Below, one piece after another: positions 1-64,000 of a stretch of 64,000 bases of DNA. Numbering within the stretch: the stretch's first letter is position 1; each line of letters opens with the position of its first letter. A model generated the notes under the pieces. The model searched no databases. It had not been told where the DNA came from and worked only from the letters and a program-made list of their open reading frames with translations. This DNA is from an uncultured Clostridia bacterium (GTDB lineage: Bacteria > Bacillota > Clostridia > Christensenellales > CAG-138). The stretch lies in assembly GCA_905235205.1 (NCBI GenBank), contig CAJOKM010000004.1, positions 1,879 through 65,878 on the forward strand, read 5' to 3'. The position numbers were made by a program, and so were the translations under genes.

Positions 1-677
1 TCGCGCTCCAGGATCGCGTTCAGATCGGCGTTTTTGCGGCGGATCGTTTCCATCGTACCGTCGCGCAAAAGAAGACAGACGTCGCCGCTCTGGTGAAGCG
101 ACGCGCGATGCACCGTGCCGTTGCGGATCACGAGCGAATCGTTGTGATGCCCGTAATAATCGCCGGAGATCGCAAGCAGCGAATCGGTTCGTCTTGCCAT
201 GTCTGCGACCTCGCCGTGCCCCGTCCTGGAGAAGTTGCCGTTAAAGCTCTCGGTGCGGATCTGCGTGACGTTGTCGACAAAAACGTCGCCCACATAGTAT
301 GTGACACGGTCCTGAAAATTCCGGGTGTCCGCGACGGCTCTTACGCTCACGGAAAGCGAGGGACTCCGGTACGAGGATTCGGTCGACAGAACGCCGTCCA
401 GCCAGAACGACGCGCCGGCCGGTGAAAGCTGCCGTTCGGATTCGGGCGCGGGATCTGAAGCGGGAACGAGCAAAGACTCCCCGGCAGGCGTTGCGGCGGC
501 TTGCGTCGCCGATGTCCGAAGCGGAGCGGGCGTCGCCACGTCCATCGTAACGGCGGAGGAATCCGGTTCCGGCAGAAAACGAAGACACAGAATGTACACG
601 CCAAGTCCCGCCAGTACGGCGAGGACACAGCAGAACAGTATGATGACCGGAGCGCAGGTGCGGGAGTGATCCTTCAT
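1..677 (-). CDS. phosphodiester glycosidase family protein (DUF2233/NAGPA-like), N-terminal part; 3' end lies beyond the window edge
   Basis: Frame is open from ATG 677 to the left edge, so it is absent from the ORF track. It starts MKDHSRTCAPVIILFCCVLAVLAGLGVYIL (signal anchor) and contains LLAISGDYYGHHNDSLVIRNGTVHR, the INGDYYG...VIRNG signature of this family. ATGA overlap with the mntP stop. Confidence 0.6.
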   Translation of the reverse strand, partial: MKDHSRTCAPVIILFCCVLAVLAGLGVYILCLRFLPEPDSSAVTMDVATPAPLRTSATQAAATPAGESLLVPASDPAPESERQLSPAGASFWLDGVLSTESSYRSPSLSVSVRAVADTRNFQDRVTYYVGDVFVDNVTQIRTESFNGNFSRTGHGEVADMARRTDSLLAISGDYYGHHNDSLVIRNGTVHRASLHQSGDVCLLLRDGTMETIRRKNADLNAILER

Positions 678-1321
678 AGCCATAGAATATGCGGCGCTGC
701 GAGGGCGGATTCAATCTTGCCGCATTGCAAAAAAGATGGAAGGATGCCGAGCGTTTCCAAAGCGATCTTTAAGCCGATCGTCATAAGCACGATGCCGCCG
801 GCGATCGTTGCGGCTTTATGATACTTCAGACCGAAGCGGTTGCCGATCCGGACCCCGAGCAGGGACAGCGCGAACGTTATTGCGCCGATCATGAAAACCG
901 CAAAGAAGATGCTCGTGCCGCCGTGCAGCCAAACGATTCCCTCCTGCATCGAGAAGGTCACGCCGACGGCGAACGCATCGATGCTGGTTGCGACGGCGAG
1001 CATGAAAAGCTTTCCGATCGTTGCGGCGCCGGAGGGCGCTTTAGCCTCCTGATCATGGATTCCGTCAACCAGCATTTTGATCCCGAGAATCAGCAAAAGC
1101 GCGCATGCGATCCACGGACCGATCGTGATGAACGAGGCGAACGTGGAGCCGAGCGCAAACCCCAGAAGCGGCATCAGCGCCTGGAATCCGCCAAAGAACA
1201 GAGCGATCAGAAGCGCGTTCTTGATCAGCAGCTTCTGCATGGAAACGCCCTGGCACATAGATACGGCGAACGCGTCCATGGAAAGTCCGACGCCGATGAA
1301 CAGAATATCGGAAAAGGTCAT
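674..1321 (-). CDS. mntP: manganese efflux pump MntP family protein
   Basis: ORF 674..1378; preferred start is ATG 1321 with GGAGG 6 nt upstream. Duplicated GLSMDAFAVS / ATSIDAFAVG motifs and six hydrophobic helices. Confidence 0.85.
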   Translation of the reverse strand: MTFSDILFIGVGLSMDAFAVSMCQGVSMQKLLIKNALLIALFFGGFQALMPLLGFALGSTFASFITIGPWIACALLLILGIKMLVDGIHDQEAKAPSGAATIGKLFMLAVATSIDAFAVGVTFSMQEGIVWLHGGTSIFFAVFMIGAITFALSLLGVRIGNRFGLKYHKAATIAGGIVLMTIGLKIALETLGILPSFLQCGKIESALAAPHILWL

Positions 1322-1411
1322 ACCCGCCTCCGTAAACGATAACGCATTCAGTATAGCAAAGAACGAGCCGAAGCGCAATCATTCCCAATCAATTTTAACA
1401 TTTTTACCGAC

Positions 1412-1440
1412 TTTACAGAACGTTTTTGACACGGTATACT
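1412..1440 (+). promoter_or_regulatory. sigma-A type promoter for the PP-loop ATPase gene
   Basis: TTTACA (1412-1417), 17-nt spacer, TATACT (1435-1440), 28 nt upstream of ATG 1468. Confidence 0.5.
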
Positions 1441-1467
1441 GAAATAAAAGAAAGGAACGGTAACGGT

Positions 1468-2223
1468 ATGAAACGGATTTTGGGCAGTATTCGAAGGGCG
1501 GACGAAAAGTTTCGTCTGATTGAGGACGGGGACCGTATCTGCGTCGGCGTGTCGGGCGGCAAGGATTCCCTGCTTCTGATGCAGGCGATGAAGCTGTATC
1601 AGCGGTTCTCCTATACAAAGTTTGACGTGATCGCGATCATGCTCGATCTCGGACTCAAGTATCAGAATACAGCGCCGATCCACGCATACGCGGATCGCAT
1701 CGGCATTCCGTTCGAAGTGATCCCGACGGAGATCGGCAAGGTCGTATTCGAATACCGCGCAGAGCGCTCTCCGTGCGCGCTGTGCGCAAAACTGCGCCGC
1801 GGCGCACTGAACACGGCGGCAAAACAGCGCGGGTGCAACAAGGTCGCGCTCGGACACAACCGGGAAGACGTTCTGGAGACGTTTCTGATGTCGCTTTTAT
1901 ACGAGGGACGCATGAACACGTTCGCGCCGATCACGTATCTGTCCCGAAAGGACATTACGCTGATCCGCCCGATGATCTACGTGCCGGAAAAATACTGCCT
2001 GTCCGTCGCGCGGCAGATGGAACTGCCGGTCCTGCCGCCCAACTGCGACGTTGCGGGGCATACGAAGCGCGAAGAAGCGAAAGAACTCATTAAGTATCTC
2101 TGCACGATTGTGCCGGATGCGGACGCAAAAATGATGCATGCGATCACCAACACCGAGAAATACGGGCTGTGGGATCGCATGCGGATCAAGCAGACAAGAG
2201 GGGAAACGCAAGAGGACGAATAA
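1468..2223 (+). CDS. PP-loop ATPase, tRNA 2-thiocytidine biosynthesis TtcA family
   Basis: ORF 1426..2223, start moved to MKRILG. Contains the SGGKDS PP-loop, CALCAKLRRG cysteine motif and LGHNREDVLETFLMS. Confidence 0.8.
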   Translation: MKRILGSIRRADEKFRLIEDGDRICVGVSGGKDSLLLMQAMKLYQRFSYTKFDVIAIMLDLGLKYQNTAPIHAYADRIGIPFEVIPTEIGKVVFEYRAERSPCALCAKLRRGALNTAAKQRGCNKVALGHNREDVLETFLMSLLYEGRMNTFAPITYLSRKDITLIRPMIYVPEKYCLSVARQMELPVLPPNCDVAGHTKREEAKELIKYLCTIVPDADAKMMHAITNTEKYGLWDRMRIKQTRGETQEDE

Positions 2224-2225
2224 GC

Positions 2226-2738
2226 TTACTGTCGGAATACGTGGGTTTCCTTCAGAAGCTGAGCGGTCAGCGCGTCGCGGTTCTCCTCGTTGATCGAATG
2301 GCAGACGGCGCGCGGGTGCGCGCGTACCGCGTCCAAAAAGGGCGTGGATTTGTCGCGCACGGCGGCGATCAGCAGCGGTGCTTGATCAAATAACCGCAGG
2401 ATCGCATCCGTAAAGACCGGCGAATTGCTTTCGAGAAATCCGAGCTCATCCAGCACGATCACTCCGTTGTACGGGAAATCCAGTTTGTCCGCAAACCGGT
2501 CGAACGCATCCGGGTACGCCGTGCTGCAGCCGCTTTTGCATTTCCCGATCAGGTTTTCCGTTGAAAAGCGGCGCGGCTCGCCGTAGCGGTGAATATAGAC
2601 CGGACAGAATCCGTCCGCGCCTTCGGCTTCCTTTTTGGTGATCATGCCGTATACAGGGACGGACAGACCGGAAATCAGCTTGCGGATCAGCGTCGATTTG
2701 CCGACGCCGTTGCTCCCTACGATCAGAATGTGCTGCAT
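2226..2738 (-). CDS. nucleoside-triphosphatase, THEP1/NTPCR-like P-loop protein
   Basis: In-frame start MQHILIVGSNGVGKSTL (Walker A) inside ORF 2226..3152, with AGGAGG upstream. Walker B is VIVLDELG. The upstream 137 codons of the ORF are R/S/P-rich junk. Confidence 0.7.
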   Translation of the reverse strand: MQHILIVGSNGVGKSTLIRKLISGLSVPVYGMITKKEAEGADGFCPVYIHRYGEPRRFSTENLIGKCKSGCSTAYPDAFDRFADKLDFPYNGVIVLDELGFLESNSPVFTDAILRLFDQAPLLIAAVRDKSTPFLDAVRAHPRAVCHSINEENRDALTAQLLKETHVFRQ

Positions 2739-2818
2739 ATCAAACCTCCTATACTGCTTGCAGTATACCGTATTTTGAACGACAACGCAACCGAACGAAA
2801 CAGGAAAGGAAAACGGAC

Positions 2819-3538
2819 ATGGAACAGCGCTTTTACTGGAACGAAGAACGGATCCGTTTCTTTTCCGACGCCGCGGAGCACAGCACGTTTTTCCGAACGT
2901 TAGCCGCGCTCCTTTCGGAACACATCCGCCCGGACGATCGCGTACTGGACGCCGGCTGCGGGCTCGGCTATCTGTCGACGGAGTTGACGAAGGTTTGCGC
3001 GCAGGTAACGGCGGTCGATCTCGAGCCGAAGGCGATCGACGCGCTGAAAGACCGCACACGCGATTTGAAAACGCTTCGCACGGTCTGCGCCGATGTTTTT
3101 CGGATTCCGCTTCCGTATGACGTGATCGTGTGCTGCCGGTTCGGTTCGACAACGGAGGCGCTGGAACTGTTTGACCGCTCCTGCGCGCGGGAACTGATTC
3201 TGATCAAACGACAGAGCCCTGACAGGAGATTTGACGCGTCCAAAGAGCGGCACGCCAGAACGGCGGCGGAAGCGGAGGCCATCTTACGCCGGCAGGGGAG
3301 ACCGTTTGAAGCACGGGACGTTACTTTGAACCTGGATCAGCCGTTTCGTTCCGTGGAGGACGCAGAGCGGTTCTTTCGCGCATACCGATCCGATCCGGAT
3401 ACAGCGCAGAGCGAACAGCTGCTTTTGAAACTTGAAAAGACCGGAGACGATGCGTTTCCGTATCGGTTTCCGGTCTCAAATGCCTTGCGGATCTTTTGGG
3501 TTCAAAAAGCGGCTGTCAGGGATTGCGATCGAACGTGA
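2819..3538 (+). CDS. class I SAM-dependent methyltransferase
   Basis: Motif I VLDAGCGLGYLS and the downstream VTAVDLEP acidic loop; 239 aa. Confidence 0.75.
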   Translation: MEQRFYWNEERIRFFSDAAEHSTFFRTLAALLSEHIRPDDRVLDAGCGLGYLSTELTKVCAQVTAVDLEPKAIDALKDRTRDLKTLRTVCADVFRIPLPYDVIVCCRFGSTTEALELFDRSCARELILIKRQSPDRRFDASKERHARTAAEAEAILRRQGRPFEARDVTLNLDQPFRSVEDAERFFRAYRSDPDTAQSEQLLLKLEKTGDDAFPYRFPVSNALRIFWVQKAAVRDCDRT

Positions 3539-4148
3539 CGCCGACGGTCTCGGGAAGGACGTCTGTGTGCGCAAGGATGCGGACGGAGTATGTCCCGAAT
3601 TCCTTGGCAAAGGACTCGTTCTTCTCCGCAACGGTCTGACACTGTTTCACGATCGTTTCGCTGTCAACGACCGAACCGTGAAAGACCGGCATCACCGCGT
3701 CGAACAGCGCGCGCAGCGCTTCGACCGATTCCCGGTTCTTTTGCCTGAGCGCTTCATGGACCGACGCCTCGCCTTCGGGGTCGGGGCACAGCGGGGTCAG
3801 AAATGACAGGGATACAATGCCTTTGCTGTCCGATTCCATGCCCATCTCGATCGGCACGCCGTTTGCGGCGGTCAGGTGATACCCGCCGTCCGCCCGTTCG
3901 ACGGAGAACCCGGCGTCGTCCAATGCGTTTAAGATATGCATGCCGCGGATCGACGCGTCCGGTGTCGGAGACGCCAGAGCGCTTGCTTCGACGGACGCAT
4001 CGGAAGATTGCGGTTTCTTGCCGTAATGCAGCGCAAGATAGACAAACAGCAGCACAATGAGACCGATCAGAACATACTCGACGATCTTCATGCGCTCGGT
4101 CTGAAGGAACCGCTTTGCTTTTTTCTTTGTTTTCCCGTCAGTCGACAT
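3516..4148 (-). CDS. hypothetical membrane-anchored protein
   Basis: 210 aa with a basic N-terminus, one TM helix (IVEYVLIGLIVLLFVYLAL) and an extracytoplasmic domain. Overlaps the upstream acyltransferase-like gene by 11 nt. Confidence 0.55.
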   Translation of the reverse strand: MSTDGKTKKKAKRFLQTERMKIVEYVLIGLIVLLFVYLALHYGKKPQSSDASVEASALASPTPDASIRGMHILNALDDAGFSVERADGGYHLTAANGVPIEMGMESDSKGIVSLSFLTPLCPDPEGEASVHEALRQKNRESVEALRALFDAVMPVFHGSVVDSETIVKQCQTVAEKNESFAKEFGTYSVRILAHTDVLPETVGVTFDRNP

Positions 4149-5082
4149 CGCGGCAAACCGTTTCCGGTTTTTCGTCCAGGACGTGCGGATTCTTGAGGTA
4201 CGTCTTCATCAGCTTGAACGCGGACGCGAGCGCAAAGCCGTCACAGATGCGTTCGTCGCATACGACGTTGTAATCGATGTATCGGCGCTGTACCGGCGTT
4301 CCGTTCTGCTTCAGCTCCGTCTGCACGCGCGGCGCGCCGAAGGAGAGAAAGATGGGGATGTTCCCGAAATTGTACAGATGATGGTAGACCGGCGGAATGC
4401 CGAGCGAGCCCATCGAGGTGATGAACATGGAGCCGTGGAACGGACTGATCTCGATCAGCTTTTTGGGGAGCAGGCCGAAATAATCCAGCAGCTTCAAAAG
4501 CCAGACCGCGTTTTTCAGCAGCAGACCGGGAATGAAATTTAAGATCTTCGCCGTGTTGTCGAAATTGCTGTCAGGATTCGCTTCTTTGTTTTCACTGATC
4601 AGCTTGGAGATCTTGTGATAGACGTCGTCTGCGGTATCGGTCGGCGAGAAATGCATTTTGACAATGGTTTCTTCCGCTTCAAGGGTCATTTCGCGCTTGA
4701 TGGTCAAAAGAACGACGATGTCGTTGTCGTGCGAGTAAACGCGCTGTCCGGACAGGAACCGGTTAACCATCGGACGCTGCGAAACGACGCGCACATACCC
4801 CGCAAGGATTACATGCATGATGCCGAAGCCGTTCAATCCCTGATTGCGCTTTTTGCGGATGTAGTTCTTGACTTCCGTGATCTCAAAAGAGTCGTGAAAA
4901 TAGACGCTTGCGCCGGAGCGATCCGGCATGATATACGGCGAAACCTTCGACATCGGCTGCAGCGAACGCAGACGGTACCCGTCCGAGCGATCGCCAAACC
5001 GGCGTTTCCGCTGAACCGGCTGCTCGAGCGCGCCGGCACCGGCAGGTAGTTCCGCACGTTTATGTTTTCTGTTTCTGCTCAT
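4138..5082 (-). CDS. 2-oxoacid dehydrogenase E2 / CAT-like acyltransferase catalytic-domain protein (stand-alone)
   Basis: 314 aa. The C-terminal block YNVVCDERICDGFALASAFKLM aligns to the DHRxxDG active-site motif of E2/CAT-fold acyltransferases. No lipoyl domain. Confidence 0.6.
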   Translation of the reverse strand: MSRNRKHKRAELPAGAGALEQPVQRKRRFGDRSDGYRLRSLQPMSKVSPYIMPDRSGASVYFHDSFEITEVKNYIRKKRNQGLNGFGIMHVILAGYVRVVSQRPMVNRFLSGQRVYSHDNDIVVLLTIKREMTLEAEETIVKMHFSPTDTADDVYHKISKLISENKEANPDSNFDNTAKILNFIPGLLLKNAVWLLKLLDYFGLLPKKLIEISPFHGSMFITSMGSLGIPPVYHHLYNFGNIPIFLSFGAPRVQTELKQNGTPVQRRYIDYNVVCDERICDGFALASAFKLMKTYLKNPHVLDEKPETVCRDVD

Positions 5083-5199
5083 ATTTACCCCCAGAGTATC
5101 TCATATCATCATACCAAATTCGGCTTTCTTTGGCAAGAGGTATTTCGGGTTGCAATCCGACCCGGGCGCCTGTATAATAGTGGAAAAGAGAGGTCGGTT

Positions 5200-7233
5200 A
5201 TGCGAAAGAATCCCGAGATTTTAGCGCCTGTCGGAACGGAAGGATCGCTTGAGGCGGCGGTGTACGCCGGCGCGGACGCGGTCTATTTCGGCGCGGGCGC
5301 ATGCAACGCAAGGCGAAACGCAGGGCAGTTTACGGGCGAACGGTTGCAGGATGCCGTGCGCTTCTGCCACGCGCACGGCGTGAGCGTGCATGTCACAGTC
5401 AATACGCTGGTGCGCGACGAGGAACGGAACGCCGTTGCCGATACGATTGAGGAGATCGCAAGAGCGGGCGTGGACGCCGCGATCGTGCAGGACCTGTGCG
5501 TGATGAAGCTGATCCAAAAGATCTGCCCGTCGCTTCAGATGCACGGATCGACGCAGATGGCGGTGCATAATATCAGCGGCGTACGGGAGCTTGCCGATCT
5601 CGGGTTTTCGCGCGTCGTGCTTGCGCGGGAGCTTTCGATCGGGGAGATCCGCGCGATCCGGCAGGAAACGAACGTGGAGCTTGAGTGTTTCGTGCACGGC
5701 GCGCTGTGTATGAGCGCGTCGGGCATGTGCTATCTGTCCGCCATGCTCGGAGAGCGAAGCGGAAACCGCGGACTGTGCGCACAGCCGTGCAGACTTCCGT
5801 TCACCTGCAACGGGTCAGACTATGCGCTGTCGCTAAAGGACATGTCGCATATCGCGCACTATGCCGAATACCGTGAAATCGGCGTCGATTCGCTGAAGAT
5901 CGAGGGTCGGCTGAAATCGCCCGAGTACGTTGCGGCGACTGTCGACGCGGTGCGCCGCGTACGCGACGGCGAGCCGTACTCCGAGGAGATGCTGAGGAGC
6001 GTGTTCTCAAGAAGCGGGTTTACCGAAGGATACTATCGCGCAGAGCGCAATCATACCATGTTCGGCGTGCGCACCGAAGCGGACGCGAAACGTTCAAAGG
6101 AAGCGGTATCCGACGTGCGCGCGCTGTACCGCGCGCCGCAAAAACGCGTGCCTGTCCGCGCAGAAATCGAGATCCGCGCGGGGCAAGCTGCATCGCTTTC
6201 CGTTTCGGACGGAACGCACACGGTCAAAGCCTCGGGCGACGTTCCCGAGCCTGCCGTGCATGCGCCGCTTTCGGAGGAATCCGTGAAAAAGAGCATCGCA
6301 AAAACGGGCGGGACCCCGTTCTATCTGGATGCGTTCAACTGTGCGCTCGACCCGGGGCTTATGCTTTCCGCATCCTCGCTGAATACGTTGCGCCGGACCG
6401 CGCTCGACGCGCTCTATGAGAAACGTGCCGAACCGCCGGAAAGAGAGATTTTGCATCCGATGCCGGAGCCTGATGGAGCTGTTCGGCGCAGCACGCCGGT
6501 CTTTTGCGTGCGGTATGCGTCAGAGAAGCAGTGGACGGACGATCCGCGTATCGCCTATTACAGCATGCCGCTGAACGTGCTCTTAAAGCATCCGGCGTAT
6601 ATACGGGAAAACGCCGCGGCGGAAGTGCCCGCGCTCGTGTATCCGGATGAGGAAAAGATTGTCGTCTCGAATCTGCTTGCGCTGCGGCAGCAGGGACTGC
6701 GCTATGCCGTTGCCGAGAACATCGGCGCGATCCGGTTGATCCGCGAGGCGGGACTCGTTCCGGTCGGCGGGTACGGACTGAACGTGACAAACAGCGACGC
6801 GATTTTAGAATACGCTAAGCGCGGCGTGCAGATGCAGTTTGTTTCCTTTGAGCTTTCCGCGCCGAAGATCCGCGATCTTTACAGCGCGATCCCGCTCGGC
6901 ATGATCGTTTCGGGGAGGCTTCCGCTGATGCAGCTTCGCGCGTGTCCCGCCAGAACCGACCGCGGCTGCGGATCGTGCGACGGACGTCCCGTCGTCGGCG
7001 ACCGCAAGGGCGCCGCGTTCCCGCTTGTCTGCCATGCGAGACAGTACTCGACGCTTTTGAACAGCGTGCCGCTGTACGTTGCGGACAAACAGCTTCCGCC
7101 GATCGACGCATACGCCGTGTATCTCACCGTCGAGTCGACGGACGAGGCGCGAGCGCTGATTCAAAATACGCTCGACCGCGCGGCGTACCCGGACGCGCAT
7201 ACGACCGGGCTTGCGTTCCGGAATCTTTTATAA
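5200..7233 (+). CDS. peptidase U32 family protein (RlhA/TrhP-type Fe-S hydroxylase family)
   Basis: Start MRKNPEILAPVG inside ORF 5062..7233. Contains AGADAVYFG, LKIEGRLKSPEYV and the cysteine cluster CFVHGALCMSASGMCYLS...CAQPCR. Confidence 0.85.
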   Translation: MRKNPEILAPVGTEGSLEAAVYAGADAVYFGAGACNARRNAGQFTGERLQDAVRFCHAHGVSVHVTVNTLVRDEERNAVADTIEEIARAGVDAAIVQDLCVMKLIQKICPSLQMHGSTQMAVHNISGVRELADLGFSRVVLARELSIGEIRAIRQETNVELECFVHGALCMSASGMCYLSAMLGERSGNRGLCAQPCRLPFTCNGSDYALSLKDMSHIAHYAEYREIGVDSLKIEGRLKSPEYVAATVDAVRRVRDGEPYSEEMLRSVFSRSGFTEGYYRAERNHTMFGVRTEADAKRSKEAVSDVRALYRAPQKRVPVRAEIEIRAGQAASLSVSDGTHTVKASGDVPEPAVHAPLSEESVKKSIAKTGGTPFYLDAFNCALDPGLMLSASSLNTLRRTALDALYEKRAEPPEREILHPMPEPDGAVRRSTPVFCVRYASEKQWTDDPRIAYYSMPLNVLLKHPAYIRENAAAEVPALVYPDEEKIVVSNLLALRQQGLRYAVAENIGAIRLIREAGLVPVGGYGLNVTNSDAILEYAKRGVQMQFVSFELSAPKIRDLYSAIPLGMIVSGRLPLMQLRACPARTDRGCGSCDGRPVVGDRKGAAFPLVCHARQYSTLLNSVPLYVADKQLPPIDAYAVYLTVESTDEARALIQNTLDRAAYPDAHTTGLAFRNLL

Positions 7234-7248
7234 AACAGATCTTTTTTT

Positions 7249-7281
7249 CAACCGTTCGATGAAATGTCGGACGGTTGTTTT
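7249..7281 (+). terminator. putative rho-independent terminator after the U32 gene
   Basis: Stem CAACCGT...ACGGTTG followed by TTTT. Confidence 0.4.
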
Positions 7282-7309
7282 CATATGCGGGAAAAACCAT
7301 ACATACAGT
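7281..7309 (+). promoter_or_regulatory. sigma-E-like sporulation promoter upstream of spoIIIAA
   Basis: TCATATG (7281-7287), 14-nt spacer, CATACAGT (7302-7309). This matches the B. subtilis mother-cell sigma-E consensus (TCATATT-N14-CATACAnT), about 20 nt before ATG 7329. Confidence 0.5.
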
Positions 7310-7328
7310 GAGAGCAGGAGGGACGAGC

Positions 7329-8249
7329 ATGGAACCGTGGAAAGCACAGTGGACGGCATTGCTGCCCAAACCCATATCGGAGGTGCTGCATCGCATTGAC
7401 GAAACAGAACCGCTTTTAGAGATCCGTCTGCGGCGCGACGCGCCGATGGAGCTTGTGTTCGAGGACGCGGATCGGATCGTATACGGCAACAACGGCGCGC
7501 CGATGACGACGGCGGAGGATCTTCGGCAGATCTGCGCGCGCCTGACGGAGTTTTCGGCGTTTGCCTGGGAGAATGAGAAGCGGAGCGGATTTGTCACGGT
7601 CGGCGGATGCCGTGTCGGACTGTCCGGACGCATGATCCGCTCGGAAAAGGGTGTTTTAGGGTTTTCATCGGTCTCGGGACTGTGCATTCGTATCGTGCGG
7701 GAGAAAATCGACTGCGCAAAGGATTTGTCGAGCGCGCTGATGCGCGACGGGCGGCTGCTTTCCTCGATCCTGGTCTCACCGCCGGGATGCGGCAAAACGA
7801 CGCTTTTGCGCGATCTGATCCGGATTGCGTCCGACGGATTGTACGGGGTACGCGCAAGCCGCGTCGGCGTCGCGGATGAACGGTTCGAGCTCTCGGGCGG
7901 GTCCGACGGTTCCGTGCCGTTCGATCTGGGCGTACGGACCGACGTCGTTTCGGGGATTGCAAAGGCGGACGCGATGGTGCGGATTCTGTCCACGCTCTCG
8001 CCCGAGATCCTTGCGATGGACGAATTGAACGACCGGCGCGACTGCGACGCGCTGCTGGACGCGCACGGCAGAGGCGTGACGGTGCTTGCGACCGCGCACG
8101 GCAGCGACAGAGAAGACCTCATACGCCGACCGATGCTCCGGATGCTGTTCCGCGAACGCGTGTTCGAGCGGATCGCGGTTTTGCACGGCATCGGAAAACT
8201 GAAAGCCGTGTATGACGAAACCGCCGCGCGAACGGAAGTGCGCAGGTGA
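7329..8249 (+). CDS. spoIIIAA: stage III sporulation protein AA (ATPase)
   Basis: Start MEPWKAQW with AGGAGG upstream. Walker A SPPGCGKTTLLRDL and Walker B ILAMDEL; first gene of the 8-gene spoIIIA order. Confidence 0.9.
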   Translation: MEPWKAQWTALLPKPISEVLHRIDETEPLLEIRLRRDAPMELVFEDADRIVYGNNGAPMTTAEDLRQICARLTEFSAFAWENEKRSGFVTVGGCRVGLSGRMIRSEKGVLGFSSVSGLCIRIVREKIDCAKDLSSALMRDGRLLSSILVSPPGCGKTTLLRDLIRIASDGLYGVRASRVGVADERFELSGGSDGSVPFDLGVRTDVVSGIAKADAMVRILSTLSPEILAMDELNDRRDCDALLDAHGRGVTVLATAHGSDREDLIRRPMLRMLFRERVFERIAVLHGIGKLKAVYDETAARTEVRR

Positions 8250-8725
8250 AGGCGGTCGGGATCGCGCTGCTGTTCGGACTCTGTACGCTGTTCGGATTCC
8301 GGACCGCAGAAAAAAAGACGGTGCGGCTGAAAACCGTACGCGCGATGCTGCTGGAGCTGCAGGCGTTTTCCGATGCGATCATGACGGGCGGCGAAACGCT
8401 TCAACGGCTGTCAGAGCGATCCGGCGTTTTTTATTCGCTTCTTTCGGCGTATCTAAAGGAACTCGAACAAGGGAAGACGGAGACCGAGGCGGCGGAACTT
8501 GCCCTGGAAACCCTCAACGGAACCGGAGACGTGCAGGCGGCGCTCAAGCAGTTTCTGACGGGACTTTCCGGCGCGTCCGGCGCCGCGCTGCGAGGACGGA
8601 TTCACTCGCTGATGCCGGTTTTGCAGGCAGCGGAAACGGCGGCGGAAGCGGAAGCCGGGCAGGGGCGTGTGTTTCGGTGCATCGGCGTGCTGATCGGAGC
8701 GGGGCTGGCGATTCTATTGATGTAG
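8246..8725 (+). CDS. spoIIIAB: stage III sporulation protein AB
   Basis: GTG start overlapping the AA stop (GTGA); N- and C-terminal TM helices; position in the operon. Confidence 0.8.
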   Translation: MKAVGIALLFGLCTLFGFRTAEKKTVRLKTVRAMLLELQAFSDAIMTGGETLQRLSERSGVFYSLLSAYLKELEQGKTETEAAELALETLNGTGDVQAALKQFLTGLSGASGAALRGRIHSLMPVLQAAETAAEAEAGQGRVFRCIGVLIGAGLAILLM

Positions 8726-8734
8726 GGAGCGTTT

Positions 8735-8932
8735 ATGGATATCAATTTGCTGTTCAAGATCGCAGGGATCGGGATTCTCGTCGCGGTGATCGTACAACTG
8801 CTTCGGCAGAACGGACGCGAAGAACTCGCGACGGTTGCGGCGGTTGCCGGACTCGTCCTTGCGACCATGCTCGTGCTGTCCATGATTGTGTCGCTGCTGG
8901 AAACCGTGCGGCGCACGTTCGCCCTGTACTGA
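8735..8932 (+). CDS. spoIIIAC: stage III sporulation protein AC
   Basis: 65-aa two-TM protein MDINLLFKIAGIGILVAVIVQLLRQNGREE, typical of SpoIIIAC. Confidence 0.85.
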   Translation: MDINLLFKIAGIGILVAVIVQLLRQNGREELATVAAVAGLVLATMLVLSMIVSLLETVRRTFALY

Positions 8933-8933
8933 T

Positions 8934-9326
8934 ATGGAACGGCTTCTGCTGATTGCACTGGTCGGATCGGTCACCGCCGTCCTGCTGCGGGCGGTTCGAA
9001 CGGAGTACGCCGTTATCGTCGGGATCGTGACCGCGGTGCTTCTGCTCGTGTTCGGGATCGGATCGTTTACGGGGATCGCAAGCGTGTTCGAGCGTGCCTG
9101 CACGGAGTTTGGCGTATCGTCGGCGCTGCCTGCGTCCGCATTGAAGATTCTCGGACTCGCGTACCTGACCGATCTCGGCGTAAACATCTCGAAGGACGCC
9201 GGACAGCAGGCGATCGCCGGAAACCTTGAACTGGGCGGGCGGATCCTGATCGTATCGTGCGCGCTTCCGTCAATCGTATCGCTGTTGGAAACGGGCGCCG
9301 GGCTGATTCGGGAGACGCTCACATGA
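8934..9326 (+). CDS. spoIIIAD: stage III sporulation protein AD
   Basis: Start MERLLLIALVG inside ORF 8886..9326. Polytopic membrane protein with LKILGLAYLTDLGVNISKDAGQ. Confidence 0.85.
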   Translation: MERLLLIALVGSVTAVLLRAVRTEYAVIVGIVTAVLLLVFGIGSFTGIASVFERACTEFGVSSALPASALKILGLAYLTDLGVNISKDAGQQAIAGNLELGGRILIVSCALPSIVSLLETGAGLIRETLT

Positions 9327-10441
9327 ACCGCGCGGTCTTCTTGCTTACAGTGCTGCTGCTTCCGCTGTGCTTTGCGTCTGTGCCGGAGAAGGCGGGCGAC
9401 GCAGCCGAAGCGCTGGTCGCTTCGGTCGATCTGTCGGAATGGGACGATTGGTTTACACAAAACACGGAAGGAATTGCGTTCAAGCCTTCGGACTTTCTCC
9501 GAAGGACCGTAAACGCGGAACAGGCGAACGATCCGGACGCGTGGAAAAAGGCCGCGCTCGAAGTGGTTTTCCCGTCGCTGAAAACGGCGATACAATACGG
9601 CATGCTGTTTCTGGGGCTTGCGGTGCTTGCGTCGGTCCTGCGGGGGCTGGACACGTCGTCCGCGACGGCGGAAACCGCCGAAATCGCGTTTCGCGCAATC
9701 GCATCAACGGCAGTGCTGCTTGTCGTGTTTACGGAGATTCGGTCCGCGAGTCTTGTATTGAAGCGCGTGACGAATACGTCGGAGGTGCTGCTTCCGATCC
9801 TGCTCGGGTATTTGACGCTCGGCGGTATGGAGCATTCGGCGGCGGCGATCGCACCGCTGTTTTCCCTGCTGTCCGACCTTGTGCTGAACGTCTTTTCCCG
9901 GATCGTCGTTCCGCTTGCCGCGATCGGAGGCGTTCTCTTGGCGCTTGACGTCAGCGGGAACGGAAACCTGCATCCGATCGGGCGAATCCTGATCCGCGGC
10001 GCGAAATGGATCCTTGCGACGGTGTGTTCCGTATTTCTGCTGTTCTCGGTCTTTCGCGGCGCGACGGCGGGAAGCGCGGACGGATTCCTGCTGAAAACGG
10101 CAAAGCTTGCTTTAGGCGGGATCCCGGCGGTCGGCGGGGTCGTCACGGAATCGGTGGAGACGGCGTATCAGTGCCTGATGCTGGTCAAAAACGCGCTCGG
10201 CTTCAGCGCGGCGGCATTGCTTGTGCTGATCGCGGTAAAGCCCGTTCTGTCTGCGGCGCTGATGCGGTTTGCGCTGCGCGGCGCGTCGGCTCTGTGCGAA
10301 CCGATTTCCGGCAGACCGTATGCCGAGCTGCTGCGCGGACTCTCGGATACCATGCAGGTGATCGTTTTGGCGGAGCTTGCGTCGCTTGCTATGGCGCTGT
10401 TTGCGCTTTCGCCGGTGTTCGGCGTGGGGCGGTTTTCATGA
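9323..10441 (+). CDS. spoIIIAE: stage III sporulation protein AE
   Basis: Start MNRAVFLLTVLLL (signal peptide), ATGA overlap with AD; large polytopic membrane protein at the AE position. Confidence 0.85.
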   Translation: MNRAVFLLTVLLLPLCFASVPEKAGDAAEALVASVDLSEWDDWFTQNTEGIAFKPSDFLRRTVNAEQANDPDAWKKAALEVVFPSLKTAIQYGMLFLGLAVLASVLRGLDTSSATAETAEIAFRAIASTAVLLVVFTEIRSASLVLKRVTNTSEVLLPILLGYLTLGGMEHSAAAIAPLFSLLSDLVLNVFSRIVVPLAAIGGVLLALDVSGNGNLHPIGRILIRGAKWILATVCSVFLLFSVFRGATAGSADGFLLKTAKLALGGIPAVGGVVTESVETAYQCLMLVKNALGFSAAALLVLIAVKPVLSAALMRFALRGASALCEPISGRPYAELLRGLSDTMQVIVLAELASLAMALFALSPVFGVGRFS

Positions 10442-10605
10442 ACGCCGCGGCAAGGGCGGTGCTTGCGATCGCCGCGGGCGGCGTGTGCGTGACCGTACTG
10501 GAAACGCTGCTGCCGCGATCCGGAGTGAGAACGGCGGCGAAGGTTGCGATGGGACTGCTGTATCTCCAACTGCTCACGGAACAAATCCTGAGCATAATTC
10601 GGTAG
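10438..10605 (+). CDS. spoIIIAF: SpoIIIAF-like mini-protein (N-terminal membrane segment only)
   Basis: 55 aa, MNAAARAVLAIAAGGVCVTVLETLLPRSGVRTAAKVAMGLLYLQLL. ATGA overlap with AE, and spoIIIAG starts 11 nt after its stop. Only the two-helix N-terminal part of SpoIIIAF is present. Confidence 0.6.
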   Translation: MNAAARAVLAIAAGGVCVTVLETLLPRSGVRTAAKVAMGLLYLQLLTEQILSIIR

Positions 10606-10615
10606 CGGAGGGACT

Positions 10616-11209
10616 ATGATGCAGAAGAAGGACGGAACGAACGTACTGGAACGGATCAAAGCGCGCGTCAAAAAGAACCCCGGGCTCGCTTACGCCGGGT
10701 ATGTCACGATCGGAGTGATCGCCGTCCTTTTTTATCTGCTCGGCAGCCGCTTGGACTGTTCGGGCGCAAAACAGGAATCGACACCGGCAATCGAGACCGG
10801 CGTGCGCGCCGCAGAACGCGACACGCTGGAACGAAGACTGATCGAAGTCCTTTCCAAGATCCGCGGCGCGGGCAGGGTGGATGTGCTTGTCACGTATGAG
10901 ACGAACGGAGAGATCGTCACGGCAACCGTACGGCAGACCGATGAGGACGTAAAGGATGCGAACGGGACGGGCGGAAGCGAGACCTCGCGTACGGTGCGCG
11001 AGGTCACCGAGCCCGCGACGGTCGAGACACAGAACGGGCATACGCCGATCGTGCTGTATGAAAGGGAACCGCTTGTGCGCGGCGTGATCGTGGTGGCGGA
11101 AGGCGCGTCTGACTTTTCGGTGCGGGAGAAGCTGCAGGCGGCGGTGCATGCGGCGACCGGGATTCCGGTTGCGCGGATCGAAGTGTTTGAGATGACTTAC
11201 GGCGGATAA
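10616..11209 (+). CDS. spoIIIAG: stage III sporulation protein AG
   Basis: N-terminal TM, LERRLIEVLSKIRGAGRVDVLVTYE, and C-terminal VRGVIVVAEGASDFSVREKLQAAVHAATGIPVARIEVFEM. Confidence 0.85.
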   Translation: MMQKKDGTNVLERIKARVKKNPGLAYAGYVTIGVIAVLFYLLGSRLDCSGAKQESTPAIETGVRAAERDTLERRLIEVLSKIRGAGRVDVLVTYETNGEIVTATVRQTDEDVKDANGTGGSETSRTVREVTEPATVETQNGHTPIVLYEREPLVRGVIVVAEGASDFSVREKLQAAVHAATGIPVARIEVFEMTYGG

Positions 11210-11235
11210 AAAACAATTCAATGGAGGATCAAGCA

Positions 11236-11769
11236 ATGAAAGAAACGATGAACCGGTACAGGAAATTTCTGAACAAACGCGTTCTGACGGCGGTGGGTCT
11301 GTGCCTGCTGCTGGTTGCGGCGGTACTCACAAACGTGCTGATCAACCGCGGCAGGACGGAGGAGACCGAGGCGCAAGCGTCGAACGACGCGGTACAGGTG
11401 TCTTCGGTCGGGCGCACGTCCGATCCGAACTTCTTTGCGGCGTACCGCGAGGAGCGCGACGGCGTGCGCACGCAGGAGCTTGCGTATCTCGACGCGATCG
11501 TGGCGCAGGGCGCGGATGCGGAAACGCTTGCCGACGCGCAGAAGCAAAAGCTTTCGCTGGTGAACGCCATGGAGACCGAACTGACCGTGGAAAACCTGGT
11601 CCGTTCGAAAGGCTTTGCGGACGTGATCGTATCCATGCACGAGGGAAGCGTGAACGTTGTGGTCGGCGCGGATACGCTTTCGGACGAACAGGTCGCGCAG
11701 ATCCTGGATATCGTCCTCAGGGAGACGGGCGAAAGCGCCGAAAACGTCAAAATCAGCACGACGCTGTAG
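11236..11769 (+). CDS. spoIIIAH: stage III sporulation protein AH
   Basis: ORF 11221..11769; ATG 11236 is preferred (GGAGGA 7 nt upstream). N-terminal TM, FFAAYREERD, and a C-terminal ring-building-like domain. Confidence 0.8.
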   Translation: MKETMNRYRKFLNKRVLTAVGLCLLLVAAVLTNVLINRGRTEETEAQASNDAVQVSSVGRTSDPNFFAAYREERDGVRTQELAYLDAIVAQGADAETLADAQKQKLSLVNAMETELTVENLVRSKGFADVIVSMHEGSVNVVVGADTLSDEQVAQILDIVLRETGESAENVKISTTL

Positions 11770-11791
11770 CGCTTTGAAAATCGCCGGAATG

Positions 11792-11820
11792 GGTTTACTT
11801 TTCCGAATATTGATGGTATA
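11792..11820 (+). promoter_or_regulatory. sigma-A type promoter (extended -10) for the asp23 operon
   Basis: TTTACT (11792-11797), 17-nt spacer ending TGg, TATACT (11815-11820). Confidence 0.5.
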
Positions 11821-11869
11821 CTATCCACAAATACGAATCGGGTGAACCGGTTCAGATGGAGGTACCGAA

Positions 11870-12283
11870 ATGAGCGAGTATAAAGATATCACCGTCGAAT
11901 CCGAAGGAAACGGCGGGAAAGTCGTTTTTGCGGAAGACGTCGTTGCGACCATTGCAACGCTTGCCGCCGCGGAGGTGGACGGCGTGTACGGAATGAGCGG
12001 CACCGCGTTTGAAGGACTCGGTGAAAAGCTCGGCAAAAAGAACTACACCAAGGGCATCAAGGTGGAAGTCGGACAGGTCGAGTGCGCGGTCGATATGAAC
12101 ATTATCGTTCGCTACGGGTTCAAGATTCAGGACGTCTGCCGCGCTGTGCAGGAAGCAGTCAAAAACGCGATTGAGACCATGACGGGCCTGAAGGTCGTGC
12201 AGGTCAATATCGCGGTCACGTCGATCGCGTTTGCGAAGGAAGTGCCCGCCGAACCGCCGAAGCCGGAGAATCGGGTCAAATAA
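11870..12283 (+). CDS. Asp23/Gls24 family envelope stress response protein
   Basis: VVFAEDVVATIATLAAAEVDGVYGM and IIVRYGFKIQDVCRAVQEAVKNAIETMTGL. Confidence 0.9.
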   Translation: MSEYKDITVESEGNGGKVVFAEDVVATIATLAAAEVDGVYGMSGTAFEGLGEKLGKKNYTKGIKVEVGQVECAVDMNIIVRYGFKIQDVCRAVQEAVKNAIETMTGLKVVQVNIAVTSIAFAKEVPAEPPKPENRVK

Positions 12284-12350
12284 TGCGCATCCGCTGCCGG
12301 AGTTCGCTTCGGCACGGTGCGGACAAGCATCGGATGAAGGGAAAACAACC

Positions 12351-12905
12351 ATGAAACGAGTCGTCAGGATCCTGACAGGACTGCTTGCGGTTTTGGCGAT
12401 CGCGCTTGTTGTCTGCGTGTTTCTGGCGCTGATCGGCTGGCCGGTTTCGCAGGAACGGCTGACGGAGCTTTTGAGCGCCGCGCGGCGTATGCCGAATGTA
12501 CTGCTGACGGTTTCGGCGGCACTGCTTCTGGCGGCGATCGGCGTGTTTACGCTCTATGCGCTGTATGCCGAACGGTTTTCGAAACAGACGGCTGCGATCA
12601 TAGAGCATAACGCCATGGGCGAAACGTCGGTTTCGTTTTCTGCGCTCGCGGAGCTTGCAAACGGCGTGGCAAAGAGCCGGCCGGACGTGAAGGACTGCAA
12701 AACGAGCGTCAGCTCGACGGGCGATCGGGTCCGGATCTCGGTGCGCGTGGTGACGGCGCCGACGGTGTCGCTTTTAGAACTCACGTACGCGCTGCAGAAC
12801 GCGATCTCCGCGCGCGTACTGGAGGTGTGCGGCACGCCGATCGGGAGCGTCGACGTGCGGGTCGATCAGACGGACGCGGAGCAAAAACACGCGAGGGTCA
12901 ACTGA
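12351..12905 (+). CDS. amaP: alkaline shock response membrane anchor protein AmaP
   Basis: Start MKRVVRILTGLLAVLAIALVV inside ORF 12231..12905; two TM helices; follows asp23 as in the known Asp23 operon. Confidence 0.7.
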   Translation: MKRVVRILTGLLAVLAIALVVCVFLALIGWPVSQERLTELLSAARRMPNVLLTVSAALLLAAIGVFTLYALYAERFSKQTAAIIEHNAMGETSVSFSALAELANGVAKSRPDVKDCKTSVSSTGDRVRISVRVVTAPTVSLLELTYALQNAISARVLEVCGTPIGSVDVRVDQTDAEQKHARVN

Positions 12906-12923
12906 AACGGAGGGTGAGGTCGA

Positions 12924-13136
12924 ATGAAGGAGTTTATCGAAGCGCATAAGTGGGCGATCGTATTGAGCATTGTGGCGATCATTATCGTACTGCTGTTCTA
13001 TTTGATCGGCTGGTGGACGCTGCTTGCGGCGCTGCTGGTCGGCATTGCGATCTTTTTCGGAAAGCTTCTGGACAACGGCGGAACGGAATCGGTCAAAGCC
13101 TTCTTCCGGAAACTGTTTAAGGGAAAAAACGCATGA
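12924..13136 (+). CDS. DUF2273 family small membrane protein
   Basis: 70-aa two-TM protein, third member of the asp23-amaP-DUF2273 cluster. Confidence 0.7.
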   Translation: MKEFIEAHKWAIVLSIVAIIIVLLFYLIGWWTLLAALLVGIAIFFGKLLDNGGTESVKAFFRKLFKGKNA

Positions 13137-13531
13137 GTCACACGTTATCCAGAGAAATCGCCATGAAACGGCTGTATGCCGAAACGGTCGGCGGAGAGGA
13201 CACGCTGGAGGAAGCGCTGGCGCAGACCGAGTGCGGCGATCTCTCCGACGAGGATGTATTCTTCTCGGACCGCCTGTATGAGGGCGTGCACGCGCATTGC
13301 GATGCAATCGACGCGGAGATCGGGGCGCACGCAAAGGACTGGTCGATCGGGCGGATCGCCAAGGTGGATCTTTCCATCCTGCGCGTCGCGGTGTATGAAC
13401 TTCTGTACGAAAAGAACATTCCGGTCGGCGCAACGGTCAACGAAGCGGTCGAGCTTGCGAAGGCGTTCGGCGGGGATAAGTCGGCAGGGTTTATCAACGG
13501 CGTTTTGGCTGCCGTAGCAAAGGCGCATTGA
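13133..13531 (+). CDS. nusB: transcription antitermination factor NusB
   Basis: REIAMKRLY..., RIAKVDLSILRVAVYELLY and GFINGVLAAVAK. Confidence 0.9.
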   Translation: MSHTLSREIAMKRLYAETVGGEDTLEEALAQTECGDLSDEDVFFSDRLYEGVHAHCDAIDAEIGAHAKDWSIGRIAKVDLSILRVAVYELLYEKNIPVGATVNEAVELAKAFGGDKSAGFINGVLAAVAKAH

Positions 13532-14484
13532 TGACAAAACCCGTTTGTCTTGGAATCGACACGAGCTGCTATACCACCTCGGTCGCATGTGCGGATGATA
13601 AGAGCATCGTCTTTTCCGAAAGGACGATGCTTTCCGTCCCTTTTGGCAATCGGGGATTGCGGCAGTCCGAGGGTCTGTTTCAGCACGTCAAACAGCTTTC
13701 GCCGCTTTTGTGCGATCTGTTTGCGTCCGTTGACCGGGACAGGATTTGCTCGATCGCGGTCAGCGCGTCGCCGACCGCAAAGGATGACAGCTACATGCCG
13801 GTCTTTCTGGCGGGACTGAAGCAGGCGGAAACGCTCGCGGCGGCGCTCGGCGTTCCGCTGTACCGGGTCGATCATCAGAGCGGGCATATCCGCGCCGCGC
13901 TGTACGGAAACGAAGCGCTTTTAGACCGACCGCGGTTTTTGGCTGCGCATATCAGCGGCGGCACGACCGACCTGCTGCTTGTCGAGCCGGATCGGGACAA
14001 GCCGTACCGGATCGAAACCGTCGGGACCTCGACCGACCTGCATGCGGGACAGTTCGTGGACAGGGTAGGCGTGGCGATGGGACTGCCGTTTCCGGCGGGA
14101 AAACATCTGGAGCGGCTTGCAATCGAAGCCGTTGAGAAATCCGTTAAGCTCCCGGGCGCCGTGCGCGGGTTGAACTGCTCGTTTTCCGGCGCGGAGTCCG
14201 CAGCGCAGCGGCTGCTGACAGATACAGCGAAAGAGGAGCTTGCCTACGGCGTATACGATTGTCTGTCGAGAACGCTTTCTAAGATGTTCGCGCACGCTGT
14301 CGACGCGTATGGAAGGCTCCCGGTGCTGGTGTGCGGCGGCGTGGCGTCTTCGGCGCTTTTGCGATCGCTGCTGAAAAACCGGTTCGACGGAGACCTGTAT
14401 TTCGGGAGACCGGAACTGTCCGCCGACAACGCGGTGGGCGTCGCGCTTTTAGGCGCGGATCGGAGCGGAACATGGATGAACTGA
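13528..14484 (+). CDS. divergent Kae1/TsaD (peptidase M22, ASKHA fold) family protein
   Basis: LGIDTSCYTT (compare LGIETSCDET), VDHQSGH (HxxxH metal site), HISGGTTDLLLV, CSFSGAES, VCGGVASSALLRS and SADNAVGVALLG all track TsaD blocks. The GPG loop is absent. Confidence 0.65.
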   Translation: MMTKPVCLGIDTSCYTTSVACADDKSIVFSERTMLSVPFGNRGLRQSEGLFQHVKQLSPLLCDLFASVDRDRICSIAVSASPTAKDDSYMPVFLAGLKQAETLAAALGVPLYRVDHQSGHIRAALYGNEALLDRPRFLAAHISGGTTDLLLVEPDRDKPYRIETVGTSTDLHAGQFVDRVGVAMGLPFPAGKHLERLAIEAVEKSVKLPGAVRGLNCSFSGAESAAQRLLTDTAKEELAYGVYDCLSRTLSKMFAHAVDAYGRLPVLVCGGVASSALLRSLLKNRFDGDLYFGRPELSADNAVGVALLGADRSGTWMN

Positions 14485-15683
14485 AGCCCGTCTTTACGGT
14501 GCATGAATTAACCGAATATGTGGACCTGCTGCTCGGGATCGATCCGAATCTCAAAGAGCTCGCCGTGGAAGGCGAACTGGAGGCCGTGAAGCGGCATTCC
14601 TCCGGGCATCTGTATTTTACGCTCAAGGACGAGCTCGCGTCGGTCAACTGTGTGATGTTCCGTCAGCATGTGATGGGACTGCGGTTTTTGCCGAAGGACG
14701 GACAGCGCGTCCGGCTTGCGGGACGGGCGAGCCTGTATCAGAAGGACGGACGCTTTCAGCTGATGGCGACCGGACTGATGCCGAAAGGCGACGGTTCGCT
14801 GTACGCGGCGTTTGCCGCATACAAGGAGGAGCTGAAACAGCGCGGCTGGTTTGACGAAGACGAAAAGAAACCGATTCCGTATCTGCCGAAAGCGGTCGGC
14901 ATGGTCACCAGCGCAAACGGCGCGGCATGGCATGACGTGCAGAACGTGATCGGACGGCGGTTTCCGCTGATGCCGGTCGTGCTGTATCCGGCGGCGGTAC
15001 AGGGCGCGGGCGCGGCGGAGGAGATTGCGAAGGCGATCGACCGCGCGAACGCCGAACACCGCTGCGACGTGCTGATCGTCGGACGCGGCGGCGGCAGCAT
15101 GGAGGATCTGTGGGCGTTCAATGAACCGCCGGTCGCCGAAGCGATCAAACGAAGCGCGATCCCGATCATCTCCGCTGTCGGACATGAGACGGATCAGTCG
15201 ATCAGCGATTTCGTAGCCGACCTGCGCGCGCCGACGCCGTCTGCGGCGGCGGAGCTTGCCGTTCCCGAGTGGGACGCGATCAGGGACGCGCTGCAATCGG
15301 CAGGCGAGCGGCTGGGTCACGCGCTCCTGAACGGACTTGAACGAAAACGCGACCGGCTCGGACTTTGCTGGTCGGACGCGCGGCGGCTGCGCGTTTTCCG
15401 CGCGCTGGACCAGAAACGCCAGGCGCTGGACGATTGCCGCACCGCCGTTGAGCGGGCGGCGGAAAACGCGATCGAGAAACGCCGGCATGCGGTTTTAACG
15501 GAGCTCGAACGCCTGCGCGCGTACAGTCCGCAGCGGACGCTCGCGCGCGGGTTCGCAATGATTCAGGACACGCACGGCGCACCCGTAACGACGGCGAAGG
15601 AGCTGAAAACGGGCGACGCGGTTGCGATCCGGTTTTATGACGGAACGGTCGACGCAAGCGTGACCGGAAAGGAACAGAAATGA
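14472..15683 (+). CDS. xseA: exodeoxyribonuclease VII large subunit
   Basis: Start MDELKPVFTVHELTEYV inside ORF 14331..15683; OB fold followed by VLIVGRGGGSMEDLWAFN. Confidence 0.9.
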   Translation: MDELKPVFTVHELTEYVDLLLGIDPNLKELAVEGELEAVKRHSSGHLYFTLKDELASVNCVMFRQHVMGLRFLPKDGQRVRLAGRASLYQKDGRFQLMATGLMPKGDGSLYAAFAAYKEELKQRGWFDEDEKKPIPYLPKAVGMVTSANGAAWHDVQNVIGRRFPLMPVVLYPAAVQGAGAAEEIAKAIDRANAEHRCDVLIVGRGGGSMEDLWAFNEPPVAEAIKRSAIPIISAVGHETDQSISDFVADLRAPTPSAAAELAVPEWDAIRDALQSAGERLGHALLNGLERKRDRLGLCWSDARRLRVFRALDQKRQALDDCRTAVERAAENAIEKRRHAVLTELERLRAYSPQRTLARGFAMIQDTHGAPVTTAKELKTGDAVAIRFYDGTVDASVTGKEQK

Positions 15684-15877
15684 ACGAAACGAAATCATTT
15701 GAACAAAAACAGGCTGAGCTCGAAGCGATCGTGTTGAAACTGGAGAGCGGAAACGCGCCGCTCGAAGAGATGATCGCGCTGTACGAGCAGGGCGAAGCGC
15801 TCTACCGCGAATGCGCCGAGACGCTCGACGCATATGAAACGCGCTTGAAAGCGTTTGAGAAGGAGAAAACCGAATGA
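15680..15877 (+). CDS. xseB: exodeoxyribonuclease VII small subunit
   Basis: 65 aa, FEQKQAELEAIVLKLESGNAPLEEMIALYEQG; ATGA overlap with xseA. Confidence 0.9.
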   Translation: MNETKSFEQKQAELEAIVLKLESGNAPLEEMIALYEQGEALYRECAETLDAYETRLKAFEKEKTE

Positions 15878-16671
15878 TGGAAGCGTTGCGGGAACGGATC
15901 GAACGCGCGCTCGAATCATTTTCAACGGATGACGTGGCGCCCCTTCTTCGGGAAAGCATGCGGTATAGCCTTCTGGGCGGCGGAAAACGGATCCGGCCGT
16001 GCCTTCTGCTGTTGGTATGCAGCATGCTCGGCGGCAGGGAAGAGGTCGCGCTTCCGTTTGCGTGCGCGCTTGAAATGATCCATTGCTACTCGCTGATCCA
16101 TGACGATCTTCCGGCGATGGACGACGACGCCATACGACGCGGACGGCCGAGCAATCATGTGAAGTTCGGGGAAGCGAACGCGATCCTCGCGGGCGACGGG
16201 CTTTTGACCAAAGCCGCGCTGCTGCTCGCAGAGCAGAACGGGTTCGACGACGCAAAACGCGCGATCTTAGAGGGCGCGTATGCCATGGTCAGCGGACAGA
16301 GCGACGATCTGAACCTGACCGAACGAAGCGCGGAAACGCTCGAACGCATCCACGTCCGCAAGACCGGCGCGCTGTTCAAGGCGGCATGCGTCGCCGGCGC
16401 GTATCTTTCGGACCCCATGCGCGCGGAGGAGATGGGCGCGTTCGGCGACACGCTCGGACTGCTGTTTCAGATGACCGACGACCTTCTTGACGCGGCGCGC
16501 GATCGCGAAGAAGGCAAACTGACCTATGTGACCTACTACGGCGAAGCGGAGACCGCGCAATTTGTGCAGGATGCGGCAAGCCGCGCAAGCGCGATCCTGA
16601 AACCGTATCACGGCGAAGCGGCTGAGACGCTGCGCGCGCTGATCGCCGCGCTAAAGAGCAGAACGGAGTAA
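15874..16671 (+). CDS. ispA: polyprenyl (farnesyl/geranylgeranyl) diphosphate synthase
   Basis: First Asp-rich motif LIHDDLPAMDDD and second motif FQMTDDLLD. Confidence 0.88.
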   Translation: MMEALRERIERALESFSTDDVAPLLRESMRYSLLGGGKRIRPCLLLLVCSMLGGREEVALPFACALEMIHCYSLIHDDLPAMDDDAIRRGRPSNHVKFGEANAILAGDGLLTKAALLLAEQNGFDDAKRAILEGAYAMVSGQSDDLNLTERSAETLERIHVRKTGALFKAACVAGAYLSDPMRAEEMGAFGDTLGLLFQMTDDLLDAARDREEGKLTYVTYYGEAETAQFVQDAASRASAILKPYHGEAAETLRALIAALKSRTE

Positions 16672-16672
16672 T

Positions 16673-18505
16673 ATGAGCACCTATCCGATCCTTGATACCG
16701 TCAACGGAATACAGGATTTAAAAGCGCTGAAGGAGGAGCAGCTCCCGGCGCTCTGCGAGGAACTGCGCGCATTTTTGATCGAACACGTCTCAAAAACCGG
16801 CGGGCATCTGGCGTCGAGCCTCGGCGCGGTCGAGCTGATCGTCGCCATGCATTACGTCTTCGACAGCCCGACGGATAAGCTCGTGTTCGACGTCGGACAC
16901 CAGGCGTATGTGCATAAGATCCTGACCGGACGCAAGGACGCGTTTGATACGCTGCGCATGGAAAACGGACTCTCGGGATTTCCGAAGCACAGTGAGAGCG
17001 AGCATGACGCCTTTGATACGGGACATGCGAGCACGGCAATCTCCGCTGCGCTCGGGCTTGCGCGCGCCATGCGGCTTTCGGGCGAATCCGGCATGTCAGT
17101 CGCGCTGGTCGGTGACGGCGCAATGACCGGCGGGCTCTCGTTTGAGGCGCTTGATGACGCGGGACGCGAGCGCATCCCGCTGCTTGTGATCTTAAACGAT
17201 AACCAGATGTCGATCTCGCAGAACGTCGGCGGACTTAAAAACTCGCTGACGCTGATGCGCACGAACCGCACGTACAACGCGTTCAAACGCTGGCTGAACG
17301 GGATCCTGGAAACCAGCCGGTTCGGAAAGTTTTTGAGCCGGCATATGGAGACGTTCAAAAACCGTGTCAAGAAGTTCTTTGCGCCGAACCTGCCGTTTGA
17401 GGAGTTCGGGATTCTGTATCTCGGTCCGGTCGACGGACACGATGTGAGAAAGATCATTCGGTATCTGCGCCGATGCAGAAAGCTCGATAAACCGATGCTG
17501 CTGCACGCGATCACCACCAAGGGGAAGGGCTATCCGTTTGCCGTGGAGAACCCGGAAAAGTTTCACGGCATCGCGCCGTTCGAGGTCATGACCGGCAAGG
17601 TCAGTCCGGAACGGCAGAAGACCTGCTCGGAGGTGTTCGGCGAAACCATGCTGCGCCTTGCAAAGAACGATCCGAAGATTGTGGCGATCACGGCGGCAAT
17701 GCCGAGCGGGACCGGACTTTCGCCGTTTGCACAAGCGTATCCGGACCGGTTCATTGACGTCGGCATCGCGGAAGCGCATGCCGTGACGATGGCGGCGGGA
17801 CTGGCGCGCGGCGGCATGCGGCCGGTCGTTGCGGTCTATTCCTCGTTTTTGCAGCGTGCCTACGATTCCATTCTGCACGACGTATGTCTTCAGAACCTGC
17901 CGGTCGTGTTTGCGGTCGACCGGGCGGGACTCGTCGGGTCCGACGGAGAGACGCACCAGGGCATCTATGATCCGGGATTCCTTTCCACCATGCCGAACCT
18001 CGCGGTCTATTCGCCGTCCTCGCAAAAGGAGCTTGCCGCTATGCTGGAGCTCGCGCTTTCGCGCAGGGAGCCTGCTGTGGTGCGCTACCCGCGCGGCGCG
18101 TTGCCGGACGTTCCGATGAAGACGTCCCTGTCGTTCGGACAGTGGGAGATTGCGGAGCCGCTGAAAAAAACAACGATCATTGCGCACGGAACGCTGTTGC
18201 CGCTTGCGAAATGGGTCGCGAAAAAACACGGCGTCGGTCTGATCAACGCGCGTTTTTTGCAGCCGCTTGACAGCGATCTGATCGATTATTTCAAAGAAAA
18301 CGAGATCCGGCTCCTCGTGCTGGAGGAGAACACCGTCTCGCTCGGGGAGAAGATCGCGCTCGCCGCAAATCCGTGCCGGGTTCGTTCGATCGCGGTCCCG
18401 ACCGAACCGATCCCGCAGGCTTCGGTGACCAGACAGCGGGAGCGCTGCGGGTTCACCGAGGAGGACGTGACAAAAGCGCTGCTTGCGCTTACGGAGGACG
18501 CATGA
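16673..18505 (+). CDS. dxs: 1-deoxy-D-xylulose-5-phosphate synthase
   Basis: 610 aa; GGHLASSLGAVEL, GHASTAISAALG, VGDGAMTGG, IAEAHAV. Confidence 0.95.
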   Translation: MSTYPILDTVNGIQDLKALKEEQLPALCEELRAFLIEHVSKTGGHLASSLGAVELIVAMHYVFDSPTDKLVFDVGHQAYVHKILTGRKDAFDTLRMENGLSGFPKHSESEHDAFDTGHASTAISAALGLARAMRLSGESGMSVALVGDGAMTGGLSFEALDDAGRERIPLLVILNDNQMSISQNVGGLKNSLTLMRTNRTYNAFKRWLNGILETSRFGKFLSRHMETFKNRVKKFFAPNLPFEEFGILYLGPVDGHDVRKIIRYLRRCRKLDKPMLLHAITTKGKGYPFAVENPEKFHGIAPFEVMTGKVSPERQKTCSEVFGETMLRLAKNDPKIVAITAAMPSGTGLSPFAQAYPDRFIDVGIAEAHAVTMAAGLARGGMRPVVAVYSSFLQRAYDSILHDVCLQNLPVVFAVDRAGLVGSDGETHQGIYDPGFLSTMPNLAVYSPSSQKELAAMLELALSRREPAVVRYPRGALPDVPMKTSLSFGQWEIAEPLKKTTIIAHGTLLPLAKWVAKKHGVGLINARFLQPLDSDLIDYFKENEIRLLVLEENTVSLGEKIALAANPCRVRSIAVPTEPIPQASVTRQRERCGFTEEDVTKALLALTEDA

Positions 18506-19323
18506 GCAAGGTACGTCTGGATGTGGAACTGGTATCGCGCGGGCTGTGTCCGTCGCGCGAAAAAGCGCGGGCGCTGATCCTTGCGGGCGAAGTGCGCGTC
18601 AACGGGATTCGCGCGGACAAGGCGGGACAGGAGATCGCGCCGGAAGCGGAGATCGCCGTGATTGGGGACGCCGTTCCGTTTGTGAGCAGAGGCGGGCTGA
18701 AACTGGATAAAGCGGTGCATACGTTCCCGATCGTACTGCACGGACGGACCTGCGCCGACATCGGCGCTTCGACCGGCGGATTCACGGATGTGATGCTGAA
18801 AAACGGTGCGAAGCACGTTTATTCCGTCGACGTCGGTTACGGGCAGCTCGACTGGTCGCTTCGAAACGATCCGCGGGTCACGGTCATGGAACGCACCAAC
18901 GCGCGGTTTATGACGCCGGACTGGTTTTCCGATCCGATCTCGTTCGCCTCGATCGACGTCTCGTTTATCTCGCTTCGGCTCATTCTTCCGCCGCTGTATG
19001 CGTGCCTTCCCGATAACGGCGAGGTCGTCGCGCTGATCAAGCCGCAGTTCGAAGCCGGACGTGCCGAGATCGGCAAAAACGGCGTGGTCCGCGATCCCGC
19101 GGTGCATGAGCGCGTGATCCGGGACATGATCGATTTCGCGCAGAGCATCGGGTTTTCGATCGCGGGATTGTCGTTCTCTCCGATCACGGGACCGAAGGGA
19201 AATATAGAGTTTCTTTTATACATTCGAAAAACCGGTCCCAAAAATGACGCAGACCTGCATGATTTTTCGGGTTTGGTGCGGGAAACTGTTTCAAATGCCC
19301 ATTTAATGGGCAAATCCCGTTAA
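18502..19323 (+). CDS. tlyA: TlyA family rRNA (cytidine-2'-O)-methyltransferase
   Basis: Start MSKVRLDVELVSRGL (S4 domain) inside ORF 18373..19323; SAM motif CADIGASTGGFTD. Confidence 0.88.
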   Translation: MSKVRLDVELVSRGLCPSREKARALILAGEVRVNGIRADKAGQEIAPEAEIAVIGDAVPFVSRGGLKLDKAVHTFPIVLHGRTCADIGASTGGFTDVMLKNGAKHVYSVDVGYGQLDWSLRNDPRVTVMERTNARFMTPDWFSDPISFASIDVSFISLRLILPPLYACLPDNGEVVALIKPQFEAGRAEIGKNGVVRDPAVHERVIRDMIDFAQSIGFSIAGLSFSPITGPKGNIEFLLYIRKTGPKNDADLHDFSGLVRETVSNAHLMGKSR

Positions 19324-19341
19324 AAATTATTCACAATTTCC

Positions 19342-19370
19342 TTGCCATTGATCGAACGCAACTGTATAAT
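19342..19370 (+). promoter_or_regulatory. sigma-A type promoter for nadK-argR-recN
   Basis: TTGCCA (19342-19347), 17-nt spacer, TATAAT (19365-19370). Confidence 0.6.
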
Positions 19371-19403
19371 AATTAGGTAATATTCACTGATGGGAGTTGC
19401 GCT

Positions 19404-20189
19404 ATGCATCTTGTTTTTGCAGCGCATGCAAAAAATGCATCGCTCGCATCCGCCTGTCGGGGTCTGATGAAAACGGCGGAAGGGGAAGGCTTTGCCTGTT
19501 CGATCCTTTCCGACGTCGATTCTTTTTCGCCTTCCGACGAGACGGTGATCATCGCAGTCGGCGGGGACGGGAACTTTATTCGCACGGCGCATATCGCCTG
19601 CGAACACAGTATTCCGCTGTTCGGCGTCAATTGCGGACGGATCGGGTTTTTGACCGAATGGACCGAGGAATCGTTCCCGGAGGCGCTGCTTCGGCTTCGC
19701 GCCGGTGCGTACCGGATCGAGCAGAAGTCCATGCTTTCCGTAAGCGTCAACGATGAGCACGCGCGCGACTGCGTGAACGATCTGCTGGTGTATAAACACT
19801 CGTTTTCGGGCGTCGCAAGCATCGCGCTTGCGATCAACGGACAAACGGTAGGCGACCTGTTCGGTGACGGGATCACGGTCGCCACTTCGACCGGCGCAAC
19901 GGGGTATTCGCTGTCGGCGGGCGGTCCGATCATTGCGGACGGACTGGATGCGATGGTGGTAACGCCGATCTGCGCGCATACGCTGCACTTTCGCCCGATC
20001 GTGGCTGCGGCAAACGCGTCGGTCACGATGACCATGGCGGACCGCGGGTTTTTAGCGGCGGACGGGGACCGGTTCCGCTCCGTGCAGCAGAATGACCGGA
20101 TTACGGTCACACGGTCCGATCGGACGGTTCCGATGATGACGTTTCAGACACGGAATCTGTTCCGTCTGATTTCCGAAAAACTGACATGA
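19404..20189 (+). CDS. nadK: NAD kinase
   Basis: IIAVGGDGNFIR, GVNCGRIGFLTE and TGATGYSLSAGGPI. Confidence 0.9.
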   Translation: MHLVFAAHAKNASLASACRGLMKTAEGEGFACSILSDVDSFSPSDETVIIAVGGDGNFIRTAHIACEHSIPLFGVNCGRIGFLTEWTEESFPEALLRLRAGAYRIEQKSMLSVSVNDEHARDCVNDLLVYKHSFSGVASIALAINGQTVGDLFGDGITVATSTGATGYSLSAGGPIIADGLDAMVVTPICAHTLHFRPIVAAANASVTMTMADRGFLAADGDRFRSVQQNDRITVTRSDRTVPMMTFQTRNLFRLISEKLT

Positions 20190-20206
20190 TGATGAGGTAA
20201 CGGAGT

Positions 20207-20656
20207 ATGAAAACCAAACGACATGCAATGATCTTGAATCTGATCGCATCCGAGAATATCGAAACGCAGGAAGAGCTTGCAAAGCTGCTGTCCGCGAAGG
20301 GGTTTTCGGTCACGCAGGCGACCGTATCGCGCGACATCAAAGAGCTGCGGCTGATCAAGGTCCTGACCGGGGAAGGGAAATATAAATACGCAACGGTGGA
20401 GAAGGCGGAATCCGATCTGCAGGAACGCTTTATCCGTCTGTTCAGCAACTGTGTCGTTTCGATCACGTCGGCGGGGAACCTGATCGTGGTCAAGACGGTT
20501 CCGGGCAGCGCGCCGGTCGCCGCGGAAGCGATCGACTCGATGAAATGGCCGGAGATCGCCGGGTCGCTTGCGGGCGACAACACGCTGTTTGTCGCCGTCC
20601 GTGAGGGAAAGAGCGTTTCCGACATGATCAAGCGGTTCCAGAAACTCATGAAATAA
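20207..20656 (+). CDS. argR: arginine repressor
   Basis: KRHAMILNLIASENIETQEELAKLLSAKGFSVTQATVSRDIKEL and C-terminal GSLAGDNTLFV. Confidence 0.9.
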   Translation: MKTKRHAMILNLIASENIETQEELAKLLSAKGFSVTQATVSRDIKELRLIKVLTGEGKYKYATVEKAESDLQERFIRLFSNCVVSITSAGNLIVVKTVPGSAPVAAEAIDSMKWPEIAGSLAGDNTLFVAVREGKSVSDMIKRFQKLMK

Positions 20657-20667
20657 CGGAGGGCGTC

Positions 20668-22341
20668 GTGCTCACACGTTTACAAGTCAACAATATTGCT
20701 TTGATCGATAAGTCCGACATTGTTTTCGATGCGGGCTTTTCTGTATTGACGGGCGAAACCGGCGCGGGCAAATCGATTCTGATCGAGTCGGTCAGCTTCG
20801 TGCTCGGCGATCGCGCAAGCCGGGAGAGCATCCGCACCGGCGCGGACAAAGCGTCGGCGGAAGCGACGTTTGTGCTTTCAAAGGATTCGCCTGCCCGCGC
20901 GTATCTGAATGAGCATCAGCTTGACGACGGCGATACGCTGGTGCTGTACCGGGAGCTCTCGCAAAGCGGCAGAAACGTATGCAGGATCAACGGGACGCTC
21001 GTAACAGCGGGCGAACTGAAAGCGCTCGGCGATCTGCTGGTCGATCTGCACGGGCAGCACGCGCATCAGTCGCTGCTGAATCCCGCAACGCACCTGGAGC
21101 TGATCGACGCATACGCAGGGAGCAATGCGGACGGTCTCAAGGACCGCGTGGAAGCGGCGCGGCAGGCGGCACTGCAGGCGGCGCGGGATCGCGATCTTTT
21201 GAAAAACGGGATTCGCGAGCGCGAGCGGCGCATCGACGCGATCCGATTCCAGCTCCGGGAGATCGACGCGGTATCTCCGGTCGACGGTGAAGAGGAGCAG
21301 CTCGAGAGCGACCGCAATAAAATGCGCAACGCCGAAACGATCATGGAGGGCTTAAACGACGCGTACGACGCGCTGTTCTCCGATACCGGCGCGCTTGCGT
21401 CGCTGTCCAGAGCGCGCGACGCGTTGAACCGCATCGGCGAATACGACGAAGCCTACCGCGCGCTTTCGGAGCGAACGGATGAGGCGTACTACTCGATTGA
21501 GGACACGGCGTACGAACTGCGCGACGGAAGAGACGCGTTCCGGTTCGATCCGGACCTGCTCGAGCAGACCGAAAGCCGGCTTGCCGCCATCCAGTCGCTG
21601 AAACGGAAGTACGGCGCGACGATCGGCGAGATTCTTGCGTATCGGGAAAAGATCGAAACGGAATGGAACCTGCTTTCGGACGGCGACAATCAGCTTGAAA
21701 CGCTTGAACGAAAGGTTATCGAGTCGGTCGATGCGTTCGGAGCGCTTGCAAAAGCGTTGTCCGATCGCAGAAAGACGGCGGCAAAGCGTCTTGTCAAGGA
21801 AGCGGTGAAGGAACTAAACGACATGGGCATGCCGCATGCCGTTTTAGAGCCCGCGTTTTCGGAGATTCCGAAGGAACAGCTTGCGGAAACGGGAATCGAC
21901 GCGATGGAGTTCCTGCTGTCCGCAAACCGCGGCGAGCCTGTCAAACCTCTCGTCAAGGTCGCAAGCGGCGGCGAGATGTCGCGTATCATGCTTGCCCTGA
22001 AGGCGGCGCTGTCCGATGCGGACCGGATCGAAACGCTGATTTTCGACGAGATCGATACCGGCATTTCCGGCATGGTCGCGAACACCGTTGCCGAGAAAAT
22101 GCGCGAGCTCGGCGCAAAGCATCAGGTGCTTTGCGTGACGCATCTGCCGCAGATCGCCGCGCACGCGGATACGCAGTACGTTGCCTATAAGTATTCCGAC
22201 GCGCAAAAAACGCACAGCGTTACGCAAAGACTCACCGAAGCCGAACGGGCGAAGGAGCTTGCGCGGATCATGGGCAGCGACGAATCCGATCAGACCGCGA
22301 TGGAGCACGCCAAAGCGCTGCTCGAAGCGGCAAAGCGCTGA
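20668..22341 (+). CDS. recN: DNA repair protein RecN
   Basis: GTG start; LTGETGAGKSIL Walker A, long coiled coil, ASGGEMSRIMLAL signature and LIFDEIDTGISG. Confidence 0.95.
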   Translation: MLTRLQVNNIALIDKSDIVFDAGFSVLTGETGAGKSILIESVSFVLGDRASRESIRTGADKASAEATFVLSKDSPARAYLNEHQLDDGDTLVLYRELSQSGRNVCRINGTLVTAGELKALGDLLVDLHGQHAHQSLLNPATHLELIDAYAGSNADGLKDRVEAARQAALQAARDRDLLKNGIRERERRIDAIRFQLREIDAVSPVDGEEEQLESDRNKMRNAETIMEGLNDAYDALFSDTGALASLSRARDALNRIGEYDEAYRALSERTDEAYYSIEDTAYELRDGRDAFRFDPDLLEQTESRLAAIQSLKRKYGATIGEILAYREKIETEWNLLSDGDNQLETLERKVIESVDAFGALAKALSDRRKTAAKRLVKEAVKELNDMGMPHAVLEPAFSEIPKEQLAETGIDAMEFLLSANRGEPVKPLVKVASGGEMSRIMLALKAALSDADRIETLIFDEIDTGISGMVANTVAEKMRELGAKHQVLCVTHLPQIAAHADTQYVAYKYSDAQKTHSVTQRLTEAERAKELARIMGSDESDQTAMEHAKALLEAAKR

Positions 22342-22356
22342 TTCGTACGAACGCAC

Positions 22357-22381
22357 AGACCTCATATGAGGTCTTTTTTTG
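22357..22381 (+). terminator. rho-independent terminator after recN
   Basis: AGACCTC-ATAT-GAGGTCT followed by a T7 run. Confidence 0.8.
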
Positions 22382-22430
22382 TATGCTTTTTGAACGGATG
22401 CGCACGATAGTAAAAAGGAGTGTGCATACT

Positions 22431-23636
22431 ATGAAACGGTTTTTTCGCGCGATCACGGCGCTGTTTTCCGCAATTCTTCTGGGCTGGTACTGTATTCCCG
22501 AGGTATATCGGACGCTGCATCTTCCCGACCGGGTCGACGCGTCGTTTTCGGTTTCCGCACCCGCGATGCGGACGGAACGGACCGATGTGTACGCCGTATC
22601 GGGATCGCGTGACGAGCGATTGCGCGATGTATCCGGGCAGGCGTATTCGATTCGCCTGTTCGGCGTTCTGCCTCTGCGCACCGTGTATGCCGCGGCGCGG
22701 CAGAGGACGGTATGCGTCGGCGGGGAAGCGTTCGGCGTGATTCTCAGGACGAACGGCGTGCAGATCGTCGGGATCGGGTACGTCGACGCCGAGGAGGGCA
22801 GGATCAGTCCGGCGCAGAAAGCGGGCCTAAAAGAGGGCGACGTGATCTGCGCGGTCGACGGGATGACGGTGACCGACACGCAGTCGTTTATCGGACTGTG
22901 CGAAAAAGCGGGCGAGATCTGTACGCTGTCCTGCCTGCGTGAAGACACGCCGTTTACGGTTACGCTTCGGCCTGCGGCGGACAGCGACGGCGTAAAGCGC
23001 ATCGGCGCATGGGTGCGCGACAGCACGTCGGGGATCGGGACCCTGTCGTTTTATGACGCGTCCAGCCGCCGGTTCACCGCGCTCGGGCACGGTGTGACCG
23101 ATGTGGATACGGGAAAGCTGATCGCGCCGGCAAGTTTTTTGAGTGAAGTACGGCTGACCGGGATCCGAACGGGCGACGCAAACAATGCGGGCGAGCTTTT
23201 GGGGCAGTTTTCCGATCGGGAAGCGGACGCGATCGGCTCGGTCGAGCAGAACACCGTGTTCGGAATCGCGGGGACGCTGAGCGGGTTCACAGACACGAAT
23301 GAGACGGCGATCGGGATCGCGCCTGCCGGCGCGGCGCATTTGGGGGATGCGTTCATCCGCTCGACGATCGACGCCGGCGGCGTGCGTGAATACCGGGTTC
23401 GCGTGATCCGCGTCGATGTGCAGTCGTCGCCCGAGACGCAGGGGATGATGATTGAAATTACGGACGACGCATTGCTCGAAAAAACGAACGGCATCGTACA
23501 GGGCATGAGCGGCAGTCCGCTGATCCAGGACGGGAAACTGATCGGCGTCGTGACGCATGTGTTCGTCAGCCGGCCGACGCGCGGATACTGTCTGTACGCG
23601 GACTGGATGGCGCAAAAACTGCTGCCTTCGACATAA
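22431..23636 (+). CDS. spoIVB: SpoIVB peptidase (S55)
   Basis: Start MKRFFRAIT (AAGGAG upstream) inside ORF 22383..23636. PDZ segment GLKEGDVICAVDG, LGHGVTD, and catalytic GMSGSPLIQDGKLIGVVTHV. Confidence 0.9.
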   Translation: MKRFFRAITALFSAILLGWYCIPEVYRTLHLPDRVDASFSVSAPAMRTERTDVYAVSGSRDERLRDVSGQAYSIRLFGVLPLRTVYAAARQRTVCVGGEAFGVILRTNGVQIVGIGYVDAEEGRISPAQKAGLKEGDVICAVDGMTVTDTQSFIGLCEKAGEICTLSCLREDTPFTVTLRPAADSDGVKRIGAWVRDSTSGIGTLSFYDASSRRFTALGHGVTDVDTGKLIAPASFLSEVRLTGIRTGDANNAGELLGQFSDREADAIGSVEQNTVFGIAGTLSGFTDTNETAIGIAPAGAAHLGDAFIRSTIDAGGVREYRVRVIRVDVQSSPETQGMMIEITDDALLEKTNGIVQGMSGSPLIQDGKLIGVVTHVFVSRPTRGYCLYADWMAQKLLPST

Positions 23637-23676
23637 TTTATTCACGGTATTCCCGCGTTTCGTCATTTCTTCACGG

Positions 23677-23705
23677 TTGAATTGCGTCAGGAATTGGCAG
23701 AAAAT
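23677..23705 (+). promoter_or_regulatory. possible sigma-A-like promoter upstream of spo0A
   Basis: TTGAAT (23677-23682), 17-nt spacer, GAAAAT (23700-23705). No convincing sigma-H motif seen. Confidence 0.3.
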
Positions 23706-23730
23706 GGCAGTACGGAGAGGGGGAAACCGT

Positions 23731-24450
23731 ATGCGTATTCTGATGCAAACGACCGACGAAGCGACGGAACGGTCGTATTTATCCGCGGCGGACGAGCTAA
23801 ACGGACTGGATCTTTGCGTGCTGCACGACGAAGCGCAAGCCCTGGAGCGCGCGTTTCGTGAGCCGTTCGACGCACTGATCGTCGATGAAGAAAGCGAGGC
23901 AAGCGACACGCCCGGCACTGACCGCGTCTTTTATCCGGACAATCGGATTCTGCTGTTCGATACAGCGCCCCACGCAATCCCGAGCGAGATCACCTACGCC
24001 TTTTACCGCTCGACGCCGCCGAAAACGGTGCTCGGGCGGATCGGTACGTTTCCGGCGGGAGGCGTACACAGAACCGGAACGGACGCCGCGATCTCACGCT
24101 TTTTACAGCGGGTGGGGGTTCCGGTGCATCTGAACGGATTCTATCTTCTGAAGGATTCGATCCGGCTGATTCTGACCTGCAAACGCCCGACGGACTTGCG
24201 CATCACGCGCGATCTGTATGCGGCGCTGTCCGAAACGCTGCGGATTCCTTCGTCCGGCATCGAGCATGCGATCCGCCATGCGATCGGCGCGGCGTGGCTT
24301 CGGGCGGATGTGGAGCTGCTCGAATCGGTTTTCGGGTACACGGTCAGTTCGGAACGCGCCATGCCGTCCAACGCGGCGTTTCTGTTTACGGCGGCGGAGC
24401 GGATTCGCCTGGAGAGCGGGGAGGAGCAGCGATGGAATACCATGAATTGA
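23731..24450 (+). CDS. spo0A: sporulation transcription factor Spo0A with atypical, shortened receiver domain
   Basis: Start MRILMQTTDE (GGAGAGGGGG upstream) inside ORF 23557..24450. The C-terminal domain matches the Spo0A DNA-binding domain: GVPVHLNGFYLLKDSI..., IEHAIRHAIGAAW, VFGYTVSSERAMPSNAAFLF. Canonical position after spoIVB. Confidence 0.8.
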   Translation: MRILMQTTDEATERSYLSAADELNGLDLCVLHDEAQALERAFREPFDALIVDEESEASDTPGTDRVFYPDNRILLFDTAPHAIPSEITYAFYRSTPPKTVLGRIGTFPAGGVHRTGTDAAISRFLQRVGVPVHLNGFYLLKDSIRLILTCKRPTDLRITRDLYAALSETLRIPSSGIEHAIRHAIGAAWLRADVELLESVFGYTVSSERAMPSNAAFLFTAAERIRLESGEEQRWNTMN

Positions 24451-24908
24451 TCGCACTGTCGGATCGGTTTCACAGCCGGTACCGGGATCCGGACGCGCTT
24501 TTGGACGCGGTGATCAACGCGACGCTTTGCGCGCTGTGCGTTCCGGCAAACCTTTTAGGCTACCGGTATCTGTTCCTTGCGGTTCGCTATATCCGCAAAA
24601 CGCCGCAGGAAAAGCGACTCAACATGCTGCGCGACATCTATCCGCACGTAGCGGAGATGACCGGAACGAATCCGCCCATGGCGGAGCGCGCGATGCGTTA
24701 TGCGATCTCGTGTGCATGGAAACGCGCCGATCCCGAGGTGCTGTATTCATATCTCGGACTGCGCGGACGTGATCTCAAGAACGCGCCGACCAACGTAGAG
24801 TTTCTGTATCTTGTCGCGGAGCGCGTGCGTCTGATCACCGGCGATCCGGAGGACGAAGCGCGGTTTCAAAGACTGATGGAAGAAGCGCACAAGCGTTTCG
24901 GATCGTAA
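24432..24908 (+). CDS. stand-alone Spo0A C-terminal (DNA-binding) domain protein, no receiver domain
   Basis: Start MEYHELIAL (GGGGAGGAG 5 nt upstream) inside ORF 24294..24908. VPANLLGYRYLFLAVRYI, AERAMRYAISCAWKRADPEVLYSYLG and APTNVEFLYLVAERVRL parallel the Spo0A_C blocks. Overlaps spo0A by 19 nt. Confidence 0.75.
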   Translation: MEYHELIALSDRFHSRYRDPDALLDAVINATLCALCVPANLLGYRYLFLAVRYIRKTPQEKRLNMLRDIYPHVAEMTGTNPPMAERAMRYAISCAWKRADPEVLYSYLGLRGRDLKNAPTNVEFLYLVAERVRLITGDPEDEARFQRLMEEAHKRFGS

Positions 24909-24912
24909 ACAA

Positions 24913-24942
24913 TTGACGAACGACGTCGCTCTGTGCTAAAAT
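24913..24942 (+). promoter_or_regulatory. sigma-A type promoter (extended -10) for deoB-punA
   Basis: TTGACG (24913-24918), 18-nt spacer, TGcTAAAAT (24934-24942). Confidence 0.55.
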
Positions 24943-24973
24943 CCTATATATCTGAATGCAGCGAGGTATGGAA

Positions 24974-26149
24974 ATGAAGAAGAGAGCGATTTTGATCGTG
25001 CTGGACAGCGCCGGGATCGGCGAACTGCCGGATGCGGCGGATTTCGGCGACGTTGGCGCCAACACGATCTGCAACATCTTTGAGAAGCGCGGCAGGCTCG
25101 ACGTTCCGAACATGAAGCGGCTCGGACTTGCGCACATCGACGGATGCCGGCTTCCGAAGGACGAAACCGAACTGATCGGAAGCTTCGCAAAATGCGCGGA
25201 GCAGACGCATGCGAAGGACACGACCTGCGGACACTGGGAGATGGCGGGGCTTGCGCTTGACGAAGCGTTCAAGACCTATCCGAACGGATTCCCGCGAGCC
25301 TTTTTAGACGCGTTTGAAGCGCGGATCGGGCGCGGCACGCTCGGCAATACGGTCGCGAGCGGAACGCAGATCATCCAGGAGCTCGGCGACGAGCATGTGC
25401 GCACCGGCAAGCCGATCGTGTATACCAGCGCGGACAGCGTGTTTCAGATCGCCGCGCATGAGAAGGTCATTCCGCTAAAGGAGCTGTACCGCATCTGCGA
25501 GATCGCGCGGGAAATGCTGACCGGTGAATACCTGGTCGGACGCGTGATCGCACGGCCGTTCGTCGGCGGAAACGGCGTCTATACGCGCACCGAGAACCGC
25601 AAGGACTACGCCGTCGCGCCGTTTAAGGATACGATCTTAGACGGTCTGACCGCACAGGGCATGGATGTGGTCGGCATCGGCAAGATCGAGGACATCTTTT
25701 GCCACAGAGGGATCACGACCGTCGATCATACCAAGAACAATCCGGCAGGCATCGAGGCGACGCAGCGCTTTATCGACGCGGGAACCGGCGATTTCATCTT
25801 TACAAACCTTGTCGACACCGACATGCTCTACGGACACCGCAACGACGTCGAAGGCTACGGCGCGGCGCTCGAGTACTTTGACGCGCATCTGCCTGCCATG
25901 ATGCACGCAATGGACGAAGGCGATATCCTGATGGTGACAGCGGACCACGGCTGTGATCCGACCACGCCCGGCACGGATCATACGCGCGAGTATATTCCGC
26001 TTTTGATCTACGGCAAACATATCAGACACGGCGTAAACCTCGGTGTCCGCAGGCAGTTTTCGGACATCGGCGCGACGATCTACGAATACCTGACCGGCGA
26101 GACCTGGCGCGAGGGTGATTCATTCTTAAAGGAAATCTGGGAGGACTGA
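24974..26149 (+). CDS. deoB: phosphopentomutase
   Basis: KRAILIVLDSAGIGELPDA, and TADHGCDPT in the metal-binding region; 391 aa from ATG 24974. Confidence 0.92.
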   Translation: MKKRAILIVLDSAGIGELPDAADFGDVGANTICNIFEKRGRLDVPNMKRLGLAHIDGCRLPKDETELIGSFAKCAEQTHAKDTTCGHWEMAGLALDEAFKTYPNGFPRAFLDAFEARIGRGTLGNTVASGTQIIQELGDEHVRTGKPIVYTSADSVFQIAAHEKVIPLKELYRICEIAREMLTGEYLVGRVIARPFVGGNGVYTRTENRKDYAVAPFKDTILDGLTAQGMDVVGIGKIEDIFCHRGITTVDHTKNNPAGIEATQRFIDAGTGDFIFTNLVDTDMLYGHRNDVEGYGAALEYFDAHLPAMMHAMDEGDILMVTADHGCDPTTPGTDHTREYIPLLIYGKHIRHGVNLGVRRQFSDIGATIYEYLTGETWREGDSFLKEIWED

Positions 26150-26150
26150 C

Positions 26151-26975
26151 ATGGAAGATTTGATGAAGATCATCAACAGCGCTGCGGCGCTTCTAAAGGA
26201 ACAGGGCGCGGACAAGGCAACGATCGGACTGATCCTGGGCAGCGGACTCGGCGATTATGCGGAAACGCTCGAAAACAAGCGGTTTGTGAATTATTCGGAT
26301 ATCGAAGGCTACCCGGTCTCGGCGGTCGTCGGGCACAAGAATCGGTTCGTCATCGGCGAAAAAAACGGCAAGACGGTCATCGCCATGCAGGGGCGGTTCC
26401 ATTATTACGAGGGGTATCCGCAGTCGCTTCTGACGCTCGGCGTGCGCACCATGCGAAAGCTCGGCGTAAAGAAGCTTCTGATCACCAACGCGGCGGGCGG
26501 CGTGAATATGAACTACCACGCGGGCGATCTGATGCTGATCTCGGATCACATCAACCTGTCCGGCAGCAATCCGCTGATCGGCAAGAACCTGGACGAGTTC
26601 GGTCCGCGCTTCCCGGATCAGAGCAACGTGTACGATAAGGATCTCCGCGCAAGGATGATCGAACTGTCCATACGCGAAGGGATCCCGATGCAGGAGGGCG
26701 TATACATCATGATGTCCGGTCCGTGCTACGAAACGCCGGCGGAGATCCGCATGGCGCGCGCGCTCGGCGCGGACGCGGTCGGTATGTCCACGGTGCCCGA
26801 AGCGATGTGCGCGGCACACTGCGGCATGAAGGTGCTGGGCATCTCGCTGATCACCAACATGGCGGCGGGCGTACTCGATCAGCCGCTTTCCCACGCGGAG
26901 GTCACCGAAACCGCAGCAAAGGCGACCAAACAATTCACCGCGCTTGTCGATCTGATTTTAAAAGAGATCTTCTGA
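26151..26975 (+). CDS. punA: purine nucleoside phosphorylase (PNP family I, trimeric type)
   Basis: GLILGSGLG, GRFHYYEGY, TNAAGG and AVGMSTVPE. Confidence 0.92.
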   Translation: MEDLMKIINSAAALLKEQGADKATIGLILGSGLGDYAETLENKRFVNYSDIEGYPVSAVVGHKNRFVIGEKNGKTVIAMQGRFHYYEGYPQSLLTLGVRTMRKLGVKKLLITNAAGGVNMNYHAGDLMLISDHINLSGSNPLIGKNLDEFGPRFPDQSNVYDKDLRARMIELSIREGIPMQEGVYIMMSGPCYETPAEIRMARALGADAVGMSTVPEAMCAAHCGMKVLGISLITNMAAGVLDQPLSHAEVTETAAKATKQFTALVDLILKEIF

Positions 26976-26980
26976 TTTTT

Positions 26981-27110
26981 CGCGCCGAAGGCGCGCGCCG
27001 CAAAAGGTTGGTAGCGAGAGATTTTCGTTGTGAGGGCGTTTACAACCGAACAGAAAATCCGAGCGAGACCTTTTGCGGAAAGGAGCCGCGACGGAGCGTG
27101 CGAGCGGTGA
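26981..27110 (-). repeat. tRNA-linked structured repeat, copy A (81-nt hairpin core 26998..27078 plus small GC hairpin 26981..26995)
   Basis: Near-identical to 55437..55562 in the opposite orientation. Closing stem CCGCAAAAGGT/ACCTTTTGCGG. Lies 26 nt distal to the tRNA-Ser(GGA) terminator, in the same sense as the tRNA. Confidence 0.85.
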
Positions 27111-27136
27111 CGCTTCACGGACGTCGGCTGAACTTC

Positions 27137-27183
27137 CCCAAAACGAAAGCGTCGCCGCGAACTCAGCGGAGTCCGCGGCGACG
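27137..27183 (-). terminator. rho-independent terminator of tRNA-Ser(GGA)
   Basis: On the minus strand, CGTCGCCGCGGACTCCGCTGAGTTCGCGGCGACG followed by CTTTCGTTTTGGGG; it begins right after the CCA end. Confidence 0.7.
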
Positions 27184-27274
27184 TGGCGCAGAGAGAGGGA
27201 TTCGAACCCTCGATACGGTTCCCCGTATACACGATTTCCAGTCGTGCGCCTTAGACCAGCTCAGCCATCTCTGC
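27184..27274 (-). tRNA. tRNA-Ser (anticodon GGA)
   Basis: Manual fold: acceptor GCAGAGA/TCTCTGC, anticodon stem CACGA/TCGTG, loop CTGGAAA, long variable arm, T-arm GAGGG-TTCGAAT-CCCTC, encoded CCA. Confidence 0.9.
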
Positions 27275-27300
27275 ACGGTGGTTTTTGCTGCACCTTTGCT

Positions 27301-27329
27301 ATCTTACAACAATCGTTCCCAAAAAGCAA
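27301..27329 (-). promoter_or_regulatory. sigma-A type promoter for tRNA-Ser(GGA)
   Basis: Minus-strand TTGCTT (27329-27324), 17-nt spacer, TAAGAT (27306-27301). Confidence 0.4.
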
Positions 27330-27389
27330 GTGATTTTTTCGACTTGCCGAGGCATCAGCACAGAAAAAACAAAAATGTTGAAAAAAGTG

Positions 27390-27417
27390 CTTGCTTTTTT
27401 TCTGAAACCGTGTATAA
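27390..27417 (+). promoter_or_regulatory. sigma-A type promoter for tRNA-Ala
   Basis: TTGCTT (27390-27395), 16-nt spacer, TATAAT (27412-27417), 14 nt before the tRNA 5' end. Confidence 0.5.
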
Positions 27418-27431
27418 TGATTTCTGTTCGC

Positions 27432-27506
27432 GGGGCATTAGCACAGTTGGTAGCGCGCAACGTTCGCAATGTTGAGGTCAGGAGTTCGAATCTCCTATGC
27501 TCCACC
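27432..27506 (+). tRNA. tRNA-Ala (anticodon CGC)
   Basis: Acceptor GGGGCAT/ATGCTCC with the G3:U70 alanine identity pair, anticodon loop TTCGCAA, T-loop GGTTCGAATCC-like AGGAGTTCGAATCTCCT, encoded CCA. Confidence 0.9.
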
Positions 27507-27546
27507 ACGTCGTCGTAAGTCTCACTTGACTTGCGACGATTTTTTT
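27507..27546 (+). terminator. rho-independent terminator after tRNA-Ala
   Basis: CGTCGTCGTAAGTC-TCACTT-GACTTGCGACGA followed by a T7 run; starts immediately after CCA. Confidence 0.75.
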
Positions 27547-27561
27547 ATGCAGAGGTTATTT

Positions 27562-28101
27562 ATGGAACAAACACGAAAGACTCCGTTCCGCACCGTAGAA
27601 CTTGCCTATATCGCGCTCGGTACGGCGCTGATCGCCGTGTGCGCATGGATCACGGTCCCGTTTACCGTTCCGTTTACGATGCAGCTGTTTGCCGTGTATC
27701 TCGTTCTGCTGCTGATCGGCGGGCGGAACGGCTCGATCTCGATCGCGGTCTATCTGCTGCTCGGCGCGGTCGGCGTACCGGTGTTTTCCGGCTTCAAAGG
27801 CGGGTTCGGCGCGCTGATCGGCATGACGGGCGGGTATCTTGTCGGCATGCTTTTGATCGGACTTGTTTACTGGCTCTCTACGGCGCTGTTCGGCAAAAAA
27901 TGGTTTGTCGAACTCGGTACGCTCGTTTTCGGAACGCTCCTTTGCTACGCGTTCGGCACGGTCTGGTTTTCCGTTTTGAACGGTGAAAAAGGGTTCGCGG
28001 CTTCTCTGATGGTCTGCGTCGTTCCGTTCCTGCTCCCGGACGCAGCAAAGCTCGCGCTCGCGCTTCTGCTCGGCCGCAAACTGCGCCCGCTCATCCCGTA
28101 A
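27562..28101 (+). CDS. bioY: biotin transporter BioY
   Basis: Start MEQTRKTPF inside ORF 27469..28101. TVPFTMQLFAV, GAVGVPVFSG..GG and GGYLVGM are typical BioY blocks. Confidence 0.88.
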   Translation: MEQTRKTPFRTVELAYIALGTALIAVCAWITVPFTVPFTMQLFAVYLVLLLIGGRNGSISIAVYLLLGAVGVPVFSGFKGGFGALIGMTGGYLVGMLLIGLVYWLSTALFGKKWFVELGTLVFGTLLCYAFGTVWFSVLNGEKGFAASLMVCVVPFLLPDAAKLALALLLGRKLRPLIP

Positions 28102-28122
28102 TCAATTTCTTTATAAAACCTC

Positions 28123-28160
28123 TTGACAACGGCAAATATATTTGATACAATATGATTGTA
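28123..28160 (+). promoter_or_regulatory. sigma-A promoter with overlapping OhrR-type operator
   Basis: TTGACA (28123-28128), 17-nt spacer, TACAAT (28146-28151). The -10 is the left arm of the perfect inverted repeat TACAAT-ATG-ATTGTA (28146-28160), which resembles the B. subtilis OhrR box TACAATT-AATTGTA. Confidence 0.65.
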
Positions 28161-28185
28161 CAAAATATTTAGAAGGAGTGTCGGT

Positions 28186-28659
28186 ATGGAATACGATCCC
28201 CGTGAGGCGATGAAGCTCAAGAATCAGTTGTGTTTTCCGCTGTATGCCGCGGCGCGGCATGTGACGGGACTGTATACGCCGTATCTCAGACCGTTGGGGC
28301 TGACGTATACGCAGTACATTGTGTTTCTCTCGCTGTGGGAGAAGGACGGCGTATCGGTCGGCGAGCTTTGTGAGACACTGATGCTGGACAACGGGACGCT
28401 TTCGCCGCTGCTGAAAAAGATGCAGCAGGCGGGGTATCTGGATCGAACGCGCAGCGAAGCCGACGATCGGGTGGTCGTGATCACGCTGACAGAAGCGGGA
28501 AGAGCGCTTAAGGAGAAGGCAAAGGATATTCCGCTGAAGGTGGCGGGATGTATCGCGCTGGCGCCCGAGAAGGCGCAGACGCTTTACACGCTTCTGTATG
28601 AACTTATTGAGAATCAAAAACAGAATCGAAAGGAGCAAACCAATGAAGACAGTCTATGA
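28186..28659 (+). CDS. ohrR: MarR family transcriptional regulator, OhrR subfamily
   Basis: Start MEYDPREAMKLKNQLCFPLYAAAR contains the sensing Cys in the QLCFxLY context. Winged helix LTYTQYIVFLSLWE...VGELCETLMLDNGTLSPLLKKM. A second Cys at residue 122 suggests the 2-Cys type. Confidence 0.8.
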   Translation: MEYDPREAMKLKNQLCFPLYAAARHVTGLYTPYLRPLGLTYTQYIVFLSLWEKDGVSVGELCETLMLDNGTLSPLLKKMQQAGYLDRTRSEADDRVVVITLTEAGRALKEKAKDIPLKVAGCIALAPEKAQTLYTLLYELIENQKQNRKEQTNEDSL

Positions 28660-29188
28660 TTTCACGGTACGGGACAGAAAAGGAAACGACGTCAGCCTTT
28701 CCGACTATGCGGGCAAGGTGCTTTTGATCGTCAACACGGCGACGGGGTGCGGATTTACGCCGCATTACGAACCGCTCGAGGCGATGTACAAGGAACTCAA
28801 GGACAAGGGATTTGAGATCCTGGATTTTCCGTGCAATCAGTTTGCCAATCAGGCGCCGGGCAGCGAGGATGAGATTCACGAGTTCTGCACGCTGAAGTTC
28901 GGCACGGAGTTTCCGCAGTTCAAAAAGATCGACGTCAACGGCGAAAGCGCGGATCCGCTGTTTGCGTTCCTTGCGACGGAGAAACCGTTTGAAGGCTTCG
29001 GCAAGGGAATGAAGAACGCGATGCTGGAGAAGTTTGCCAAGATGAACAACAAGCAGTTCGGCGATAAGGCGTATATCAAGTGGAACTTTACGAAGTTCCT
29101 CGTCGACCGCGAAGGCAACGTCGTCGCGCGGTTTGAACCGACCGTCGACATGGCGGACGTGAAGAAAGCGGTAGAAGCGGCCCTGTAA
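28643..29188 (+). CDS. glutathione peroxidase family thiol peroxidase
   Basis: Start MKTVYDFTV (AAAGGAG upstream) inside ORF 28598..29188. LIVNTATGCGFT, FPCNQFANQAPG, KWNFTKFLVDREG. Overlaps ohrR by 17 nt. Confidence 0.9.
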   Translation: MKTVYDFTVRDRKGNDVSLSDYAGKVLLIVNTATGCGFTPHYEPLEAMYKELKDKGFEILDFPCNQFANQAPGSEDEIHEFCTLKFGTEFPQFKKIDVNGESADPLFAFLATEKPFEGFGKGMKNAMLEKFAKMNNKQFGDKAYIKWNFTKFLVDREGNVVARFEPTVDMADVKKAVEAAL

Positions 29189-29198
29189 GGAGAGACGC

Positions 29199-30326
29199 AT
29201 GAAGGATATCACGACGGCGGCCGCTACCAGGGAAAAAGTCATCGTAAGAACCAGCGTCATCGGGATTCTCACAAACCTGCTGCTGGTCGGATTCAAAGCG
29301 GCGGTTGGCCTGATCTCGAACTCGATCGCGGTCATTTTGGACGCGGTCAACAACCTGTCCGACGCGCTTTCGTCGGTGATTACGATCATCGGCGCGAAGC
29401 TCGGCGCAAAACAGCCGGACAGGAAGCATCCGCTCGGCTACGGCAGGATCGAGTACCTGAGCTCGATGATCGTTGCGGCGCTGGTGCTGTACGCAGGTAT
29501 CACGTCGCTTGTGGAGTCGGTCAAGAAGATCATCCATCCGGAGGCGGCGGAATACAGTACGGTTTCGCTGATCATTATTTCCGTGGCGATCGTCGTCAAG
29601 CTGCTGCTCGGCCTGTACGTGAGAAAACAGGGCAAAAAGGTCAATTCGGGCGCGCTGTCGGCGTCCGGTTCCGACGCGCTGTTCGATGCGATTCTGTCGG
29701 CGTCGGTGCTTGCGAGCGCGATCGTGTATCTGGTCTTCGGGGTCTCCCTGGAAGCGTACGTCGGCGTGGTGATCGCCGGATTCATTATCAAGGCGGGCGT
29801 GGAGATGATGATCGAAACGCTGAACGACATCATCGGCAAGCGTGAGGACAGCGAGTCAACCAAAGAACTCAAACGCATCATCTGCGAAGAGGAAGCCGTG
29901 CTCGGCGCGTATGACGTCACGCTGTTCAATTACGGACCGGACAAGAACTACGGTTCGGTTCATATCGAACTGCCGGATACGCTGACCGTGGACGACGTCG
30001 ACCGGATCACGCGCCGCATCCAGAACGACGTGTTCCAAAAGACGGGCGTGATTCTGACGGGTATCGGCGTGTATTCGCACAATACGTCCGACGACGAGGC
30101 GGCGCAGATGCGCGACGCGGTCCGCAACACGGTGCTCTCGCACGAGTGGGCGCTGCAGATGCACGGATTCTATGCCGATACCGAACGGAAAACGCTGCGC
30201 TTCGACGCGGTCTTGAGCTTTGACGTCGACCGGAAGGAAGCGCTGGAAACGCTGTATAAAGAGGTCTCGGCGCTGTACCCGGATTACGAGCTCCTGATCG
30301 TTCCGGACGCGGATATAACGGACTGA
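29199..30326 (+). CDS. cation diffusion facilitator family transporter
   Basis: Six TM helices with SIAVILDAVNNLSDALSSVI and HPLGYGRIEY, plus a C-terminal cytoplasmic domain. Confidence 0.85.
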   Translation: MKDITTAAATREKVIVRTSVIGILTNLLLVGFKAAVGLISNSIAVILDAVNNLSDALSSVITIIGAKLGAKQPDRKHPLGYGRIEYLSSMIVAALVLYAGITSLVESVKKIIHPEAAEYSTVSLIIISVAIVVKLLLGLYVRKQGKKVNSGALSASGSDALFDAILSASVLASAIVYLVFGVSLEAYVGVVIAGFIIKAGVEMMIETLNDIIGKREDSESTKELKRIICEEEAVLGAYDVTLFNYGPDKNYGSVHIELPDTLTVDDVDRITRRIQNDVFQKTGVILTGIGVYSHNTSDDEAAQMRDAVRNTVLSHEWALQMHGFYADTERKTLRFDAVLSFDVDRKEALETLYKEVSALYPDYELLIVPDADITD

Positions 30327-30345
30327 AACAGATGCGGATTGACGG

Positions 30346-30374
30346 ATCGCACGGTATAACGCCGTGCGATTTTC
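30346..30374 (+). terminator. putative terminator after the CDF gene
   Basis: ATCGCACGG-TATAACG-CCGTGCGAT followed by TTT. Confidence 0.5.
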
Positions 30375-30387
30375 ATATAATGTTCAT

Positions 30388-30416
30388 TTGCTTTTCTGAC
30401 GGGTTCGACTTACAAT
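30388..30416 (+). promoter_or_regulatory. sigma-A type promoter for the dehydrogenase gene
   Basis: TTGCTT (30388-30393), 17-nt spacer, TACAAT (30411-30416). Confidence 0.5.
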
Positions 30417-30435
30417 GAAACCGGAGGGGAAGCCT

Positions 30436-31383
30436 ATGCAGATCGTGATTTTGGACGGATATTGCGTGAACCCGGGCGATGTGGACTGGAGTCCGTTAAA
30501 AGCGTTCGGCACCGTATCGGTGTACGACCGGACGCATCCCGATATGGTCGCGCAGCGGCTGCGCGGCGCCCAGATCGCGTTTGTCAATAAAGTCAGGCTG
30601 AACCGTGACGTTCTGTTCGGCGCGAGACAGCTGAAGTATATCGGGGTGCTTGCGACCGGCTACGACGTTGTAGACCTTGCCGCGGCGCGAGAACGCGGCA
30701 TTACGGTTACGAACGTGCCCGCATACGGCACCGAAGCGGTCGCGCAGCATACGATTGCTTTGCTTTTGGCGCTGTGTCAGCATGTGGAGCATCATGCGGC
30801 GCTCGTGCAGAAAGGCGCATGGACGGCGCAGCCGGATTTCTCCTGGTTTGAGATCGCGCCGGTGCTGCTGCACGGCAAAACGTTCGGGGTTCTCGGCTGC
30901 GGACGGATCGGGTCGCGCGTTGCGAAGATCGCGGACGCGCTCGGCATGCGCGTGATCGGAACGAATCCGACGGAGCGCGCAGGATTTCCCGGGAAATACG
31001 TCCCCCTCGAAACGCTGTTAAAAGAGTCCGACGTCATCAGCCTGCACTGCCCGGCAAAAGCGGACACGGTGGGCCTGTTCCGGAAAGAAACGATCGAGAA
31101 GATGAAGGACGGCGCGATCCTTCTGAACACCGCGCGCGGCAGTCTTGTTTCCGAAACCGACGTGCGCGACGCGCTGCAGTCCGGCAAGCTCGGCGGCTAC
31201 GGCGCGGACGTCGTGTCCGAAGAGCCGATCAGGCTTCGAAATCCGCTGCTCGGCGCGCCGAACTGTCTCATCACCTCGCATTATGCCTGGACGCCGAAAC
31301 CCATGCGTCAGAGGATCATCGACGTTTCGGCGGAGAATCTCGCGGCGTATTTATCCGGGCGGCCAATCAACGTCGTCTCATGA
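30436..31383 (+). CDS. D-2-hydroxyacid dehydrogenase (glycerate/phosphoglycerate dehydrogenase family)
   Basis: Start MQIVILDGY (GGAGGGG upstream). NAD motif GVLGCGRIGSRVA, and catalytic region LNTARGSLV...HYAW. Confidence 0.85.
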   Translation: MQIVILDGYCVNPGDVDWSPLKAFGTVSVYDRTHPDMVAQRLRGAQIAFVNKVRLNRDVLFGARQLKYIGVLATGYDVVDLAAARERGITVTNVPAYGTEAVAQHTIALLLALCQHVEHHAALVQKGAWTAQPDFSWFEIAPVLLHGKTFGVLGCGRIGSRVAKIADALGMRVIGTNPTERAGFPGKYVPLETLLKESDVISLHCPAKADTVGLFRKETIEKMKDGAILLNTARGSLVSETDVRDALQSGKLGGYGADVVSEEPIRLRNPLLGAPNCLITSHYAWTPKPMRQRIIDVSAENLAAYLSGRPINVVS

Positions 31384-31429
31384 CCCGCAGGATCGGATTT
31401 TCGCATCAAAAACAGGTCAACTGTGTACC

Positions 31430-31465
31430 GGCTCCCGCCTTTGGGAGCCTTTTCGGTTTCTTTTC
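31430..31465 (+). terminator. rho-independent terminator after the dehydrogenase gene
   Basis: GGCTCCC-GCCTTT-GGGAGCC followed by TTTTCGGTTTCTTTT. Confidence 0.65.
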
Positions 31466-31554
31466 CGAAATGCCATCTTGCGTTTACAATTAGCACTTGC
31501 AAAAAATGCAGTTTTCGGGTAAACTATACCCATCTATTCTCGGAGCTGTATGTC

Positions 31555-32865
31555 ATGTTTGTATGGACCGAATCGACGTGGATGGAATGTGGCGTTTCGC
31601 GTTCAGACGGCGTACTCGCTGCACTTTCGGGCGGCGCGGACTCCGTGGCGCTGCTGCTGGGTCTTTGCGCTCTCAGAACGGAAGGGAAGATCGCGCGGCT
31701 ATGTGCGGCGCATCTGCATCACGGGATCCGCGCACAGGAAGCGGACGCGGACGAAGCGTTCTCGAAAGCGCTGTGCGAATCGCTGCAGGTTCCGTTTCGT
31801 TCGGAGCGGGTCGACGTTCTGGCGCTTGCCGCATCGCAGGGGATCTCCGTTGAGCTTGCCGCAAGAAACGCCAGATACGCGTTTCTGGAACAGGTGCGAA
31901 CCGAACAGCGGCTTCAAGTGATCGCGCTCGGGCATCACCGGGACGATCAGGCGGAAACGCTTCTGCTGCATCTTTTGCGCGGCAGCGGAACCGACGGTCT
32001 TGCCGCCATGCGCATCCGGACCGGGAACCTGATCCGGCCGCTTCTTCGAACGGGCAAAGACGAGATCCTTGCCTTCCTGTCCGAGCGCGGACAGCCGTAC
32101 CGGACGGATTCCACAAACCTGATCCCGGACGCGACGCGAAACAGGATCCGCCTTTCGGTCCTTCCGACGATGGAGGAAATCAATCCGGCGGTAAAACGCA
32201 CGCTTGCCGAAACGGCGGCGCGCGTCGGCGAGGATGCTGCGTATCTCGGGCTGCTTGCGGATCGTGCGCTGCATGCGTGCGGATCGGATCGAACGAAACT
32301 GCTTGCGCTCGACCGGCCGATCCGGCTGCGGGTGCTGAAACGGCTTTTGCCGTATGAAGACTTCACGCGTGCCGACCTGTTGCGGCTTGACGAACTGCTG
32401 CACGGACAGACGGGCGACACCGCGACGCTGAAAAACGGGGTCATCGCGTGGCTGGACGCAAACACGCTTCGCTTTGACGGCGAAAAGCCGGAGCCGTACC
32501 GCGTTTCGCTTCCCGAAGAAGGAACGGTAAGGCTTCCGAACGGAACGCTTCGCATGGAATACGTTGAAGCGGCATTCGTTCCGTGCGGCGCAAACGAGGC
32601 GTACGTCGACGCAGACCGGCTGACGGGAACGCTTACGGCGCGTTCGCCGGAAAAAGGAGACCGGTTCACGCCGTTCGGAATGAAGGGGAGCAGGCTTTTA
32701 AGCGATTGCTACACCGATCGCAAGGTGGGAAGGTTTTTCAGGAACGGTCCGGTCGTTTGTGACGAAAAAGGCGTTGTGTTCGTTGCGGGACTGACGATTG
32801 ACGAACGGCTGCGTGTGACGGCGCAGACGAAGCGGATATACCATTTTGTTTTTGAGGAGGAATGA
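31555..32865 (+). CDS. tilS: tRNA(Ile)-lysidine synthetase
   Basis: Start MFVWTES... inside ORF 31423..32865. PP-loop LAALSGGADSVALL, LGHHRDDQAETLLLHLLRG. tilS-hpt-ftsH synteny. Confidence 0.88.
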   Translation: MFVWTESTWMECGVSRSDGVLAALSGGADSVALLLGLCALRTEGKIARLCAAHLHHGIRAQEADADEAFSKALCESLQVPFRSERVDVLALAASQGISVELAARNARYAFLEQVRTEQRLQVIALGHHRDDQAETLLLHLLRGSGTDGLAAMRIRTGNLIRPLLRTGKDEILAFLSERGQPYRTDSTNLIPDATRNRIRLSVLPTMEEINPAVKRTLAETAARVGEDAAYLGLLADRALHACGSDRTKLLALDRPIRLRVLKRLLPYEDFTRADLLRLDELLHGQTGDTATLKNGVIAWLDANTLRFDGEKPEPYRVSLPEEGTVRLPNGTLRMEYVEAAFVPCGANEAYVDADRLTGTLTARSPEKGDRFTPFGMKGSRLLSDCYTDRKVGRFFRNGPVVCDEKGVVFVAGLTIDERLRVTAQTKRIYHFVFEEE

Positions 32866-32869
32866 GACC

Positions 32870-33424
32870 ATGTGGGGGAAAAGCTTCATGGCGCAGGACA
32901 TTGAGGAGGTCCTGCTTTCGGAGGAACAGATCAGAAAGCGCGTGCAGGAGCTCGGCGATCAGATCTCCAAGGACTATGACGGTCAGGAGATCATCGTGCT
33001 CTGCGTTCTGAAGGGTGCGAGCATCTTTTTCGCGGATCTGATCCGCGCGATCACGGTGCATACCAAAATGGACTTTATGGCGATTTCGAGCTACGGTGAC
33101 GCGCAGAAGACGAGCGGGATCGTGCGCATTTCGAAGGATATGGACACGAGCATCACCGGAAAGCACGTACTGATCGCGGAGGACATCATGGACAGCGGTC
33201 TGACGCTTTCGTACCTTACGCGCATGCTGAGCGAGCGGCAGCCCGCGTCGATCCGTTCCTGCTGCTTCCTCGACAAGCCGGAGCGCAGAGAATGCGAGAT
33301 CACGCCGGATTACTGCGGATTCGTGATTCCGAACAAGTTCGTGGTCGGCTACGGGCTCGATTACAAGCAGAAATATCGCAACCTGCCGTATATCGGCGTT
33401 TTGAAACCCGAGATCTACAGCTGA
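32870..33424 (+). CDS. hpt: hypoxanthine phosphoribosyltransferase
   Basis: ATG 32870 with GAGGAGG 9 nt upstream. PRPP motif VLIAEDIMDSGLTL and FVVGYGLDY. Confidence 0.92.
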   Translation: MWGKSFMAQDIEEVLLSEEQIRKRVQELGDQISKDYDGQEIIVLCVLKGASIFFADLIRAITVHTKMDFMAISSYGDAQKTSGIVRISKDMDTSITGKHVLIAEDIMDSGLTLSYLTRMLSERQPASIRSCCFLDKPERRECEITPDYCGFVIPNKFVVGYGLDYKQKYRNLPYIGVLKPEIYS

Positions 33425-33464
33425 GATCCCGGAACACGGGCAATCGCCCAAAACGGAGGATACT

Positions 33465-35465
33465 TTGGAAAACAACCCGAACAACAAACGCGGTTTCGAC
33501 CCGCGCCGGCTGATCACGGTCGCCATCTGGGGACTCATTCTCCTCGTGCTGGTGTTCATGGTCACCAACGGCTGCTCATCGAACAAGCCGAAGGAAATCA
33601 ATTACACGGAGTTCGCAAAAAGCTTTGAGGACGGCGAGATCAAGGCCGTCTATGAAGTACTGTCCGGCGGTACGTTCTACGGACTGTATCAATCAAGCGA
33701 AGCGGACGCGGACAAACTGCCCGACAAGGCGGACTTCATTCTCCATATCGACAACGACGAGTTTAAGGAGAACATGAAGATTCTCGTCTCGCAAAAGACG
33801 GGCACGGATGCGGAGTCCGTCACGCAGAGCGACTACGGGTTCGTATACAAATCCGCGATTCCCGAAGGCACGTCGTGGTGGCTGATTCTTTTACAGTACG
33901 TTCCGCTCCTGCTGATCATGATCGTGATGATGGTCTTCATCTACCGGCAGCAGGGCGGCGGCAAGCAGATGATGAACTTCTCAAAGTCGCGCGCGCGGCT
34001 TTCTGATCCCGCGGAGGGCAAGGTGACGTTCAAGGACGTCGCGGGGCTTGTCGAGGAGAAGGAGGAGCTCAAGGAGGTCGTCGACTTCATGCGCGACCAC
34101 AAGCGCTTCACCGAAAACGGCGCAAGGATCCCGAAGGGCGTTCTGCTCGTCGGACCTCCGGGTACCGGTAAAACGCTGATGGCGAAAGCGGTCGCGGGCG
34201 AAGCCGGCGTTCCGTTCTTCTCGATCTCCGGCTCGGACTTTGTGGAGATGTTCGTCGGCGTCGGCGCGTCGCGCGTGCGCGATCTGTTCGACACCGCCAA
34301 GCGAAGCGCACCCGCGGTCGTGTTCATCGACGAGATCGACGCGGTCGGGCGTCAGCGCGGCGCGGGACTCGGCGGCGGTCATGACGAGCGCGAACAGACG
34401 CTCAACCAGCTGCTTGTGGAAATGGACGGCTTTGCCGCAAACGAGGGCATTATCGTTCTCGCGGCAACGAACCGCGCCGACATCCTCGACCCGGCGCTGC
34501 TGCGGCCGGGCCGGTTCGATCGCAGGATTACGGTCGGATACCCGGACGTCAAGGGGCGCGAGGAAATTTTGAAAGTCCATGCGCGCAACAAACACTTTGC
34601 AAAGGACGTCAGCTTAAAGACGCTGGCGCGGCGTACGCCGTACTTCACCGGCGCGGACCTTGAAAACATTCTCAATGAGGCGGCGATCCTCTGCACGCGC
34701 GACAAGCGCAAGGAGATCACGCAGACGGATCTTGAAGAAGCGGTCACCCGCGTGCAGATGGGTCCCGAAAAGAAGAGCCGCGTGGTCACGGAGAAGGACA
34801 AGGAGATCACCGCGTATCATGAATGCGGACACGCGATCCTGGCGCATGAGCTTCCGCAGTGCGACGATCTGCACGAGGTCTCGATCATCTCGCGCGGATG
34901 GGCGGCGGGCTATACGATGATGCTCCCCAAGGAGGACATCCATCATCAGCTCAAATCGCACATGCTCGACGAGATCTGCATGTCGATGGGCGGACGCGTT
35001 GCCGAAAAGATCGTGTTCACCGACGTTTCGACCGGCGCGATCCAGGATCTCAAGAACGCGACGGCGACGGCGCGCAAGATGGTGGAGGAGTACGGCATGT
35101 CCGACGCGGTCGGACCCGTCTTCCTCGGCGGCGACACAGAGGTATTTATCGCCAAGGACTGGGGACACGCCAAGAACTACTCCGAGGAACTGTCCGCCAA
35201 GATCGACGCGGAGATCCGCACGATCCTCGAAGGGCAGTTTGACCGCGCGGAACGGATCCTCAGGGAACACCGGGACGGACTCGACGCCTGCGCGAAGCTG
35301 CTTCTGAAATACGAGCGCGTGACCGGCGAGGAGTTTATCGCGGTCTATCGCGGCGCGGATATGGATGCGGTCATGCATAAAACAACGGTCGAACCGGAGC
35401 CCACGCCCGCCGATGCGGCGGAAACGGAAGCGACGCAGCCCGAAGAACCAACGGAGAATCGCTGA
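33465..35465 (+). CDS. ftsH: ATP-dependent zinc metalloprotease FtsH
   Basis: TTG start. Walker A GPPGTGKT, Walker [13 protein letters not shown] region, zinc site HECGHAI. Confidence 0.95.
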
Positions 35466-35471
35466 GACAGC

Positions 35472-36302
35472 ATGGACGAGAACCGGTTTGATCTACATAC
35501 GCACAGCATTGTTTCGGACGGAACGGCAACTCCCAAGGAGATTGTCGGCATTGCTGCGCGTTCCGGCATCAAACTGCTTGCGCTGACGGATCACGACAAT
35601 ATCACGGGCGTGCAGGAAGCGCTCGACGCGGGAAAGGAACTCGGCGTTCCAGTGCTGCCGGCGGTCGAAATGGACAACGAGTGGCGGCATGAACTGCACA
35701 TCATCGGACTGGACGTCGATCTTCGCAATCCGACGCTCAACCGCGCGCTGGAGATCGCGCGCGAGCGCCGCGAACGGCGAAACAGGATCATCTACAGCCG
35801 GCTCAAAGAAGCCGGGTACGATATTCAGCCGCTGGTCGGGCGTCCCGAGTCCGTCACAACCAAACTGCACATTGCGCACGCGCTGATCAAGGGCGGATAC
35901 GCGTCCGACGTGCGCGACGCGTTCGTGAAATACCTGCGTCCGGGCACGGTCGGCTACTATACCGAAACGCGGTTCACGCCGCAGCAGGTGATCGATATCA
36001 TCCACCTGGCCGACGGACTCCCGATCCTTGCGCATCCGTGTCACATCCGCGACAATCCGCACGGACTGATCCGCGAACTGTACGATCTCGGCCTGATGGG
36101 GCTTGAAGCGTACTATCCGTCGTCGTCGCAGCGGCAGACGGATATGTACGTGTCGATCGCGCGGCAGTATCGCATGCTTGTGACCTGCGGGAGCGATTTT
36201 CACGGCGACAACCGTCCGGGCGTCGAGATCGGATGCGCGTGGAGAAACGCGCCCGTTCTCGAACACACCTATGAGACGCTTGTGAAACGAATGAATTCGT
36301 GA
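35472..36302 (+). CDS. PHP domain phosphoesterase
   Basis: FDLHTHSIVSDG, LALTDHD and AHPCH histidine-rich motifs. Confidence 0.8.
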   Translation: MDENRFDLHTHSIVSDGTATPKEIVGIAARSGIKLLALTDHDNITGVQEALDAGKELGVPVLPAVEMDNEWRHELHIIGLDVDLRNPTLNRALEIARERRERRNRIIYSRLKEAGYDIQPLVGRPESVTTKLHIAHALIKGGYASDVRDAFVKYLRPGTVGYYTETRFTPQQVIDIIHLADGLPILAHPCHIRDNPHGLIRELYDLGLMGLEAYYPSSSQRQTDMYVSIARQYRMLVTCGSDFHGDNRPGVEIGCAWRNAPVLEHTYETLVKRMNS

Positions 36303-36317
36303 CGGGTTTGTATTTCT

Positions 36318-36346
36318 GTCCCGGCGGTGCTGCCGGGACTTTTTTG
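36318..36346 (+). terminator. rho-independent terminator after the PHP gene
   Basis: GTCCCGGC-GGTGC-TGCCGGGAC followed by a T6 run. Confidence 0.8.
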
Positions 36347-36384
36347 ACGAGCGGCAGGCGCGGCGGTTATTTTTGAATCGGGTC

Positions 36385-36413
36385 TTGCCAAACGGCGGGT
36401 TTTCGGCTATAAT
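36385..36413 (+). promoter_or_regulatory. sigma-A type promoter for the aminopeptidase-efp unit
   Basis: TTGCCA (36385-36390), 17-nt spacer, TATAAT (36408-36413). Confidence 0.6.
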
Positions 36414-36445
36414 ACGTTTGATATAGGCAGAATCGGAGGCAATCC

Positions 36446-37516
36446 ATGGACGATCGCATTGCGCGGCTTCGCGCCGCAATGGAGCAGCAGGGCTTGGACG
36501 CCGTACTTTTGAAGTCTGTTACGGCGATTCGTTATTTTTCCGGGTTTACGAGTGAAGACGCGTCCGTCGTCGTCACAAAGGACCGCAGCGTCCTTCTGAC
36601 AGACTTCCGCTATACCATTCAGGCAAAGGCGCAGTCGGGCGACTGCTGCGAGGTTCTCGAGGTTTCCGGCGCGGCGCACAACGAGGCGATCGGTAAGATC
36701 GTAAAAGACGGCGATGTGAAGCGCTTAGGCTTTGAAGACGATTATGTCAGCTTTGCGCGCTATCAGGCGTATCAGGCGTTCGGCGCGGAGCTTGTGCCGT
36801 TTGCGAAGGAACTGCATCATTTGCGCATCCTTAAGACGGCTGACGAAGTCGAGTGCCTCCAAAAGGCACAGGCAATGGCGGATCAGGCGTTTGCGGAGCT
36901 TTTGAAAACGATCCACGCCGGCATGAGCGAACGGCGTGTCGCCGCGGAGCTCGAATACATCTGCGCGAAGCTTGGCAGCGAAGGCCCGTCGTTTGAAACG
37001 ATCGTCGGCTCCGGCCCGAACGGCGCGATGTGCCATGCGGTCCCCGGGGATCGTGTGCTGCAGGAGGGCGATCTGGTGGTCCTCGATTACGGCTGCATGT
37101 ACAACGGCTATCATTCCGATATGACGCGTACGTTCGCGGTCGGCAAGGCGGATCCGTTTGCGGAGGAGATCTACGGCATCGTGCGCGAAGCGCAGCAGCG
37201 CGCGCTGGATGCGTTAAAGCCCGGCGTCACCGGAAAGGAACTCGACGCGATCGCGCGCGATTTCATCAAGGAAAAAGGCTACGGCGACTGCTTCGGTCAC
37301 TCTCTGGGACACGGATTCGGACTGCTGATTCACGAAGCGCCGTACGCATCGGCGGCAGGCGATACCGTCTTTGAAGAGGGCATGACGATCACCGTCGAGC
37401 CGGGCATCTATCTCGAAGACAGGTTCGGCGTCCGCATTGAGGACTGCTGTGTCGTAACAAAGGACGGCAAACGAAACTTAGTGACCGCGTCAAAAGAACT
37501 CATGCATATCGATTGA
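36446..37516 (+). CDS. Xaa-Pro aminopeptidase / M24 family metallopeptidase
   Basis: VLDYGCMYNGYHSDMTRT, GHSLGHGFGLLIHE, TVEPGIY. Sits upstream of efp as in Bacillus (yqhT-efp). Confidence 0.88.
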   Translation: MDDRIARLRAAMEQQGLDAVLLKSVTAIRYFSGFTSEDASVVVTKDRSVLLTDFRYTIQAKAQSGDCCEVLEVSGAAHNEAIGKIVKDGDVKRLGFEDDYVSFARYQAYQAFGAELVPFAKELHHLRILKTADEVECLQKAQAMADQAFAELLKTIHAGMSERRVAAELEYICAKLGSEGPSFETIVGSGPNGAMCHAVPGDRVLQEGDLVVLDYGCMYNGYHSDMTRTFAVGKADPFAEEIYGIVREAQQRALDALKPGVTGKELDAIARDFIKEKGYGDCFGHSLGHGFGLLIHEAPYASAAGDTVFEEGMTITVEPGIYLEDRFGVRIEDCCVVTKDGKRNLVTASKELMHID

Positions 37517-37561
37517 CGAGCACGATATCAGGATCAGAATCAAATTGGGAGGATTATCACT

Positions 37562-38119
37562 ATGATTATGGCAGGCGATTTCCGCAAGGGCGTTACGGTC
37601 GAGATCGACGGCGTCGTATGGTCGATTTCCGACTTCCAGCATGTAAAACCGGGCAAGGGCGCGGCGTTTGTTCGCACCAAGCTCAAGAACGTCATGACCG
37701 GCGCGGTGCTGGAGCGTACGTTCAGCCCGACGGACAAATACCCGCTGGCGCACATCGAAACCAAGGACATGGAATACCTGTATTCCGACGGCGAACTGTA
37801 TTACTTCATGGACATCGAGACCTACGAGCAGCTTCCGCTGAACTTTGAGCAGGTCGAGGACGCGATCGATTTCATCAAAGAGAACGATCAGGTCAAGATG
37901 CGTTTCTATAAGGGGAACGCGTTCTCCGTGGAAGCGCCGAACTTCGTCGAGCTCAAGGTCACCGAGACCGAACCGGGCTTCAAGGGCGATACGGCGACCG
38001 GCACGACCAAACCTGCGGTTTTGGAAACCGGCTATCACATTGCGGTCCCGCTGTTTGTCAATGAGGGCGACACGATCCGCATCGACACGAGAACCGGCGA
38101 ATATATGTCCCGCGTATAA
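37562..38119 (+). CDS. efp: elongation factor P
   Basis: [13 protein letters not shown]...[17 protein letters not shown], with Lys in the KPGKG loop; 185 aa. Confidence 0.95.
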
Positions 38120-38149
38120 CGCAAACTACTTAAAAATCGGAGGTGCAGT

Positions 38150-38557
38150 ATGAGCAGGATTTCTGAAAAGGTGGCTTACCTGGACGGCCTTATGGAAGGA
38201 CTCAACATCCGCGAAGACAAGTATGCCAAGATCTTCACGGCGATCGTCGACACGCTCGATCTCGTGGCGGAAGAGATGGCGGATCATGAGGACACGCTTG
38301 CGGATCTGGACGACAGTGTGGAAGAGATCTTCGAGAACCTCGATGAATACGACGAGCTCCTGTATGGCGACGAGGAAGACGACGAGGAAGAGGACGACGA
38401 ATTTGACGAGGATGATTTCTTTGAGATCGTCTGCCCGAACTGCGGCGAGACCATCTACTTCGATCAGGACATGCTCGACCGTCCGGACGGTCTGATCTGC
38501 CCGAACTGCAACGAACCGATCGAACTGCATATTCCGGAGACCGAACCGGAAGCGTAA
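38150..38557 (+). CDS. acidic zinc-ribbon protein (CD1247 N-terminal domain-like), function unknown
   Basis: 135 aa with an N-terminal helical domain, a poly-acidic tract DEEDDEEEDDEFDEDD and a C-terminal CPNCGE...CPNCNE ribbon. Immediately downstream of efp. Confidence 0.7.
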   Translation: MSRISEKVAYLDGLMEGLNIREDKYAKIFTAIVDTLDLVAEEMADHEDTLADLDDSVEEIFENLDEYDELLYGDEEDDEEEDDEFDEDDFFEIVCPNCGETIYFDQDMLDRPDGLICPNCNEPIELHIPETEPEA

Positions 38558-38571
38558 GCGAAAGAAACAAG

Positions 38572-38598
38572 GCGGGAGGCTGCGGCTTCCCGCTTTTA
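38572..38598 (+). terminator. rho-independent terminator
   Basis: GCGGGAGG-CTGCGG-CTTCCCGC followed by TTTTAT. Confidence 0.6.
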
Positions 38599-38630
38599 TG
38601 AAGGGATCGTATTCTAAAAAAGAATGAACC

Positions 38631-39530
38631 ATGGTTGAAATCGCAAGAAAAATCTGCAAACGTCTGCATGCCTATCTCCGGATGGACCGGTATTCGGGAA
38701 AGGTGTATTCGGTGTACCCGAACGCTGTCCATCTGCAAACCTCCATCGGCATGGTATCGGTTCTGACAAACGCGCGCTGCCTGCATCCGTTTTCCGTCGT
38801 TATCAACTCGACCAAACAGCTTGAGCGGTTTGCGATCGAAGAGGGACAGGAAGTGCTTCTGGGCGACGAACGGATCGAGATTCCCGCATGCGGGTTTTCC
38901 GTCGATCTTTCGCAGGCGACCGATTTCGATCTCTCGGTGGATTCGATGCAGACGCTGTTTTTACCGACCGATCTTTCCATCCGCTTACGGCATCTGCTGC
39001 GTGTGATCGAAACGAACAGCAGGCAGGACGATCTCGGCCCGCTTGTTATTGAGGCGCGATCCGATTCGTACTGCGACGAGATTCGCGCGCTGCTGCCTGC
39101 GCTGCATACGGCGTTTCGCGAACAGGATCCGAACGCGTGCCGCGACGCGGCGGCGGCGATCGGCGGGATCGGCGCAGGTCTAACGCCGGCGTCGGACGAT
39201 CTTCTGTGCGGGTATGCGGCGGCGTATGCCGCGCTGAGCATTGCGCTCGGCAGAAGCAACCAGCGCGTGCTGTCGCTGACGCGGGAAATGGCGTCCGGCG
39301 CGGCGGCGCAAACGACCGAGCTTTCCGCGGCGGTCTTGCTGCAGTGCGGCGAGGGACTCGTGTCCGAGGACGTCTATCAGCTTTTGCGCGCGCTCTTTTC
39401 GGACGTGCCGTATGCGGCTATGGTTGCTTCCGCGGCGAAGCTGGCTTCGGGTGAAGGCGCCGGCGGCGTGAACCTTTTGACCGGCGTGTATCTCGCGCTC
39501 TCGCATCAGTACGGCGGACGCGACGATTGA
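38631..39530 (+). CDS. DUF2877 (AllH-like) domain protein
   Basis: GIGAGLTPASDDLLCGYAAAY matches the G-x-G-LTP-x-GDD motif of the family; 299 aa. Confidence 0.65.
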   Translation: MVEIARKICKRLHAYLRMDRYSGKVYSVYPNAVHLQTSIGMVSVLTNARCLHPFSVVINSTKQLERFAIEEGQEVLLGDERIEIPACGFSVDLSQATDFDLSVDSMQTLFLPTDLSIRLRHLLRVIETNSRQDDLGPLVIEARSDSYCDEIRALLPALHTAFREQDPNACRDAAAAIGGIGAGLTPASDDLLCGYAAAYAALSIALGRSNQRVLSLTREMASGAAAQTTELSAAVLLQCGEGLVSEDVYQLLRALFSDVPYAAMVASAAKLASGEGAGGVNLLTGVYLALSHQYGGRDD

Positions 39531-39547
39531 TTCCCTAAAATTCAAAG

Positions 39548-39578
39548 CACCGCTCCGAAAAATCGGAACGGTGTTTTC
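39548..39578. terminator. bidirectional terminator between convergent genes
   Basis: CACCGCTCCG-AAAAAT-CGGAACGGTG, flanked by an A/T-rich run on the left and TTTTCTG on the right. Confidence 0.65.
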
Positions 39579-39580
39579 TG

Positions 39581-40009
39581 TTATTCAGCCGGTTTTTCCT
39601 GCGGCTCTGCGAGCTCGTTTGTGTCGATCGTCTTGCGGAAGACGACAAACCGCTGATACGGGAACTCGGTCGCAAGGTTCAGGATCATATTGATCGCCGT
39701 GACCAGGTATTCGTTCCAGCCGAGCCGCTCGGTCAAAAAGTGCTCAAGAAGCGTTGAGAGCGGCGTGAACACGCAGTAATACGCGAAGACGAGCAGCATG
39801 GCCTTCGGTACGTTCGACGCGCTCTTGAACGTGTAGCGACGGTTGATCGTGAAGTTCCAAAGCACGGAGAGCACGAGCGCGATCAGATAGCTCAGCCAGT
39901 AGTTCCAATGGAACAGCTCGTTCATCAGCGTGAAGCTGCCGATCTCGATCAGCCCGGCGGAGGCGGCGATCAGCACGTATTTCACGGTGCGAAGCAATTC
40001 TTTTTTCAT
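39581..40009 (-). CDS. GtrA family membrane protein
   Basis: Start MKKELLRTVKYVLIAASAGLIEIG inside ORF 39581..40129. Four TM helices and WNFTINRRYTF, typical of GtrA. Confidence 0.8.
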   Translation of the reverse strand: MKKELLRTVKYVLIAASAGLIEIGSFTLMNELFHWNYWLSYLIALVLSVLWNFTINRRYTFKSASNVPKAMLLVFAYYCVFTPLSTLLEHFLTERLGWNEYLVTAINMILNLATEFPYQRFVVFRKTIDTNELAEPQEKPAE

Positions 40010-40293
40010 GGGGTCGGGTCCTCTTTTGCAAAGATACTGAGAAGCGCGGGGTCTAAATAACCGTCCGCTTCGCCTTCGATGAGGCCTTCGCCCTTGTGAT
40101 ATTCGGGTGTGCGGATGAGCTGTCTCCATTCATAGGGAGAGACGGGATCGACGGAAAGCTCCTCGGCGTACGACGCGGTCGTGTGCCATGCCTGACGGCA
40201 GGCGGAACAGCGAATCACACGATCGCGCCCGGTGATATGGATCACGGTCCAGTTGGCAAGATCCGGAACGCGGCAAATGCATTTTGCGTACAT
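40006..40293 (-). CDS. hypothetical small protein with possible Cys4 zinc-binding N-terminus
   Basis: 95 aa with AGGAGG 4 nt upstream of the ATG. CxC at residues 5-7 and CxxC at 29-32. 4-nt overlap with the gtrA start. Confidence 0.55.
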   Translation of the reverse strand: MYAKCICRVPDLANWTVIHITGRDRVIRCSACRQAWHTTASYAEELSVDPVSPYEWRQLIRTPEYHKGEGLIEGEADGYLDPALLSIFAKEDPTP

Positions 40294-40301
40294 GAATCCT
40301 C

Positions 40302-41075
40302 CTACGGCTGCTTGATCCGGCTTTTCGGCGCGCAGATCGACTGGGTGTATTCGTCGAGCGTCATGGCGTGGCAGACGGACGGCGTACTGAACAGAAAGAC
40401 CTTGTCATACTGATAGCTGTACGCGGCGTTCTTCGAAAGGATCAGCTGATCCTTCACGTTGATTTCAAGCTTCTGCCCGATCTGCTCGATCATCTGCGCG
40501 GTTTTGAGATCGTCCTCGGACGGAACGAGAATATTCGAGGGATGATTGTGCGTTAAGATCACATACCGTGCGCGGTGCAGCAGCGCGGTTTCGATGACGC
40601 GGCGCGGTTCGATGCTGACGTGCGAAAGCGTGCCGACCTGCAGCACTTCGGTGTGCAGAACGGACATCGAAGAGTCCAGGCAGATGATGCGCAGCGTTTC
40701 ATAGCGATCCGACGCGGCAAGCGCAAGCGCGTAGCGGCAGGCGTCCTGCGGGTTTTCCAGGCGGCTGTTCGGCACGGACCGCGCGGCTTCGAGGTTCAGC
40801 CGGCGGTGCAGATCAAACAGCATGTGCAGATAGACCGCGGTGCGTTCGCCGATCCCGTCAAGCGTTTTCAAATCGTTCGGGTCGGCGGCGAACACGCCGG
40901 ACAGCGAGCCGTAGCGGTTCAACAGCCGGTGCGCAAGCTCGTTCACGTCCCTGCGCGGGATCGCGTAGGTCAAAAGCAGTTCGAGCACGGTATGATCCGG
41001 CATACCGTCCATACCGGCTTTCTGATACGTCATGCGAAGCCGTTCGCGATGTCCTTCGTGCAGATGCTTTTCCAT
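40302..41075 (-). CDS. radC: RadC-like JAB domain protein (UPF0758)
   Basis: HEGHRERLR, HhH segment LKTLDGIGERTA, and JAMM-like block ARYVILTHNHPSNILVPSEDD. Confidence 0.85.
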   Translation of the reverse strand: MEKHLHEGHRERLRMTYQKAGMDGMPDHTVLELLLTYAIPRRDVNELAHRLLNRYGSLSGVFAADPNDLKTLDGIGERTAVYLHMLFDLHRRLNLEAARSVPNSRLENPQDACRYALALAASDRYETLRIICLDSSMSVLHTEVLQVGTLSHVSIEPRRVIETALLHRARYVILTHNHPSNILVPSEDDLKTAQMIEQIGQKLEINVKDQLILSKNAAYSYQYDKVFLFSTPSVCHAMTLDEYTQSICAPKSRIKQP

Positions 41076-41081
41076 ACCGGT

Positions 41082-41110
41082 ATTTTACAATCTTCCGCCT
41101 GTTTCGTCAA
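41082..41110 (-). promoter_or_regulatory. sigma-A type promoter placed for a leaderless radC mRNA
   Basis: Minus-strand TTGACG (41110-41105), 17-nt spacer, TAAAAT (41087-41082). Only 6 nt (ACCGGT) separate the -10 from ATG 41075, and there is no Shine-Dalgarno sequence. Confidence 0.5.
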
Positions 41111-41221
41111 TCTCCGAACGAAAAAATAAGAGTCCGCCGTTTTGACGGTCCAACGGGTAGATTCCGTTTCGGGATCACAGGAAATAAGATTTCTAAGGAC
41201 ATTCTCAAAGTAATACAAAAA

Positions 41222-41262
41222 CCGGCATAGCGGGTAGATACCAACTACGCCGGTTTGTCGAA
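41222..41262. terminator. terminator after the DUF5684 gene
   Basis: AACCGGCATAG...CTACGCCGGTT hairpin flanked by an A5 run on the left and TTTG on the right. Confidence 0.5.
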
Positions 41263-41273
41263 TTTTCAAATGT

Positions 41274-41678
41274 TCAGTTCTGCTCGAAACTGTCGACGGC
41301 TCCTTCGCCGTCAATGCCGATATATTGCGCGCTTCCGAAAGCGAGGATCAGCAGGAAGATGGGCTCTAAGAGAATCAATCCGGCAGCGAATCCGCCGCTC
41401 TTTCCGAAAACCCTGGCGAGCTTGACGTATGTCATGATGTCAAAAACGATATTGGCGATCGGGATAAGCATCAGGAACATATAGGCGCCGCTTCCCCAGG
41501 TGATCTTGAACAAGACCCATACATCGTAGATCGGGATGATGGCAGCCCAGCCGGGTTCCCCGGCTTTTTTGAAGATCTTCCACATCGCAACGATCATGAG
41601 GACGGTGAGTCCGATGGAAACGATGATGGAAACGGGTGAAGAATCCCGAGACATATCAGAGATAACACTGAAATTCAT
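41274..41678 (-). CDS. DUF5684 domain membrane protein
   Basis: KIFKKAGEPGWAAIIPIYDVWVLFKI signature; four TM helices; 134 aa. Confidence 0.7.
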   Translation of the reverse strand: MNFSVISDMSRDSSPVSIIVSIGLTVLMIVAMWKIFKKAGEPGWAAIIPIYDVWVLFKITWGSGAYMFLMLIPIANIVFDIMTYVKLARVFGKSGGFAAGLILLEPIFLLILAFGSAQYIGIDGEGAVDSFEQN

Positions 41679-41741
41679 GCATACACTCCTTCCATTGTCC
41701 GCTCAAAACGTCCGTATTTCCGAATTGCCGACGGACATAGC

Positions 41742-43217
41742 TTACAGATTCTTCAAAAGACCGGTGGCTTCGTTGAACTCGTTGATGAGCGCGTCGATCT
41801 CGTCGACCTGCGCGTGGACGTCGGTCCAGTAGTTCTGATCATACCACTGCGCGTTGAGCTCCGAAACGTCCTTGCCCTGCTGTTCGACCCAGGTGTAGTA
41901 CTTGAGGTTATGGACGCGCTTTCTCGACTCGTAGGTGAGCTCTTCCATCGTGTCGGTGCGGATGCCGTGCAGATGTTCCGCCCAGTCGGCAGCGGCCTTT
42001 GCTTCGCTGTACGCGCCGTTTTCCTCCTCAAGCTCGCGGATGCGGCTCTGATACATTTCGGCGGAGTCGGTGCCGACGGTGGCGAGAATGTCGTGCTCGT
42101 CGAGCTCGTAGTACTTCGCCATCTTGATGCAGCACAGCATGTTCGCGATGCCGGAAATGCCGAGCAGCGGGAGCTTTTCGACGGTTTCCGCCGGAACGCC
42201 GACGACGTCGCGGAGGTACGCGTGTCCGACCGGATCGTTGAAGAGCCGTAAAAGTTTCTGGCTGTCTTCATCGTCGATCGCGATGACCATATCGGTGTTT
42301 TTGACGTTGTGGATCCACGGCACGTGCTTGTCGCCGATGCCTTCGATGCGATGACCGCCGAAGCCGTTGTTCAAAAGCGTCGGGCACTGCAGCGCTTCGC
42401 CGACGGCGAGCTTGGAACCCGGATACTTTTCCTTCAGGAAATCGCCCGCGCTCATCGTTCCCGCGGAACCGCTGGTGAACGCCGCGCCCGCAAAGCGGTC
42501 GCCGTCGCGGCGGATCTGCTCGACGGCGTCGTAGATCGCGCGGCCGGTGACGTTGTAGTGCCAGAGCGGATTGCCCATCTCTTCGAACTGGTTGAAGATC
42601 ATCATGGACGGATCCTTACGAAGCTCCCAGGTCTTATCGAAGATCTCCTTGACGTTCGACTCGCAGCCCGGCGTCGCAATGACCTGACCGGCGATCTTCG
42701 AAAGCCATTCGAAGCGTTCCCTGGACATCTCGGCGGGCAGGATCGCCACGGAATCGCAGGCTAAAAGCTTTGAATTGAACGCGCCGCCGCGGCAGTAATT
42801 GCCGGTGGACGGCCAGACGGCGTGGTGATAGGTCGGATCGAACTGTCCGGTCACGAGCCGCGGCACCAGACATCCGAACGACGCGCCGACCTTATGGCAG
42901 CCGGTGGGGAACCACTTGCCGGTCAGAAGCACGATCCGCGCCCTGACGCCGGTCAGTGCGGACGGAAGCTCGATGTAGTTCACGTCGCCGAACTTGCCGT
43001 CGCCGCCTTTTTCCACCGGATTGTTTCTCCAGGTGATGCGAAACAGGTTCAGAGGGTTCACGTCCCAAAGTCCGACGCCGGTCAGTTTGTCCTGGATCTT
43101 CTCCGGGATCTTTGAGGGATCTTCCATCTGCGCAAACGTCGGAATGATAATGTTCTTTTCCTTTGCGCGTTCGATCGAGCGGTTCAGGTTGTCGCGATGC
43201 ATCGTGAGATCGATCAT
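41742..43217 (-). CDS. pyridoxal-phosphate-dependent enzyme, tryptophan synthase beta-like (fold type II) superfamily, about 490 aa long form
   Basis: Start MIDLTMHRD (AAGGAGA upstream) inside ORF 41742..43256. Candidate PLP lysine in PTGCHKVGASF, and a glycine-rich loop FTSGSAGTMSAG. Confidence 0.6.
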   Translation of the reverse strand: MIDLTMHRDNLNRSIERAKEKNIIIPTFAQMEDPSKIPEKIQDKLTGVGLWDVNPLNLFRITWRNNPVEKGGDGKFGDVNYIELPSALTGVRARIVLLTGKWFPTGCHKVGASFGCLVPRLVTGQFDPTYHHAVWPSTGNYCRGGAFNSKLLACDSVAILPAEMSRERFEWLSKIAGQVIATPGCESNVKEIFDKTWELRKDPSMMIFNQFEEMGNPLWHYNVTGRAIYDAVEQIRRDGDRFAGAAFTSGSAGTMSAGDFLKEKYPGSKLAVGEALQCPTLLNNGFGGHRIEGIGDKHVPWIHNVKNTDMVIAIDDEDSQKLLRLFNDPVGHAYLRDVVGVPAETVEKLPLLGISGIANMLCCIKMAKYYELDEHDILATVGTDSAEMYQSRIRELEEENGAYSEAKAAADWAEHLHGIRTDTMEELTYESRKRVHNLKYYTWVEQQGKDVSELNAQWYDQNYWTDVHAQVDEIDALINEFNEATGLLKNL

Positions 43218-43388
43218 AAGAAATCTCCTTTGTATAATTGATTTGCGCTTGTGCACATTCTTTCAAAGTATATCATACTCGGTTTTTCGCGGTTTGTAAA
43301 CAGCAAGAAAAATGAATTTTATGAAAGAAATTGCGCGGAAGCCTTTCTATCGCGCGCAAACAATGGTACAATCACTACGGAGGAAGCT

Positions 43389-44195
43389 ATGATCAGGACA
43401 GGGATTTCAACGGCAAGTTTTTTCGATACGCTGATGCTTGAGGACGCGCCCGCGCTGCTGAAGGCGTGGGGGATTCGCTATTCCGAGTATTATCTGAACA
43501 GCTATTGCGAGTACGATCCGGCGTTTATCGAGCCGCTGGCGCACGCGTCGGAGGATGCGGGGATCTGCGTGACCGCCGTGCATCCGATGAGTCTGCAATA
43601 CGAACCGCAGCTGTTCACACCGCATCCGCGCCAGCGCGACGATGCGTTCAAAGCGTATGAAACCGTTTTGAAGGCGGCGGAAAGACTGCATGCGGATCAC
43701 TACGTAATGCACGGGCCCGTTGTGCTCAACGGCGCCGCGAAAAATCTGCAGTTCGAGCGGCTTGCGCCGATCTTCGACCGGCTTTCGGAGATGGCGGAGG
43801 ATCACGGGCTGCGCCTTACGCTCGAAAACGTCAGTTACGGCATCATGCCCACGCCCGGGATCGGACAGCAGCTGCAGAGCCTGATGCGCCGCACCCTGTA
43901 TCATACGCTCGATCTCAAGCAGGCGATCCGCGCGGGCGTGGATCCGATGGCGTTTGTCGACGCGTTCGGCGAGCGGATCATCGCGGTGCACGCGTGCGAC
44001 TGCGACCGGTCGGGGGAGAAGCCTCGCTTCTGCCTTCCGCCGCGCGGCGGATATGATTTTAAGCGCATGACGGACGCGCTTGTGAAAAAGGGATTTTCGG
44101 GCACGGTCATGCTCGAAGCATACAGCGATATGTACCGAAGCCATTCGGAGCTTAAGGACGCTTACACGGCGCTGGATCGGCAAATCAACGCATAG
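43389..44195 (+). CDS. sugar phosphate isomerase/epimerase (xylose isomerase-like TIM barrel)
   Basis: Start MIRTGISTASF (GGAGGAAG upstream) inside ORF 43251..44195. HADHYVMHG and LTLENV motifs. Confidence 0.7.
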   Translation: MIRTGISTASFFDTLMLEDAPALLKAWGIRYSEYYLNSYCEYDPAFIEPLAHASEDAGICVTAVHPMSLQYEPQLFTPHPRQRDDAFKAYETVLKAAERLHADHYVMHGPVVLNGAAKNLQFERLAPIFDRLSEMAEDHGLRLTLENVSYGIMPTPGIGQQLQSLMRRTLYHTLDLKQAIRAGVDPMAFVDAFGERIIAVHACDCDRSGEKPRFCLPPRGGYDFKRMTDALVKKGFSGTVMLEAYSDMYRSHSELKDAYTALDRQINA

Positions 44196-44206
44196 GAGGA
44201 ATCGAA

Positions 44207-45619
44207 ATGGAAACGGGAACGTTTGAAGAATCGATGCGCATCACGATCGATTACAACAACATGATGCAGGAAACGCTCGGCGCACGCGGGCTCACCAAAG
44301 CGGAGCTTACGGCGCTTCCGTTACGGGAAGCCGTCAAGGGCATGAAAGAGAAGCGCGGACAGATGAAATGGCGCGAGCTTCCGCACAACCAGGACGCGAT
44401 CGTGGGCGAAATCGAAGCGGTTGCGAAGGACGTGCGCGCGCGGTTTGAGAACTTCGTGGTGCTCGGCATCGGCGGAAGCGCATTGGGTCCGATCGCGGTA
44501 CAGCAGGCGCTGTCACATCTTCGCTACAACGATCTTCCGCGCGAAAAACGGAACGGACCGCGGCTGTTTGTCGAGGACAACGTCGATCCGGAGCGCATGA
44601 ACGCGCTTTTGGACGTGATCGACGTGGAAAAAACCTGTTTCAACGTGATCACCAAATCGGGCAGCACGTCGGAAACGATGTCGCAGCTTCTCATTGTGAC
44701 CGATCTTTTACACAGGGCGCTCGGCGAGGACATCTCCACGCACCTGATCGCGACGACCGACCGCGAGAAAGGGAATCTCATCAAGATCGCAAAGCGCGAG
44801 AACCTTCAAACCTTCTATGTGCCGGACGGCGTGGGCGGACGGTTTTCGGAGCTGTGCCCGGTGGGACTTTTAGCGGCGGCGGTGTGCGGGATCGACATCC
44901 GCATGCTTTTACGGGGCGCGGCGTACATGGACAGGCTGACCCAAAATGAGAACGTGTTTGAAAACCCGGCGTACCTTCCGGCGGCTTTGCAGGTTGCGGC
45001 GATGAAGCGCGGCGCGAACATCCATGTTCTGATGCCGTATGCGGATTCGCTGAAATACATTGCGGACTGGTATGCGCAGCTGTGGGCGGAATCGCTCGGC
45101 AAGCGCACGGACAACGCCGGAAACGAGATCTATGCCGGACAGACCCCGGTCAAATCGCTCGGCGTGACCGATCAGCATTCGCAGGTGCAGCTCTATACGG
45201 AAGGTCCGTTTGACAAGGTTGTGACGTTTCTGTCCGTCGACCGGTACAGAAGCACGATGCCGATCCCGAACGGATACCTTGATATTCCGGACGTGTCGTT
45301 CCTTTCGGGACACACGCAGAACGAACTGATCGCAGCGGAGGAAGCGGCGACCGAGTATGCGCTCATGAAGAGCGGACACCTGAGCTACGCGATCCGCATG
45401 CCGGAGGTGAACGCGTTCACCGTCGGCGAGCTTTTGTACCTGTTTGAAGTCATGACCGCGTTTGCGGGCGAACTGCTTTTTTTGAACGCGTTCGATCAGC
45501 CGGGCGTCGAGGAAGGCAAGAACGCGACGTACGCGCTGCTCGGCAAGCCCGGGTTTGCCGAAAAGAAAGCGGAGCTTGACGCCGCGCCGAAAAAACGCGC
45601 GGAATACGTCGTCAGATGA
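44207..45619 (+). CDS. pgi: glucose-6-phosphate isomerase
   Basis: VVLGIGGSALGP, ITKSGSTSET, GGRFSELCPVGL and DQHSQVQLYTEGP. Confidence 0.92.
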   Translation: METGTFEESMRITIDYNNMMQETLGARGLTKAELTALPLREAVKGMKEKRGQMKWRELPHNQDAIVGEIEAVAKDVRARFENFVVLGIGGSALGPIAVQQALSHLRYNDLPREKRNGPRLFVEDNVDPERMNALLDVIDVEKTCFNVITKSGSTSETMSQLLIVTDLLHRALGEDISTHLIATTDREKGNLIKIAKRENLQTFYVPDGVGGRFSELCPVGLLAAAVCGIDIRMLLRGAAYMDRLTQNENVFENPAYLPAALQVAAMKRGANIHVLMPYADSLKYIADWYAQLWAESLGKRTDNAGNEIYAGQTPVKSLGVTDQHSQVQLYTEGPFDKVVTFLSVDRYRSTMPIPNGYLDIPDVSFLSGHTQNELIAAEEAATEYALMKSGHLSYAIRMPEVNAFTVGELLYLFEVMTAFAGELLFLNAFDQPGVEEGKNATYALLGKPGFAEKKAELDAAPKKRAEYVVR

Positions 45620-46782
45620 AGAAACGCGCCGTCGGAACCAAAGCACCGTACCGTGTCGATGTCGTTACGATCGTTCTGGTAACGGCTTTGGTTCTGTTCG
45701 GCCTTGTGACGATTCTAAACGTATTGTCCGACCCGTTCGACGGCACGGAGACGACGTTTCAGGCGTTCTATGACCGCCTGAACTTTCAGTTCTTTTCCCG
45801 ACAGGCGGCGAACATTCTGATCTCGCTTGCCGTGCTGATCCCGCTTGCGATCATCGACTATGACAAGTATAAACCGTTTGTCAAAGTCGCGTATGTCGTA
45901 TGCCTGATCCTGCTGTTCCTGCTTGTTGTCGCGGGACAGAACACGCGCGGCGCGCTCGGCTGGTTCTGGATCGGCGCGCGCTCGTTCCAGCCCTCGGAGA
46001 TCACCAAGGTTGTGCTGATCATCGCGCTGTCCAAGGCCGCGTCGGAAGCGTACGACCGGCGCGGACCGATCACGGCGTTCCGTGATTTTTCAAAGCTGTT
46101 TCTGATCTTCTTCGTACCGTTTCTGCTCGTCATTTTACAGCGCGATTTCGGCACCGCCATGGTCATTCTGATCATCTTCGGCGGGATTCTGTTTGCCGTG
46201 CGCATTCGCTGGCGGTATGTGTTCGGCGGACTGTTTGCGCTCGGCGTAGGCGGGATCCTAAGCTGGATGCTCGTTCTGACCGAAACGCAGAAGGAGCGCA
46301 TCCGCGTCTTTATCGATCCGACGCGCGATCTCGAGGGCGAGGGCTTGAACGTGCTGCACGCCAAGCAGGTCATCGGCTCCGGCGGATTCTGGGGGAAGGG
46401 CTATTTTTCGAAGGGCACGCTTGTGCAGACCGGATATGTCCCCGAGTGGCATACCGACTTTATCTTTTCCGGCATCGGCGAGGGCGTCGGCTTTTTCGGC
46501 GCGATGCTGCTGATCATCGTATTCTTTGCTCTGCTGTTCCACTGGCTGCATACGGCGCTGGTTGCGCGGGATACGTTCGGTCGCTGCCTTTGCGTCGGGT
46601 GCACCGTCATGATCGCCGCGCACGTCTTTGAAAACGTCGCCATGAACCTCGGCGCGATGCCGGTCACCGGTATTCCGCTGCCGTTTATCAGCTACGGAGG
46701 GTCGAATATTCTCGCGTCGTTTGCCTGCGTCGGCATCGCCATGAGCGTGTACGCGCGCGCGGCGGGGAGGCGGCAGTTATGA
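45616..46782 (+). CDS. FtsW/RodA/SpoVE family peptidoglycan glycosyltransferase
   Basis: SFQPSEITKV, DFGTAMV, HTDFIFSGIGEGVGFFG and GIPLPFISYGGSN. ATGA overlap with pgi. Confidence 0.9.
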   Translation: MKKRAVGTKAPYRVDVVTIVLVTALVLFGLVTILNVLSDPFDGTETTFQAFYDRLNFQFFSRQAANILISLAVLIPLAIIDYDKYKPFVKVAYVVCLILLFLLVVAGQNTRGALGWFWIGARSFQPSEITKVVLIIALSKAASEAYDRRGPITAFRDFSKLFLIFFVPFLLVILQRDFGTAMVILIIFGGILFAVRIRWRYVFGGLFALGVGGILSWMLVLTETQKERIRVFIDPTRDLEGEGLNVLHAKQVIGSGGFWGKGYFSKGTLVQTGYVPEWHTDFIFSGIGEGVGFFGAMLLIIVFFALLFHWLHTALVARDTFGRCLCVGCTVMIAAHVFENVAMNLGAMPVTGIPLPFISYGGSNILASFACVGIAMSVYARAAGRRQL

Positions 46783-47612
46783 CGGTTCGACGGTTGACAC
46801 ACGCGGACCGCGCGCAGGCGGAAGCGATGTGGCGGGAGATCTTCGGCGATTCCGAAGCGTTTACCGCCTGGTATTTTTCGAATCGGTTTTCTCCCGTACA
46901 CTCCTTCGGCGCGTTCGACGGCGTGCGGCTTGTCGCCATGACGCTCGGCAGATCGACCAGGATCCGTGTGGAGGACGGGGTGCACGACGCGCTTTTGATC
47001 TCCGGCGTCTCCACGCTTGCGGGGTATCGCGGCAGAGGCTTGATGCACAAACTTGTCTCGATGCAGACCGAACACGCAAAGAATGCAGGCTTCTCCTGCT
47101 GCTATCTGCATCCGGTGCGCGAATCGCTCTACGCGTCGCTCGGCTTCCGACCCGGCACCGACGCGCTGCGGATCGAGTCGGACGCCGCGCGGACGCACAA
47201 ACCGTTTACGCTGCGCGACGGGGTCGATCTTCAAGCAATGTGCGCGGTATACGATACCCTGCTTTTGACGCATGACGGCATGCAGATGCGCGACGAAGCT
47301 GAGTGGAACGCGGTTTTGAACGACTACGCGACGGACGGCGGAAAAACCGTCGTCGCCTATGCGGAAAACCGTCCCGTCGGATATATCTGCTGCCTTGCGG
47401 ACGGAACGGTTTCGGAACTGTTTGCGCTGTGTCCGAACGCGTACGCGGCGCTCATTGACACGGCGGCGGCGCGGCTGGGACAGTCTTTGAAGGCAACTGT
47501 GCCGACCGACTGCGATCTTATGGGCGAGCGTGTGTACGGCATGCAGTATCTCGTCTTTGACGGTGCGTTTTCACTTCCGCTCAAAAATGGGTTCTGCCGG
47601 CTCGCCTATTGA
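46779..47612 (+). CDS. GNAT family N-acetyltransferase
   Basis: Acetyl-CoA motif GYRGRGLMHKLV and LYASLGF. ATGA overlap with the upstream gene. Confidence 0.75.
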   Translation: MTVRRLTHADRAQAEAMWREIFGDSEAFTAWYFSNRFSPVHSFGAFDGVRLVAMTLGRSTRIRVEDGVHDALLISGVSTLAGYRGRGLMHKLVSMQTEHAKNAGFSCCYLHPVRESLYASLGFRPGTDALRIESDAARTHKPFTLRDGVDLQAMCAVYDTLLLTHDGMQMRDEAEWNAVLNDYATDGGKTVVAYAENRPVGYICCLADGTVSELFALCPNAYAALIDTAAARLGQSLKATVPTDCDLMGERVYGMQYLVFDGAFSLPLKNGFCRLAY

Positions 47613-47676
47613 CCGTCCCTGACATAATCCGTTCTTTGTCCGCATATAGTACGGCAAAGGTTCGGAGGGTATCGGG

Positions 47677-48492
47677 ATGCAAGTGATTGTAATCAATAAA
47701 AAGACGTGGCTTGCCGTGCTGATCTGCGCGGCGCTGCTGATTGTGGGGATCGTTCTGTACTGCACGCTTCGGGAAAAGACGCCCGAAGAGACCGCGCCGA
47801 CGATGGCGGTTGTGGATTCCTATGAGCTGAACGCGATTCCGGTGACGTCGCGGCAGGTGCCGGTGTACAGCGTCAAGCGGACGGATCACGCGATCGCGCT
47901 GACGATCGACGCGGCATGGAGCGCGGATAAAACACAGTTTATCCTCGACACGCTCGACCGCTACGGGATCAAGGCGACGTTCTTCCTGTGCGGCGTGTGG
48001 GTTGACGCCTATCCGGAAATGGTCAAGGAGATCGCCGCGCGCGGACACGAGATCGGGAATCATTCGCTGACGCATCCGCATATGAACCGCATCTCCGCAG
48101 ACGAGATCCGAAAGGAACTGTCGGTCCTCGACGACACGATCGAGTCTTTGACCGGCAAGCGCTGCACGCTGTTTCGCGCGCCGTTCGGCGAGTACAACGA
48201 CACCGTCGTGTCGACCGTGCGCGACATGGGGTATGAGATCGTGCAGTGGAACCTCGACACCGTCGACTGGAAGGAGGGGCGCAGCGCGGATACGATCCTG
48301 AATGCTGTGCTTCCGAAGCTTTCTGACGGCAGCATCATCCTTTCGCACAACAACGGGTTCGAGATCGAAACCTACCTTCCGAAGCTGATCGAAACCGCGC
48401 AGAACAACGGCTTCCGCTTTGTCACCATCTCCGAGCTGCTGCCGGACGGTACGCGACAGGTCGACAACAACGGCGTGTGCACCGGATCGTAG
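47677..48492 (+). CDS. polysaccharide deacetylase (NodB homology domain), membrane anchored
   Basis: N-terminal TM; LTIDAAW, ATFFLCG and HEIGNHSLTHPHM NodB motifs. Confidence 0.88.
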   Translation: MQVIVINKKTWLAVLICAALLIVGIVLYCTLREKTPEETAPTMAVVDSYELNAIPVTSRQVPVYSVKRTDHAIALTIDAAWSADKTQFILDTLDRYGIKATFFLCGVWVDAYPEMVKEIAARGHEIGNHSLTHPHMNRISADEIRKELSVLDDTIESLTGKRCTLFRAPFGEYNDTVVSTVRDMGYEIVQWNLDTVDWKEGRSADTILNAVLPKLSDGSIILSHNNGFEIETYLPKLIETAQNNGFRFVTISELLPDGTRQVDNNGVCTGS

Positions 48493-48500
48493 CTTTGCAC

Positions 48501-48533
48501 AAAAAAGAGCAGCCCTGCGGAGCTGCTCTTTTC
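48501..48533. terminator. bidirectional terminator between the deacetylase and MATE genes
   Basis: An A6 run, AGAGCAGC-CCTGCGGA-GCTGCTCT, then TTTTC. Confidence 0.75.
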
Positions 48534-49925
48534 TCATGCTATTTCAAAGCCGTGGATCCAGTCGGACTTTTTATAGTAGATGAAATAGATCACCGAGCTG
48601 ATAAACCAGGTCAGCGGATAGGCGGCAAAGAGCAGGATGATCTCATGACGGATCGACATGGCGACCGTGATATAAATGATGCGGAACACGCACCACACCG
48701 CAAGCATGATGACCATCGGTACGATCGCCTTGCCTGCGCCGCGGCAGATGCCCGCGATGGAGTGCGAAAACGCCAAGAGGAAGAAAAACAGCGATTCCAC
48801 ACGGCACTGCCGTGCGCCGATTGCGATAATCTCCTGCACCGCCTGCGGGTCCTGGTCGGTGATAAAGGTCGAGATGAAGAATCCGCCGAAAAAGAACAGC
48901 ACGATCCCGACGATCTCCGCCATGGTGATCGACGTGAGGATGCCGAACCGCGCGCCTTCTCTTGCGCGGTCGTACTGTCTCGCGCCGAGGTTCTGACCGA
49001 TGTAGCTTGTCAAAGCCATCGAGAAGCTCATGATCGGCAGGAACACGAAGCCTTCGATGCGCGAATACGCGCCGCACGCCGCCATGGCGAGCGCGCCGAA
49101 GCTGTTGATGTTGGTCTGCACGAGCACGTTCGCCAATCCGATGACGGAGTTCTGCACGCCGGTCGGAAGCCCGTAGCGGACGATCTCCTTGAGGCTCAGC
49201 CGGTCCATGCGCAGTTTCTTCCATTCAAGGCGGTAGACGGTTCCTTTGCGGGTGAGTTGAATGAGGCAGAGAATTGCGCTGACGGTCTGAGATAGGACCG
49301 TCGCGATCGCCGCCCACTCGACGCCGAGCCCAAGCGCCCCGACAAAGAACAGGTCGAGCAGGACGTTCAAAACGGAGGACACGATGAGGTAGTACAGCGG
49401 ACGGCGGCTGTCGCCGACCGCGTTCATGACGCCCTTCATCGAGTTGTACATGACCACGGGAACGGAGCCCAGGAAATAGTAGCGCAGGTACGCGACCGAG
49501 TTCGGCATGACGTTTTCGGGCACGCCCATCCATTTGAGAATCTGCGGCGTCATGACCACGCCGAACACCGAAAGCACGATCCCGCAGATCAGAGAGAACA
49601 CGGTGTTGGTATGGACCGCCTTTGAAACGCGGTCGAGATCGCCCGCGCCGAAATAGCGTGAGATCACCACGCCCGCGCCCATCGACGCGCCGACAAAAAA
49701 GCTGATCAGAAGGTAAATGAGACTCCCCGAGGAATTGACCGCCGCGAGCGCTTCCTTGCCGAGGAAGTTTCCGACGATCCACGAGTCCGCCGTGTTGTAG
49801 AGCTGCTGAAAGAGCTGGCTTAAGAAGATCGGCGTCGCAAAGGAGACGAGCACCTTCCACGGCTTGCCTTCGGTCAGCAGCCGTGCGGATTGCGGATGAT
49901 GGTGGAAGATGGAAGAGAGTTTCAT
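48534..49925 (-). CDS. MATE family efflux transporter
   Basis: 463 aa, 12 TM helices, N-terminal PIFLSQLFQQLYNTADSWIVGNFLG. Confidence 0.9.
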   Translation of the reverse strand: MKLSSIFHHHPQSARLLTEGKPWKVLVSFATPIFLSQLFQQLYNTADSWIVGNFLGKEALAAVNSSGSLIYLLISFFVGASMGAGVVISRYFGAGDLDRVSKAVHTNTVFSLICGIVLSVFGVVMTPQILKWMGVPENVMPNSVAYLRYYFLGSVPVVMYNSMKGVMNAVGDSRRPLYYLIVSSVLNVLLDLFFVGALGLGVEWAAIATVLSQTVSAILCLIQLTRKGTVYRLEWKKLRMDRLSLKEIVRYGLPTGVQNSVIGLANVLVQTNINSFGALAMAACGAYSRIEGFVFLPIMSFSMALTSYIGQNLGARQYDRAREGARFGILTSITMAEIVGIVLFFFGGFFISTFITDQDPQAVQEIIAIGARQCRVESLFFFLLAFSHSIAGICRGAGKAIVPMVIMLAVWCVFRIIYITVAMSIRHEIILLFAAYPLTWFISSVIYFIYYKKSDWIHGFEIA

Positions 49926-50005
49926 ATTTTTGGATTCAAATCATGGATCGGTGAAATCTGCTTACGCAGATGAAATTCGCCCTGCGGACGGAGGAAATCC
50001 GCCAG

Positions 50006-50139
50006 CCGCGCCGCAGGCGCGCAACCGCAAGCGATTGGTAGCGCAGCGGAGGCGTTGAGAGGGCGCTTGCAACCGAGCAGCCGTAGCAAGCGTGATCGCT
50101 TGCGGAAAGGAGGAGCGGCGGAGCAAGGCGCAGCGGCGG
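50006..50139 (-). repeat. tRNA-linked structured repeat, diverged copy C (81-nt hairpin core 50024..50104; small GC hairpin 50006..50020)
   Basis: Same architecture and length as copies A and B, but the closing stem is CCGCAAGCGAT/ATCGCTTGCGG (three compensatory pair changes). Lies 12 nt distal to the tRNA-Ser(GCT) terminator. Confidence 0.8.
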
Positions 50140-50151
50140 ATTGTTTCTGCA

Positions 50152-50192
50152 AGAAAAAAGCCGCCGCGAGCTCAGCGGAGCCCGCGACGACG
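50152..50192 (-). terminator. rho-independent terminator of the tRNA-Ser pair
   Basis: Minus-strand CGTCGTCGCGGGCTCCGCTGAGCTCGCGGCGGC followed by a T6 run. Confidence 0.75.
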
Positions 50193-50285
50193 TGGCGCGG
50201 AAAGTGGGATTTGAACCCACGCACCGGTCATCCCAGTCTACTCCCTTAGCAGGGGAGCCCCTTATAGCCACTTGGGTATTTCCGC
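50193..50285 (-). tRNA. tRNA-Ser (anticodon GCT)
   Basis: Acceptor GCGGAAA/TTTCCGC, anticodon stem CTCCC/GGGAG, loop CTGCTAA, long variable arm, T-arm GTGGG-TTCAAAT-CCCAC, encoded CCA. Confidence 0.9.
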
Positions 50286-50302
50286 GTGCTTTTCGAGAAA
50301 AT

Positions 50303-50389
50303 GGCGGAGATGGTAGGATTTGAACCCACGGATGCTCTCACATCAACGGTTTTCAAGACCGCCTCCTTAAGCCACTCGGACACATCTCC
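50303..50389 (-). tRNA. tRNA-Ser (anticodon TGA)
   Basis: Acceptor GGAGATG/CATCTCC, anticodon loop CTTGAAA, long variable arm, T-loop TTCAAAT, encoded CCA. Confidence 0.9.
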
Positions 50390-50402
50390 TCGCGCAATGC
50401 GC

Positions 50403-50431
50403 ATTATAACAAATCGGCGTGCGAATGTCAA
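50403..50431 (-). promoter_or_regulatory. consensus sigma-A promoter for the tRNA-Ser pair
   Basis: Minus-strand TTGACA (50431-50426), 17-nt spacer, TATAAT (50408-50403). Confidence 0.7.
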
Positions 50432-50484
50432 TCTTTATTTGAACCGTATTTTCGGCAGGAAAACCGAATCCGGACAGAATCCGC

Positions 50485-50512
50485 TTGATTTATGACGGCT
50501 TGTTTTGTATAA
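50485..50512 (+). promoter_or_regulatory. sigma-A type promoter for queA-tgt-tsaEB-rimI
   Basis: TTGATT (50485-50490), 16-nt spacer, TATAAT (50507-50512). Confidence 0.6.
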
Positions 50513-50543
50513 TGAATTGATTTTACAGAGTTGAGGCATCCGA

Positions 50544-52694
<2,151 letters not shown>

Positions 52695-52695
<1 letters not shown>

Positions 52696-53153
52696 TGCCG
52701 ATCAAACGAACCGTTGAAACCGAAGAACAGATGCTTGCGCTCGGAAAGCGTGTTGCGGACCTGCTCGAAAAGACCGGGTTTATCGCGCTGTACGGAAACC
52801 TCGGCGCGGGCAAAACGGTGTTTGCGCGCGGCGTTGCGAGCGCGTTCGGCGTCTCTCACGTGCAGAGTCCGACGTTTACGATCGTATGCGAATACCCGAC
52901 AAAGCCGCATCTCTGTCACTTTGACGCATACCGGCTGTCCGACGCCGACGAGCTCTATGCGATCGGGTTCGAAGACTACCTAAAGGATGACGCGATGCTT
53001 TTGATGGAGTGGGCGAACCTTGTTTCGTCCGCGCTTCCGAAGGATCGTCTGGACGTGACGGTAACGGGGTCCGGCATGGATGTGCGCACGGTGGAACTGA
53101 CGCCGCGAGGCCCGCGGTATGAGGAGATATTTCATGAAGATTCTTGCGTTTGA
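52695..53153 (+). CDS. tsaE: tRNA t6A37 biosynthesis ATPase TsaE
   Basis: LYGNLGAGKTVFARG, SPTFTIV, HFDAYRL. Confidence 0.9.
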
Positions 53154-53721
53154 AACAACCGACGCGGTCGCGTCCGTCGCGCTGTATCTGGACGGCGCGA
53201 TCGACTGCACCGTGATCGAAACGGATCGCAGACACGCCGAATCCGTTCTGCCTGCGGCGGAGGCGCTGCTGTCCGGACACGGACTTACCACCGCCGATAT
53301 GGATCTGTTTGCGGCGGACGCGGGGCCCGGCTCGTTCACCGGCGTGCGGATCGGCGTATGCATGGCAAACGCGCTCGGCGCGGCGCATGGGAAACCGGTC
53401 GTCGCGGTCAATGCGCTTGAAACGCTCGCGTACCCGTACCGGGAGGAAACGGTCTGCGCGCTGATCGACGCGCGTAACGGAAACGCTTATGGCGCGGTCT
53501 ACGAGAACGGCGCGGTCCGAATTGCCCCGTGCGCGTGCGTGATCGACGATTTTACGGCGAATTTGGACACGGACTGCCGGATGGTCGGCACGGCGACAAA
53601 CGACCCGAAATTGCCCTCTGCGGCGGACGTTGCAAGGATCGCCGCAAACCGGACGGGGGAGAAGGAGATCGCTCCGCTGTATCTGAAGCTTTCGCAGGCG
53701 GAACGGATGTGGAACAAATGA
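53134..53721 (+). CDS. tsaB: tRNA t6A37 biosynthesis protein TsaB
   Basis: Start MKILAFETTD inside ORF 53119..53721; GPGSFTGVRIGV. Confidence 0.88.
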   Translation: MKILAFETTDAVASVALYLDGAIDCTVIETDRRHAESVLPAAEALLSGHGLTTADMDLFAADAGPGSFTGVRIGVCMANALGAAHGKPVVAVNALETLAYPYREETVCALIDARNGNAYGAVYENGAVRIAPCACVIDDFTANLDTDCRMVGTATNDPKLPSAADVARIAANRTGEKEIAPLYLKLSQAERMWNK

Positions 53722-54242
53722 CGACCGTCCGACCGATGACAAAAGCCGATATCGACGCGGTCTATACCGTTGAAGCGCAGTCGTTCCGTTCGCCGTGGTC
53801 CAAGCACTCGCTGCTCGGCGAGCTCAAAAACAAGGTCGCGCATTACGCGGTCATGGAGCTTGACGGCGACGTGATCGGCTACTGCGGCATGTGGGTGCTG
53901 TTCGACGAAGCGCATATCACCAATATCGCGATCCTGCCCGCGCATCGCGGAAACGGATACGGCAAACAGCTTCTGCACGCGTCCATGCGTGTGGCGGCGT
54001 CGTTCGGCGCGGAAATGATGACGCTCGAGGTGCGCGAAACAAACACGGTCGCGCAGCGCATGTACGGCGAGATGGACTTTTCGGAGCAGGGATTCCGCAA
54101 GCGCTACTATACCGACACCGGCGAGGGCGCGAAGCTGATGTGGAACCGGAACATTGTGAAAACGGTCGAAAATAATACTTGCCTTGCGGAAACTTATCTG
54201 TTAGAATCGGAAGCGTTCAAAAAAGGAGAGAGGGAAGCATGA
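53718..54242 (+). CDS. rimI: ribosomal protein S18-alanine N-acetyltransferase
   Basis: Start [13 protein letters not shown] inside ORF 53529..54242. [17 protein letters not shown], and tsaE-tsaB-rimI order. Confidence 0.85.
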
Positions 54243-54739
54243 GTTTATACGAAACATGGCAGCAGGTTGCGCAGTCGCCTGAGACGCAGGAAGCGTACAA
54301 CGCGTTCTGGAGCACCTATTTTGAAGCGGAGAAGCAGAACTACAAGAAGATTTTAGCGAATCACGAGACGGTCTTTTCGGGCAAGCTTAAAGAGGTCGCA
54401 AAGCAGTTCGATATGGATCCGGTGACGTTTACCGGATTTCTGGACGGCGCAAACTCGAGCCTAAAAGACGGCGAGCTCGATCTGAACGCGCTGACCGAGG
54501 AGAGCGAGATCGCGCTGAAGTTCGATTTCGACCGGCTGTATATCAATATGCACAACGCGAAGGCGGACTGGCTTTTTAACCTGCCGGAATGGGAAACCGT
54601 GCGCACGGCGGAGCAGCGTAAAGAACTGACCAGGCAGTACCGCGCGGAAAAGATTTTCGTCGCGCCGCCTTCGGTCGGCAGGAACGATCCGTGCCCGTGC
54701 GGAAGCGGCAAAAAGTATAAAAAGTGCTGCGGCAGATGA
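54239..54739 (+). CDS. SEC-C metal-binding motif protein
   Basis: Start MSLYETWQQ (ATGA overlap with rimI); C-terminal [19 protein letters not shown]. Confidence 0.75.
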
Positions 54740-54756
54740 TTTGCCGAAAAAATGGA

Positions 54757-54785
54757 TTGACAGAACCGGATTCGTCTGTTAAAAT
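54757..54785 (+). promoter_or_regulatory. sigma-A type promoter of the six-tRNA operon
   Basis: TTGACA (54757-54762), 17-nt spacer, TAAAAT (54780-54785). Confidence 0.7.
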
Positions 54786-54804
54786 ACGAATTCGGAACTG
54801 CGAT

Positions 54805-54881
54805 GCGTCTGTAGCTCAGCAGGATAGAGCAACGGCCTTCTAAGCCGTAGGTCCCGGGTTCGAATCCCTGCAGGCGCGCCA
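54805..54881 (+). tRNA. tRNA-Arg (anticodon TCT)
   Basis: Anticodon stem ACGGC/GCCGT, loop CTTCTAA, T-loop GGTTCGAATCC, encoded CCA. Confidence 0.9.
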
Positions 54882-54935
54882 ACGGCGCATCCCCGAGGGA
54901 AGCCCCGGGGATGCGCATCCTCACAAACGGCACGT

Positions 54936-55013
54936 GGTGGATATAGTTCAGTTGGTTAGAATGCCAGATTGTGGCTCTGGAGGTCGTGGGTTCGAGTCCC
55001 ACTATCCACCCCA
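54936..55013 (+). tRNA. tRNA-His (anticodon GTG) with encoded G-1
   Basis: An extra 5' G pairs with C73. Acceptor GTGGATA/TATCCAC, anticodon loop TTGTGGC, encoded CCA. Confidence 0.9.
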
Positions 55014-55051
55014 TTGTCCGGGGCCGGTCAATGCCGGCTCCGGCGCATCGC

Positions 55052-55126
55052 TGGGGTGTAGCCAAGCGGTAAGGCAACGGACTTTGACTCCGTCATTCGT
55101 GCGTTCAAATCGCGCCACCCCAGCCA
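55052..55126 (+). tRNA. tRNA-Gln (anticodon TTG)
   Basis: Acceptor TGGGGTG/CACCCCA, anticodon stem ACGGA/TCCGT, loop CTTTGAC, encoded CCA. Confidence 0.9.
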
Positions 55127-55129
55127 TAT

Positions 55130-55205
55130 GACCCGTTAGCTCAGTCGGTAGAGCACTTGACTTTTAATCAAGGTGTCCGGGGTTCGAATCCCCGACGGGT
55201 CACCA
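55130..55205 (+). tRNA. tRNA-Lys (anticodon TTT)
   Basis: Acceptor GACCCGT/ACGGGTC, anticodon stem CTTGA/TCAAG, loop CTTTTAA, encoded CCA. Confidence 0.9.
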
Positions 55206-55213
55206 CATTCCGG

Positions 55214-55297
55214 GCGGACGTGGCGGAATTGGCAGACGCGCCGGATTTAGGTTCCGGTGCCATAGGCGTATGAGTTCAAGTCTCTTCGTCCGCACCA
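55214..55297 (+). tRNA. tRNA-Leu (anticodon TAG)
   Basis: Acceptor GCGGACG/CGTCCGC, anticodon stem CCGGA/TCCGG, loop TTTAGGT, long variable arm, encoded CCA. Confidence 0.9.
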
Positions 55298-55300
55298 TAT

Positions 55301-55374
55301 GCAGGTATAGTGTAGCGGTAACACATTAGCCTTCCAAGCTGAGATCACGGGTTCGAGTCCCGTTACCTGCTCCA
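55301..55374 (+). tRNA. tRNA-Gly (anticodon TCC)
   Basis: Acceptor GCAGGTA/TACCTGC, anticodon loop CTTCCAA, T-loop GGTTCGAGTCC, encoded CCA. Confidence 0.9.
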
Positions 55375-55413
55375 CGTCGCCGCAAGCTTCACTGAGCTTG
55401 CGGCGACTTTTTT
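55375..55413 (+). terminator. rho-independent terminator of the tRNA operon
   Basis: CGTCGCCGCAAGCT-TCACTG-AGCTTGCGGCGAC followed by a T6 run; begins right after CCA. Confidence 0.8.
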
Positions 55414-55436
55414 ATTTCATAAACAAGTCACCGCTG

Positions 55437-55562
55437 CGCCTTGTTCCGCTGCGGCTCCTCTCCGCAAAAGGTCACGCTCGGATTTTCTGTTCGGTTGTAA
55501 ACGCCCTCACAACGAAAATCTCTCGCTACCAACCTTTTGCGGGTTTCCGCGCCTGCGGCGCG
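55437..55562 (+). repeat. tRNA-linked structured repeat, copy B (81-nt hairpin core 55462..55542; small GC hairpin 55548..55562)
   Basis: Reverse complement of copy A with only a few mismatches. Closing stem CCGCAAAAGGT/ACCTTTTGCGG. Lies 23 nt after the tRNA operon terminator. Confidence 0.85.
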
Positions 55563-55611
55563 TCTGTATGAGGCTTCCCCTTGAGGGGAAGCTCCGCGAA
55601 GCGGTGATGAG

Positions 55612-55682
55612 GTGTTGCAAACGCGCTCACAACGGCTCGCTCTCGCTACCAACCTTTTGCGGGTTTCCGCGTCTAATGCGCG
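55612..55682 (+). repeat. partial (3' half) copy of the tRNA-linked repeat
   Basis: GGTGTTGCAAACGCGCTCACAACGGCTCGCTCTCGCTACCAACCTTTTGCGGGTTTCCGCG matches the distal half of copy B. It is preceded by the perfect hairpin GCTTCCCC-TTGA-GGGGAAGC (55573-55592). Confidence 0.75.
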
Positions 55683-55689
55683 TTCAATA

Positions 55690-55725
55690 AAAGAAAAGAT
55701 CCGGTTTCAAGCCGGATCCTGTGTT
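55690..55725 (-). terminator. terminator of the MBL-fold gene
   Basis: Minus-strand GGATCCGGCTTGAAACCGGATC followed by TTTTCTTTTATT. Confidence 0.65.
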
Positions 55726-56547
55726 TTATTCGTTCACGGTGATTGTGCCTTCGGCGACAGTCACATGTACGTCGCCGTTTTTCGTTTGCAGGATGACGGG
55801 CTCGAACAGATCGAGCGTTTGCATCGTCTTCTCCTCGGCGGGGTTCTTCGCGGAATCGCAGATCACGACGTATTGCGGCAGCGCAACGGCGAGCAGTTCA
55901 AACAGATTCGCGTCGTACACGCCGTGGTGCGGCAGCTTCAGAATATCGCAGGTCAGGTTTTTTCCGGAAAAGACCAGCGCCTTCAATTCATCTTTTTCGG
56001 CGTCGCCCATGAAAAGCAGCGTTTTTCCGCCGTACAGGATCTTTGTGATCAGCGACTGCTCGTTGTCGCTCTTGCCGTCGAACGCGACGGGAGAGACCCA
56101 CACGGACAGATCCATCGCGCCGAACGACATCGTTTCGTCCTCGGTCTGCCTTGTGACCGGGACGTTCGCAGCGTCGATCTCTTCCAGAAGCTCGGTGCGC
56201 TGCTTGGATTCCTTTTCATAGGCCGGCATGATGATGCGCGCGATCGGAAGCGAGCGGATCAGCGCGTCCGCGCCGCCGATGTGATCCTTGTCAAAATGCG
56301 TGAGAATCAGAAGGTCCAGCTTTTCGACGCCGAGCGCGCGAAGGGCTTCGACCAGCTCGTCGCCGTCGCCGTTTTCTCCGGTGTCGATCATAACGGCAGC
56401 GTCGCTCGTGCGGATCAGAAGCGCGTCCGCCTTGCCGACCGAAAAGGCGTACAGTTCCAGTTTATCCGCCGTATCCGAATCCGCCGGATGGCATGCGCAG
56501 CCCGCAAGCAGAAGCAGGGCAATCAGGATGAGAATCAATCGTTTCAT
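55726..56547 (-). CDS. MBL-fold metallo-hydrolase lipoprotein (ComEC C-terminal domain-like)
   Basis: Start MKRLILILIALLLLAGC (lipobox) inside ORF 55726..56679. LILTHFDKDHIGG and LKLPHHG metal motifs. Confidence 0.8.
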   Translation of the reverse strand: MKRLILILIALLLLAGCACHPADSDTADKLELYAFSVGKADALLIRTSDAAVMIDTGENGDGDELVEALRALGVEKLDLLILTHFDKDHIGGADALIRSLPIARIIMPAYEKESKQRTELLEEIDAANVPVTRQTEDETMSFGAMDLSVWVSPVAFDGKSDNEQSLITKILYGGKTLLFMGDAEKDELKALVFSGKNLTCDILKLPHHGVYDANLFELLAVALPQYVVICDSAKNPAEEKTMQTLDLFEPVILQTKNGDVHVTVAEGTITVNE

Positions 56548-56651
56548 AGGATCAGTATACCCGAACCGCGCCCTCTTGACAAGTCCCGAATCTGTGGTAT
56601 ACTGTAGATACGAACAAATGTTCGAATATCGTCGAAAGCGGATGAAAGAGC

Positions 56652-56891
56652 ATGAAAGTATATGTGGGCGTAGAGACATACACGGACGAAGACGGACATG
56701 TGCGGCCGCAGACGGTGCATTGGACGGACGGACGGCGGTTTGAGATTCAGAAGGTTTTGGACGAGCGGCGCGCCGCGTGCATCCAGGCAGGCGGCAGAGG
56801 CCTGCGTTATACGTGTCTGATCAACGGTCGGACGGCGTTTCTGTTCTTCGAGGGACCGCGCTGGTTTGTGAACGCGGCTAAAAAAGCATAA
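56652..56891 (+). CDS. hypothetical small protein
   Basis: 79 aa with non-biased composition (MKVYVGVETYTDEDGHVRPQTVHWTDGRRFEIQKVLDER...). No family recognised. Confidence 0.5.
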   Translation: MKVYVGVETYTDEDGHVRPQTVHWTDGRRFEIQKVLDERRAACIQAGGRGLRYTCLINGRTAFLFFEGPRWFVNAAKKA

Positions 56892-56954
56892 AAACAGTAG
56901 AAAGCGGCGCGAAACTGTGTTACAATGATCCAAGATACGAAACCGGAGGATCAT

Positions 56955-57275
56955 ATGGAACAGGAATACAGCATTGAAAACGCAAAGAAGTATATCAAGC
57001 AGCGCTTTGTGGAGCAGGGTGATTTTCTGATCTTAAAGGAAGAGGTCTTTGATCAGATGCTGGACCGCGCCGTTGCGCTGGACGAAGCGTTCATGGAGCA
57101 GAGCGGCGTGAACGACGGCGAAGTGTATGACGACGACAAGGCGTTCGAGTATCTGTTCGAAAAGATGCAGAAATCGTTCGAGGACCAGAAGATGTACTGC
57201 ATGCGCTTTGTGGAGGACTACCTCGATTACAGCGAGCAGTATCTCGAGAGCATCGGCGCGATCGAGTGGGACTGA
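56955..57275 (+). CDS. hypothetical acidic protein
   Basis: Start MEQEYSIENAKKYI (GGAGGA upstream) inside ORF 56925..57275; 106 aa, helical and acidic. Confidence 0.55.
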   Translation: MEQEYSIENAKKYIKQRFVEQGDFLILKEEVFDQMLDRAVALDEAFMEQSGVNDGEVYDDDKAFEYLFEKMQKSFEDQKMYCMRFVEDYLDYSEQYLESIGAIEWD

Positions 57276-57308
57276 GCGAAAGGCAGCGCCTTTCGCAGTG
57301 AATCAACG

Positions 57309-58031
57309 ATGAAGGTCCTGTTCATCGGCAACAGCCATACGTATTTCAACGACATGCCGAAGCTGTTTTCGGACATGTGCGGATCGCTTTCGGGCGAGCG
57401 GGCTGAGGTTACGATGCTTGCGTACTCGAACCGCAAGCTCGCCTGGCACGAGAAGGAGTACTTTTCGATCCGGTTCGCGCTGCTGTACGGCGGGTATGAT
57501 TATTGCGTCATCCAGCAGTTCGGACACCCGATGCCGCCGCGCGAAGAGACCGGGCCGGTTTTCGACCGGCTTGCCGGGCTGTGCAGACGCGTCGGGACGG
57601 AACCGGTTCTTTTCATGACCTGGGCACGAAAAAACGAGCCCGAAAAGGCGAGGGAGATCAGCGCGCTCTATCGCGCGCTTGCCGAAAAGCACCGCGCGCC
57701 GATTGCGCCGATTGCGGAGCTGTATGAAGACATTCAAACCACGCATCCCGAGATCGAACTCTATCACAACGACGGCTCGCACGCATCGCCGTACGGGACG
57801 TATCTGATTGCCGCGACGTTTGCCGCGCTGTTTACAAGACCGCAGAGCTTAAACCGGCTTTCCGATCTGTCGAACGACTTCCGGGTGCGGTTTAATGAAA
57901 ACGAGCCGCCGAGCGCGTGTGAAGACGCGGCGTCGGTGCCGGTGCGGCTCGATCCGGACAAGGCGAAAGCGATCCGGAGCGCGGTCGAACGGGCGATCCT
58001 TGAAACGGGCAGGGGAAGAAACGACATATGA
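57309..58031 (+). CDS. SGNH/GDSL-type hydrolase family protein
   Basis: Block I FIGNSHT and block V NDGSHASPYG (DxxH-like); 240 aa. Confidence 0.7.
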   Translation: MKVLFIGNSHTYFNDMPKLFSDMCGSLSGERAEVTMLAYSNRKLAWHEKEYFSIRFALLYGGYDYCVIQQFGHPMPPREETGPVFDRLAGLCRRVGTEPVLFMTWARKNEPEKAREISALYRALAEKHRAPIAPIAELYEDIQTTHPEIELYHNDGSHASPYGTYLIAATFAALFTRPQSLNRLSDLSNDFRVRFNENEPPSACEDAASVPVRLDPDKAKAIRSAVERAILETGRGRNDI

Positions 58032-59248
58032 AGCAGCCGGAATCCAAACTCCACGCGTGGTTTTCCGTTGACATGGAGCACGTCGGCGCGCTGGACGGCG
58101 TCCGCGCGCTGGGCGTTCTGACCGTTCTGTGGTTCCATTTCTGGCAGCAGAGCTGGCTGATGCCGGTGTATCAGACGCCGTTTTTACAGTGGCTCGGGAT
58201 CGAACGCGTCTATCCGGATATGTTCCGCCGCTGCGGGTATCTGTGCGTCGATCTGATGCTGCTGCTCTCGGCGTTTGTGCTGTACCTGCCCTACGCCAGG
58301 AACGCGTTTCTGAACACGCCGATCGAAGACAAAAAGACGTTTTTCAAAAAGCGGTTTGCGCGCATCGTGCCGAGCTACCTGCTTTTGATCGTCGTGACGT
58401 TCTCCGTTTCGCTGTTCGAAGGGTTCTACCGGGGCAGAACGGGCTTTGCCTTCAAGGATCTGTTCACGCATCTGACCTTTACGGAGATGCTGTTTCCCGA
58501 TACCTATCTGTTTTCGGGAACGTCGGGCGTGGTATGGACGGTGTGCATTGAGGTCGGACTGTATCTGATCTTTCCGTGGCTTGCGAAAGCGTTCCGGAAG
58601 CGGCCGCTGCTCGTGTATGCGGGCATGATGGCGGTCGGCGCCGCGTTCACCTACGGCGTCGCGCTGCGCGTTTCGGAGCCGCGGTTCATGGTCAACCGGT
58701 TTCTGACATTTCTGCCCGTGTTCGCAAACGGCATGATGGCGGCGCATCTGTATACCCGGTACGCGGTGAACGTCAGGAATAAGGCGCTTCCGTCGATCGC
58801 CGGCACGCTGGTGTTCGTCGGCGCGGCGGTCCTGCTTGTCAAGCTGTTCTCGCTTTGCGCGGCGGAGGGCTCGGCGCAGCAGACCTGGCAGCTGAACTGG
58901 CGCATCGTGCTCTCGTTCGCGTTTGCGGCGTTCGTGCTGGGCGGCGCGATCTCGCCGAAGCCGGTGCGGAAGCTCCTGGACAACCGCGTGCTGTCCGCGA
59001 TCGCGGCAATCTCCTATAACCTGTATCTGTGGCATCAGTGGCTGATGGTGCGGCTAAGGATGTCGTTTGGCGCGAACAGCGGGGCGGATATTGCGGCGAT
59101 GGGCGCGAATACGCAGTGGACGCTGACGCTGATCGCGCTCGGAACGGCGCTGACCGTTGCCGCTGTGGCGACGTACGGATTCGAACGGCCGGTCTCCGGT
59201 CTGATATTACATTCTGGAAAGGAAACACAAGATGCACGTAACAAGTAA
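58028..59248 (+). CDS. acyltransferase family 3 (membrane O-acyltransferase)
   Basis: LDGVRALGVLTVLWFHF, about 10 TM helices, ATGA overlap with the SGNH gene. Confidence 0.85.
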   Translation: MKQPESKLHAWFSVDMEHVGALDGVRALGVLTVLWFHFWQQSWLMPVYQTPFLQWLGIERVYPDMFRRCGYLCVDLMLLLSAFVLYLPYARNAFLNTPIEDKKTFFKKRFARIVPSYLLLIVVTFSVSLFEGFYRGRTGFAFKDLFTHLTFTEMLFPDTYLFSGTSGVVWTVCIEVGLYLIFPWLAKAFRKRPLLVYAGMMAVGAAFTYGVALRVSEPRFMVNRFLTFLPVFANGMMAAHLYTRYAVNVRNKALPSIAGTLVFVGAAVLLVKLFSLCAAEGSAQQTWQLNWRIVLSFAFAAFVLGGAISPKPVRKLLDNRVLSAIAAISYNLYLWHQWLMVRLRMSFGANSGADIAAMGANTQWTLTLIALGTALTVAAVATYGFERPVSGLILHSGKETQDARNK

Positions 59249-59480
59249 AACAAGCAACGTCTGCTCGACGAAGATCGACTTTGATCTGATCGACGGAAAG
59301 GTCTATAACGTCACGTTCACCGACGGCTGCAACGGGAATCTCAAGGCGATCGGCAAGCTGGTCGAGGGAATGGACCGCGAAAAACTGATCGCAATGCTCA
59401 AGGGCAATACCTGCGGCAGCAACTTTACGTCGTGCGCGGACCAGCTTGCGCGCGCGGTCGAACAGGCGACGGAGGCGTAA
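59232..59480 (+). CDS. TSCPD-domain small protein (TIGR03905-like)
   Basis: 82 aa. VCSTKIDFDLIDGKVYNVTFTDGCNGNLKAIGKLVEGM and CGSNFTSCADQLARAV (a TSCPDQ motif variant). Confidence 0.7.
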   Translation: MHVTSKTSNVCSTKIDFDLIDGKVYNVTFTDGCNGNLKAIGKLVEGMDREKLIAMLKGNTCGSNFTSCADQLARAVEQATEA

Positions 59481-59481
59481 C

Positions 59482-60369
59482 ATGCTGCGCTTCGGCTTCG
59501 ACATCGGCGGAACGAACATCGCCGCCGGCGTTCTCGATGAACAGAACCGCCTGATCGCGAAGGATTCTCTGAAGTTTCCGCGCGGACAGGGCACGCCCGA
59601 AGTGATCGAAACCTGCGCGCGCCTGTACCGGTCGATCCTCGACGTGTCCGGCATCGGGGACGAAAGGATCGCGGGCGTCGGCGTCGCCGTGCCGGGAAGC
59701 GTGGACACCCGGACCGGGACCGTGATCGACGCGCACAACCTCGGCTTTCATCATACGCCGCTGGAGGCGCTTTTAAAGGACAGACTGCAAAAGCCCGTCA
59801 GGCTGATCAACGACGCGGACGCCGCGGCGCTTGCCGAGCTTCGAATCGGCGCGCTGAACGGGACGAGGACCGCCGTTCTGATCACGATCGGAACCGGGAT
59901 CGGCGGCGGACTGATCCTGAACGGAGAACTGTTTGTCGGCGGGCGCGGGAACGGAACGGAGCCGGGGCATATGATCCTTCGAAACGGCGGTCTCCTCTGC
60001 ACCTGCGGGGTCAACGGATGCGCCGAGGTCTACTGCTCCGCAACGCGGCTCGAACGCGACGGCGCGCCGCTCGGAATCCTCGGAACGCGCGCTCTGATCG
60101 ACGCGGCAAGGAACGGGGATCCCGCCGCGAAGCGCGTGTTTGACGCGTTTATCGACGATCTCGGAAGCTATCTGGCGTCGATCGTCAACCTGCTCGATCC
60201 GGAACGGATCGCGATCGGCGGCGGCGTGTGCGGCGCGGGAGACTTTTTGCTCGATCCGCTTCGCGAGAACGTCGGGCGCAAATGCTTCTTTGAAACCTGT
60301 CCCGAGATCGTTACGGCGACCGCCGGCAACGACGCCGGAATCATCGGCGCGGCGTTATCCGCCTGTTAA
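59482..60369 (+). CDS. ROK family glucokinase
   Basis: Start MLRFGFDIGGTNIAAGV inside ORF 59446..60369. EPGHM and the zinc motif CTCGVNGCAEVY. Confidence 0.85.
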   Translation: MLRFGFDIGGTNIAAGVLDEQNRLIAKDSLKFPRGQGTPEVIETCARLYRSILDVSGIGDERIAGVGVAVPGSVDTRTGTVIDAHNLGFHHTPLEALLKDRLQKPVRLINDADAAALAELRIGALNGTRTAVLITIGTGIGGGLILNGELFVGGRGNGTEPGHMILRNGGLLCTCGVNGCAEVYCSATRLERDGAPLGILGTRALIDAARNGDPAAKRVFDAFIDDLGSYLASIVNLLDPERIAIGGGVCGAGDFLLDPLRENVGRKCFFETCPEIVTATAGNDAGIIGAALSAC

Positions 60370-60393
60370 GAAACGGGTTTTCAGCAAGTGAAC

Positions 60394-60430
60394 AGAAAGC
60401 GACCGCGGCGTTGATCCGCGGTCGCTTTTC
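60394..60430. terminator. bidirectional terminator between the glucokinase and SDR genes
   Basis: AGCGACCGCGG-CGTTGAT-CCGCGGTCGCT followed by TTTTC, and preceded by GAAA. Confidence 0.7.
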
Positions 60431-60437
60431 AGATGAT

Positions 60438-61161
60438 TCAAACGGTATAGCCGCCGTCGCAGAGAAGGACCTGTCCGGTCGTGTATCGCGCGTTTACAAG
60501 GTACAGCACAGCGTCTGCGACGTCCTCGGGCGTGCCGATCCGGTTCAGCGGGACTTCGGCGCAAAACGCGTTCAGATCGGACGCGGACAGATGCGCGTTC
60601 ATCGCGGTCGGGATGAACCCTGGCGCAACGCAGTTGACGCGCACGCCTGACGGCGCGAGCTCCAAGCGCTTTACTAAAGCCGACGATCGCCGCTTTCGAC
60701 GCGGAGTAGAGCACTTCGCACGACCCGCCCGAGACGCCCCAGATCGAGGAGAGATTGACAACGGCGGCGTTTTCATGCTGTCTGAGATCGTCTAAAAGTG
60801 TCTTTGTCACGCGCATCGTACCGCGCACGTTCACGTCGAATACGCGAGCGTAGTCCTCGTCCGTTGTATCCGAAAACAGCATCTGCGGGAGCGCAACGCC
60901 CGCGCAGTTGACCAGAACGGAGACCGTGCCGAGGTGTTGATGGATCGATTCGACCATCTTCGAAACGGAATCATCGCTCCGAAGATCGCAGGCAACGCAG
61001 AGATACGGCGTATCGTCGCAAAAAGCGGACGCGACGGACAATGCGGCGTCGCGGTTATGATGATACTGCAGCACGACGGCATAGCCGTGTTCGGCAAGGC
61101 GTCTTGCGACGGCGGCGCCGATCCCGCCGGACGCGCCGGTAACCAAAGCAATCGGTTTCAT
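60438..61161 (-). pseudogene. short-chain dehydrogenase/reductase (FabG-like) interrupted by a frameshift near 60670-60678
   Basis: The N-terminal 155 aa are in the frame of ORF 60355..61161 (TGASGGIG, NCAG, YSASKAAIVGFSKAL). The C-terminal ELAPSGVRVNCVAPGFIPT...GQVLLCDGGYTV continues in the frame of ORF 60438..60776. The junction reads GCG CTT G GAG CTC. Confidence 0.7.
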
Positions 61162-61652
61162 ACGTCCCCCGTAAAGCGCAAAGATTTCATCATGGCGTCG
61201 AACGGCTCCGTATACGGATCGCCCTCGCGGTTCAGAAGCGTAAAGAAGTAGATGCGATCGGCGCTGACCGCGTACACGATCAGGTCATGCTGTCCCTGGT
61301 CGAGCTCGACGCGGCACGCGATCCGTTTCGCCCTGTTGCCGTCGACGCGGCAGTCCTTGACGTCTGTCAGCGTGAGCGATTCATAGCCGCACTGCTCCTT
61401 GAGCGCGGCTTCGTACTCGTCGGCGGAAAACGCGTCGAAGTACCAGTTCAGTTCGGTCGCGTTGAATGTGATCGAGCTTTCGCGCATCGGATTCCCGTGC
61501 GGCGCGAAGCACACGATCGGAGCGTTTGTAACGCGTGAAAACCCGTCCGGAAGCGTCGCCGAGAAGCAGGCGTCGGAATACGTGTTTTCGCCCGGGGACG
61601 CGCAGCCCGAGAGCAGAAGAAGGATCAGCAGCAGAACGGCGGCGCGTTTCAT
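61158..61652 (-). CDS. hypothetical lipoprotein
   Basis: MKRAAVLLLILLLLSGC lipobox; 164 aa; ATGA overlaps on both sides. Confidence 0.65.
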   Translation of the reverse strand: MKRAAVLLLILLLLSGCASPGENTYSDACFSATLPDGFSRVTNAPIVCFAPHGNPMRESSITFNATELNWYFDAFSADEYEAALKEQCGYESLTLTDVKDCRVDGNRAKRIACRVELDQGQHDLIVYAVSADRIYFFTLLNREGDPYTEPFDAMMKSLRFTGDV

Positions 61653-62128
61653 ACCGGTTCCTCGCTGACGCCGAGGATCTCGCCGACATACATCGTGTGC
61701 GGATCGCCGTTCGGATAATAGCGGTTTTGAAGCGCGTCGTCCTCGATCTCATGCTCGTTGAGCTCGGTGCGGCAGAGGATTCTGCATTCGATATGATACC
61801 GGCAGCCGGAAAAACCGTCCTGCGCGCCGAACCGGTTCGGGTAGAACGCGGCGGAAAGCGCCTGCATCTTATCGAGATCGCGTCCGGAGCGCGTGCCGCA
61901 CAGCGCGAGCGCGTCTTTGAGCGTGCCGAACGCAGGTACGCTGACCGTGAACGTATCTGCGCGATCGAGCAGCGCATGCGTATAGCGGCTTTTGCGCACA
62001 TATACCGTAAACGTCGGTTTACCCCAGAGCACGCCGAACTGCCCCCAGCCGATCGTCATGGGGTTTTTGCCCACCATAAGAAATGCGCCGTGCGGAAGCT
62101 GACGCGCGGTTTCCTTCATCCAATCCAT
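61649..62128 (-). CDS. flavin reductase-like (FMN-binding split barrel) protein
   Basis: ATG 62128 with GGAGG 7 nt upstream; the ORF track begins two codons earlier at a GTG. GAFLMVGKNPMTIGWGQFG and FTVSVP are typical of the family. Confidence 0.65.
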   Translation of the reverse strand: MDWMKETARQLPHGAFLMVGKNPMTIGWGQFGVLWGKPTFTVYVRKSRYTHALLDRADTFTVSVPAFGTLKDALALCGTRSGRDLDKMQALSAAFYPNRFGAQDGFSGCRYHIECRILCRTELNEHEIEDDALQNRYYPNGDPHTMYVGEILGVSEEPV

Positions 62129-62180
62129 AAACACACCTCCGTTTGCTCATATTATAAACGAAAGCGAGGGAAAAAGAAAG

Positions 62181-62205
62181 TAAAAAAAGAAGCGTTCCCG
62201 CTTCT
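62181..62205 (-). terminator. terminator after the DUF378 gene
   Basis: Minus-strand AGAAGCG-GGAA-CGCTTCT followed by a T7 run. Confidence 0.7.
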
Positions 62206-62217
62206 TTTTATCCGTAT

Positions 62218-62442
62218 TTACTCGTCGTCGTGCATAAAGGACGTTTTACGCACATTTCGCTGGAACAGCATGACGATGCCCCAGATCCCGCCAAGACCCA
62301 CCAGAACGTAGAGGATGGAGGAAATGACGGAGGATGCGCCGAAGATCCAGTCGACCAGATTGAATCGAAACAGTCCGACCAGCAGCCAGTTCAGCGCGCC
62401 GACGATCATCAGGATCAATGCGATAATATTCATAAGAGTCAC
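62218..62442 (-). CDS. DUF378 domain membrane protein
   Basis: 74 aa; IVGALNWLLVGLFRFNLVDWIFG signature. Confidence 0.8.
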   Translation of the reverse strand: MTLMNIIALILMIVGALNWLLVGLFRFNLVDWIFGASSVISSILYVLVGLGGIWGIVMLFQRNVRKTSFMHDDE

Positions 62443-62453
62443 TCCTTTCGCGC

Positions 62454-62753
62454 TTAGTATGGACGCAAAACGGAATCTTCATGCTCTTTTTTTTCGCGAA
62501 AGATCTCGATTTCAAATCGATCGAAGTCGACCGGCTCCATAAAGTCGCCCGGACGGAACGCGGTATGCGAAAACCGGTCCAGTTCGGCGATGTGTTTTTG
62601 CAAAACGACCGGCCGCGCAAGATCGAGCGCCTGACAAAGCGCGTGCAGGACCGGCATCCAGCCTTCCAGATCAGAAGGTCGTGCAAGAGCGAACTCCTGC
62701 ACGACTTCCGATTTCATTTTTTGATGTTGAATTGTTTTTGCCCAGATACGCAT
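62454..62753 (-). CDS. hypothetical protein
   Basis: Start MRIWAKTIQHQK inside ORF 62454..62870. The ATG overlaps the TAA of the upstream gene (TAATG). 99 aa. Confidence 0.5.
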   Translation of the reverse strand: MRIWAKTIQHQKMKSEVVQEFALARPSDLEGWMPVLHALCQALDLARPVVLQKHIAELDRFSHTAFRPGDFMEPVDFDRFEIEIFREKKEHEDSVLRPY

Positions 62754-64000
62754 TATTTTGCCGTCTGTGCAAACCAGCCGTAGAACTCGATGCAGCCGGT
62801 ATCCTGATACGTTCCGACGAAGTTCCCGTAGACGTTGTACTTCTTGCCGATGTTTTCGGACGGCGTCCACTTGGTGCTGAGGTTGTGCACATAGATGGTC
62901 TCGTCGGTCTTGTTGACGGTCATCTTCACAATGGTCTCGTCGCCGTCGTTGATGATCTCGGAAACGGTCGCGGTGACGCGGAAGCCGTTCGCGTTCGAAG
63001 CGTACTGCGTCGGGTTTGCGAGCATTTCCTGAATCGTGACGTGCTTCGGAATCTCATAGTACTGCAGCGCCTTGATAAACGCGGTCTTGTCCGCGTACGA
63101 TCTCGAAACGATGAACGTTTCGGTGCTCTCCTCGGCGCCTTCCTTGGTCGCGTTCAGTGTGATGGTGGAAACCCCGTAGAAGCTCGGGTCCATCGTAATG
63201 CCGAAGGAGAAGTTGCCTTCCGCGTCGACGGTGACGGTGCCGCACAGCACGTTTGCGGTGTTGTCGCTCGTTGCGGTCAGCGTCGCGCCGGGCAGCGTCG
63301 TGCCGGTCACGGTCAGCTTGCCGGACTTGTCGGCGCGCAGCGAAGCGAGATCGTCCTTGACTTCAAGCGTCATGGGATCGGGAATGAACACGTACGGATT
63401 GACCTCGATCTCGGTCGACGTCGTGACGCGGTTGTTCTTGGTCGCGACCAGCGTGATCGTTTCGGGCGATTCGGTGTTCATGGTGTAGTCATAGCTGAAG
63501 ACGCCGCCCACATAGACCGGGGTATCGACGCCGTTGACGGCCAGCTTGACGTCCTGATCCTCATTGACGAGACCTTCGAACCGGACGACGTTGTTTTCGT
63601 CCGCCATGTAGGTGCCGTCTTCTCTCGCCTGCGGCGCGGTGAGCGAAATGCTCAGAGCGGGGAAGGTGTAGGTAATCGACGGGCATTCGACCTGATAGCT
63701 CGTGCCGTCCGCTCTCGTGACGGAGATCTCCGGCGTCGCGGTGTACTCGGCAGCTTCAAGCGGCGTGTTCGGGAAGAAGATGCCTTCCTCAAACGCGACG
63801 GCGTAGGTCGTGTCGTATTCGTTCTGGTTCGTAATGACCTTGTTGTCCTGATGCGGGCAAACGAACGTCACGGTCGCATTGGACGGAACGAGTACGGAGA
63901 TCACGTTCTCCTTCGTGCCGTTGTCATTGACGCGATCGGTGATCGTGGCATGGGTCATATCCGCTTCGGGCGCAGTCGTCTGTTCGGGTTCGACAGGCGC
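62753..64000 (-). CDS. large secreted/cell-surface protein, C-terminal part (5' end beyond the window)
   Basis: The frame stays open upstream of the first listed Met (APVEPEQTTAPEAD linker). T/V/N-rich beta-strand repeats suggest Ig-like domains. No family recognised. Confidence 0.6.
   Translation of the reverse strand, partial: APVEPEQTTAPEADMTHATITDRVNDNGTKENVISVLVPSNATVTFVCPHQDNKVITNQNEYDTTYAVAFEEGIFFPNTPLEAAEYTATPEISVTRADGTSYQVECPSITYTFPALSISLTAPQAREDGTYMADENNVVRFEGLVNEDQDVKLAVNGVDTPVYVGGVFSYDYTMNTESPETITLVATKNNRVTTSTEIEVNPYVFIPDPMTLEVKDDLASLRADKSGKLTVTGTTLPGATLTATSDNTANVLCGTVTVDAEGNFSFGITMDPSFYGVSTITLNATKEGAEESTETFIVSRSYADKTAFIKALQYYEIPKHVTIQEMLANPTQYASNANGFRVTATVSEIINDGDETIVKMTVNKTDETIYVHNLSTKWTPSENIGKKYNVYGNFVGTYQDTGCIEFYGWFAQTAK

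Follow-up and report, generated by a model that had tools for sequence, protein, structure and literature searches.

Reviews describe all endospore formers as initiating sporulation via phosphorylation of the Spo0A receiver aspartate (PMC11210211, PMC6136694). Does a conventional phosphorelay also control the gene that occupies the spo0A position in an uncultured Clostridia bacterium (hereafter gene 1), which the original prediction described as a Spo0A DNA-binding domain joined to a short and poorly recognizable receiver? Gene 1 was analyzed together with its neighbors in the window (i.e., the whole stretch of DNA analyzed, 64 kb) and with related loci. The reading that we favor, and regard as probable if far from secure, is that gene 1 is a spo0A ortholog with a pseudo-receiver, belongs to uncultured Clostridia of gut and rumen that form a small clade, has no conventional phospho-control, and pairs with the adjoining gene 2.

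Gene 1 is the positional ortholog of spo0A

Gene 1 lies directly 3′ of spoIVB (Table 1), within the gene order argR-recN-spoIVB-gene 1-gene 2-deoB-PNP. The argR-recN-spoIVB-gene 1 order is common to this locus, all loci of the gene 1 family, and a sister clade described below, and in Paenibacillus and Sporosarcina controls spo0A occupies the same argR-recN-spoIVB slot. This conserved synteny, extending to deoB, identifies gene 1 as the positional ortholog of spo0A. The upstream neighbor was matched by PF05580 (225.8 bits) and TIGR02860 (303.9 bits), and its catalytic-serine motif GMSGSP is kept in this locus and in all related loci that extend to spoIVB. Translation of gene 1 begins at MRILMQTTDE, the same Met being present in all relatives, and a ribosome-binding site (GGAGAGGGGG, 23714–23723) precedes this start. 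An N-terminal extension from the ATG at 23557 was rejected, as both the ribosome-binding site and all homologs favor the Met at 23731.

Table 1. Features of the spo0A locus, in window coordinates
Feature	Start	End	Strand	Description	Basis
spoIVB	22383	23636	+	peptidase S55 plus PDZ; probable start ATG 22431; canonical upstream neighbor of spo0A	
Gene 1 upstream region	23637	23730	+	conserved promoter-like block	alignment of 15 orthologous upstream regions
Gene 1	23731	24450	+	239 aa; degenerate receiver-fold domain, linker, and Spo0A_C	ORF and translation, Pfam, NCBIfam, synteny
Pseudo-receiver (predicted)	23731	24072	+	residues 1–114 of gene 1	AF2, Foldseek, hhalign, residue counts
Spo0A_C domain	24091	24405	+	residues 121–225 of gene 1; DNA binding and transcription activation	PF08769, 75.8 bits
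Gene 2	24432	24908	+	158 aa; stand-alone Spo0A_C paralog; 19-nt overlap with gene 1	

Searches with domain models identified Spo0A_C (PF08769, cutoff 25 bits) as the sole Pfam domain of gene 1, bearing out, together with synteny, the predicted presence of a genuine Spo0A_C domain after spoIVB. The full-length model TIGR02875 (spore_0_A) scored 84.7 bits, below its equivalog cutoff of 200, and aligned to the C-domain only (model positions 148–259). Likewise, a PDB sequence search returned the Spo0A C-domains 1LQ1 and 1FC3 at E ∼1e-20 (1LQ1, 1.5e-20), and for the N terminus a single weak receiver match (3GRC, E = 0.12). Structural comparison of the C-domain by Foldseek gave target-normalized TM scores of 0.81 to 0.89, and 26 of 43 canonical-invariant positions are kept. 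Lineage-specific changes convert ERAIRHAI to EHAIRHAI, RG to RA, and KPTNSEF to MPSNAAF, and the recognition helix reads S-G-I-E-H as compared to the canonical S-R-V-E-R; DNA specificity may have changed with these substitutions (R to H, R to G).

Approximately 25 full-length homolog clusters share the entire gene 1 architecture, and the reading frame is intact in each of them and in all 12 full-length genome loci. The 239- and 158-residue ORFs of genes 1 and 2 are identical in four independent assemblies. A pseudogene or frameshift origin of the two genes was thus ruled out by these assemblies and by the separate ORFs of most relatives; gene 1 is not a pseudogene. The few named relatives are labeled Christensenella or Christensenellales, which lends no support to the Oscillospirales affiliation assumed in the original prediction.

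The N-terminal domain retains a predicted receiver fold and lacks most of the switch

Response_reg (PF00072) did not match gene 1 even at E ≤ 10, nor was it found in any of the ∼25 family clusters. With the low TIGR02875 score, this upholds the claim that the N-terminal region is short and divergent, and all of the motifs quoted in support of that claim are present in gene 1. Nevertheless, residues 1 to 114 are still predicted to keep a CheY-like fold. AF2 models (pLDDT 78–81) ordered the domain as β1-α1-β2-α2-β3-loop-β4-loop-β5-α5, with α3 and α4 of the receiver fold replaced by loops; the models were built on shallow alignments of 25 to 26 sequences and have low confidence in the α3 region. 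When the N-terminal model alone was compared to the PDB by Foldseek, each of the best 50 matches listed was to a receiver or a pseudo-receiver (E 2e-4 to 2e-3, TM 0.58–0.74). Profile–profile alignment likewise covered the Spo0A receiver end to end, with hhalign probabilities of 59.6% against full-length canonical Spo0A (E 9e-5), 83% against its receiver part alone (E 9e-6), and 97% against the gene 1 receivers of the sister clade, the closest match (E 9e-11). The domain is rare, its profile retrieving just 11 clusters among 1.84 billion representatives; it is too divergent for PF00072, and censuses based on that model would not see it.

Of the five canonical active-site residues of a receiver, D52 and probably D9 remain in gene 1 and the other three are gone. 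The acceptor position, located by profile alignment at the Asp of FDALIVDEESE that had been proposed as candidate, is D52 (Asp in 21/25 family members and Glu in 4/25; Thr in the alignment of locus L016). The conserved Thr/Ser position is L75, which is Leu in all 25 members. The conserved Lys position is R93 (Arg in 12/25, Lys in 4/25, other residues in 9/25), followed by S94 where Pro occurs in 0/25, in agreement with the reported absence of a hydrophobic-x-K-P motif. Two other predictions were borne out in part. The β1 acidic pair was said to be absent; its first residue is indeed lost, but the second probably maps to D9 by way of an S-A-D motif in the sister clade, and this position is Asp in 20 of 25 members. 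The MPxxDG turn was said to be replaced by an insert; the turn is gone, but rather than containing an insert, the post-β3 region that takes the place of the turn and α3 is variable and falls short of its length in canonical receivers by ∼6 residues, with residues 55 to 65 predicted to be disordered (pLDDT < 50).

The elements that convert Asp phosphorylation into a conformational and dimerization switch include α3, α4, the Thr, the Lys-Pro pair, and the Mg-binding Asp that is missing here. Loss of α3, α4, Thr, Lys-Pro, and one Mg-binding Asp therefore leaves gene 1 most likely without conventional kinase or phosphorelay control, as originally suggested, and we infer this as the best-supported reading of the domain. 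A rival reading, which we judge unlikely, would keep gene 1 as a divergent but conventional phospho-accepting regulator, in which D52 is phosphorylated, D9 serves as metal ligand, and a co-evolved orphan kinase or phosphotransferase acts with lineage-specific compensation. The frequent D52 and D9 could form a minimal phospho-acceptor site, D47 and the β3 motif FDALI are invariant in the family, strongly conserved residues of α1 and α2-β3 could form a docking face, and the receiver of the nearest sister clade is plausibly functional. Such a site is difficult to reconcile with an acceptor position that some members fill with Glu or Thr, the invariant Leu in place of the conserved Thr, the variable Lys that is never followed by Pro, a deleted and predicted disordered β3-α3 turn, and the complete absence of PF00072 signal. 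Nor was a histidine kinase detected in the window, where Pfam searches of candidate ORFs, several of them matchless, returned no HisKA, HATPase, Spo0F-like, or Spo0B-like genes.

A second Spo0A_C gene adjoins gene 1, and its sister clade displays a graded loss of the receiver

Gene 2 follows gene 1 at all family loci. Its product was matched by PF08769 (78.6 bits, residues 28–131), with no other domain found by Pfam or NCBIfam; it is thus a stand-alone Spo0A_C protein, 34% identical to the C-domain of gene 1. A promoter scan for sigma-70-like sequences found none between the two genes. In at least five relatives (L012, L015, P0007, P0010, and P0013), genes 1 and 2 are joined in frame into a single ORF; separate ORFs in most relatives make fusion the minority state. 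A natural fusion of this kind is MBR0507564.1. The overlapping gene, its fusion, and the graded decay of receivers in sister lineages were absent from the original prediction.

The sister clade comprises loci from rumen Clostridia and Christensenellales metagenome-assembled genomes (MAGs; L018–L029 and L034) and, as here, carries a tandem spo0A pair in the arrangement spoIVB-gene 1-gene 2-deoB. Its MAGs include CADBYI01 (RUG14416) and JAFSPW01 (RGIG3365), and those with the gene 1 family include JAFRRO01 (RGIG2736), JAFRUN01 (RGIG2810), JAFOTD01 (RGIG775), JAEESS01 (Tb.RUG.388), CAMKES01, and CAMVNO01. Its pair has the derived C-domain motifs EHA[IM]RHAI, RAD, and PSN in common with the gene 1 family, and by neighbor-joining its second gene is orthologous to gene 2. 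In contrast to gene 1 analyzed here, the first gene of the sister clade contains a detectable receiver (PF00072, 23–48 bits) with acceptor Asp, LPGIDG turn, and K-P, and in contrast to gene 2 analyzed here, its second gene is full length and has a degenerate receiver-like N terminus of its own. PF00072 scores at this same locus are graded, ranging from 40 to 48 bits with acceptor Asp, LPGIDG, and K-P kept, through 26, 23, and 17 bits, to none. A recombinant origin, with the N terminus of gene 1 drawn from the sister-clade gene 2, was considered and rejected because the hhalign match to the latter (92%) is weaker than that to the sister-clade gene 1 receiver and the C-domain tree is concordant. 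The succession from canonical gene to tandem pair, to pseudo-receiver with a C-domain-only partner, and to fusion offers a testable evolutionary path.

These relationships also bear on whether a canonical spo0A resides elsewhere in the genome, with genes 1 and 2 acting as accessory modulators. Precedent exists for such paralogs: two Spo0A proteins occur in 10 of 118 Spo0A-positive genomes and three in Anaerostipes hadrus (bioRxiv 10.1101/2022.02.25.481979), and stand-alone Spo0A_C proteins occur in Lachnospiraceae. We regard this explanation as very improbable for gene 1, which stands in the conserved slot shared with Paenibacillus and Sporosarcina and whose C-domain clusters in the tree with the receiver-bearing gene of the sister clade at that slot; besides gene 2, no further Spo0A_C ORF was found in the window or in 20 kb around any relative.

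Both genes are under purifying selection in a sporulation gene context

Estimates of dN/dS were 0.18 to 0.43 for the gene 1 N-terminal domain (0.43 being reached in one pair), 0.10 to 0.21 for its C-domain, about 0.10 for gene 2, and 0.16 to 0.20 for spoIVB, falling between 0.10 and 0.25 in most comparisons. Gene 2 and both domains of gene 1 are under purifying selection. Gene 1 has nonetheless evolved severalfold faster than its neighbors, with 39 to 52% identity among relatives as compared to 83 to 91% for ArgR, DeoB, and PNP, and 75 to 91% for the housekeeping neighbors overall. SpoIVB is likewise fast-evolving (54–62%).

Rapid divergence of this kind could instead mean relaxed function, and we considered whether gene 1 is a relic of a lineage that is losing or has lost sporulation, its spo0A drifting under relaxed constraint or re-purposed. 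The low identity of gene 1 and SpoIVB, the N-terminal dN/dS of up to 0.43 in one pair, and the Christensenella and Christensenellales labels of the relatives fit this explanation, as cultured Christensenella are described as non-spore-forming (PMC11536998). Drift does not readily account for intact frames throughout the family, low dN/dS in most comparisons, many invariant N-terminal positions, or a conserved upstream promoter block. Moreover, ∼12 kb upstream of gene 1 the window holds a spoIIIA operon with Pfam matches for six genes (AA, AB, AC, AD, AE, and AH), and the catalytic serine motif of spoIVB is conserved wherever a related locus reaches that gene. We therefore consider a relic quite improbable.

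The upstream region contains a conserved 0A-box-like element

In the 15 orthologous upstream regions, invariant columns fall within three blocks, resembling a 0A box, a −10 element, and a ribosome-binding site. In the window, the first corresponds to the heptamer TTCGTCA at 23659 to 23665 (family consensus TTCGACA) and the second to CAGAAAAT at 23698 to 23705. We infer from this conservation a candidate promoter with a 0A-like box. An exact TGTCGAA also lies on the minus strand at 23627 to 23633, within the end of spoIVB. Across the window, this heptamer occurs 11 times as compared to 14.3 expected; the counts, showing no enrichment, thus provide no support, and positional conservation upstream of gene 1 alone is informative. 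Gene 1 is not preceded by a consensus promoter in a scan for sigma-70 promoters and terminators, whose matches inside the genes were at chance level. By eye, a possible sigma-H-like −10 (GAAT) was seen in the upstream alignment.

A model for the gene 1–gene 2 pair

The favored reading of gene 1 as a pseudo-receiver spo0A would operate as follows. The receiver would have become a pseudo-receiver, keeping its CheY-like core and losing the switch elements. Its product would work with the translationally coupled product of gene 2, as suggested by the overlap of the two genes and their fusion in relatives, such that the two DNA-binding domains form a built-in pair replacing the phosphorylation-induced Spo0A dimer. 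Control could shift to the amount of the pair made, e.g., through the conserved promoter with its 0A-like box, which would allow autoregulation, and perhaps also to partners binding the conserved surface of the pseudo-receiver. A bolder proposal, which we put forward tentatively and hold to be doubtful, is that sporulation in one endospore-forming clade of gut and rumen Clostridia starts from a Spo0A that is never phosphorylated; in place of the kinase or phosphorelay input, a hard-wired gene 1–gene 2 heterodimer, fused in some species, would take the sporulation decision via transcription or partner binding, with the sister clade, having a phosphorylatable Spo0A and a pseudo-receiver paralog, as intermediate.

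Gene 1 is a positional spo0A ortholog minus most of the phospho-switch machinery, yet it is under purifying selection beside an intact spoIVB; if these organisms sporulate, with gene 1 retaining its role, they would represent a natural experiment in rewiring of the sporulation decision. There are practical consequences as well. The spo0A gene is the first marker of sporulation potential in MAG surveys, and searches by TIGR02875 or by REC plus Spo0A_C would miss genes of this type, as PF00072-based censuses of pseudo-receivers would miss the gene 1 domain.

Comparison with known systems

Gene 1 has in common with canonical Spo0A (B. subtilis, C. difficile; TIGR02875; 1LQ1, 1FC3) the post-spoIVB locus, the two-domain order, and the Spo0A_C fold, of which the helix-turn-helix and FGYTV segment are kept, and C. 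difficile spo0A is also preceded by a 0A-like box (PMC3485338). In contrast to canonical Spo0A, gene 1 fails PF00072, has lost α3 and α4 together with the Thr, the Lys-Pro pair, and one of the acidic residues, evolves faster than its neighbors, and adjoins a second Spo0A_C domain that is fused to it in some relatives. The literature searched yielded no account of a Spo0A whose receiver is degenerate, of two Spo0A_C domains in tandem or fused, or of a pseudo-receiver linked to a Spo0A_C output.

The atypical or pseudo-receiver regulators ChxR, HP1043, GlnR, and RamR, which function independently of phosphorylation, resemble gene 1 in combining a receiver fold lacking active-site residues with a DNA-binding output, in having their largest changes at β3-α3 and β4-α4, and in Glu at the acceptor position of some members (bioRxiv 10.1101/2025.06.23.661182, PMC4395418). 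Regulation by abundance or constitutive pairing is probably common to both as well, many atypical regulators being constitutive dimers under abundance control (bioRxiv 10.1101/2025.06.23.661182). Unlike that of gene 1, their outputs are of OmpR/PhoB, NarL, or other types, and PF00072 still detects them; gene 1, in contrast, is accompanied by a duplicated output domain. Of the features by which atypical regulators are defined (bioRxiv 10.1101/2025.06.23.661182), gene 1 accordingly has the receiver fold and missing active-site residues but is not identified by PF00072. It is not an aspartate-less receiver (PMC4395418), as D52 is present, although the 4 of 25 relatives with Glu would qualify. The pseudo-receivers of FrzS and CikA (2GKG, 2I6F, 5JYU) are among the closest structural matches listed (FrzS, TM 0.70–0.74), but they are unrelated in sequence, belong to other proteins with other outputs, and keep all five helices.

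Phosphorylation of Spo0A normally acts via dimerization (PMC3485338, PMC11210211), and the isolated DNA-binding domain needs no phosphorylation to bind its legitimate targets (PMC3485338). Gene 2, a DNA-binding domain without a receiver, is the natural equivalent of such laboratory constructs of the Spo0A C-terminal domain. It is ∼31% identical to canonical C-domains and reads LGLRG for FGYTV and RYAI for RHAI; its contacts with DNA and RNA polymerase may therefore differ from those of canonical Spo0A.

The gene after spoIVB encodes a Spo0A DNA-binding domain

The gene at the spo0A position (gene 1) encodes a 239-residue protein with the N terminus MRILMQTTDE. Its start methionine is common to every homologue in the family alignment, and a strong ribosome-binding site lies 8 nt 5' of it; both points rule out translation from the longer ORF at 23557. 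Spo0A_C is the sole Pfam domain (residues 121–225, 75.8 bits), and Response_reg (PF00072) was not found in Pfam searches up to E ≤ 10. The NCBIfam Spo0A equivalog TIGR02875 scored 84.7 bits (cutoff 200), with only the C-terminal part of the model aligned. PDB sequence searches returned 1LQ1 and 1FC3, both Spo0A C-domains, at E about 1e-20 and, for the N terminus, only one marginal receiver match (E 0.12). The gene directly upstream is spoIVB (PF05580, 225.8 bits; TIGR02860, 303.9 bits), in the order tsaD-xseA-xseB-ispA-dxs-tlyA-nadK-argR-recN-spoIVB-gene1-gene2-deoB-PNP. The original prediction, a spo0A with a shortened, divergent receiver, was thus right in all essentials. It had missed gene 2, a second Spo0A_C gene outside the interval that it described.

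Features of the window discussed in the text
Feature	Position	Strand	Remark
spoIIIA operon	7275–11769	+	Pfam matches for AA, AB, AC, AD, AE, AH
ORF at expected spoIIIAF position	10377–10619		no Pfam match at E ≤ 1e-3
ORF at expected spoIIIAG position	10616–11209		no Pfam match at E ≤ 1e-3
asp23	11870–12283		after spoIIIA operon
nusB	13133–13531		after asp23
0A box TGTCGAA (exact)	23627–23633	−	in last codons of spoIVB
Heptamer TTCGTCA	23659–23665		window's copy of TTCGACA
Gene 1	23731–24450	+	239 aa
Gene 2	24432–24908	+	158 aa; 19-nt overlap with gene 1
tRNA-Ser(GGA)	27184–27274	−	between PNP gene and BioY-family gene
tRNA-Ala(CGC)	27432–27507	+	between PNP gene and BioY-family gene
FtsW/RodA/SpoVE-family gene	45616–46782	+	PF01098, 266 bits; about 21 kb downstream

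Both tRNA genes sit in a low-GC dip (about 46%), and the ORFs annotated at these sites are spurious, being mere translations of the tRNA genes.

The N-terminal domain is predicted to be a reduced receiver

AlphaFold2 models of gene 1, built on shallow family alignments (pLDDT 80.8 for the full-length protein, 78.0 for the N terminus alone), predict the order beta1-alpha1-beta2-alpha2-beta3-loop-beta4-loop-beta5-alpha5, with a first loop (residues 53–70) predicted to be disordered (pLDDT < 50 at 55–65) and a second at 77–88. As modeled, the domain is a CheY-like core lacking alpha3 and alpha4. The top 50 PDB matches listed by Foldseek for the N-terminal model were all receiver or pseudo-receiver domains (TM 0.58–0.74), FrzS and CikA pseudo-receivers among them; the full-length model retrieved Spo0A C-domain entries followed only by response-regulator or receiver-domain entries. 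In profile–profile comparison the domain aligned end to end with Spo0A receivers, hhalign giving 59.6% probability against full-length canonical Spo0A (E 9e-5), 83% against its receiver part alone (E 9e-6), and 97% against the receivers of a sister clade (E 9e-11).

Canonical receiver positions were mapped by profile and sequence alignment and counted in 25 family sequences. The acceptor position is D52 (Asp in 21, Glu in 4), and the second beta1 acidic residue is probably D9 (Asp in 20), the family's T-x-D aligning with S-A-D of the sister clade and canonical D-D. These two residues could in principle form a minimal, still phosphorylatable site, which we regard as unlikely. The first acidic residue of beta1 has been lost, the conserved Thr/Ser position is L75 (Leu in all 25), and the conserved Lys position is R93 (Arg in 12, Lys in 4, seven other residues in 9), followed by Pro in none. 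In place of the MPxxDG turn and alpha3 there is a variable segment that falls about six residues short of the canonical length; the "insert" first described after the acceptor Asp was inaccurate.

Gene 1 belongs to a conserved, rapidly evolving family

About 25 homologue clusters (90% identity) keep the whole 233–242-residue architecture at 42–100% identity, none with a PF00072 match, and M1, R2, A20, E39, R43, F46, D47, L75, F91, and L101 are invariant in the N-terminal domain. Judged from these alignments, gene 1 is a member of a conserved family and not a damaged gene. An exhaustive HMMER search of 1.84 billion representatives with the N-terminal profile returned 11 clusters only, all at E < 1e-10 with the match beginning at the protein N terminus, and nothing between 1e-10 and 1e-3; the domain is therefore restricted to one small clade.

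Pairwise Nei–Gojobori dN/dS (window against four close relatives) was 0.18–0.43 for the N-terminal domain, 0.10–0.21 for the C-domain, about 0.10 for gene 2, 0.16–0.20 for spoIVB, and 0.06–0.07 for deoB. Purifying selection acts on both domains of gene 1, most loosely on the N-terminal one. Gene 1 evolves much faster than its neighbors: across loci L005–L016, identity to the window's proteins was 39–52% for gene 1, 45–69% for gene 2, 54–62% for SpoIVB, 75–81% for RecN, and 83–91% for ArgR, DeoB, and PNP. With L017 included, the clade's sporulation proteins (SpoIVB, Spo0A-like) change several-fold faster than adjacent housekeeping proteins.

The GMSGSP catalytic motif of SpoIVB is intact in every related locus reaching spoIVB. 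The spoIIIA operon and spoIVB are not known to serve in anything but sporulation. Together with purifying selection on spoIVB, the operon and the intact motif argue for, without proving, a working sporulation programme in this lineage. That gene 1 is a drifting relic in a lineage losing sporulation appears improbable beside this evidence; cultured species of Christensenella are reported not to form spores (PMC11536998), and the window's lineage is uncultured. The FtsW/RodA/SpoVE-family gene could encode SpoVE or a vegetative SEDS protein.

Receiver decay can be followed across relatives

Related loci were collected with one peptide pattern, EHA[IM]RHAI. Family members came from rumen and gut MAGs labeled Clostridia or Clostridiales bacterium (RGIG, RUG series), and the highest identity was 52%, which shows that the representatives do not include the species of the window itself. 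A second tier, the sister clade (L018–L029 and L034, one labeled Christensenellales; L017 is labeled Christensenella sp.), has the spoIVB-gene1-gene2-deoB arrangement in the loci reaching both flanks (L018–L020, L022, L023, L025–L027). Its gene 1 receiver is still recognizable, with acceptor Asp, LPGIDG turn, and K-P kept. PF00072 scores fall from 40–48 bits (L018, L019, L021) through 26 (L028), 23 (L029), and 17 (protein P0026) to no match in L017, L030, and the window's family. Both tiers share C-domain states absent from canonical Spo0A (ER to EH in the recognition helix, RG to RA, PTN to PSN), and a simple neighbor-joining tree of C-domains, without support values, joins family gene 1 with second-tier gene 1 and gene 2 with gene 2. 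The argR-recN-spoIVB-spo0A order recurs at this position in Paenibacillus and Sporosarcina controls. Synteny, stepwise scores, common C-domain states, and the tree thus identify gene 1 as the positional orthologue of spo0A, with a receiver that decayed within the lineage; that it is an accessory paralogue of a canonical spo0A elsewhere in the genome seems very improbable.

Separately, Lachnospiraceae loci L035–L062 (e.g., Eisenbergiella tayi DSM 26961, L061) encode many stand-alone Spo0A_C proteins without a receiver, carrying the EHA[IM]RHAI variant; their C-domains are nearer to canonical Spo0A (45% mean identity) than to the window's family.

Gene 2 encodes a Spo0A_C domain standing alone (78.6 bits, 34% identity to the gene 1 C-domain) and comes after gene 1 in all family loci; a sigma-70 promoter scan found no promoter-like site between them. 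The two are fused in frame in L012, L015, P0007, P0010 (MBR0507564.1, 393 aa), and P0013, giving proteins of 393–397 residues. The sister-clade second gene (L018–L028; e.g., L020, about 10700–11499) is a full-length Spo0A-like paralogue whose receiver-like N terminus (about 120 residues, FVFYKPL motif) is not recognized by PF00072; hhalign gives it 92% against the family N-terminal profile and 35% against canonical receivers, and it looks like a decayed receiver. A likely order of events is tandem spo0A duplication, decay of the copy's receiver, its loss with decay of the gene 1 receiver, and occasional fusion.

DNA binding and control

The gene 1 C-domain retains 26 of the 43 positions invariant in 33 canonical Spo0A proteins; FGYTV and AIRHAI are kept. 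Because of its changes (S-R-V-E-R to S-G-I-E-H, K to N in GVPAHIKGY, KPTNSEF to MPSNAAF), DNA specificity may have drifted. Fifteen orthologous upstream regions share a promoter-like block in which the heptamer TTCGACA, the reverse complement of the 0A box TGTCGAA, precedes a conserved CA(G/C)AAT element. The exact 0A box lies 32 bp 5' of the heptamer in the same orientation; close relatives retain this sequence, which in them doubles as coding sequence for the SpoIVB C terminus. The spo0A gene of Clostridioides difficile carries a 0A box at −75, and Spo0A there binds its own promoter (PMC3485338). Since 0A boxes are not enriched across the whole window, we can only infer autoregulation of gene 1.

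Phosphorylation of the receiver Asp activates Spo0A: it leads to dimerization and frees the DNA-binding domain from inhibition, and this domain, when isolated, binds targets without phosphorylation (PMC11210211, PMC3485338). We consider it reasonably likely that gene 1 encodes a Spo0A that no longer uses conventional Asp phosphorylation and is paired with gene 2. Together the two proteins would supply a ready-made pair of DNA-binding domains, and control would have shifted to expression and possibly also to proteins that bind the conserved pseudo-receiver surface. Searches of the literature outside subscription journals turned up neither a Spo0A whose receiver is degenerate nor a Spo0A_C pair in tandem or fused form. 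Atypical regulators that lack active-site residues commonly form constitutive dimers that are regulated through their abundance or by partner proteins, and they differ most from true receivers in the beta3-alpha3 and beta4-alpha4 loops (bioRxiv 10.1101/2025.06.23.661182), the same regions that are remodeled in gene 1.

Follow-up and report, generated by a model that had tools for sequence, protein, structure and literature searches.

Directly after spoIVB, where other Firmicutes carry spo0A, an uncultured Clostridia bacterium carries two overlapping genes that each encode a Spo0A effector domain. The upstream gene, here called class A, is the syntenic spo0A orthologue and combines the effector domain with a degenerate receiver-like domain; the downstream gene, class B, encodes a receiver-less effector-domain protein. 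We propose, with moderate confidence, that class B serves as an obligate partner subunit in a remodeled, two-effector-domain, probably phosphorylation-independent Spo0A and not a competitor. Coordinates are collected in Table 1 as positions in the window, the whole 64,000-nt stretch of DNA that was analyzed.

Table 1. Features at and around the class A and class B genes
Feature	Position	Strand	Remarks
Perfect 0A-box core TGTCGAA	23627..23633	-	Overlaps spoIVB end, 104 nt upstream of class A ATG
Second 0A-like box TTCGTCA	23659..23665		One mismatch; 72 nt upstream of class A ATG, 32 bp from first box
Class A gene, syntenic spo0A orthologue (pseudo-receiver + Spo0A_C)	23731..24450	+	239 aa; after spoIVB
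Degenerate receiver-like domain, class A residues 2-114	23734..24072	+	From hhalign, AlphaFold2 and Foldseek
Spo0A_C domain, class A residues 121-225	24091..24405	+	Pfam E 3.1e-21 (75.8 bits); PDB 1LQ1 E 1.5e-20
Shine-Dalgarno sequence GGGGAGGAG of class B	24418..24426	+	Inside 3' end of class A, 5 nt ahead of ATG
Class B gene, receiver-less Spo0A effector-domain protein	24432..24908	+	158 aa; ATG at 24432, stop ends at 24908
Overlap of class A stop and class B start, 19 nt	24432..24450	+	Class A TGA at 24448-24450; translational coupling
Extra N-terminal helix, class B residues 3-16	24438..24479	+	AlphaFold2 secondary structure; helix in all family members
Spo0A_C core, class B residues 28-131	24513..24824	+	Very basic; R214 kept
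Family-specific C-terminal tail helix, class B residues 139-156	24846..24899	+	AlphaFold2 model
Sigma-70-like promoter match before deoB (TTGACG, 18-nt spacer, TG, TAAAAT)	24913..24942	+	10/12 hexamer positions; extended -10

The first-pass annotation had described a 158-aa ORF with a strong ribosome-binding site and a start 19 nt before the upstream stop, and both its coordinates and the site, GGGGAGGAG, were confirmed. It had also assigned the ORF to the Spo0A C-terminal domain family. The Pfam search bore this out, with Spo0A_C (PF08769) matching residues 28-131 at E 4.1e-22 and 78.6 bits (cutoff 25) over model positions 1-103 of 104, which places class B in the family. In the AlphaFold2 model (pLDDT 86, pTM 0.80), the predicted fold is all-helical with a helix-turn-helix, as in 1FC3 and 1LQ1, which were the top Foldseek matches of the core (target-normalized TM 0.82-0.88, rmsd 1.8-2.1 Å). 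The N-terminal extension and helical tail noted earlier were both modeled as helices flanking the core. The N-terminal helix is absent from the canonical Spo0A_C domain, and the tail helix, which has a pLDDT of only 67-69, comes after an invariant ...AERVRLIxGDP... motif. A GTG start at 24294, giving 204 aa, was considered and rejected, because homologues of 155-169 aa align from Met1 and the ATG at 24432 is the start with the Shine-Dalgarno sequence ahead of it.

Conservation of the ORF, on which the original proposal had been made to depend, was found in 52 homologues that reach down to ~45% identity, almost all of 155-169 aa and alignable from Met1. Against two close relatives, class B showed a dN/dS of 0.10-0.12 at dS 0.46-0.76, and the corresponding ranges among close relatives were 0.19-0.32 for class A and 0.11-0.20 for spoIVB. 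Values among distant loci ranged from 0.09 to 0.67 but are upper-bound-like, synonymous sites being saturated there (dS>1), and the closer relatives were used instead. Class B is a genuine gene, and purifying selection on it is strong. A scan of genome contigs with an exact class B peptide pattern returned a single locus, L001 (RUG432), from which no phylogenetic profile could be derived. At NCBI, proteins of this system are named only "Spo0A C-terminal domain-containing protein".

The upstream neighbor had been taken for spo0A, and this identification held in part. Its position supports orthology: class A lies directly after spoIVB (Peptidase_S55, E 7.6e-67), both in the window and at all related loci, with class B next. 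It is not, however, a canonical Spo0A. Response_reg (PF00072) was not detected in the window protein even at E<=1, nor in any family member, and PF08769 is the only Pfam domain carried by the class A family (P0053-P0077). The NCBIfam equivalog TIGR02875, whose cutoff is 200 bits, scored 84.7 bits for class A and 68.2 bits for class B, in both cases over the C-terminal part of the model only.

The N-terminal domain of class A was instead related to receivers by profile and fold. Using hhalign, it matched the canonical Spo0A receiver profile at a probability of 95% (E 2.8e-8). The AlphaFold2 model, of moderate confidence (pTM 0.57), gave the topology b1-a1-b2-a2-b3-loop-b4-b5-a5, without a3 and a4, and Foldseek searches with this domain returned receiver domains at a target-normalized TM of 0.6-0.7. 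The phospho-acceptor pocket (D10, D11, D56, T86, and K108 in Bacillus subtilis numbering) is not preserved. In the hhalign alignment D10 is replaced by Thr and T86 by a hydrophobic residue, D11 and K108 are variable, and the D56 equivalent, which stays acidic (D or E) in all class A proteins, is the only pocket position so kept. A receiver-like fold that lacks the conserved residues of phospho-chemistry places class A among the atypical response regulators. Judged from these residues and the predicted fold, the domain is a pseudo-receiver most likely incapable of phospho-dependent dimerization; some phospho-control or phosphomimicry through the acidic D56 equivalent stays conceivable.

The proposed co-transcription and translational overlap of class B with its neighbor at the spo0A locus were upheld, and the overlap and the Shine-Dalgarno sequence both extend to relatives. 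Class A followed by class B was found in all 12 lineages examined, within the synteny recN-spoIVB-A-B-deoB-PNP, itself part of a wider conserved housekeeping arrangement (dxs-tlyA-nadK-argR-recN-spoIVB-A-B-deoB-PNP). The two genes overlap by 4-59 nt in 11 of the 12, that is, in every lineage in which they are split (overlaps among relatives were 4, 4, 4, 4, 11, 11, 11, 19, 23, and 59 nt). A GGAGG- or GGGGGA-type Shine-Dalgarno sequence lies ~4-11 nt 5' of the class B start in 11/11 split lineages and also in the fused gene L011. A search for a terminator between the two genes yielded two terminator-like matches inside class A, which is chance level (3 found, 1.7 expected). Downstream, the promoter match in front of deoB, a consensus match only, would mark the 3' boundary of a two-gene unit.

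In three subclades, each of which also has unfused relatives, class A and class B are joined in frame into a single protein of 385-397 aa. The first subclade contains P0062, P0065, and P0214 (393 aa), and P0062 recurred without any change on 15 contigs, of which 10 measure 50-200 kb; the second and third are represented by P0059 (397 aa) and P0215 (385 aa). All five fused proteins therefore carry two Spo0A_C domains per polypeptide, an arrangement not found in the window, where the two domains are encoded by separate, overlapping genes.

To compare the two effector domains, residue conservation was tabulated across canonical (n = 101), class A (n = 28), and class B (n = 55) domains. What R214 and the sigma-A-contacting FGYTV motif do is known from genetic work in B. 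subtilis and from structure 1LQ1. At the R214 position, class A has His and class B has Arg in 100% of sequences. Class A keeps E213, R217, H218, and FGYTV; in class B, H218 is replaced by Tyr, and F236, Y238, T239, and V240 by L, L, R, and G. The canonical signature, ERAIRHAI..AW followed by FGYTV, is complete in neither protein, and each has part of it: EHA(I/M)RHAI..AW with FGYTV in class A, and (E/x)R(A/T)M(R/H)YAI..AW with YLGLRG in class B. Net charge of the helix-turn-helix region was +8.0 for class B, +2.6 for canonical Spo0A, and +0.5 for class A. Class B has also lost several basic or polar residues on which all canonical Spo0A domains agree (K171L, R177F, R211M, and K246P), and because of these losses its mode of DNA binding may differ from the canonical one, or its targets may not be 0A boxes. 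The first-pass annotation was right that the recognition helices differ (RAMRYAISCAW in class B versus HAIRHAIGAAW in class A), but its hint of altered specificity in the small protein points the wrong way, as it is the small protein that keeps the canonical Arg and the upstream protein that always has His.

Together, these observations suggest a model in which the class A receiver has decayed and phospho-dependent dimerization has most likely been lost, with the second effector domain supplied genetically by class B, through coupled translation from the same mRNA or, in some relatives, through fusion. Canonical Spo0A~P dimerizes and thereby brings a pair of effector domains to tandem 0A boxes. 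Here the active regulator would carry two different Spo0A_C domains, class B being translated in coupling with class A or fused to it. Class B would serve as the DNA anchor, since it keeps the R214-equivalent Arg and is strongly basic, and class A, with its intact FGYTV motif for sigma-A contact and its pseudo-receiver, would contribute activation and regulation. Unphosphorylated binding to genuine targets has been shown for an isolated Spo0A effector domain (PMC3485338). Heterodimerization with Spo0A, one of the options raised in the first-pass annotation, is favored by the 12/12 pairing, the overlap, and the fusions, with the correction that the partner is not canonical Spo0A. Physical association of A with B, DNA binding by class B, and independence from phosphorylation are what we infer from these patterns.

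Relative to canonical Spo0A (TIGR02875; 1FC3, 1LQ1), the pair shares the effector family and fold, the locus after spoIVB, and 0A-like boxes upstream, and would recreate the two-effector valency of the Spo0A~P dimer. It differs in that class B has no receiver, the class A pseudo-receiver lacks conserved D10, D11, T86, and K108 as well as a3 and a4, and the A and B effector domains are different proteins. The first of the putative 0A boxes occupies the same position in the close relatives L016 and L017; the second reads TTCGACA in L016, and TTCGTCA occurs at a similar position in L002. The first box is at most suggestive of autoregulation, because TGTCGAA is not enriched across the 64,000 nt (11 found, 14.3 expected), and the second is a putative site; these two upstream of class A were the only boxes of note.

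The pair might instead be an accessory system that modulates or supplements a canonical, phosphorylatable spo0A located elsewhere in the genome, an arrangement that would be compatible with an A-B complex. We regard this as a real but minority possibility. Two spo0A paralogues are on record in ~10 Clostridiales genomes (bioRxiv 10.1101/2022.02.25.481979), and many non-canonical Spo0A_C architectures occur in metagenomes; against it, the A-B pair sits at the ancestral spoIVB-spo0A position in every lineage, and the genomes are small (RUG432 has 2.0 Mb at 91% completeness). The opposite statement, that the only Spo0A of this clade is a phosphorylation-independent, two-subunit and sometimes fused regulator made of a pseudo-receiver/activation subunit and a DNA-anchoring effector domain, is likewise offered only tentatively.

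Sequence divergence bears on whether class B acts alone. The class A and class B effector domains are 34% identical, with mean corrected distances of 1.77 between A and B, 1.40 between A and canonical, and 1.56 between B and canonical domains. In neighbor-joining (NJ) trees, A and B were sisters in 0/100 bootstraps, and class B grouped with "B-like" proteins in 96/100. Origin of class B by recent tandem duplication of the class A effector domain was rejected on the identity, the distances, and the absence of sister grouping. A deeper split separated A, P0078, B, and B-like proteins from canonical domains with 92% support, in NJ alone and with long-branch attraction possible. Low identity, the lack of recent duplication, and recognition helices that are unlike at R214, R217, and H218 would all suit a class B that is an independent transcription factor with its own motif and regulon, placed in the operon for co-timing only and forming no complex with class A. 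Such independence would leave the fusions and the strict pairing unexplained, and it is not obvious what the family-specific terminal helices of class B would do if this helix-turn-helix protein acted alone; we consider such independence unlikely.

Competition or pre-occupation of 0A boxes was the other option put forward in the first-pass annotation. Class B alone would bind these boxes constitutively, and thereby damp or time the Spo0A-like protein. Precedent exists in that isolated effector domains bind DNA unphosphorylated: constitutive C-terminal fragments and receiver deletions of B. subtilis Spo0A and the purified Clostridioides difficile DNA-binding domain behave in this way (PMC3485338), although these are laboratory constructs of the canonical domain, whereas class B is a naturally occurring family that has diverged, carries added helices at its termini, and is changed in the activation region. 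Class B is also very basic, keeps R214, and lacks FGYTV, so that when bound alone it might not activate. Truncated spo0A genes encoding only the effector domain are carried by phages in human-gut viromes and have been suggested to disturb sporulation of the host (Schwartz et al., mBio 2023; PMC10294663). Class B resembles their products in being a small, stand-alone, receiver-less protein expected to act independently of a phosphorelay, but it is chromosomal, sits within a conserved housekeeping gene order, and never occurs uncoupled from class A. No relatives of class B were found in IMG/VR, GenBank phage records reached only ~29-37% identity, which is generic Spo0A_C similarity, and PHROG matches were weak (48 and 35 bits); carriage of class B by phages or mobile elements is thus not indicated.

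The arrangement of the genes fits competition worse than it fits an obligate partner. Recurrent in-frame fusion makes little sense for an antagonist, since it locks the two domains 1:1 in the same molecule, and the conserved Shine-Dalgarno sequence and overlap, with 12/12 co-occurrence, would likewise fix the stoichiometry. The premise of a stand-alone copy set against phospho-regulated Spo0A is itself wrong, because the presumed target is not a canonical, phospho-regulated protein, and we hold antagonism to be quite improbable. That the ORF might be a functionless, decaying partial duplicate of spo0A, as its missing receiver and its overlap with the neighboring gene could suggest, is refuted by a dN/dS of ~0.1, below that of class A, by homologues of unchanging length down to 45% identity, by the retained Shine-Dalgarno sequence, and by the confident predicted fold, and we give it almost no credence.

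Parallels to an obligate pairing of A with B are found among atypical response regulators. BldM-WhiI, which acts in Streptomyces development, is a phosphorylation-independent heterodimer of this kind (PMC4125116), and HP1043 and ChxR are regulators with degenerate receivers; the shared feature is a developmental master regulator that has a degenerate receiver and is controlled by partner choice or expression level, not by phosphorylation. These regulators have effectors of other families (NarL/OmpR types) and pair two full-length response regulators, not a response-regulator-like protein with a bare effector domain, and they are not reported to be fused or coupled at the gene level. Metagenomic proteins with 2-5 tandem Spo0A_C domains (for example, P0216, P0217, P0218, and P0230) resemble fused A-B in having multiple effector domains and no functional receiver; in the trees, however, these repeats fall on the canonical side of the 92% bootstrap split, apart from classes A and B. 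In the literature searched on pseudo-receiver, receiver-less, atypical, and tandem Spo0A and on PF08769, no description of the A-B arrangement was found, and the only relevant items were the phage-borne truncated spo0A genes (PMC10294663) and the two spo0A paralogues of some Clostridiales (bioRxiv 10.1101/2022.02.25.481979).

Throughout this clade of uncultured Clostridia from gut and rumen, the spo0A locus thus encodes a decayed receiver, and a second effector domain is supplied in trans or in cis. Endospore formation is generally regarded as being triggered by Spo0A phosphorylation in all cases, and surveys of genomes and metagenome-assembled genomes take a receiver-bearing Spo0A as their marker of sporulation potential. 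If the pair is the only Spo0A of the clade and works independently of phosphorylation, entry into sporulation would proceed without His-Asp phosphotransfer, for example, through transcription of the operon or through a ligand or partner of the pseudo-receiver, and the clade would depart from the rule by which phosphorylation of Spo0A starts sporulation in endospore formers. Equivalog-based annotation misses or mis-scores the A-B system. The pair would represent a natural experiment in which a response regulator escapes phospho-control by means of a hard-wired "dimer", and it provides a testable case of DNA anchoring and RNA polymerase contact being split within one transcription factor family. 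It also connects to a broader range of Spo0A_C proteins, receiver-less or multi-copy, that has yet to be described.

The 158-aa open reading frame that overlaps the end of the gene at the spoIVB-spo0A locus (here class B; the upstream gene is class A) was surveyed against Pfam, where Spo0A_C (PF08769) was its single domain (E 4.1e-22, 78.6 bits; cutoff, 25 bits), matched at residues 28 to 131 over nearly the entire model. The first-pass annotation had described a receiver-less paralog of the Spo0A DNA-binding domain here, and its position, length, and 19-nt overlap with class A were confirmed. Among solved structures, only 1FC3 and 1LQ1, both Spo0A effector domains, were related to class B by sequence (E ~2e-13), and the core of an AlphaFold2 model built on an alignment of 17 family members (pLDDT 86, pTM 0.80) matched both with target-normalized TM scores of 0.82 to 0.88. 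The segments flanking the domain were each modeled as one helix (residues 3 to 16 and 139 to 156), in agreement with the earlier description. Among 5.8 billion proteins searched, 52 relatives were found with identity down to ~45%, nearly all of 155 to 169 aa and aligned from the first Met, with invariants that include LLGYRY, M83, R86, Y90, YLGLRG, and AERVRLIxGDP. In comparisons with two close relatives whose synonymous sites are not saturated (dS 0.46 to 0.76), dN/dS was 0.10 to 0.12 for class B, 0.19 to 0.32 for class A, and 0.11 to 0.20 for spoIVB; comparisons with distant loci were saturated and were left out of the evidence. Class B is a real gene, and the selection data exclude a non-functional remnant.

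Features of the window, in window coordinates
Feature	Position	Strand	Remarks
spoIIIA operon	7275-11769		Pfam matches to AA, AB, AE, and AH; the nusB/xseA/ispA/dxs block lies downstream
Two 0A-like boxes	23627-23665		TTCGACA and TTCGTCA, 32 bp apart, same orientation, between spoIVB and class A
Class A	23731-24450	+	239 aa; TGA at 24448-24450
Shine-Dalgarno sequence of class B	24418-24426	+	GGGGAGGAG, 5 bases 5' of the ATG
Class B	24432-24908	+	158 aa; ATG at 24432
Sigma-70-like promoter, extended -10	24913-24942		TTGACG, 18-nt spacer, TG, TAAAAT; directly after the class B stop, before deoB
tRNA gene pair	27187-27504		Unrelated to class A-B
tRNA gene pair	50196-50389		Unrelated to class A-B
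Six clustered tRNA genes	54805-55371		Unrelated to class A-B

Class A lies directly 3' of spoIVB, the position expected for spo0A, and the window follows the classic order dxs-tlyA-nadK-argR-recN-spoIVB. The gene had been taken for a canonical spo0A; however, no Response_reg match was found in its product by Pfam at E ≤ 1, and against TIGR02875, the Spo0A equivalog (cutoff, 200 bits), the product scored only 84.7 bits, with just the C-terminal part of the model matched. Its relatives (proteins P0053 to P0077) share at least 42% identity, carry PF08769 only, and are 227 to 242 aa long, except for one outlier of 281 aa (P0073); search scores then fell sharply from 169 to 86 and 79 bits, followed by canonical receiver-plus-Spo0A_C proteins. 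The N-terminal 114 residues of class A are receiver-derived. When their profile was aligned to that of 101 canonical Spo0A receivers, the match had a probability of 95% (E 2.8e-8, 113 columns), and Foldseek matched class A to the full-length response regulators FixJ, RcsB, and PorX and the isolated receivers PhoB and FrzS (target-normalized TM 0.6 to 0.7). The AlphaFold2 model (pLDDT 78) runs β1-α1-β2-α2-β3, a low-confidence loop, β4, β5, and α5, with α3 and α4 both absent.

The B. subtilis Spo0A sequence used for residue numbering reproduces D56, T86, K108, and the 267-aa length and agrees with alignments to the 1LQ1 chains. In the hhalign register, D10 is a nearly invariant Thr in class A, D11 is variable, T86 is a hydrophobic residue, and K108 is R, K, S, Q, T, H, D, P, C, or I; D56 (D52 in the window) is conserved (Asp in 18/21, Glu in 3/21). 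In this clade, most of the phospho-chemistry of the class A receiver is gone, together with the α4 region.

The effector domains of class A and class B are 34% identical. Across 101 canonical, 28 class A, and 55 class B domains, class A keeps E213 and R217 (both 100%), H218 (93%), and F236-G-Y-T-V240, and carries His at R214 (100%), whereas class B keeps R214 (100%) but E213 in only 53%, with His at R217 in 64% (Arg in the window copy), Tyr at H218 (100%), and L-G-L-R-G in place of F236 to V240. Class B further lacks K171, R177, R211, and K246, and the mean net charge of its helix-turn-helix region is +8.0, compared to +2.6 in canonical domains and +0.5 in class A. In B. subtilis, R214 belongs to the recognition helix, which contacts the 0A box in the 1LQ1 structure to read it, and F236 and V240 fall within the sigma-A-activating region. 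Given these roles, class B looks like a DNA anchor and class A like a polymerase-contacting, regulatory subunit. As judged from their sequences, the two effector domains are complementary rather than redundant.

Class A followed by class B was found between spoIVB and deoB in all 12 lineages examined (the window; related loci L001, L002, L005, L008, L014, and L016 to L020; and a fused form, L011 to L013). In each of the 11 split lineages, the genes overlap (by 4, 4, 4, 4, 11, 11, 11, 19, 19, 23, and 59 nt), and a Shine-Dalgarno sequence of the GGAGG or GGGGGA type lies inside the end of class A, ~4 to 11 nt 5' of the class B start. No credible terminator was found between the two genes. In-frame A-B fusions occur in three subclades (P0062, P0065, and P0214, 393 aa; P0059, 397 aa; P0215, 385 aa), each with two Spo0A_C matches and unfused relatives, and the fused gene retains the internal Shine-Dalgarno sequence and ATG. 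An assembly slip was rejected for P0062, as the identical protein is found on 15 contigs (10 of 50 to 200 kb, including the NCBI MAG GCA_017430105.1) and fusion is also seen in P0065 and P0214, its diverged relatives. The A-B pair is the unit. The sigma-70-like promoter behind class B suggests that transcription of deoB-PNP need not depend on the Spo0A-like operon. At L008:5292-6059, the class A frame enters class B for 59 nt and ends in an unrelated tail (...GNARSGGRASGCLYR), which may reflect loss of the stop codon or faulty assembly.

Neighbor-joining trees of the effector domains (100 bootstraps) recovered class A, together with the first domains of the fusions, as monophyletic (86%) and joined class B to "B-like" proteins, whose degenerate N-terminal domains are of other kinds (P0219, P0220, P0225, P0227, P0229, and P0248; 96%); class A, class B, and B-like domains were split from canonical and multi-repeat domains (92%). 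Because class A and class B were sisters in 0/100 bootstraps, a fresh duplication of the neighbor was ruled out. Class B probably belongs to an older, divergent Spo0A_C lineage, although long-branch effects are possible with this method. P0225, P0227, and P0229 (218 to 254 aa) join another type of degenerate N-terminal domain to an effector domain of the class B group, which suggests that class B may descend from a once full-length paralog.

Other Spo0A_C architectures were also recovered. Two adjacent genes at L015:1179-2713 (281 and 230 aa, 4-nt overlap) each encode a degenerate receiver-like N terminus plus Spo0A_C, in a different lineage and a context not adjoining spoIVB. Metagenomic proteins P0216, P0217, P0218, P0221, P0222, P0226, P0228, and P0230 carry two to five tandem Spo0A_C domains without a receiver (e.g., four in 439 aa and five in 849 aa), and P0224 has a receiver-like N terminus and two such domains; no literature on these tandem proteins was found. 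P0127 (239 aa) is annotated with an unexpected pairing of a resolvase domain (PF00239) and Spo0A_C. P0171 and P0106 (152 to 154 aa; P0171 occurs on 14 contigs, the longest reaching 210 kb) start with MLKPFD, corresponding to the receiver end (β5/α5), before a canonical-looking Spo0A_C, and may come from spo0A genes that are split or have lost their 5' part.

The organisms are uncultured Clostridia sampled from the rumen and from animal or human gut; one representative, RUG432 (L001), is a MAG of 2.0 Mb, with Clostridium sp. CAG:1024 as its closest reference. NCBI annotates members just as "Spo0A C-terminal domain-containing protein," and in the literature we searched, no pseudo-receiver Spo0A was described as being paired with, or fused to, a second effector domain. 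Receiver-less spo0A copies are known from human-gut phages (PMC10294663), but class B is chromosomal; no relatives were found in IMG/VR, and phage records reached only ~29 to 37% identity, a generic level. The nearest conceptual analog is the BldM-WhiI heterodimer of atypical response regulators in Streptomyces development (PMC4125116).

Distances from the class A start to the two upstream 0A-like boxes are 104 and 72 nt, and the boxes occupy the same positions in the closest relatives (L016 and L017). They hint at autoregulation of the class A-B operon, as known from other spo0A genes, but 0A motifs were not enriched across the 64-kb window. Canonical Spo0A stays inactive until its receiver is phosphorylated, which leads to dimerization and releases the effector domain; in the active state, two effector domains occupy tandem 0A boxes. 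The isolated effector domain binds its targets without phosphorylation (PMC3485338). The simplest reading is that the A-B heteromer is a hard-wired Spo0A with two effector domains, the second supplied at fixed stoichiometry through translational coupling or fusion, whose activity would be set by expression or by whichever partner binds the pseudo-receiver. Contact between A and B, DNA binding by class B, and phospho-independence are what we infer for such a complex.

Class B could possibly serve an independent regulon. These genomes may also hold a canonical spo0A elsewhere, in line with the two spo0A paralogs of some Clostridiales (bioRxiv 10.1101/2022.02.25.481979). A competitor role for class B, emphasized in the first-pass annotation, fits poorly with the existence of fusions and with obligatory 1:1 pairing; of that interpretation, the receiver-less paralog, its coupling, and a possible heterodimer stand, while the canonical neighbor and the emphasis on competition do not. 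The presence of the spoIIIA operon indicates that core sporulation machinery is retained in the lineage, unusual as its Spo0A is, and the A-B pair, if hard-wired as proposed, would be relevant to specialists in both sporulation and two-component signaling.

Follow-up and report, generated by a model that had tools for sequence, protein, structure and literature searches.

Repeat copies at the tRNA genes of the window

The 64,000-nucleotide stretch of DNA analyzed here (the window) contains ten tRNA genes, identified with ARAGORN, which form four transcription units:

27184-27274, minus strand: tRNA-Ser-GGA
27432-27507, plus strand: tRNA-Ala-CGC
50193-50389, minus strand: tRNA-Ser-TGA/GCT pair, with tRNA-Ser-GCT at 50193-50285
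54805-55374, plus strand: six-tRNA operon, whose last gene is tRNA-Gly-TCC at 55301-55374

The sequence at 26981-27110, behind tRNA-Ser-GGA, matches a preliminary description of this locus, which reported a repeat present in three full copies and one 3' half. That count is confirmed by two motifs. The apical motif GTTGYAARCGCNCTCNCAACG matches the window at four positions, 27026-46 and 50053-73 on the minus strand and 55494-514 and 55614-34 on the plus strand, as compared with 0.07 sites expected from shuffled sequence when up to three mismatches are allowed, and a second motif from the 3' arm, CGCTACCAANNNNTTGCGG, identifies the identical four sites. The window therefore holds three full copies (A, B, and C) and one 3' half copy (D). 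As had been claimed, their orientation relative to the tRNA is constant: all four copies have a tRNA unit upstream on the same strand (tRNA-Ser-GGA, the tRNA-Ser-TGA/GCT pair, or the six-tRNA operon). Three element-bearing regions fall within the four post-tRNA regions, with a chance probability of ~1e-4 by our own estimate, which assumes ~60 intergenic regions per 64 kb.

Alignment of the four copies shows that similarity begins at the base after the tRNA CCA and delimits a repeat unit of ~170-200 nt, which reads, in tRNA sense, H1, T-tract, A-tract, segments [3] and [4], CTCCT linker, P1, and tail hairpins. H1 is a 12-14-bp GC-rich hairpin that starts with GTCG one base past the encoded CCA of the unit's last tRNA and is followed by the T-tract. 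P0 forms when the A-tract and the sequence after it, which nearly copies the 5' arm of H1, fold back on the T-tract and the 3' arm of H1. The CTCCT pyrimidine linker is nearly invariant and immediately precedes P1, an 81-nt hairpin with an almost invariant apical region, an invariance that is partly ascertainment because the loci compared below were retrieved with the apical motif. The parts of the individual copies are as follows:

27151-27183, minus strand: copy A H1, a C and a GTCG...CGAC hairpin directly after the CCA of tRNA-Ser-GGA
27079-27150, minus strand: copy A middle part, with a degenerate T-tract after H1 (27138-27150), a small hairpin, segments [3] and [4], and the GGCTCCTTTC linker
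26998-27078, minus strand: copy A P1, the 81-nt imperfect hairpin that is the core of the finding
26981-26995, minus strand: copy A small GC hairpin (optional), CGCGCC-TTC-GGCGCG
50160-50192, minus strand: copy B H1, putative terminator hairpin directly after the CCA of tRNA-Ser-GCT, with a T6 tract at 50154-50159
50106-50159, minus strand: copy B middle part, with T-tract, P0, segments [3] and [4], and the CTCCTCCTTTC linker
50025-50105, minus strand: copy B P1, hairpin of the second subfamily
50007-50021, minus strand: copy B small GC hairpin
55375-55413, plus strand: copy C H1, 14-bp stem, tetraloop and T6, directly after the CCA of tRNA-Gly-TCC
55414-55461, plus strand: copy C middle part, with the P0 A-tract, segments [3] and [4], and the GGCTCCTCT linker
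55462-55542, plus strand: copy C P1 hairpin
55548-55562, plus strand: copy C small GC hairpin
55564-55613, plus strand: tail module between C and D, a GGCTTCCCC-TTGA-GGGGAAGC hairpin and CCGCGAAGCGG
55614-55662, plus strand: copy D, a 5'-truncated P1 with the apical part and 3' arm only
55668-55682, plus strand: copy D small GC hairpin, degenerate
27508-27546, plus strand: solo H1 after tRNA-Ala-CGC, CCA followed by C-GTCGTCG...CGACGA-T7, without P0 and P1

Copies A and C are 96% identical across 98 nt, and their P1 hairpins are 98.8% identical. Copy B belongs to a second subfamily, in which the closing stem CCGCAAGCGAT/ATCGCTTGCGG replaces the CCGCAAAAGGT/ACCTTTTGCGG of A and C through three pair changes, all of them compensatory. 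In copy A, segment [3] (GTCACCGC) nearly repeats the 5' arm of H1, and the complement of that arm is found in segment [4]. The 81-nt length and the closing stem previously assigned to the hairpin hold for P1, while the inner GATTTTC/GAAAATC stem is confined to the A/C subfamily. Similarly, the small CGCGCC-NNN-GGCGCG hairpin is present in the window but, like the other tail hairpins, is lineage-specific and does not characterize the family. The tail module found between C and D also occurs 3' of P1 in related metagenome genomes; a hammerhead-like reading of this module (GTGATGAGG) receives no support from Rfam. The GC hairpin of copy A lies 6 nt from the stop codon of a convergent purine-nucleoside phosphorylase (PNP) gene (26151-26975), around which synteny is broken in the 84-89% relatives, making it unusable for an orthologous-site comparison.

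A terminator module within the repeat

Between 49900 and 55800, no site resembles a terminator more closely than the H1 hairpins of copies B and C (14 pairs, 9-10 of them GC, a tetraloop, and T6). The defining features of an intrinsic (Rho-independent) terminator are thus present, and H1 is terminator-like and would end transcription of its tRNA unit. Within the same region no sigma-70-like promoters were found inside the elements, and both tRNA units have near-perfect consensus promoters. Terminal tRNAs that lack P1 are followed by unrelated ordinary terminators in 16 of 19 cases, which indicates that H1 is part of the element and that tRNA genes in these genomes do not carry it as a rule. 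The preliminary description had placed a 125-135-nt element distal to an independent tRNA terminator; its position behind the tRNA stands, and the unit now extends back to CCA+1 and includes the terminator hairpin. Because that hairpin is conserved within the repeat, the element supplies the terminator. The solo H1 behind tRNA-Ala-CGC is a family member reduced to this terminator module. Most tRNA operons in these genomes may share an exchangeable terminator cassette, which has implications for how tRNA 3' ends mature and for read-through into neighboring genes.

Two other readings of this part of the unit were discarded. H1 is not a 13-8-13 recombinase core site, since its stems reach 14 bp and carry tetraloops, features shared with common strong terminators. 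The flank and the A-tract could also form a back-to-back antisense terminator, which on manual inspection is weak in copy C and fails in AT-rich subfamilies.

Distribution and linkage to tRNA genes

An exact-pattern scan of one genome per species retrieved at least 116 loci, with about 110 true copies among the matches listed. The carriers, about 85 Clostridia genomes among these matches and nearly all from gut and rumen, include Oscillospiraceae (among them the isolate Youxingia wuxianensis NSJ-64, locus L005), Acutalibacter, Candidatus Fimenecus, and Christensenellales, as well as a Marvinbryantia MAG and an Anaerovoracaceae-labelled genome. The family would occur in numerous uncultured Clostridia of gut and rumen and also in a small number of cultured carriers. 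A few matches in unrelated phyla are intragenic, consistent with the ~17 chance matches expected by our own estimate.

The linkage to tRNA genes extends well beyond the window. Among the matches listed, 43 copies have a tRNA gene upstream at a distance of up to 300 nt, in all cases on the strand of the copy and never on the opposite one; further listed copies are second or third members of an array behind a tRNA, and one lies ~170 nt past a tmRNA gene. Approximately 30 tRNA-abutting copies in other genomes, behind at least 20 different tRNA species, share the junction CCA-N-GTCG, in which N is mostly C. A P1 HMM run over all retrieved loci gave 157 matches, and CCA-N(0-2)-GTCG occurs within 190 nt upstream in 70 of 129 evaluable copies (54%) as compared with 7.9% of random windows from the same loci. 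About 40% of copies are without a CCA junction, and no common target tetranucleotide was found among copies without a tRNA. Many of these apparently tRNA-less copies have a tRNA 3' fragment ending in CCA immediately upstream, several of the fragments being ~18 nt long and beginning just past the T loop. At loci L001, L009, and L012, the fragments are direct repeats of the neighboring tRNA's end that bracket other small inserts. Duplicated tRNA ends are the footprint of an integrase crossover, and the copies at these three loci thus appear to have been tRNA-linked originally as well.

The 3' ends of tRNA genes are classic integration sites, and the repeats could in principle be att-flank relics, the tRNA-proximal ends of integrative elements once resident in these tRNA genes. 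The duplicated fragments and small inserts at L001, L009, and L012 are of the kind this would leave. A single element behind at least 20 different and intact tRNA species is not, and the repeat starts past the CCA and not within the gene. In addition, the window copies have housekeeping genes 6-100 nt downstream of them, with no second att copy and no integrase. We consider such an origin, already disfavored on these grounds, highly improbable.

The orientation of neighboring genes is random on both sides of the element, which rules out a cis-regulatory leader of a particular neighboring gene. A leader or mini-ORF on the antisense strand (AGGAG followed by GTG or ATG, with 'MSEL' in one subfamily) was rejected because neither start nor frame is conserved: a start codon 3-12 nt past the purine run is found in just 51 of 96 copies, and the predicted peptides, 1 to >60 aa long, share no frame.

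Covariation and alternative folds

Five to six helices of the unit are supported by covariation in total. The outer stem of P1 (11 bp, 97 distinct copies) is 94.8% paired, with compensatory change in 11 of 11 pairs; neither this pairing nor the covariation is equaled in any of 500 shuffles, and slid controls reach at most 51%. An inner 3-bp helix also covaries strongly (GC/AU/UA and CG/UA/GC). For the apex, the preliminary description had proposed a GTTGT/ACAAC stem, which is displaced by the covariation: the supported fold consists of UGY:RCA (42 U-A, 38 C-G), GG:CC, and UG:CG, and it closes on a YAAR loop in which perfect covariation links the first base to the last (78 U..A, 19 C..G). RNAalifold applied to 35 complete units yielded two additional helices. 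P0, which pairs the T-tract and the 3' end of H1 with the A-tract, has compensatory changes in six of six pairs, and a long-range [1]:[4] helix, which joins the H1 5' arm to the segment just before CTCCT, has them in seven of eight pairs and is 93% paired. This long-range helix engages the 5' arm of H1 through its complement in segment [4] and so excludes H1; H1 on the one hand and [1]:[4] with P0 on the other are mutually exclusive folds. The covariation-supported fold, with its terminator-competing helix, makes the repeat a candidate new structured RNA family for Rfam-type curation.

These folds also count in favor of the main rival to a mobile-repeat interpretation, a putative functional structured RNA that would be transcribed from the tRNA operon when a fraction of polymerases passes H1. 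The read-through RNA would refold, with [1]:[4] and P0 replacing H1, expose the CUCCU linker, and form P1; tRNA 3' processing would free a ~170-nt RNA starting at CCA+1. Such an RNA might have a cis role, as an insulator, a fail-safe terminator, or an aid to tRNA 3' maturation, or it might act in trans, for example by way of the pyrimidine linker or the invariant P1 loop, and the multi-copy status of the repeat would reflect one module per tRNA operon. We regard this as a possible but rather doubtful account. The covariation in H1, [1]:[4], P0, and P1 and the engagement of the terminator arm in mutually exclusive folds are in its favor, as are the strict co-orientation with the tRNA at zero spacing, the strong consensus promoters on tRNA units combined with the lack of a promoter in the element, and the 80-90% conservation of the element between genomes in which the flanking genes have no detectable nucleotide similarity. 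However, the alternative fold lies downstream of the terminator and therefore cannot decide termination co-transcriptionally, and the random orientation of downstream genes also counts against this account.

The strand preference of the mismatches cuts both ways. H1 has G.U wobbles on the tRNA-sense strand, as expected of a terminator, and at the variable mid and apical positions of P1 the G-T (G-U) mismatches exceed A-C by 151 to 37, which again favors the sense strand as the RNA. The best-covarying helices point to the other strand: A-C exceeds G-T by 21 to 8 in the P1 outer stem, and C-A exceeds U-G by 9 to 2 at apical pair 41-60. In all 99 of 99 copies, folding energy is also lower for the antisense strand, although this may only reflect the G-richness of that strand. 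The evidence on the strand of P1 is thus mixed and ambiguous.

Comparison with known RNA and repeat families

The statement that the repeat belongs to no named RNA family or IS end is borne out. Rfam 15 at the gathering threshold detects only the 10 tRNAs in the whole window, and permissive scans (E<=10) of copies A and C/D return chance-level matches only, the best over P1 being OxyS (E 0.67-2.4); the IS-end comparison gave no match. A search of the literature on tRNA-linked repeats and structured RNAs, together with an exact text search for the apical sequence across 8 million papers, returned no description of it. With neither a random scatter away from tRNA genes nor a match to a known family, none of the three candidates put forward in the preliminary description (a read-through ncRNA, a REP/MITE-like element, and a recombinase/RAYT target) is refuted on that description's own terms, and its interpretation is partly supported overall.

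REPs are 20-40 nt long, have a conserved 5' tetranucleotide, often form inverted doublets, occur in hundreds of copies, and have no tie to tRNA genes; they are thought to act as single-strand hairpins. The repeat resembles REP/REPIN systems (RAYT, IS200/IS605-family Y1) in being extragenic, palindromic, multi-copy, located at 3' ends, and without TIR or TSD. Its unit is 170-200 nt long and comprises several hairpins that differ from one another, only parts of the P1 arms can pair, and no GTAG-type short palindrome or inverted doublet was found in the family. A classical MITE is likewise not indicated: the ends of the conserved unit (GTCG... and ...GCGG or the tail) form no TIR, there is no TSD, and conservation runs ~90 nt 5' of the P1 closing stem. 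The REP/MITE-like proposal is therefore sustained as regards turnover, described below, but the features that define REP/REPINs and classical MITEs are absent. With respect to palindrome-associated elements derived from IS200/IS605, each end of the repeat has a hairpin, TIR and TSD are absent, and 54% of copies follow a CCA, the rest having no common target.

Two further types of sequence share its position. The E. coli 3'ETS-leuZ lies between tRNA and terminator, is single-copy, and belongs to no repeat family. Like the repeat, it is encoded right behind the last tRNA of an operon, and the 3'ETS RNA is made from the tRNA promoter and freed by tRNA processing. The conserved body of our repeat lies beyond the strong terminator-like H1 and not before a terminator, so that by position it is not a 3'ETS-derived sRNA. 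Class C group II introns insert immediately 3' of intrinsic terminators and share the orientation of the gene that ends there. In the repeat, by comparison, the terminator is part of the unit and not its target; no GUGYG follows the T-tract, there is no domain V/VI, and no Rfam intron match was obtained up to E=10, which speaks against a fragment of such an intron.

The closest likeness is to the pneumococcal SPRITE and BOX repeats, which are small and structured, SPRITE being terminator-like and BOX modular, and have no known transposase (PMC3049150). By the definition given there, the repeat has the properties of this class, being short, non-coding, multi-copy, structured, modular, variable, and without a transposase of its own. 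We propose the name 'tRNA-trailer element' for it; the copy at 26981-27110 is one member of a widespread non-coding multi-hairpin family. Both SPRITE/BOX and the tRNA-trailer element are <200 nt, multi-copy, structured if transcribed, and enriched at gene 3' ends, with no convincing transposase, slow strain turnover, and a plausible co-option as terminators. There is no sequence similarity between them, and SPRITE/BOX are essentially restricted to one species group and scattered behind protein genes, whereas the tRNA-trailer element occurs in several Clostridia orders, abuts the tRNA CCA with single-base precision in one orientation, and joins a canonical terminator to a sequence-conserved 81-nt hairpin and a terminator-competing helix.

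Collectively, these properties suggest that the element is a BOX/SPRITE-class small interspersed repeat that is non-autonomous, carries a terminator, and is specific for the 3' ends of tRNAs, the interpretation that we prefer and hold with roughly even confidence. It looks like a new kind of small interspersed repeat with an unusually precise address, and it matches no catalogued RNA family. What sets it apart is the address at CCA+1 in tRNA orientation, the breadth across Clostridia, and the covarying fold including the terminator-competing helix. If the interpretation is correct, a small interspersed repeat targets the 3' ends of tRNA genes to within a single base. The interspersed-repeat and read-through structured-RNA interpretations are compatible, and conservation over several orders, covariation, a terminator-competing helix, and strict co-orientation are also typical of functional RNA.

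Turnover at an orthologous tRNA end

The metallo-beta-lactamase-fold (MBL) gene convergent to the six-tRNA operon (55726-56679) provided an orthologous site that could be compared across 80 related metagenome loci. Twelve of these MBL-linked loci keep the tRNA-Gly-TCC end with an identical 3' sequence. Eight of the 12 have ordinary A-tract/hairpin/T-tract terminators at this end, two have H1 only, and one has H1, one element, and a second partial H1. In the closest relative (90% protein identity), H1 is followed by three P1 copies of two subfamilies, as compared with one and a half in the window, and two conspecific strains keep the window arrangement with single substitutions. No short direct duplication distinguishes filled from empty tRNA-Gly ends. 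The differences at this end are unpolarized, and apparent gain could partly be differential loss.

Copies within one genome are also closely alike. P1 sequences behind different tRNAs or on different contigs of one genome are identical or 98.8% identical, and 25 of 48 copies have their nearest neighbor in their own genome. Arrays consist of two to three units arranged head-to-tail. These within-genome near-identities, together with the differences in presence and copy number at the orthologous tRNA-Gly end, support mobility or turnover of the element, and its presence or absence may serve as a handy marker of recent rearrangement at tRNA loci. Near-identical paralogues, arrays, truncations, phage-borne copies, and a patchy orthologous site are unusual for a fixed regulatory RNA.

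As a small interspersed repeat, the element would sit at the 3' boundary of tRNA genes, where, because it brings its own terminator, it would be tolerated or useful. It would be gained, lost, multiplied head-to-tail, and homogenized among the tRNA loci of one genome. Its spread would need a trans-acting factor that works on the folded single strand, with the conserved hairpins as recognition sites, which raises the mechanistic question of what recognizes a CCA-ending gene. Against the repeat interpretation, no insertion mechanism, enzyme, TIR, or target duplication was found. All-against-all clustering of the ORFs at 116 loci gave no recurrent neighbors other than housekeeping families in synteny and spurious ORFs that span the repeat. 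Neither a transposase, integrase, or reverse transcriptase (RT) nor TnpA, RAYT, or TnpB was seen among these neighbors or in the ~40 kb of Pfam-annotated sequence around the window copies, all of which is housekeeping.

Candidate modes of spread

One candidate mode is retro-mobile and SINE-like, in which the trailer RNA would be copied by a trans-supplied RT that recognizes P1. On reaching the 5' end of the RNA, the RT would jump to the 3' CCA end carried by a mature tRNA or by another element RNA; the hybrid cDNA would recombine with the tRNA gene and place the element at CCA+1, and successive switches would generate head-to-tail arrays. A precedent is the Neurospora mitochondrial retroplasmid RT (Mauriceville/Varkud), which is reported to switch to 3' CCA ends and to tRNAs and to yield concatemers and tRNA chimeras (10.1101/2021.05.13.443781). 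The tRNA-CCA/element 5'-end junctions and head-to-tail concatemers described there have counterparts in our data: the CCA-N-GTCG junction is precise behind many unrelated tRNAs, with a single variable base, and the arrays have the same head-to-tail order. In addition, 5'-truncated copies (about 7-10) exceed 3'-truncated ones (2), short tRNA 3' fragments, including those of ~18 nt from just past the T loop, lie upstream of copies, and no DNA transposase is nearby. The retroplasmids differ in residing in a eukaryotic organelle and encoding their own RT, while no RT is linked to the trailer element and its CCA is genome-encoded. Indeed, every tRNA gene seen encodes CCA, which therefore cannot diagnose an RNA origin, and the tRNA fragments are equally explained by T-loop integrase crossovers, as at L001, L009, and L012. 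H1 should also stop most transcripts before the body of the element, and there is no poly-A or other 3' retro signature. We judge this mode unlikely.

Alternatively, the repeat may be a cis site for a single-strand-DNA enzyme, such as an HUH/Y1 transposase of the IS200/IS605-RAYT type or another hairpin-specific recombinase, a proposal to which we give very little weight. H1 and P1 would be its subterminal hairpins, and its target would be the T-arm hairpin of the tRNA with the CCA at a fixed distance. Hairpins at both ends, orientation-specific insertion, and the absence of TIR and TSD are consistent with such an enzyme, and the outer stem has few G-T and few A-C mismatches, in similar numbers, which would be expected of a hairpin formed in DNA. 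The phage-borne copy L119 abuts an ORF with an HUH-like motif. Yet no TnpA, RAYT, or TnpB gene was observed near any copy, the tRNA-less copies have no conserved target tetranucleotide, the features that define REPs are missing, and H1 has the form of a canonical RNA terminator with sense-strand wobbles.

Several further signs of turnover favor the terminator-carrying interspersed repeat. Two true copies lie on viral contigs without tRNAs. At L025, one copy has been converted into a perfect palindrome, which indicates that the hairpin forms in DNA, a point in favor of the HUH/Y1 proposal. Finally, in several genomes, a 58-nt foreign module is nested inside P1.

Conserved Arrangement of Copies C and D

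In the window, full copy C of the tRNA-trailer element and the 5'-truncated half copy D are joined by a tail module, which is listed here with other features of the window:

27508-27546, + strand: solo H1 (terminator hairpin) module, CCA/C-GTCGTCG...CGACGA-T7, directly behind tRNA-Ala-CGC
50403-50431, - strand: near-perfect extended -10 sigma-70 promoter of a tRNA unit, TTGACA-17-TATAAT with TG
54757-54785, + strand: near-perfect extended -10 sigma-70 promoter of a tRNA unit, TTGACA-17-TAAAAT with TG
55498 and 55501: first and last bases of the YAAR loop of copy C (columns 49 and 52 of A4, the alignment of P1 copies)
55564-55613, + strand: conserved tail module, a GGCTTCCCC-TTGA-GGGGAAGC hairpin followed by CCGCGAAGCGG and then TGATGAGGT
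55696-55720: bidirectional terminator that separates the convergent metallo-beta-lactamase-fold gene from half copy D

Since this tail module also follows P1, the 81-nt hairpin core of the element, in related genomes (loci L012, L017, L098, and L102), the combination of copies C and D is itself a conserved arrangement rather than a random tandem. The terminator beyond copy D may be the original one of the tRNA operon, pushed away by the element. Elsewhere in the window, a gene for a BioY-family protein starts approximately 18 nt past the solo H1 of tRNA-Ala-CGC, and in two other loci (L139 and L144) the orthologous tRNA-Gly end is likewise in a solo H1 state.

Palindromy and the Apical Loop of P1

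At locus L025 (44-150, + strand), P1 has lost its own 5' arm and 5' flank; in their place stands an exact reverse-complement copy of the arm and flank on the 3' side. The result, a perfect long palindrome with the apical loop at its center, is a case of quasipalindrome correction through template switching. In alignment A4 the opening and closing bases of the apical YAAR loop show perfect covariation (U..A in 78 copies, C..G in 19), and their pairing is possible only around a 2-nt loop. The covariation may stem from a mini-hairpin formed in DNA, from a tertiary contact or from a contact with protein.

Inserts and Variant Junctions

In several genomes a module of approximately 58 nt, CCACTYCGCTSCGCTTCGTTACAKAGGTGCCGTCGCRYGCTTCCCGCGCGTCGCCATG, which carries its own GC hairpin, sits within or just 5' of the P1 5' arm (L084, approximately 7170-7230, - strand; further cases in L004, L035, L045, and L009). 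This module represents another small repeat family, one that is nested in the family of the tRNA-trailer element. Three loci also have small inserts, 165-400 nt long, between the tRNA and the element:

L009, 300-900, - strand: region with a small tRNA-to-element insert
L012, 6650-7460, - strand: region with a small tRNA-to-element insert
L001, 4850-5760, - oriented: region with a small tRNA-to-element insert

All three are bracketed by direct repeats of the last 13-18 nt of the tRNA, and those of L009 and L012 contain an inverted T-arm-like sequence, GATTTGAACGYAGT. These inserts, at tRNA-Arg and tRNA-Leu, resemble either integrative elements that have decayed or an accretion of att sites. Following tRNA-like 3' fragments, CCT in place of CCA before C-GTCG recurs in several copies (L038, L050, L107, L085, L058, L114, and L002).

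Copies in a Virus and Across Lineages

A viral contig (L119, 512-1650) carries a true copy that runs antisense to the phage genes and sits at an ORF's 3' end. This ORF contains an HUH-like motif (HHHLIV) and a Y-x-x-K motif, both characteristic of rolling-circle initiators, and the adjacency may be a coincidence. P1 is 100% identical between L061, labeled Anaerovoracaceae, and L024, L028, and L047 (Candidatus Fimenecus), genomes labeled as different orders, which reflects either a binning or labeling problem or recent horizontal transfer.

Spo0A-Like ORFs in the Window

Two adjacent, slightly overlapping ORFs both match the Spo0A C-terminal domain family; they may represent a pair of paralogues or a single gene that has been split:

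Approximately 23557-24908 (L209 7581-8758), + strand: ORFs of 239 and 158 aa
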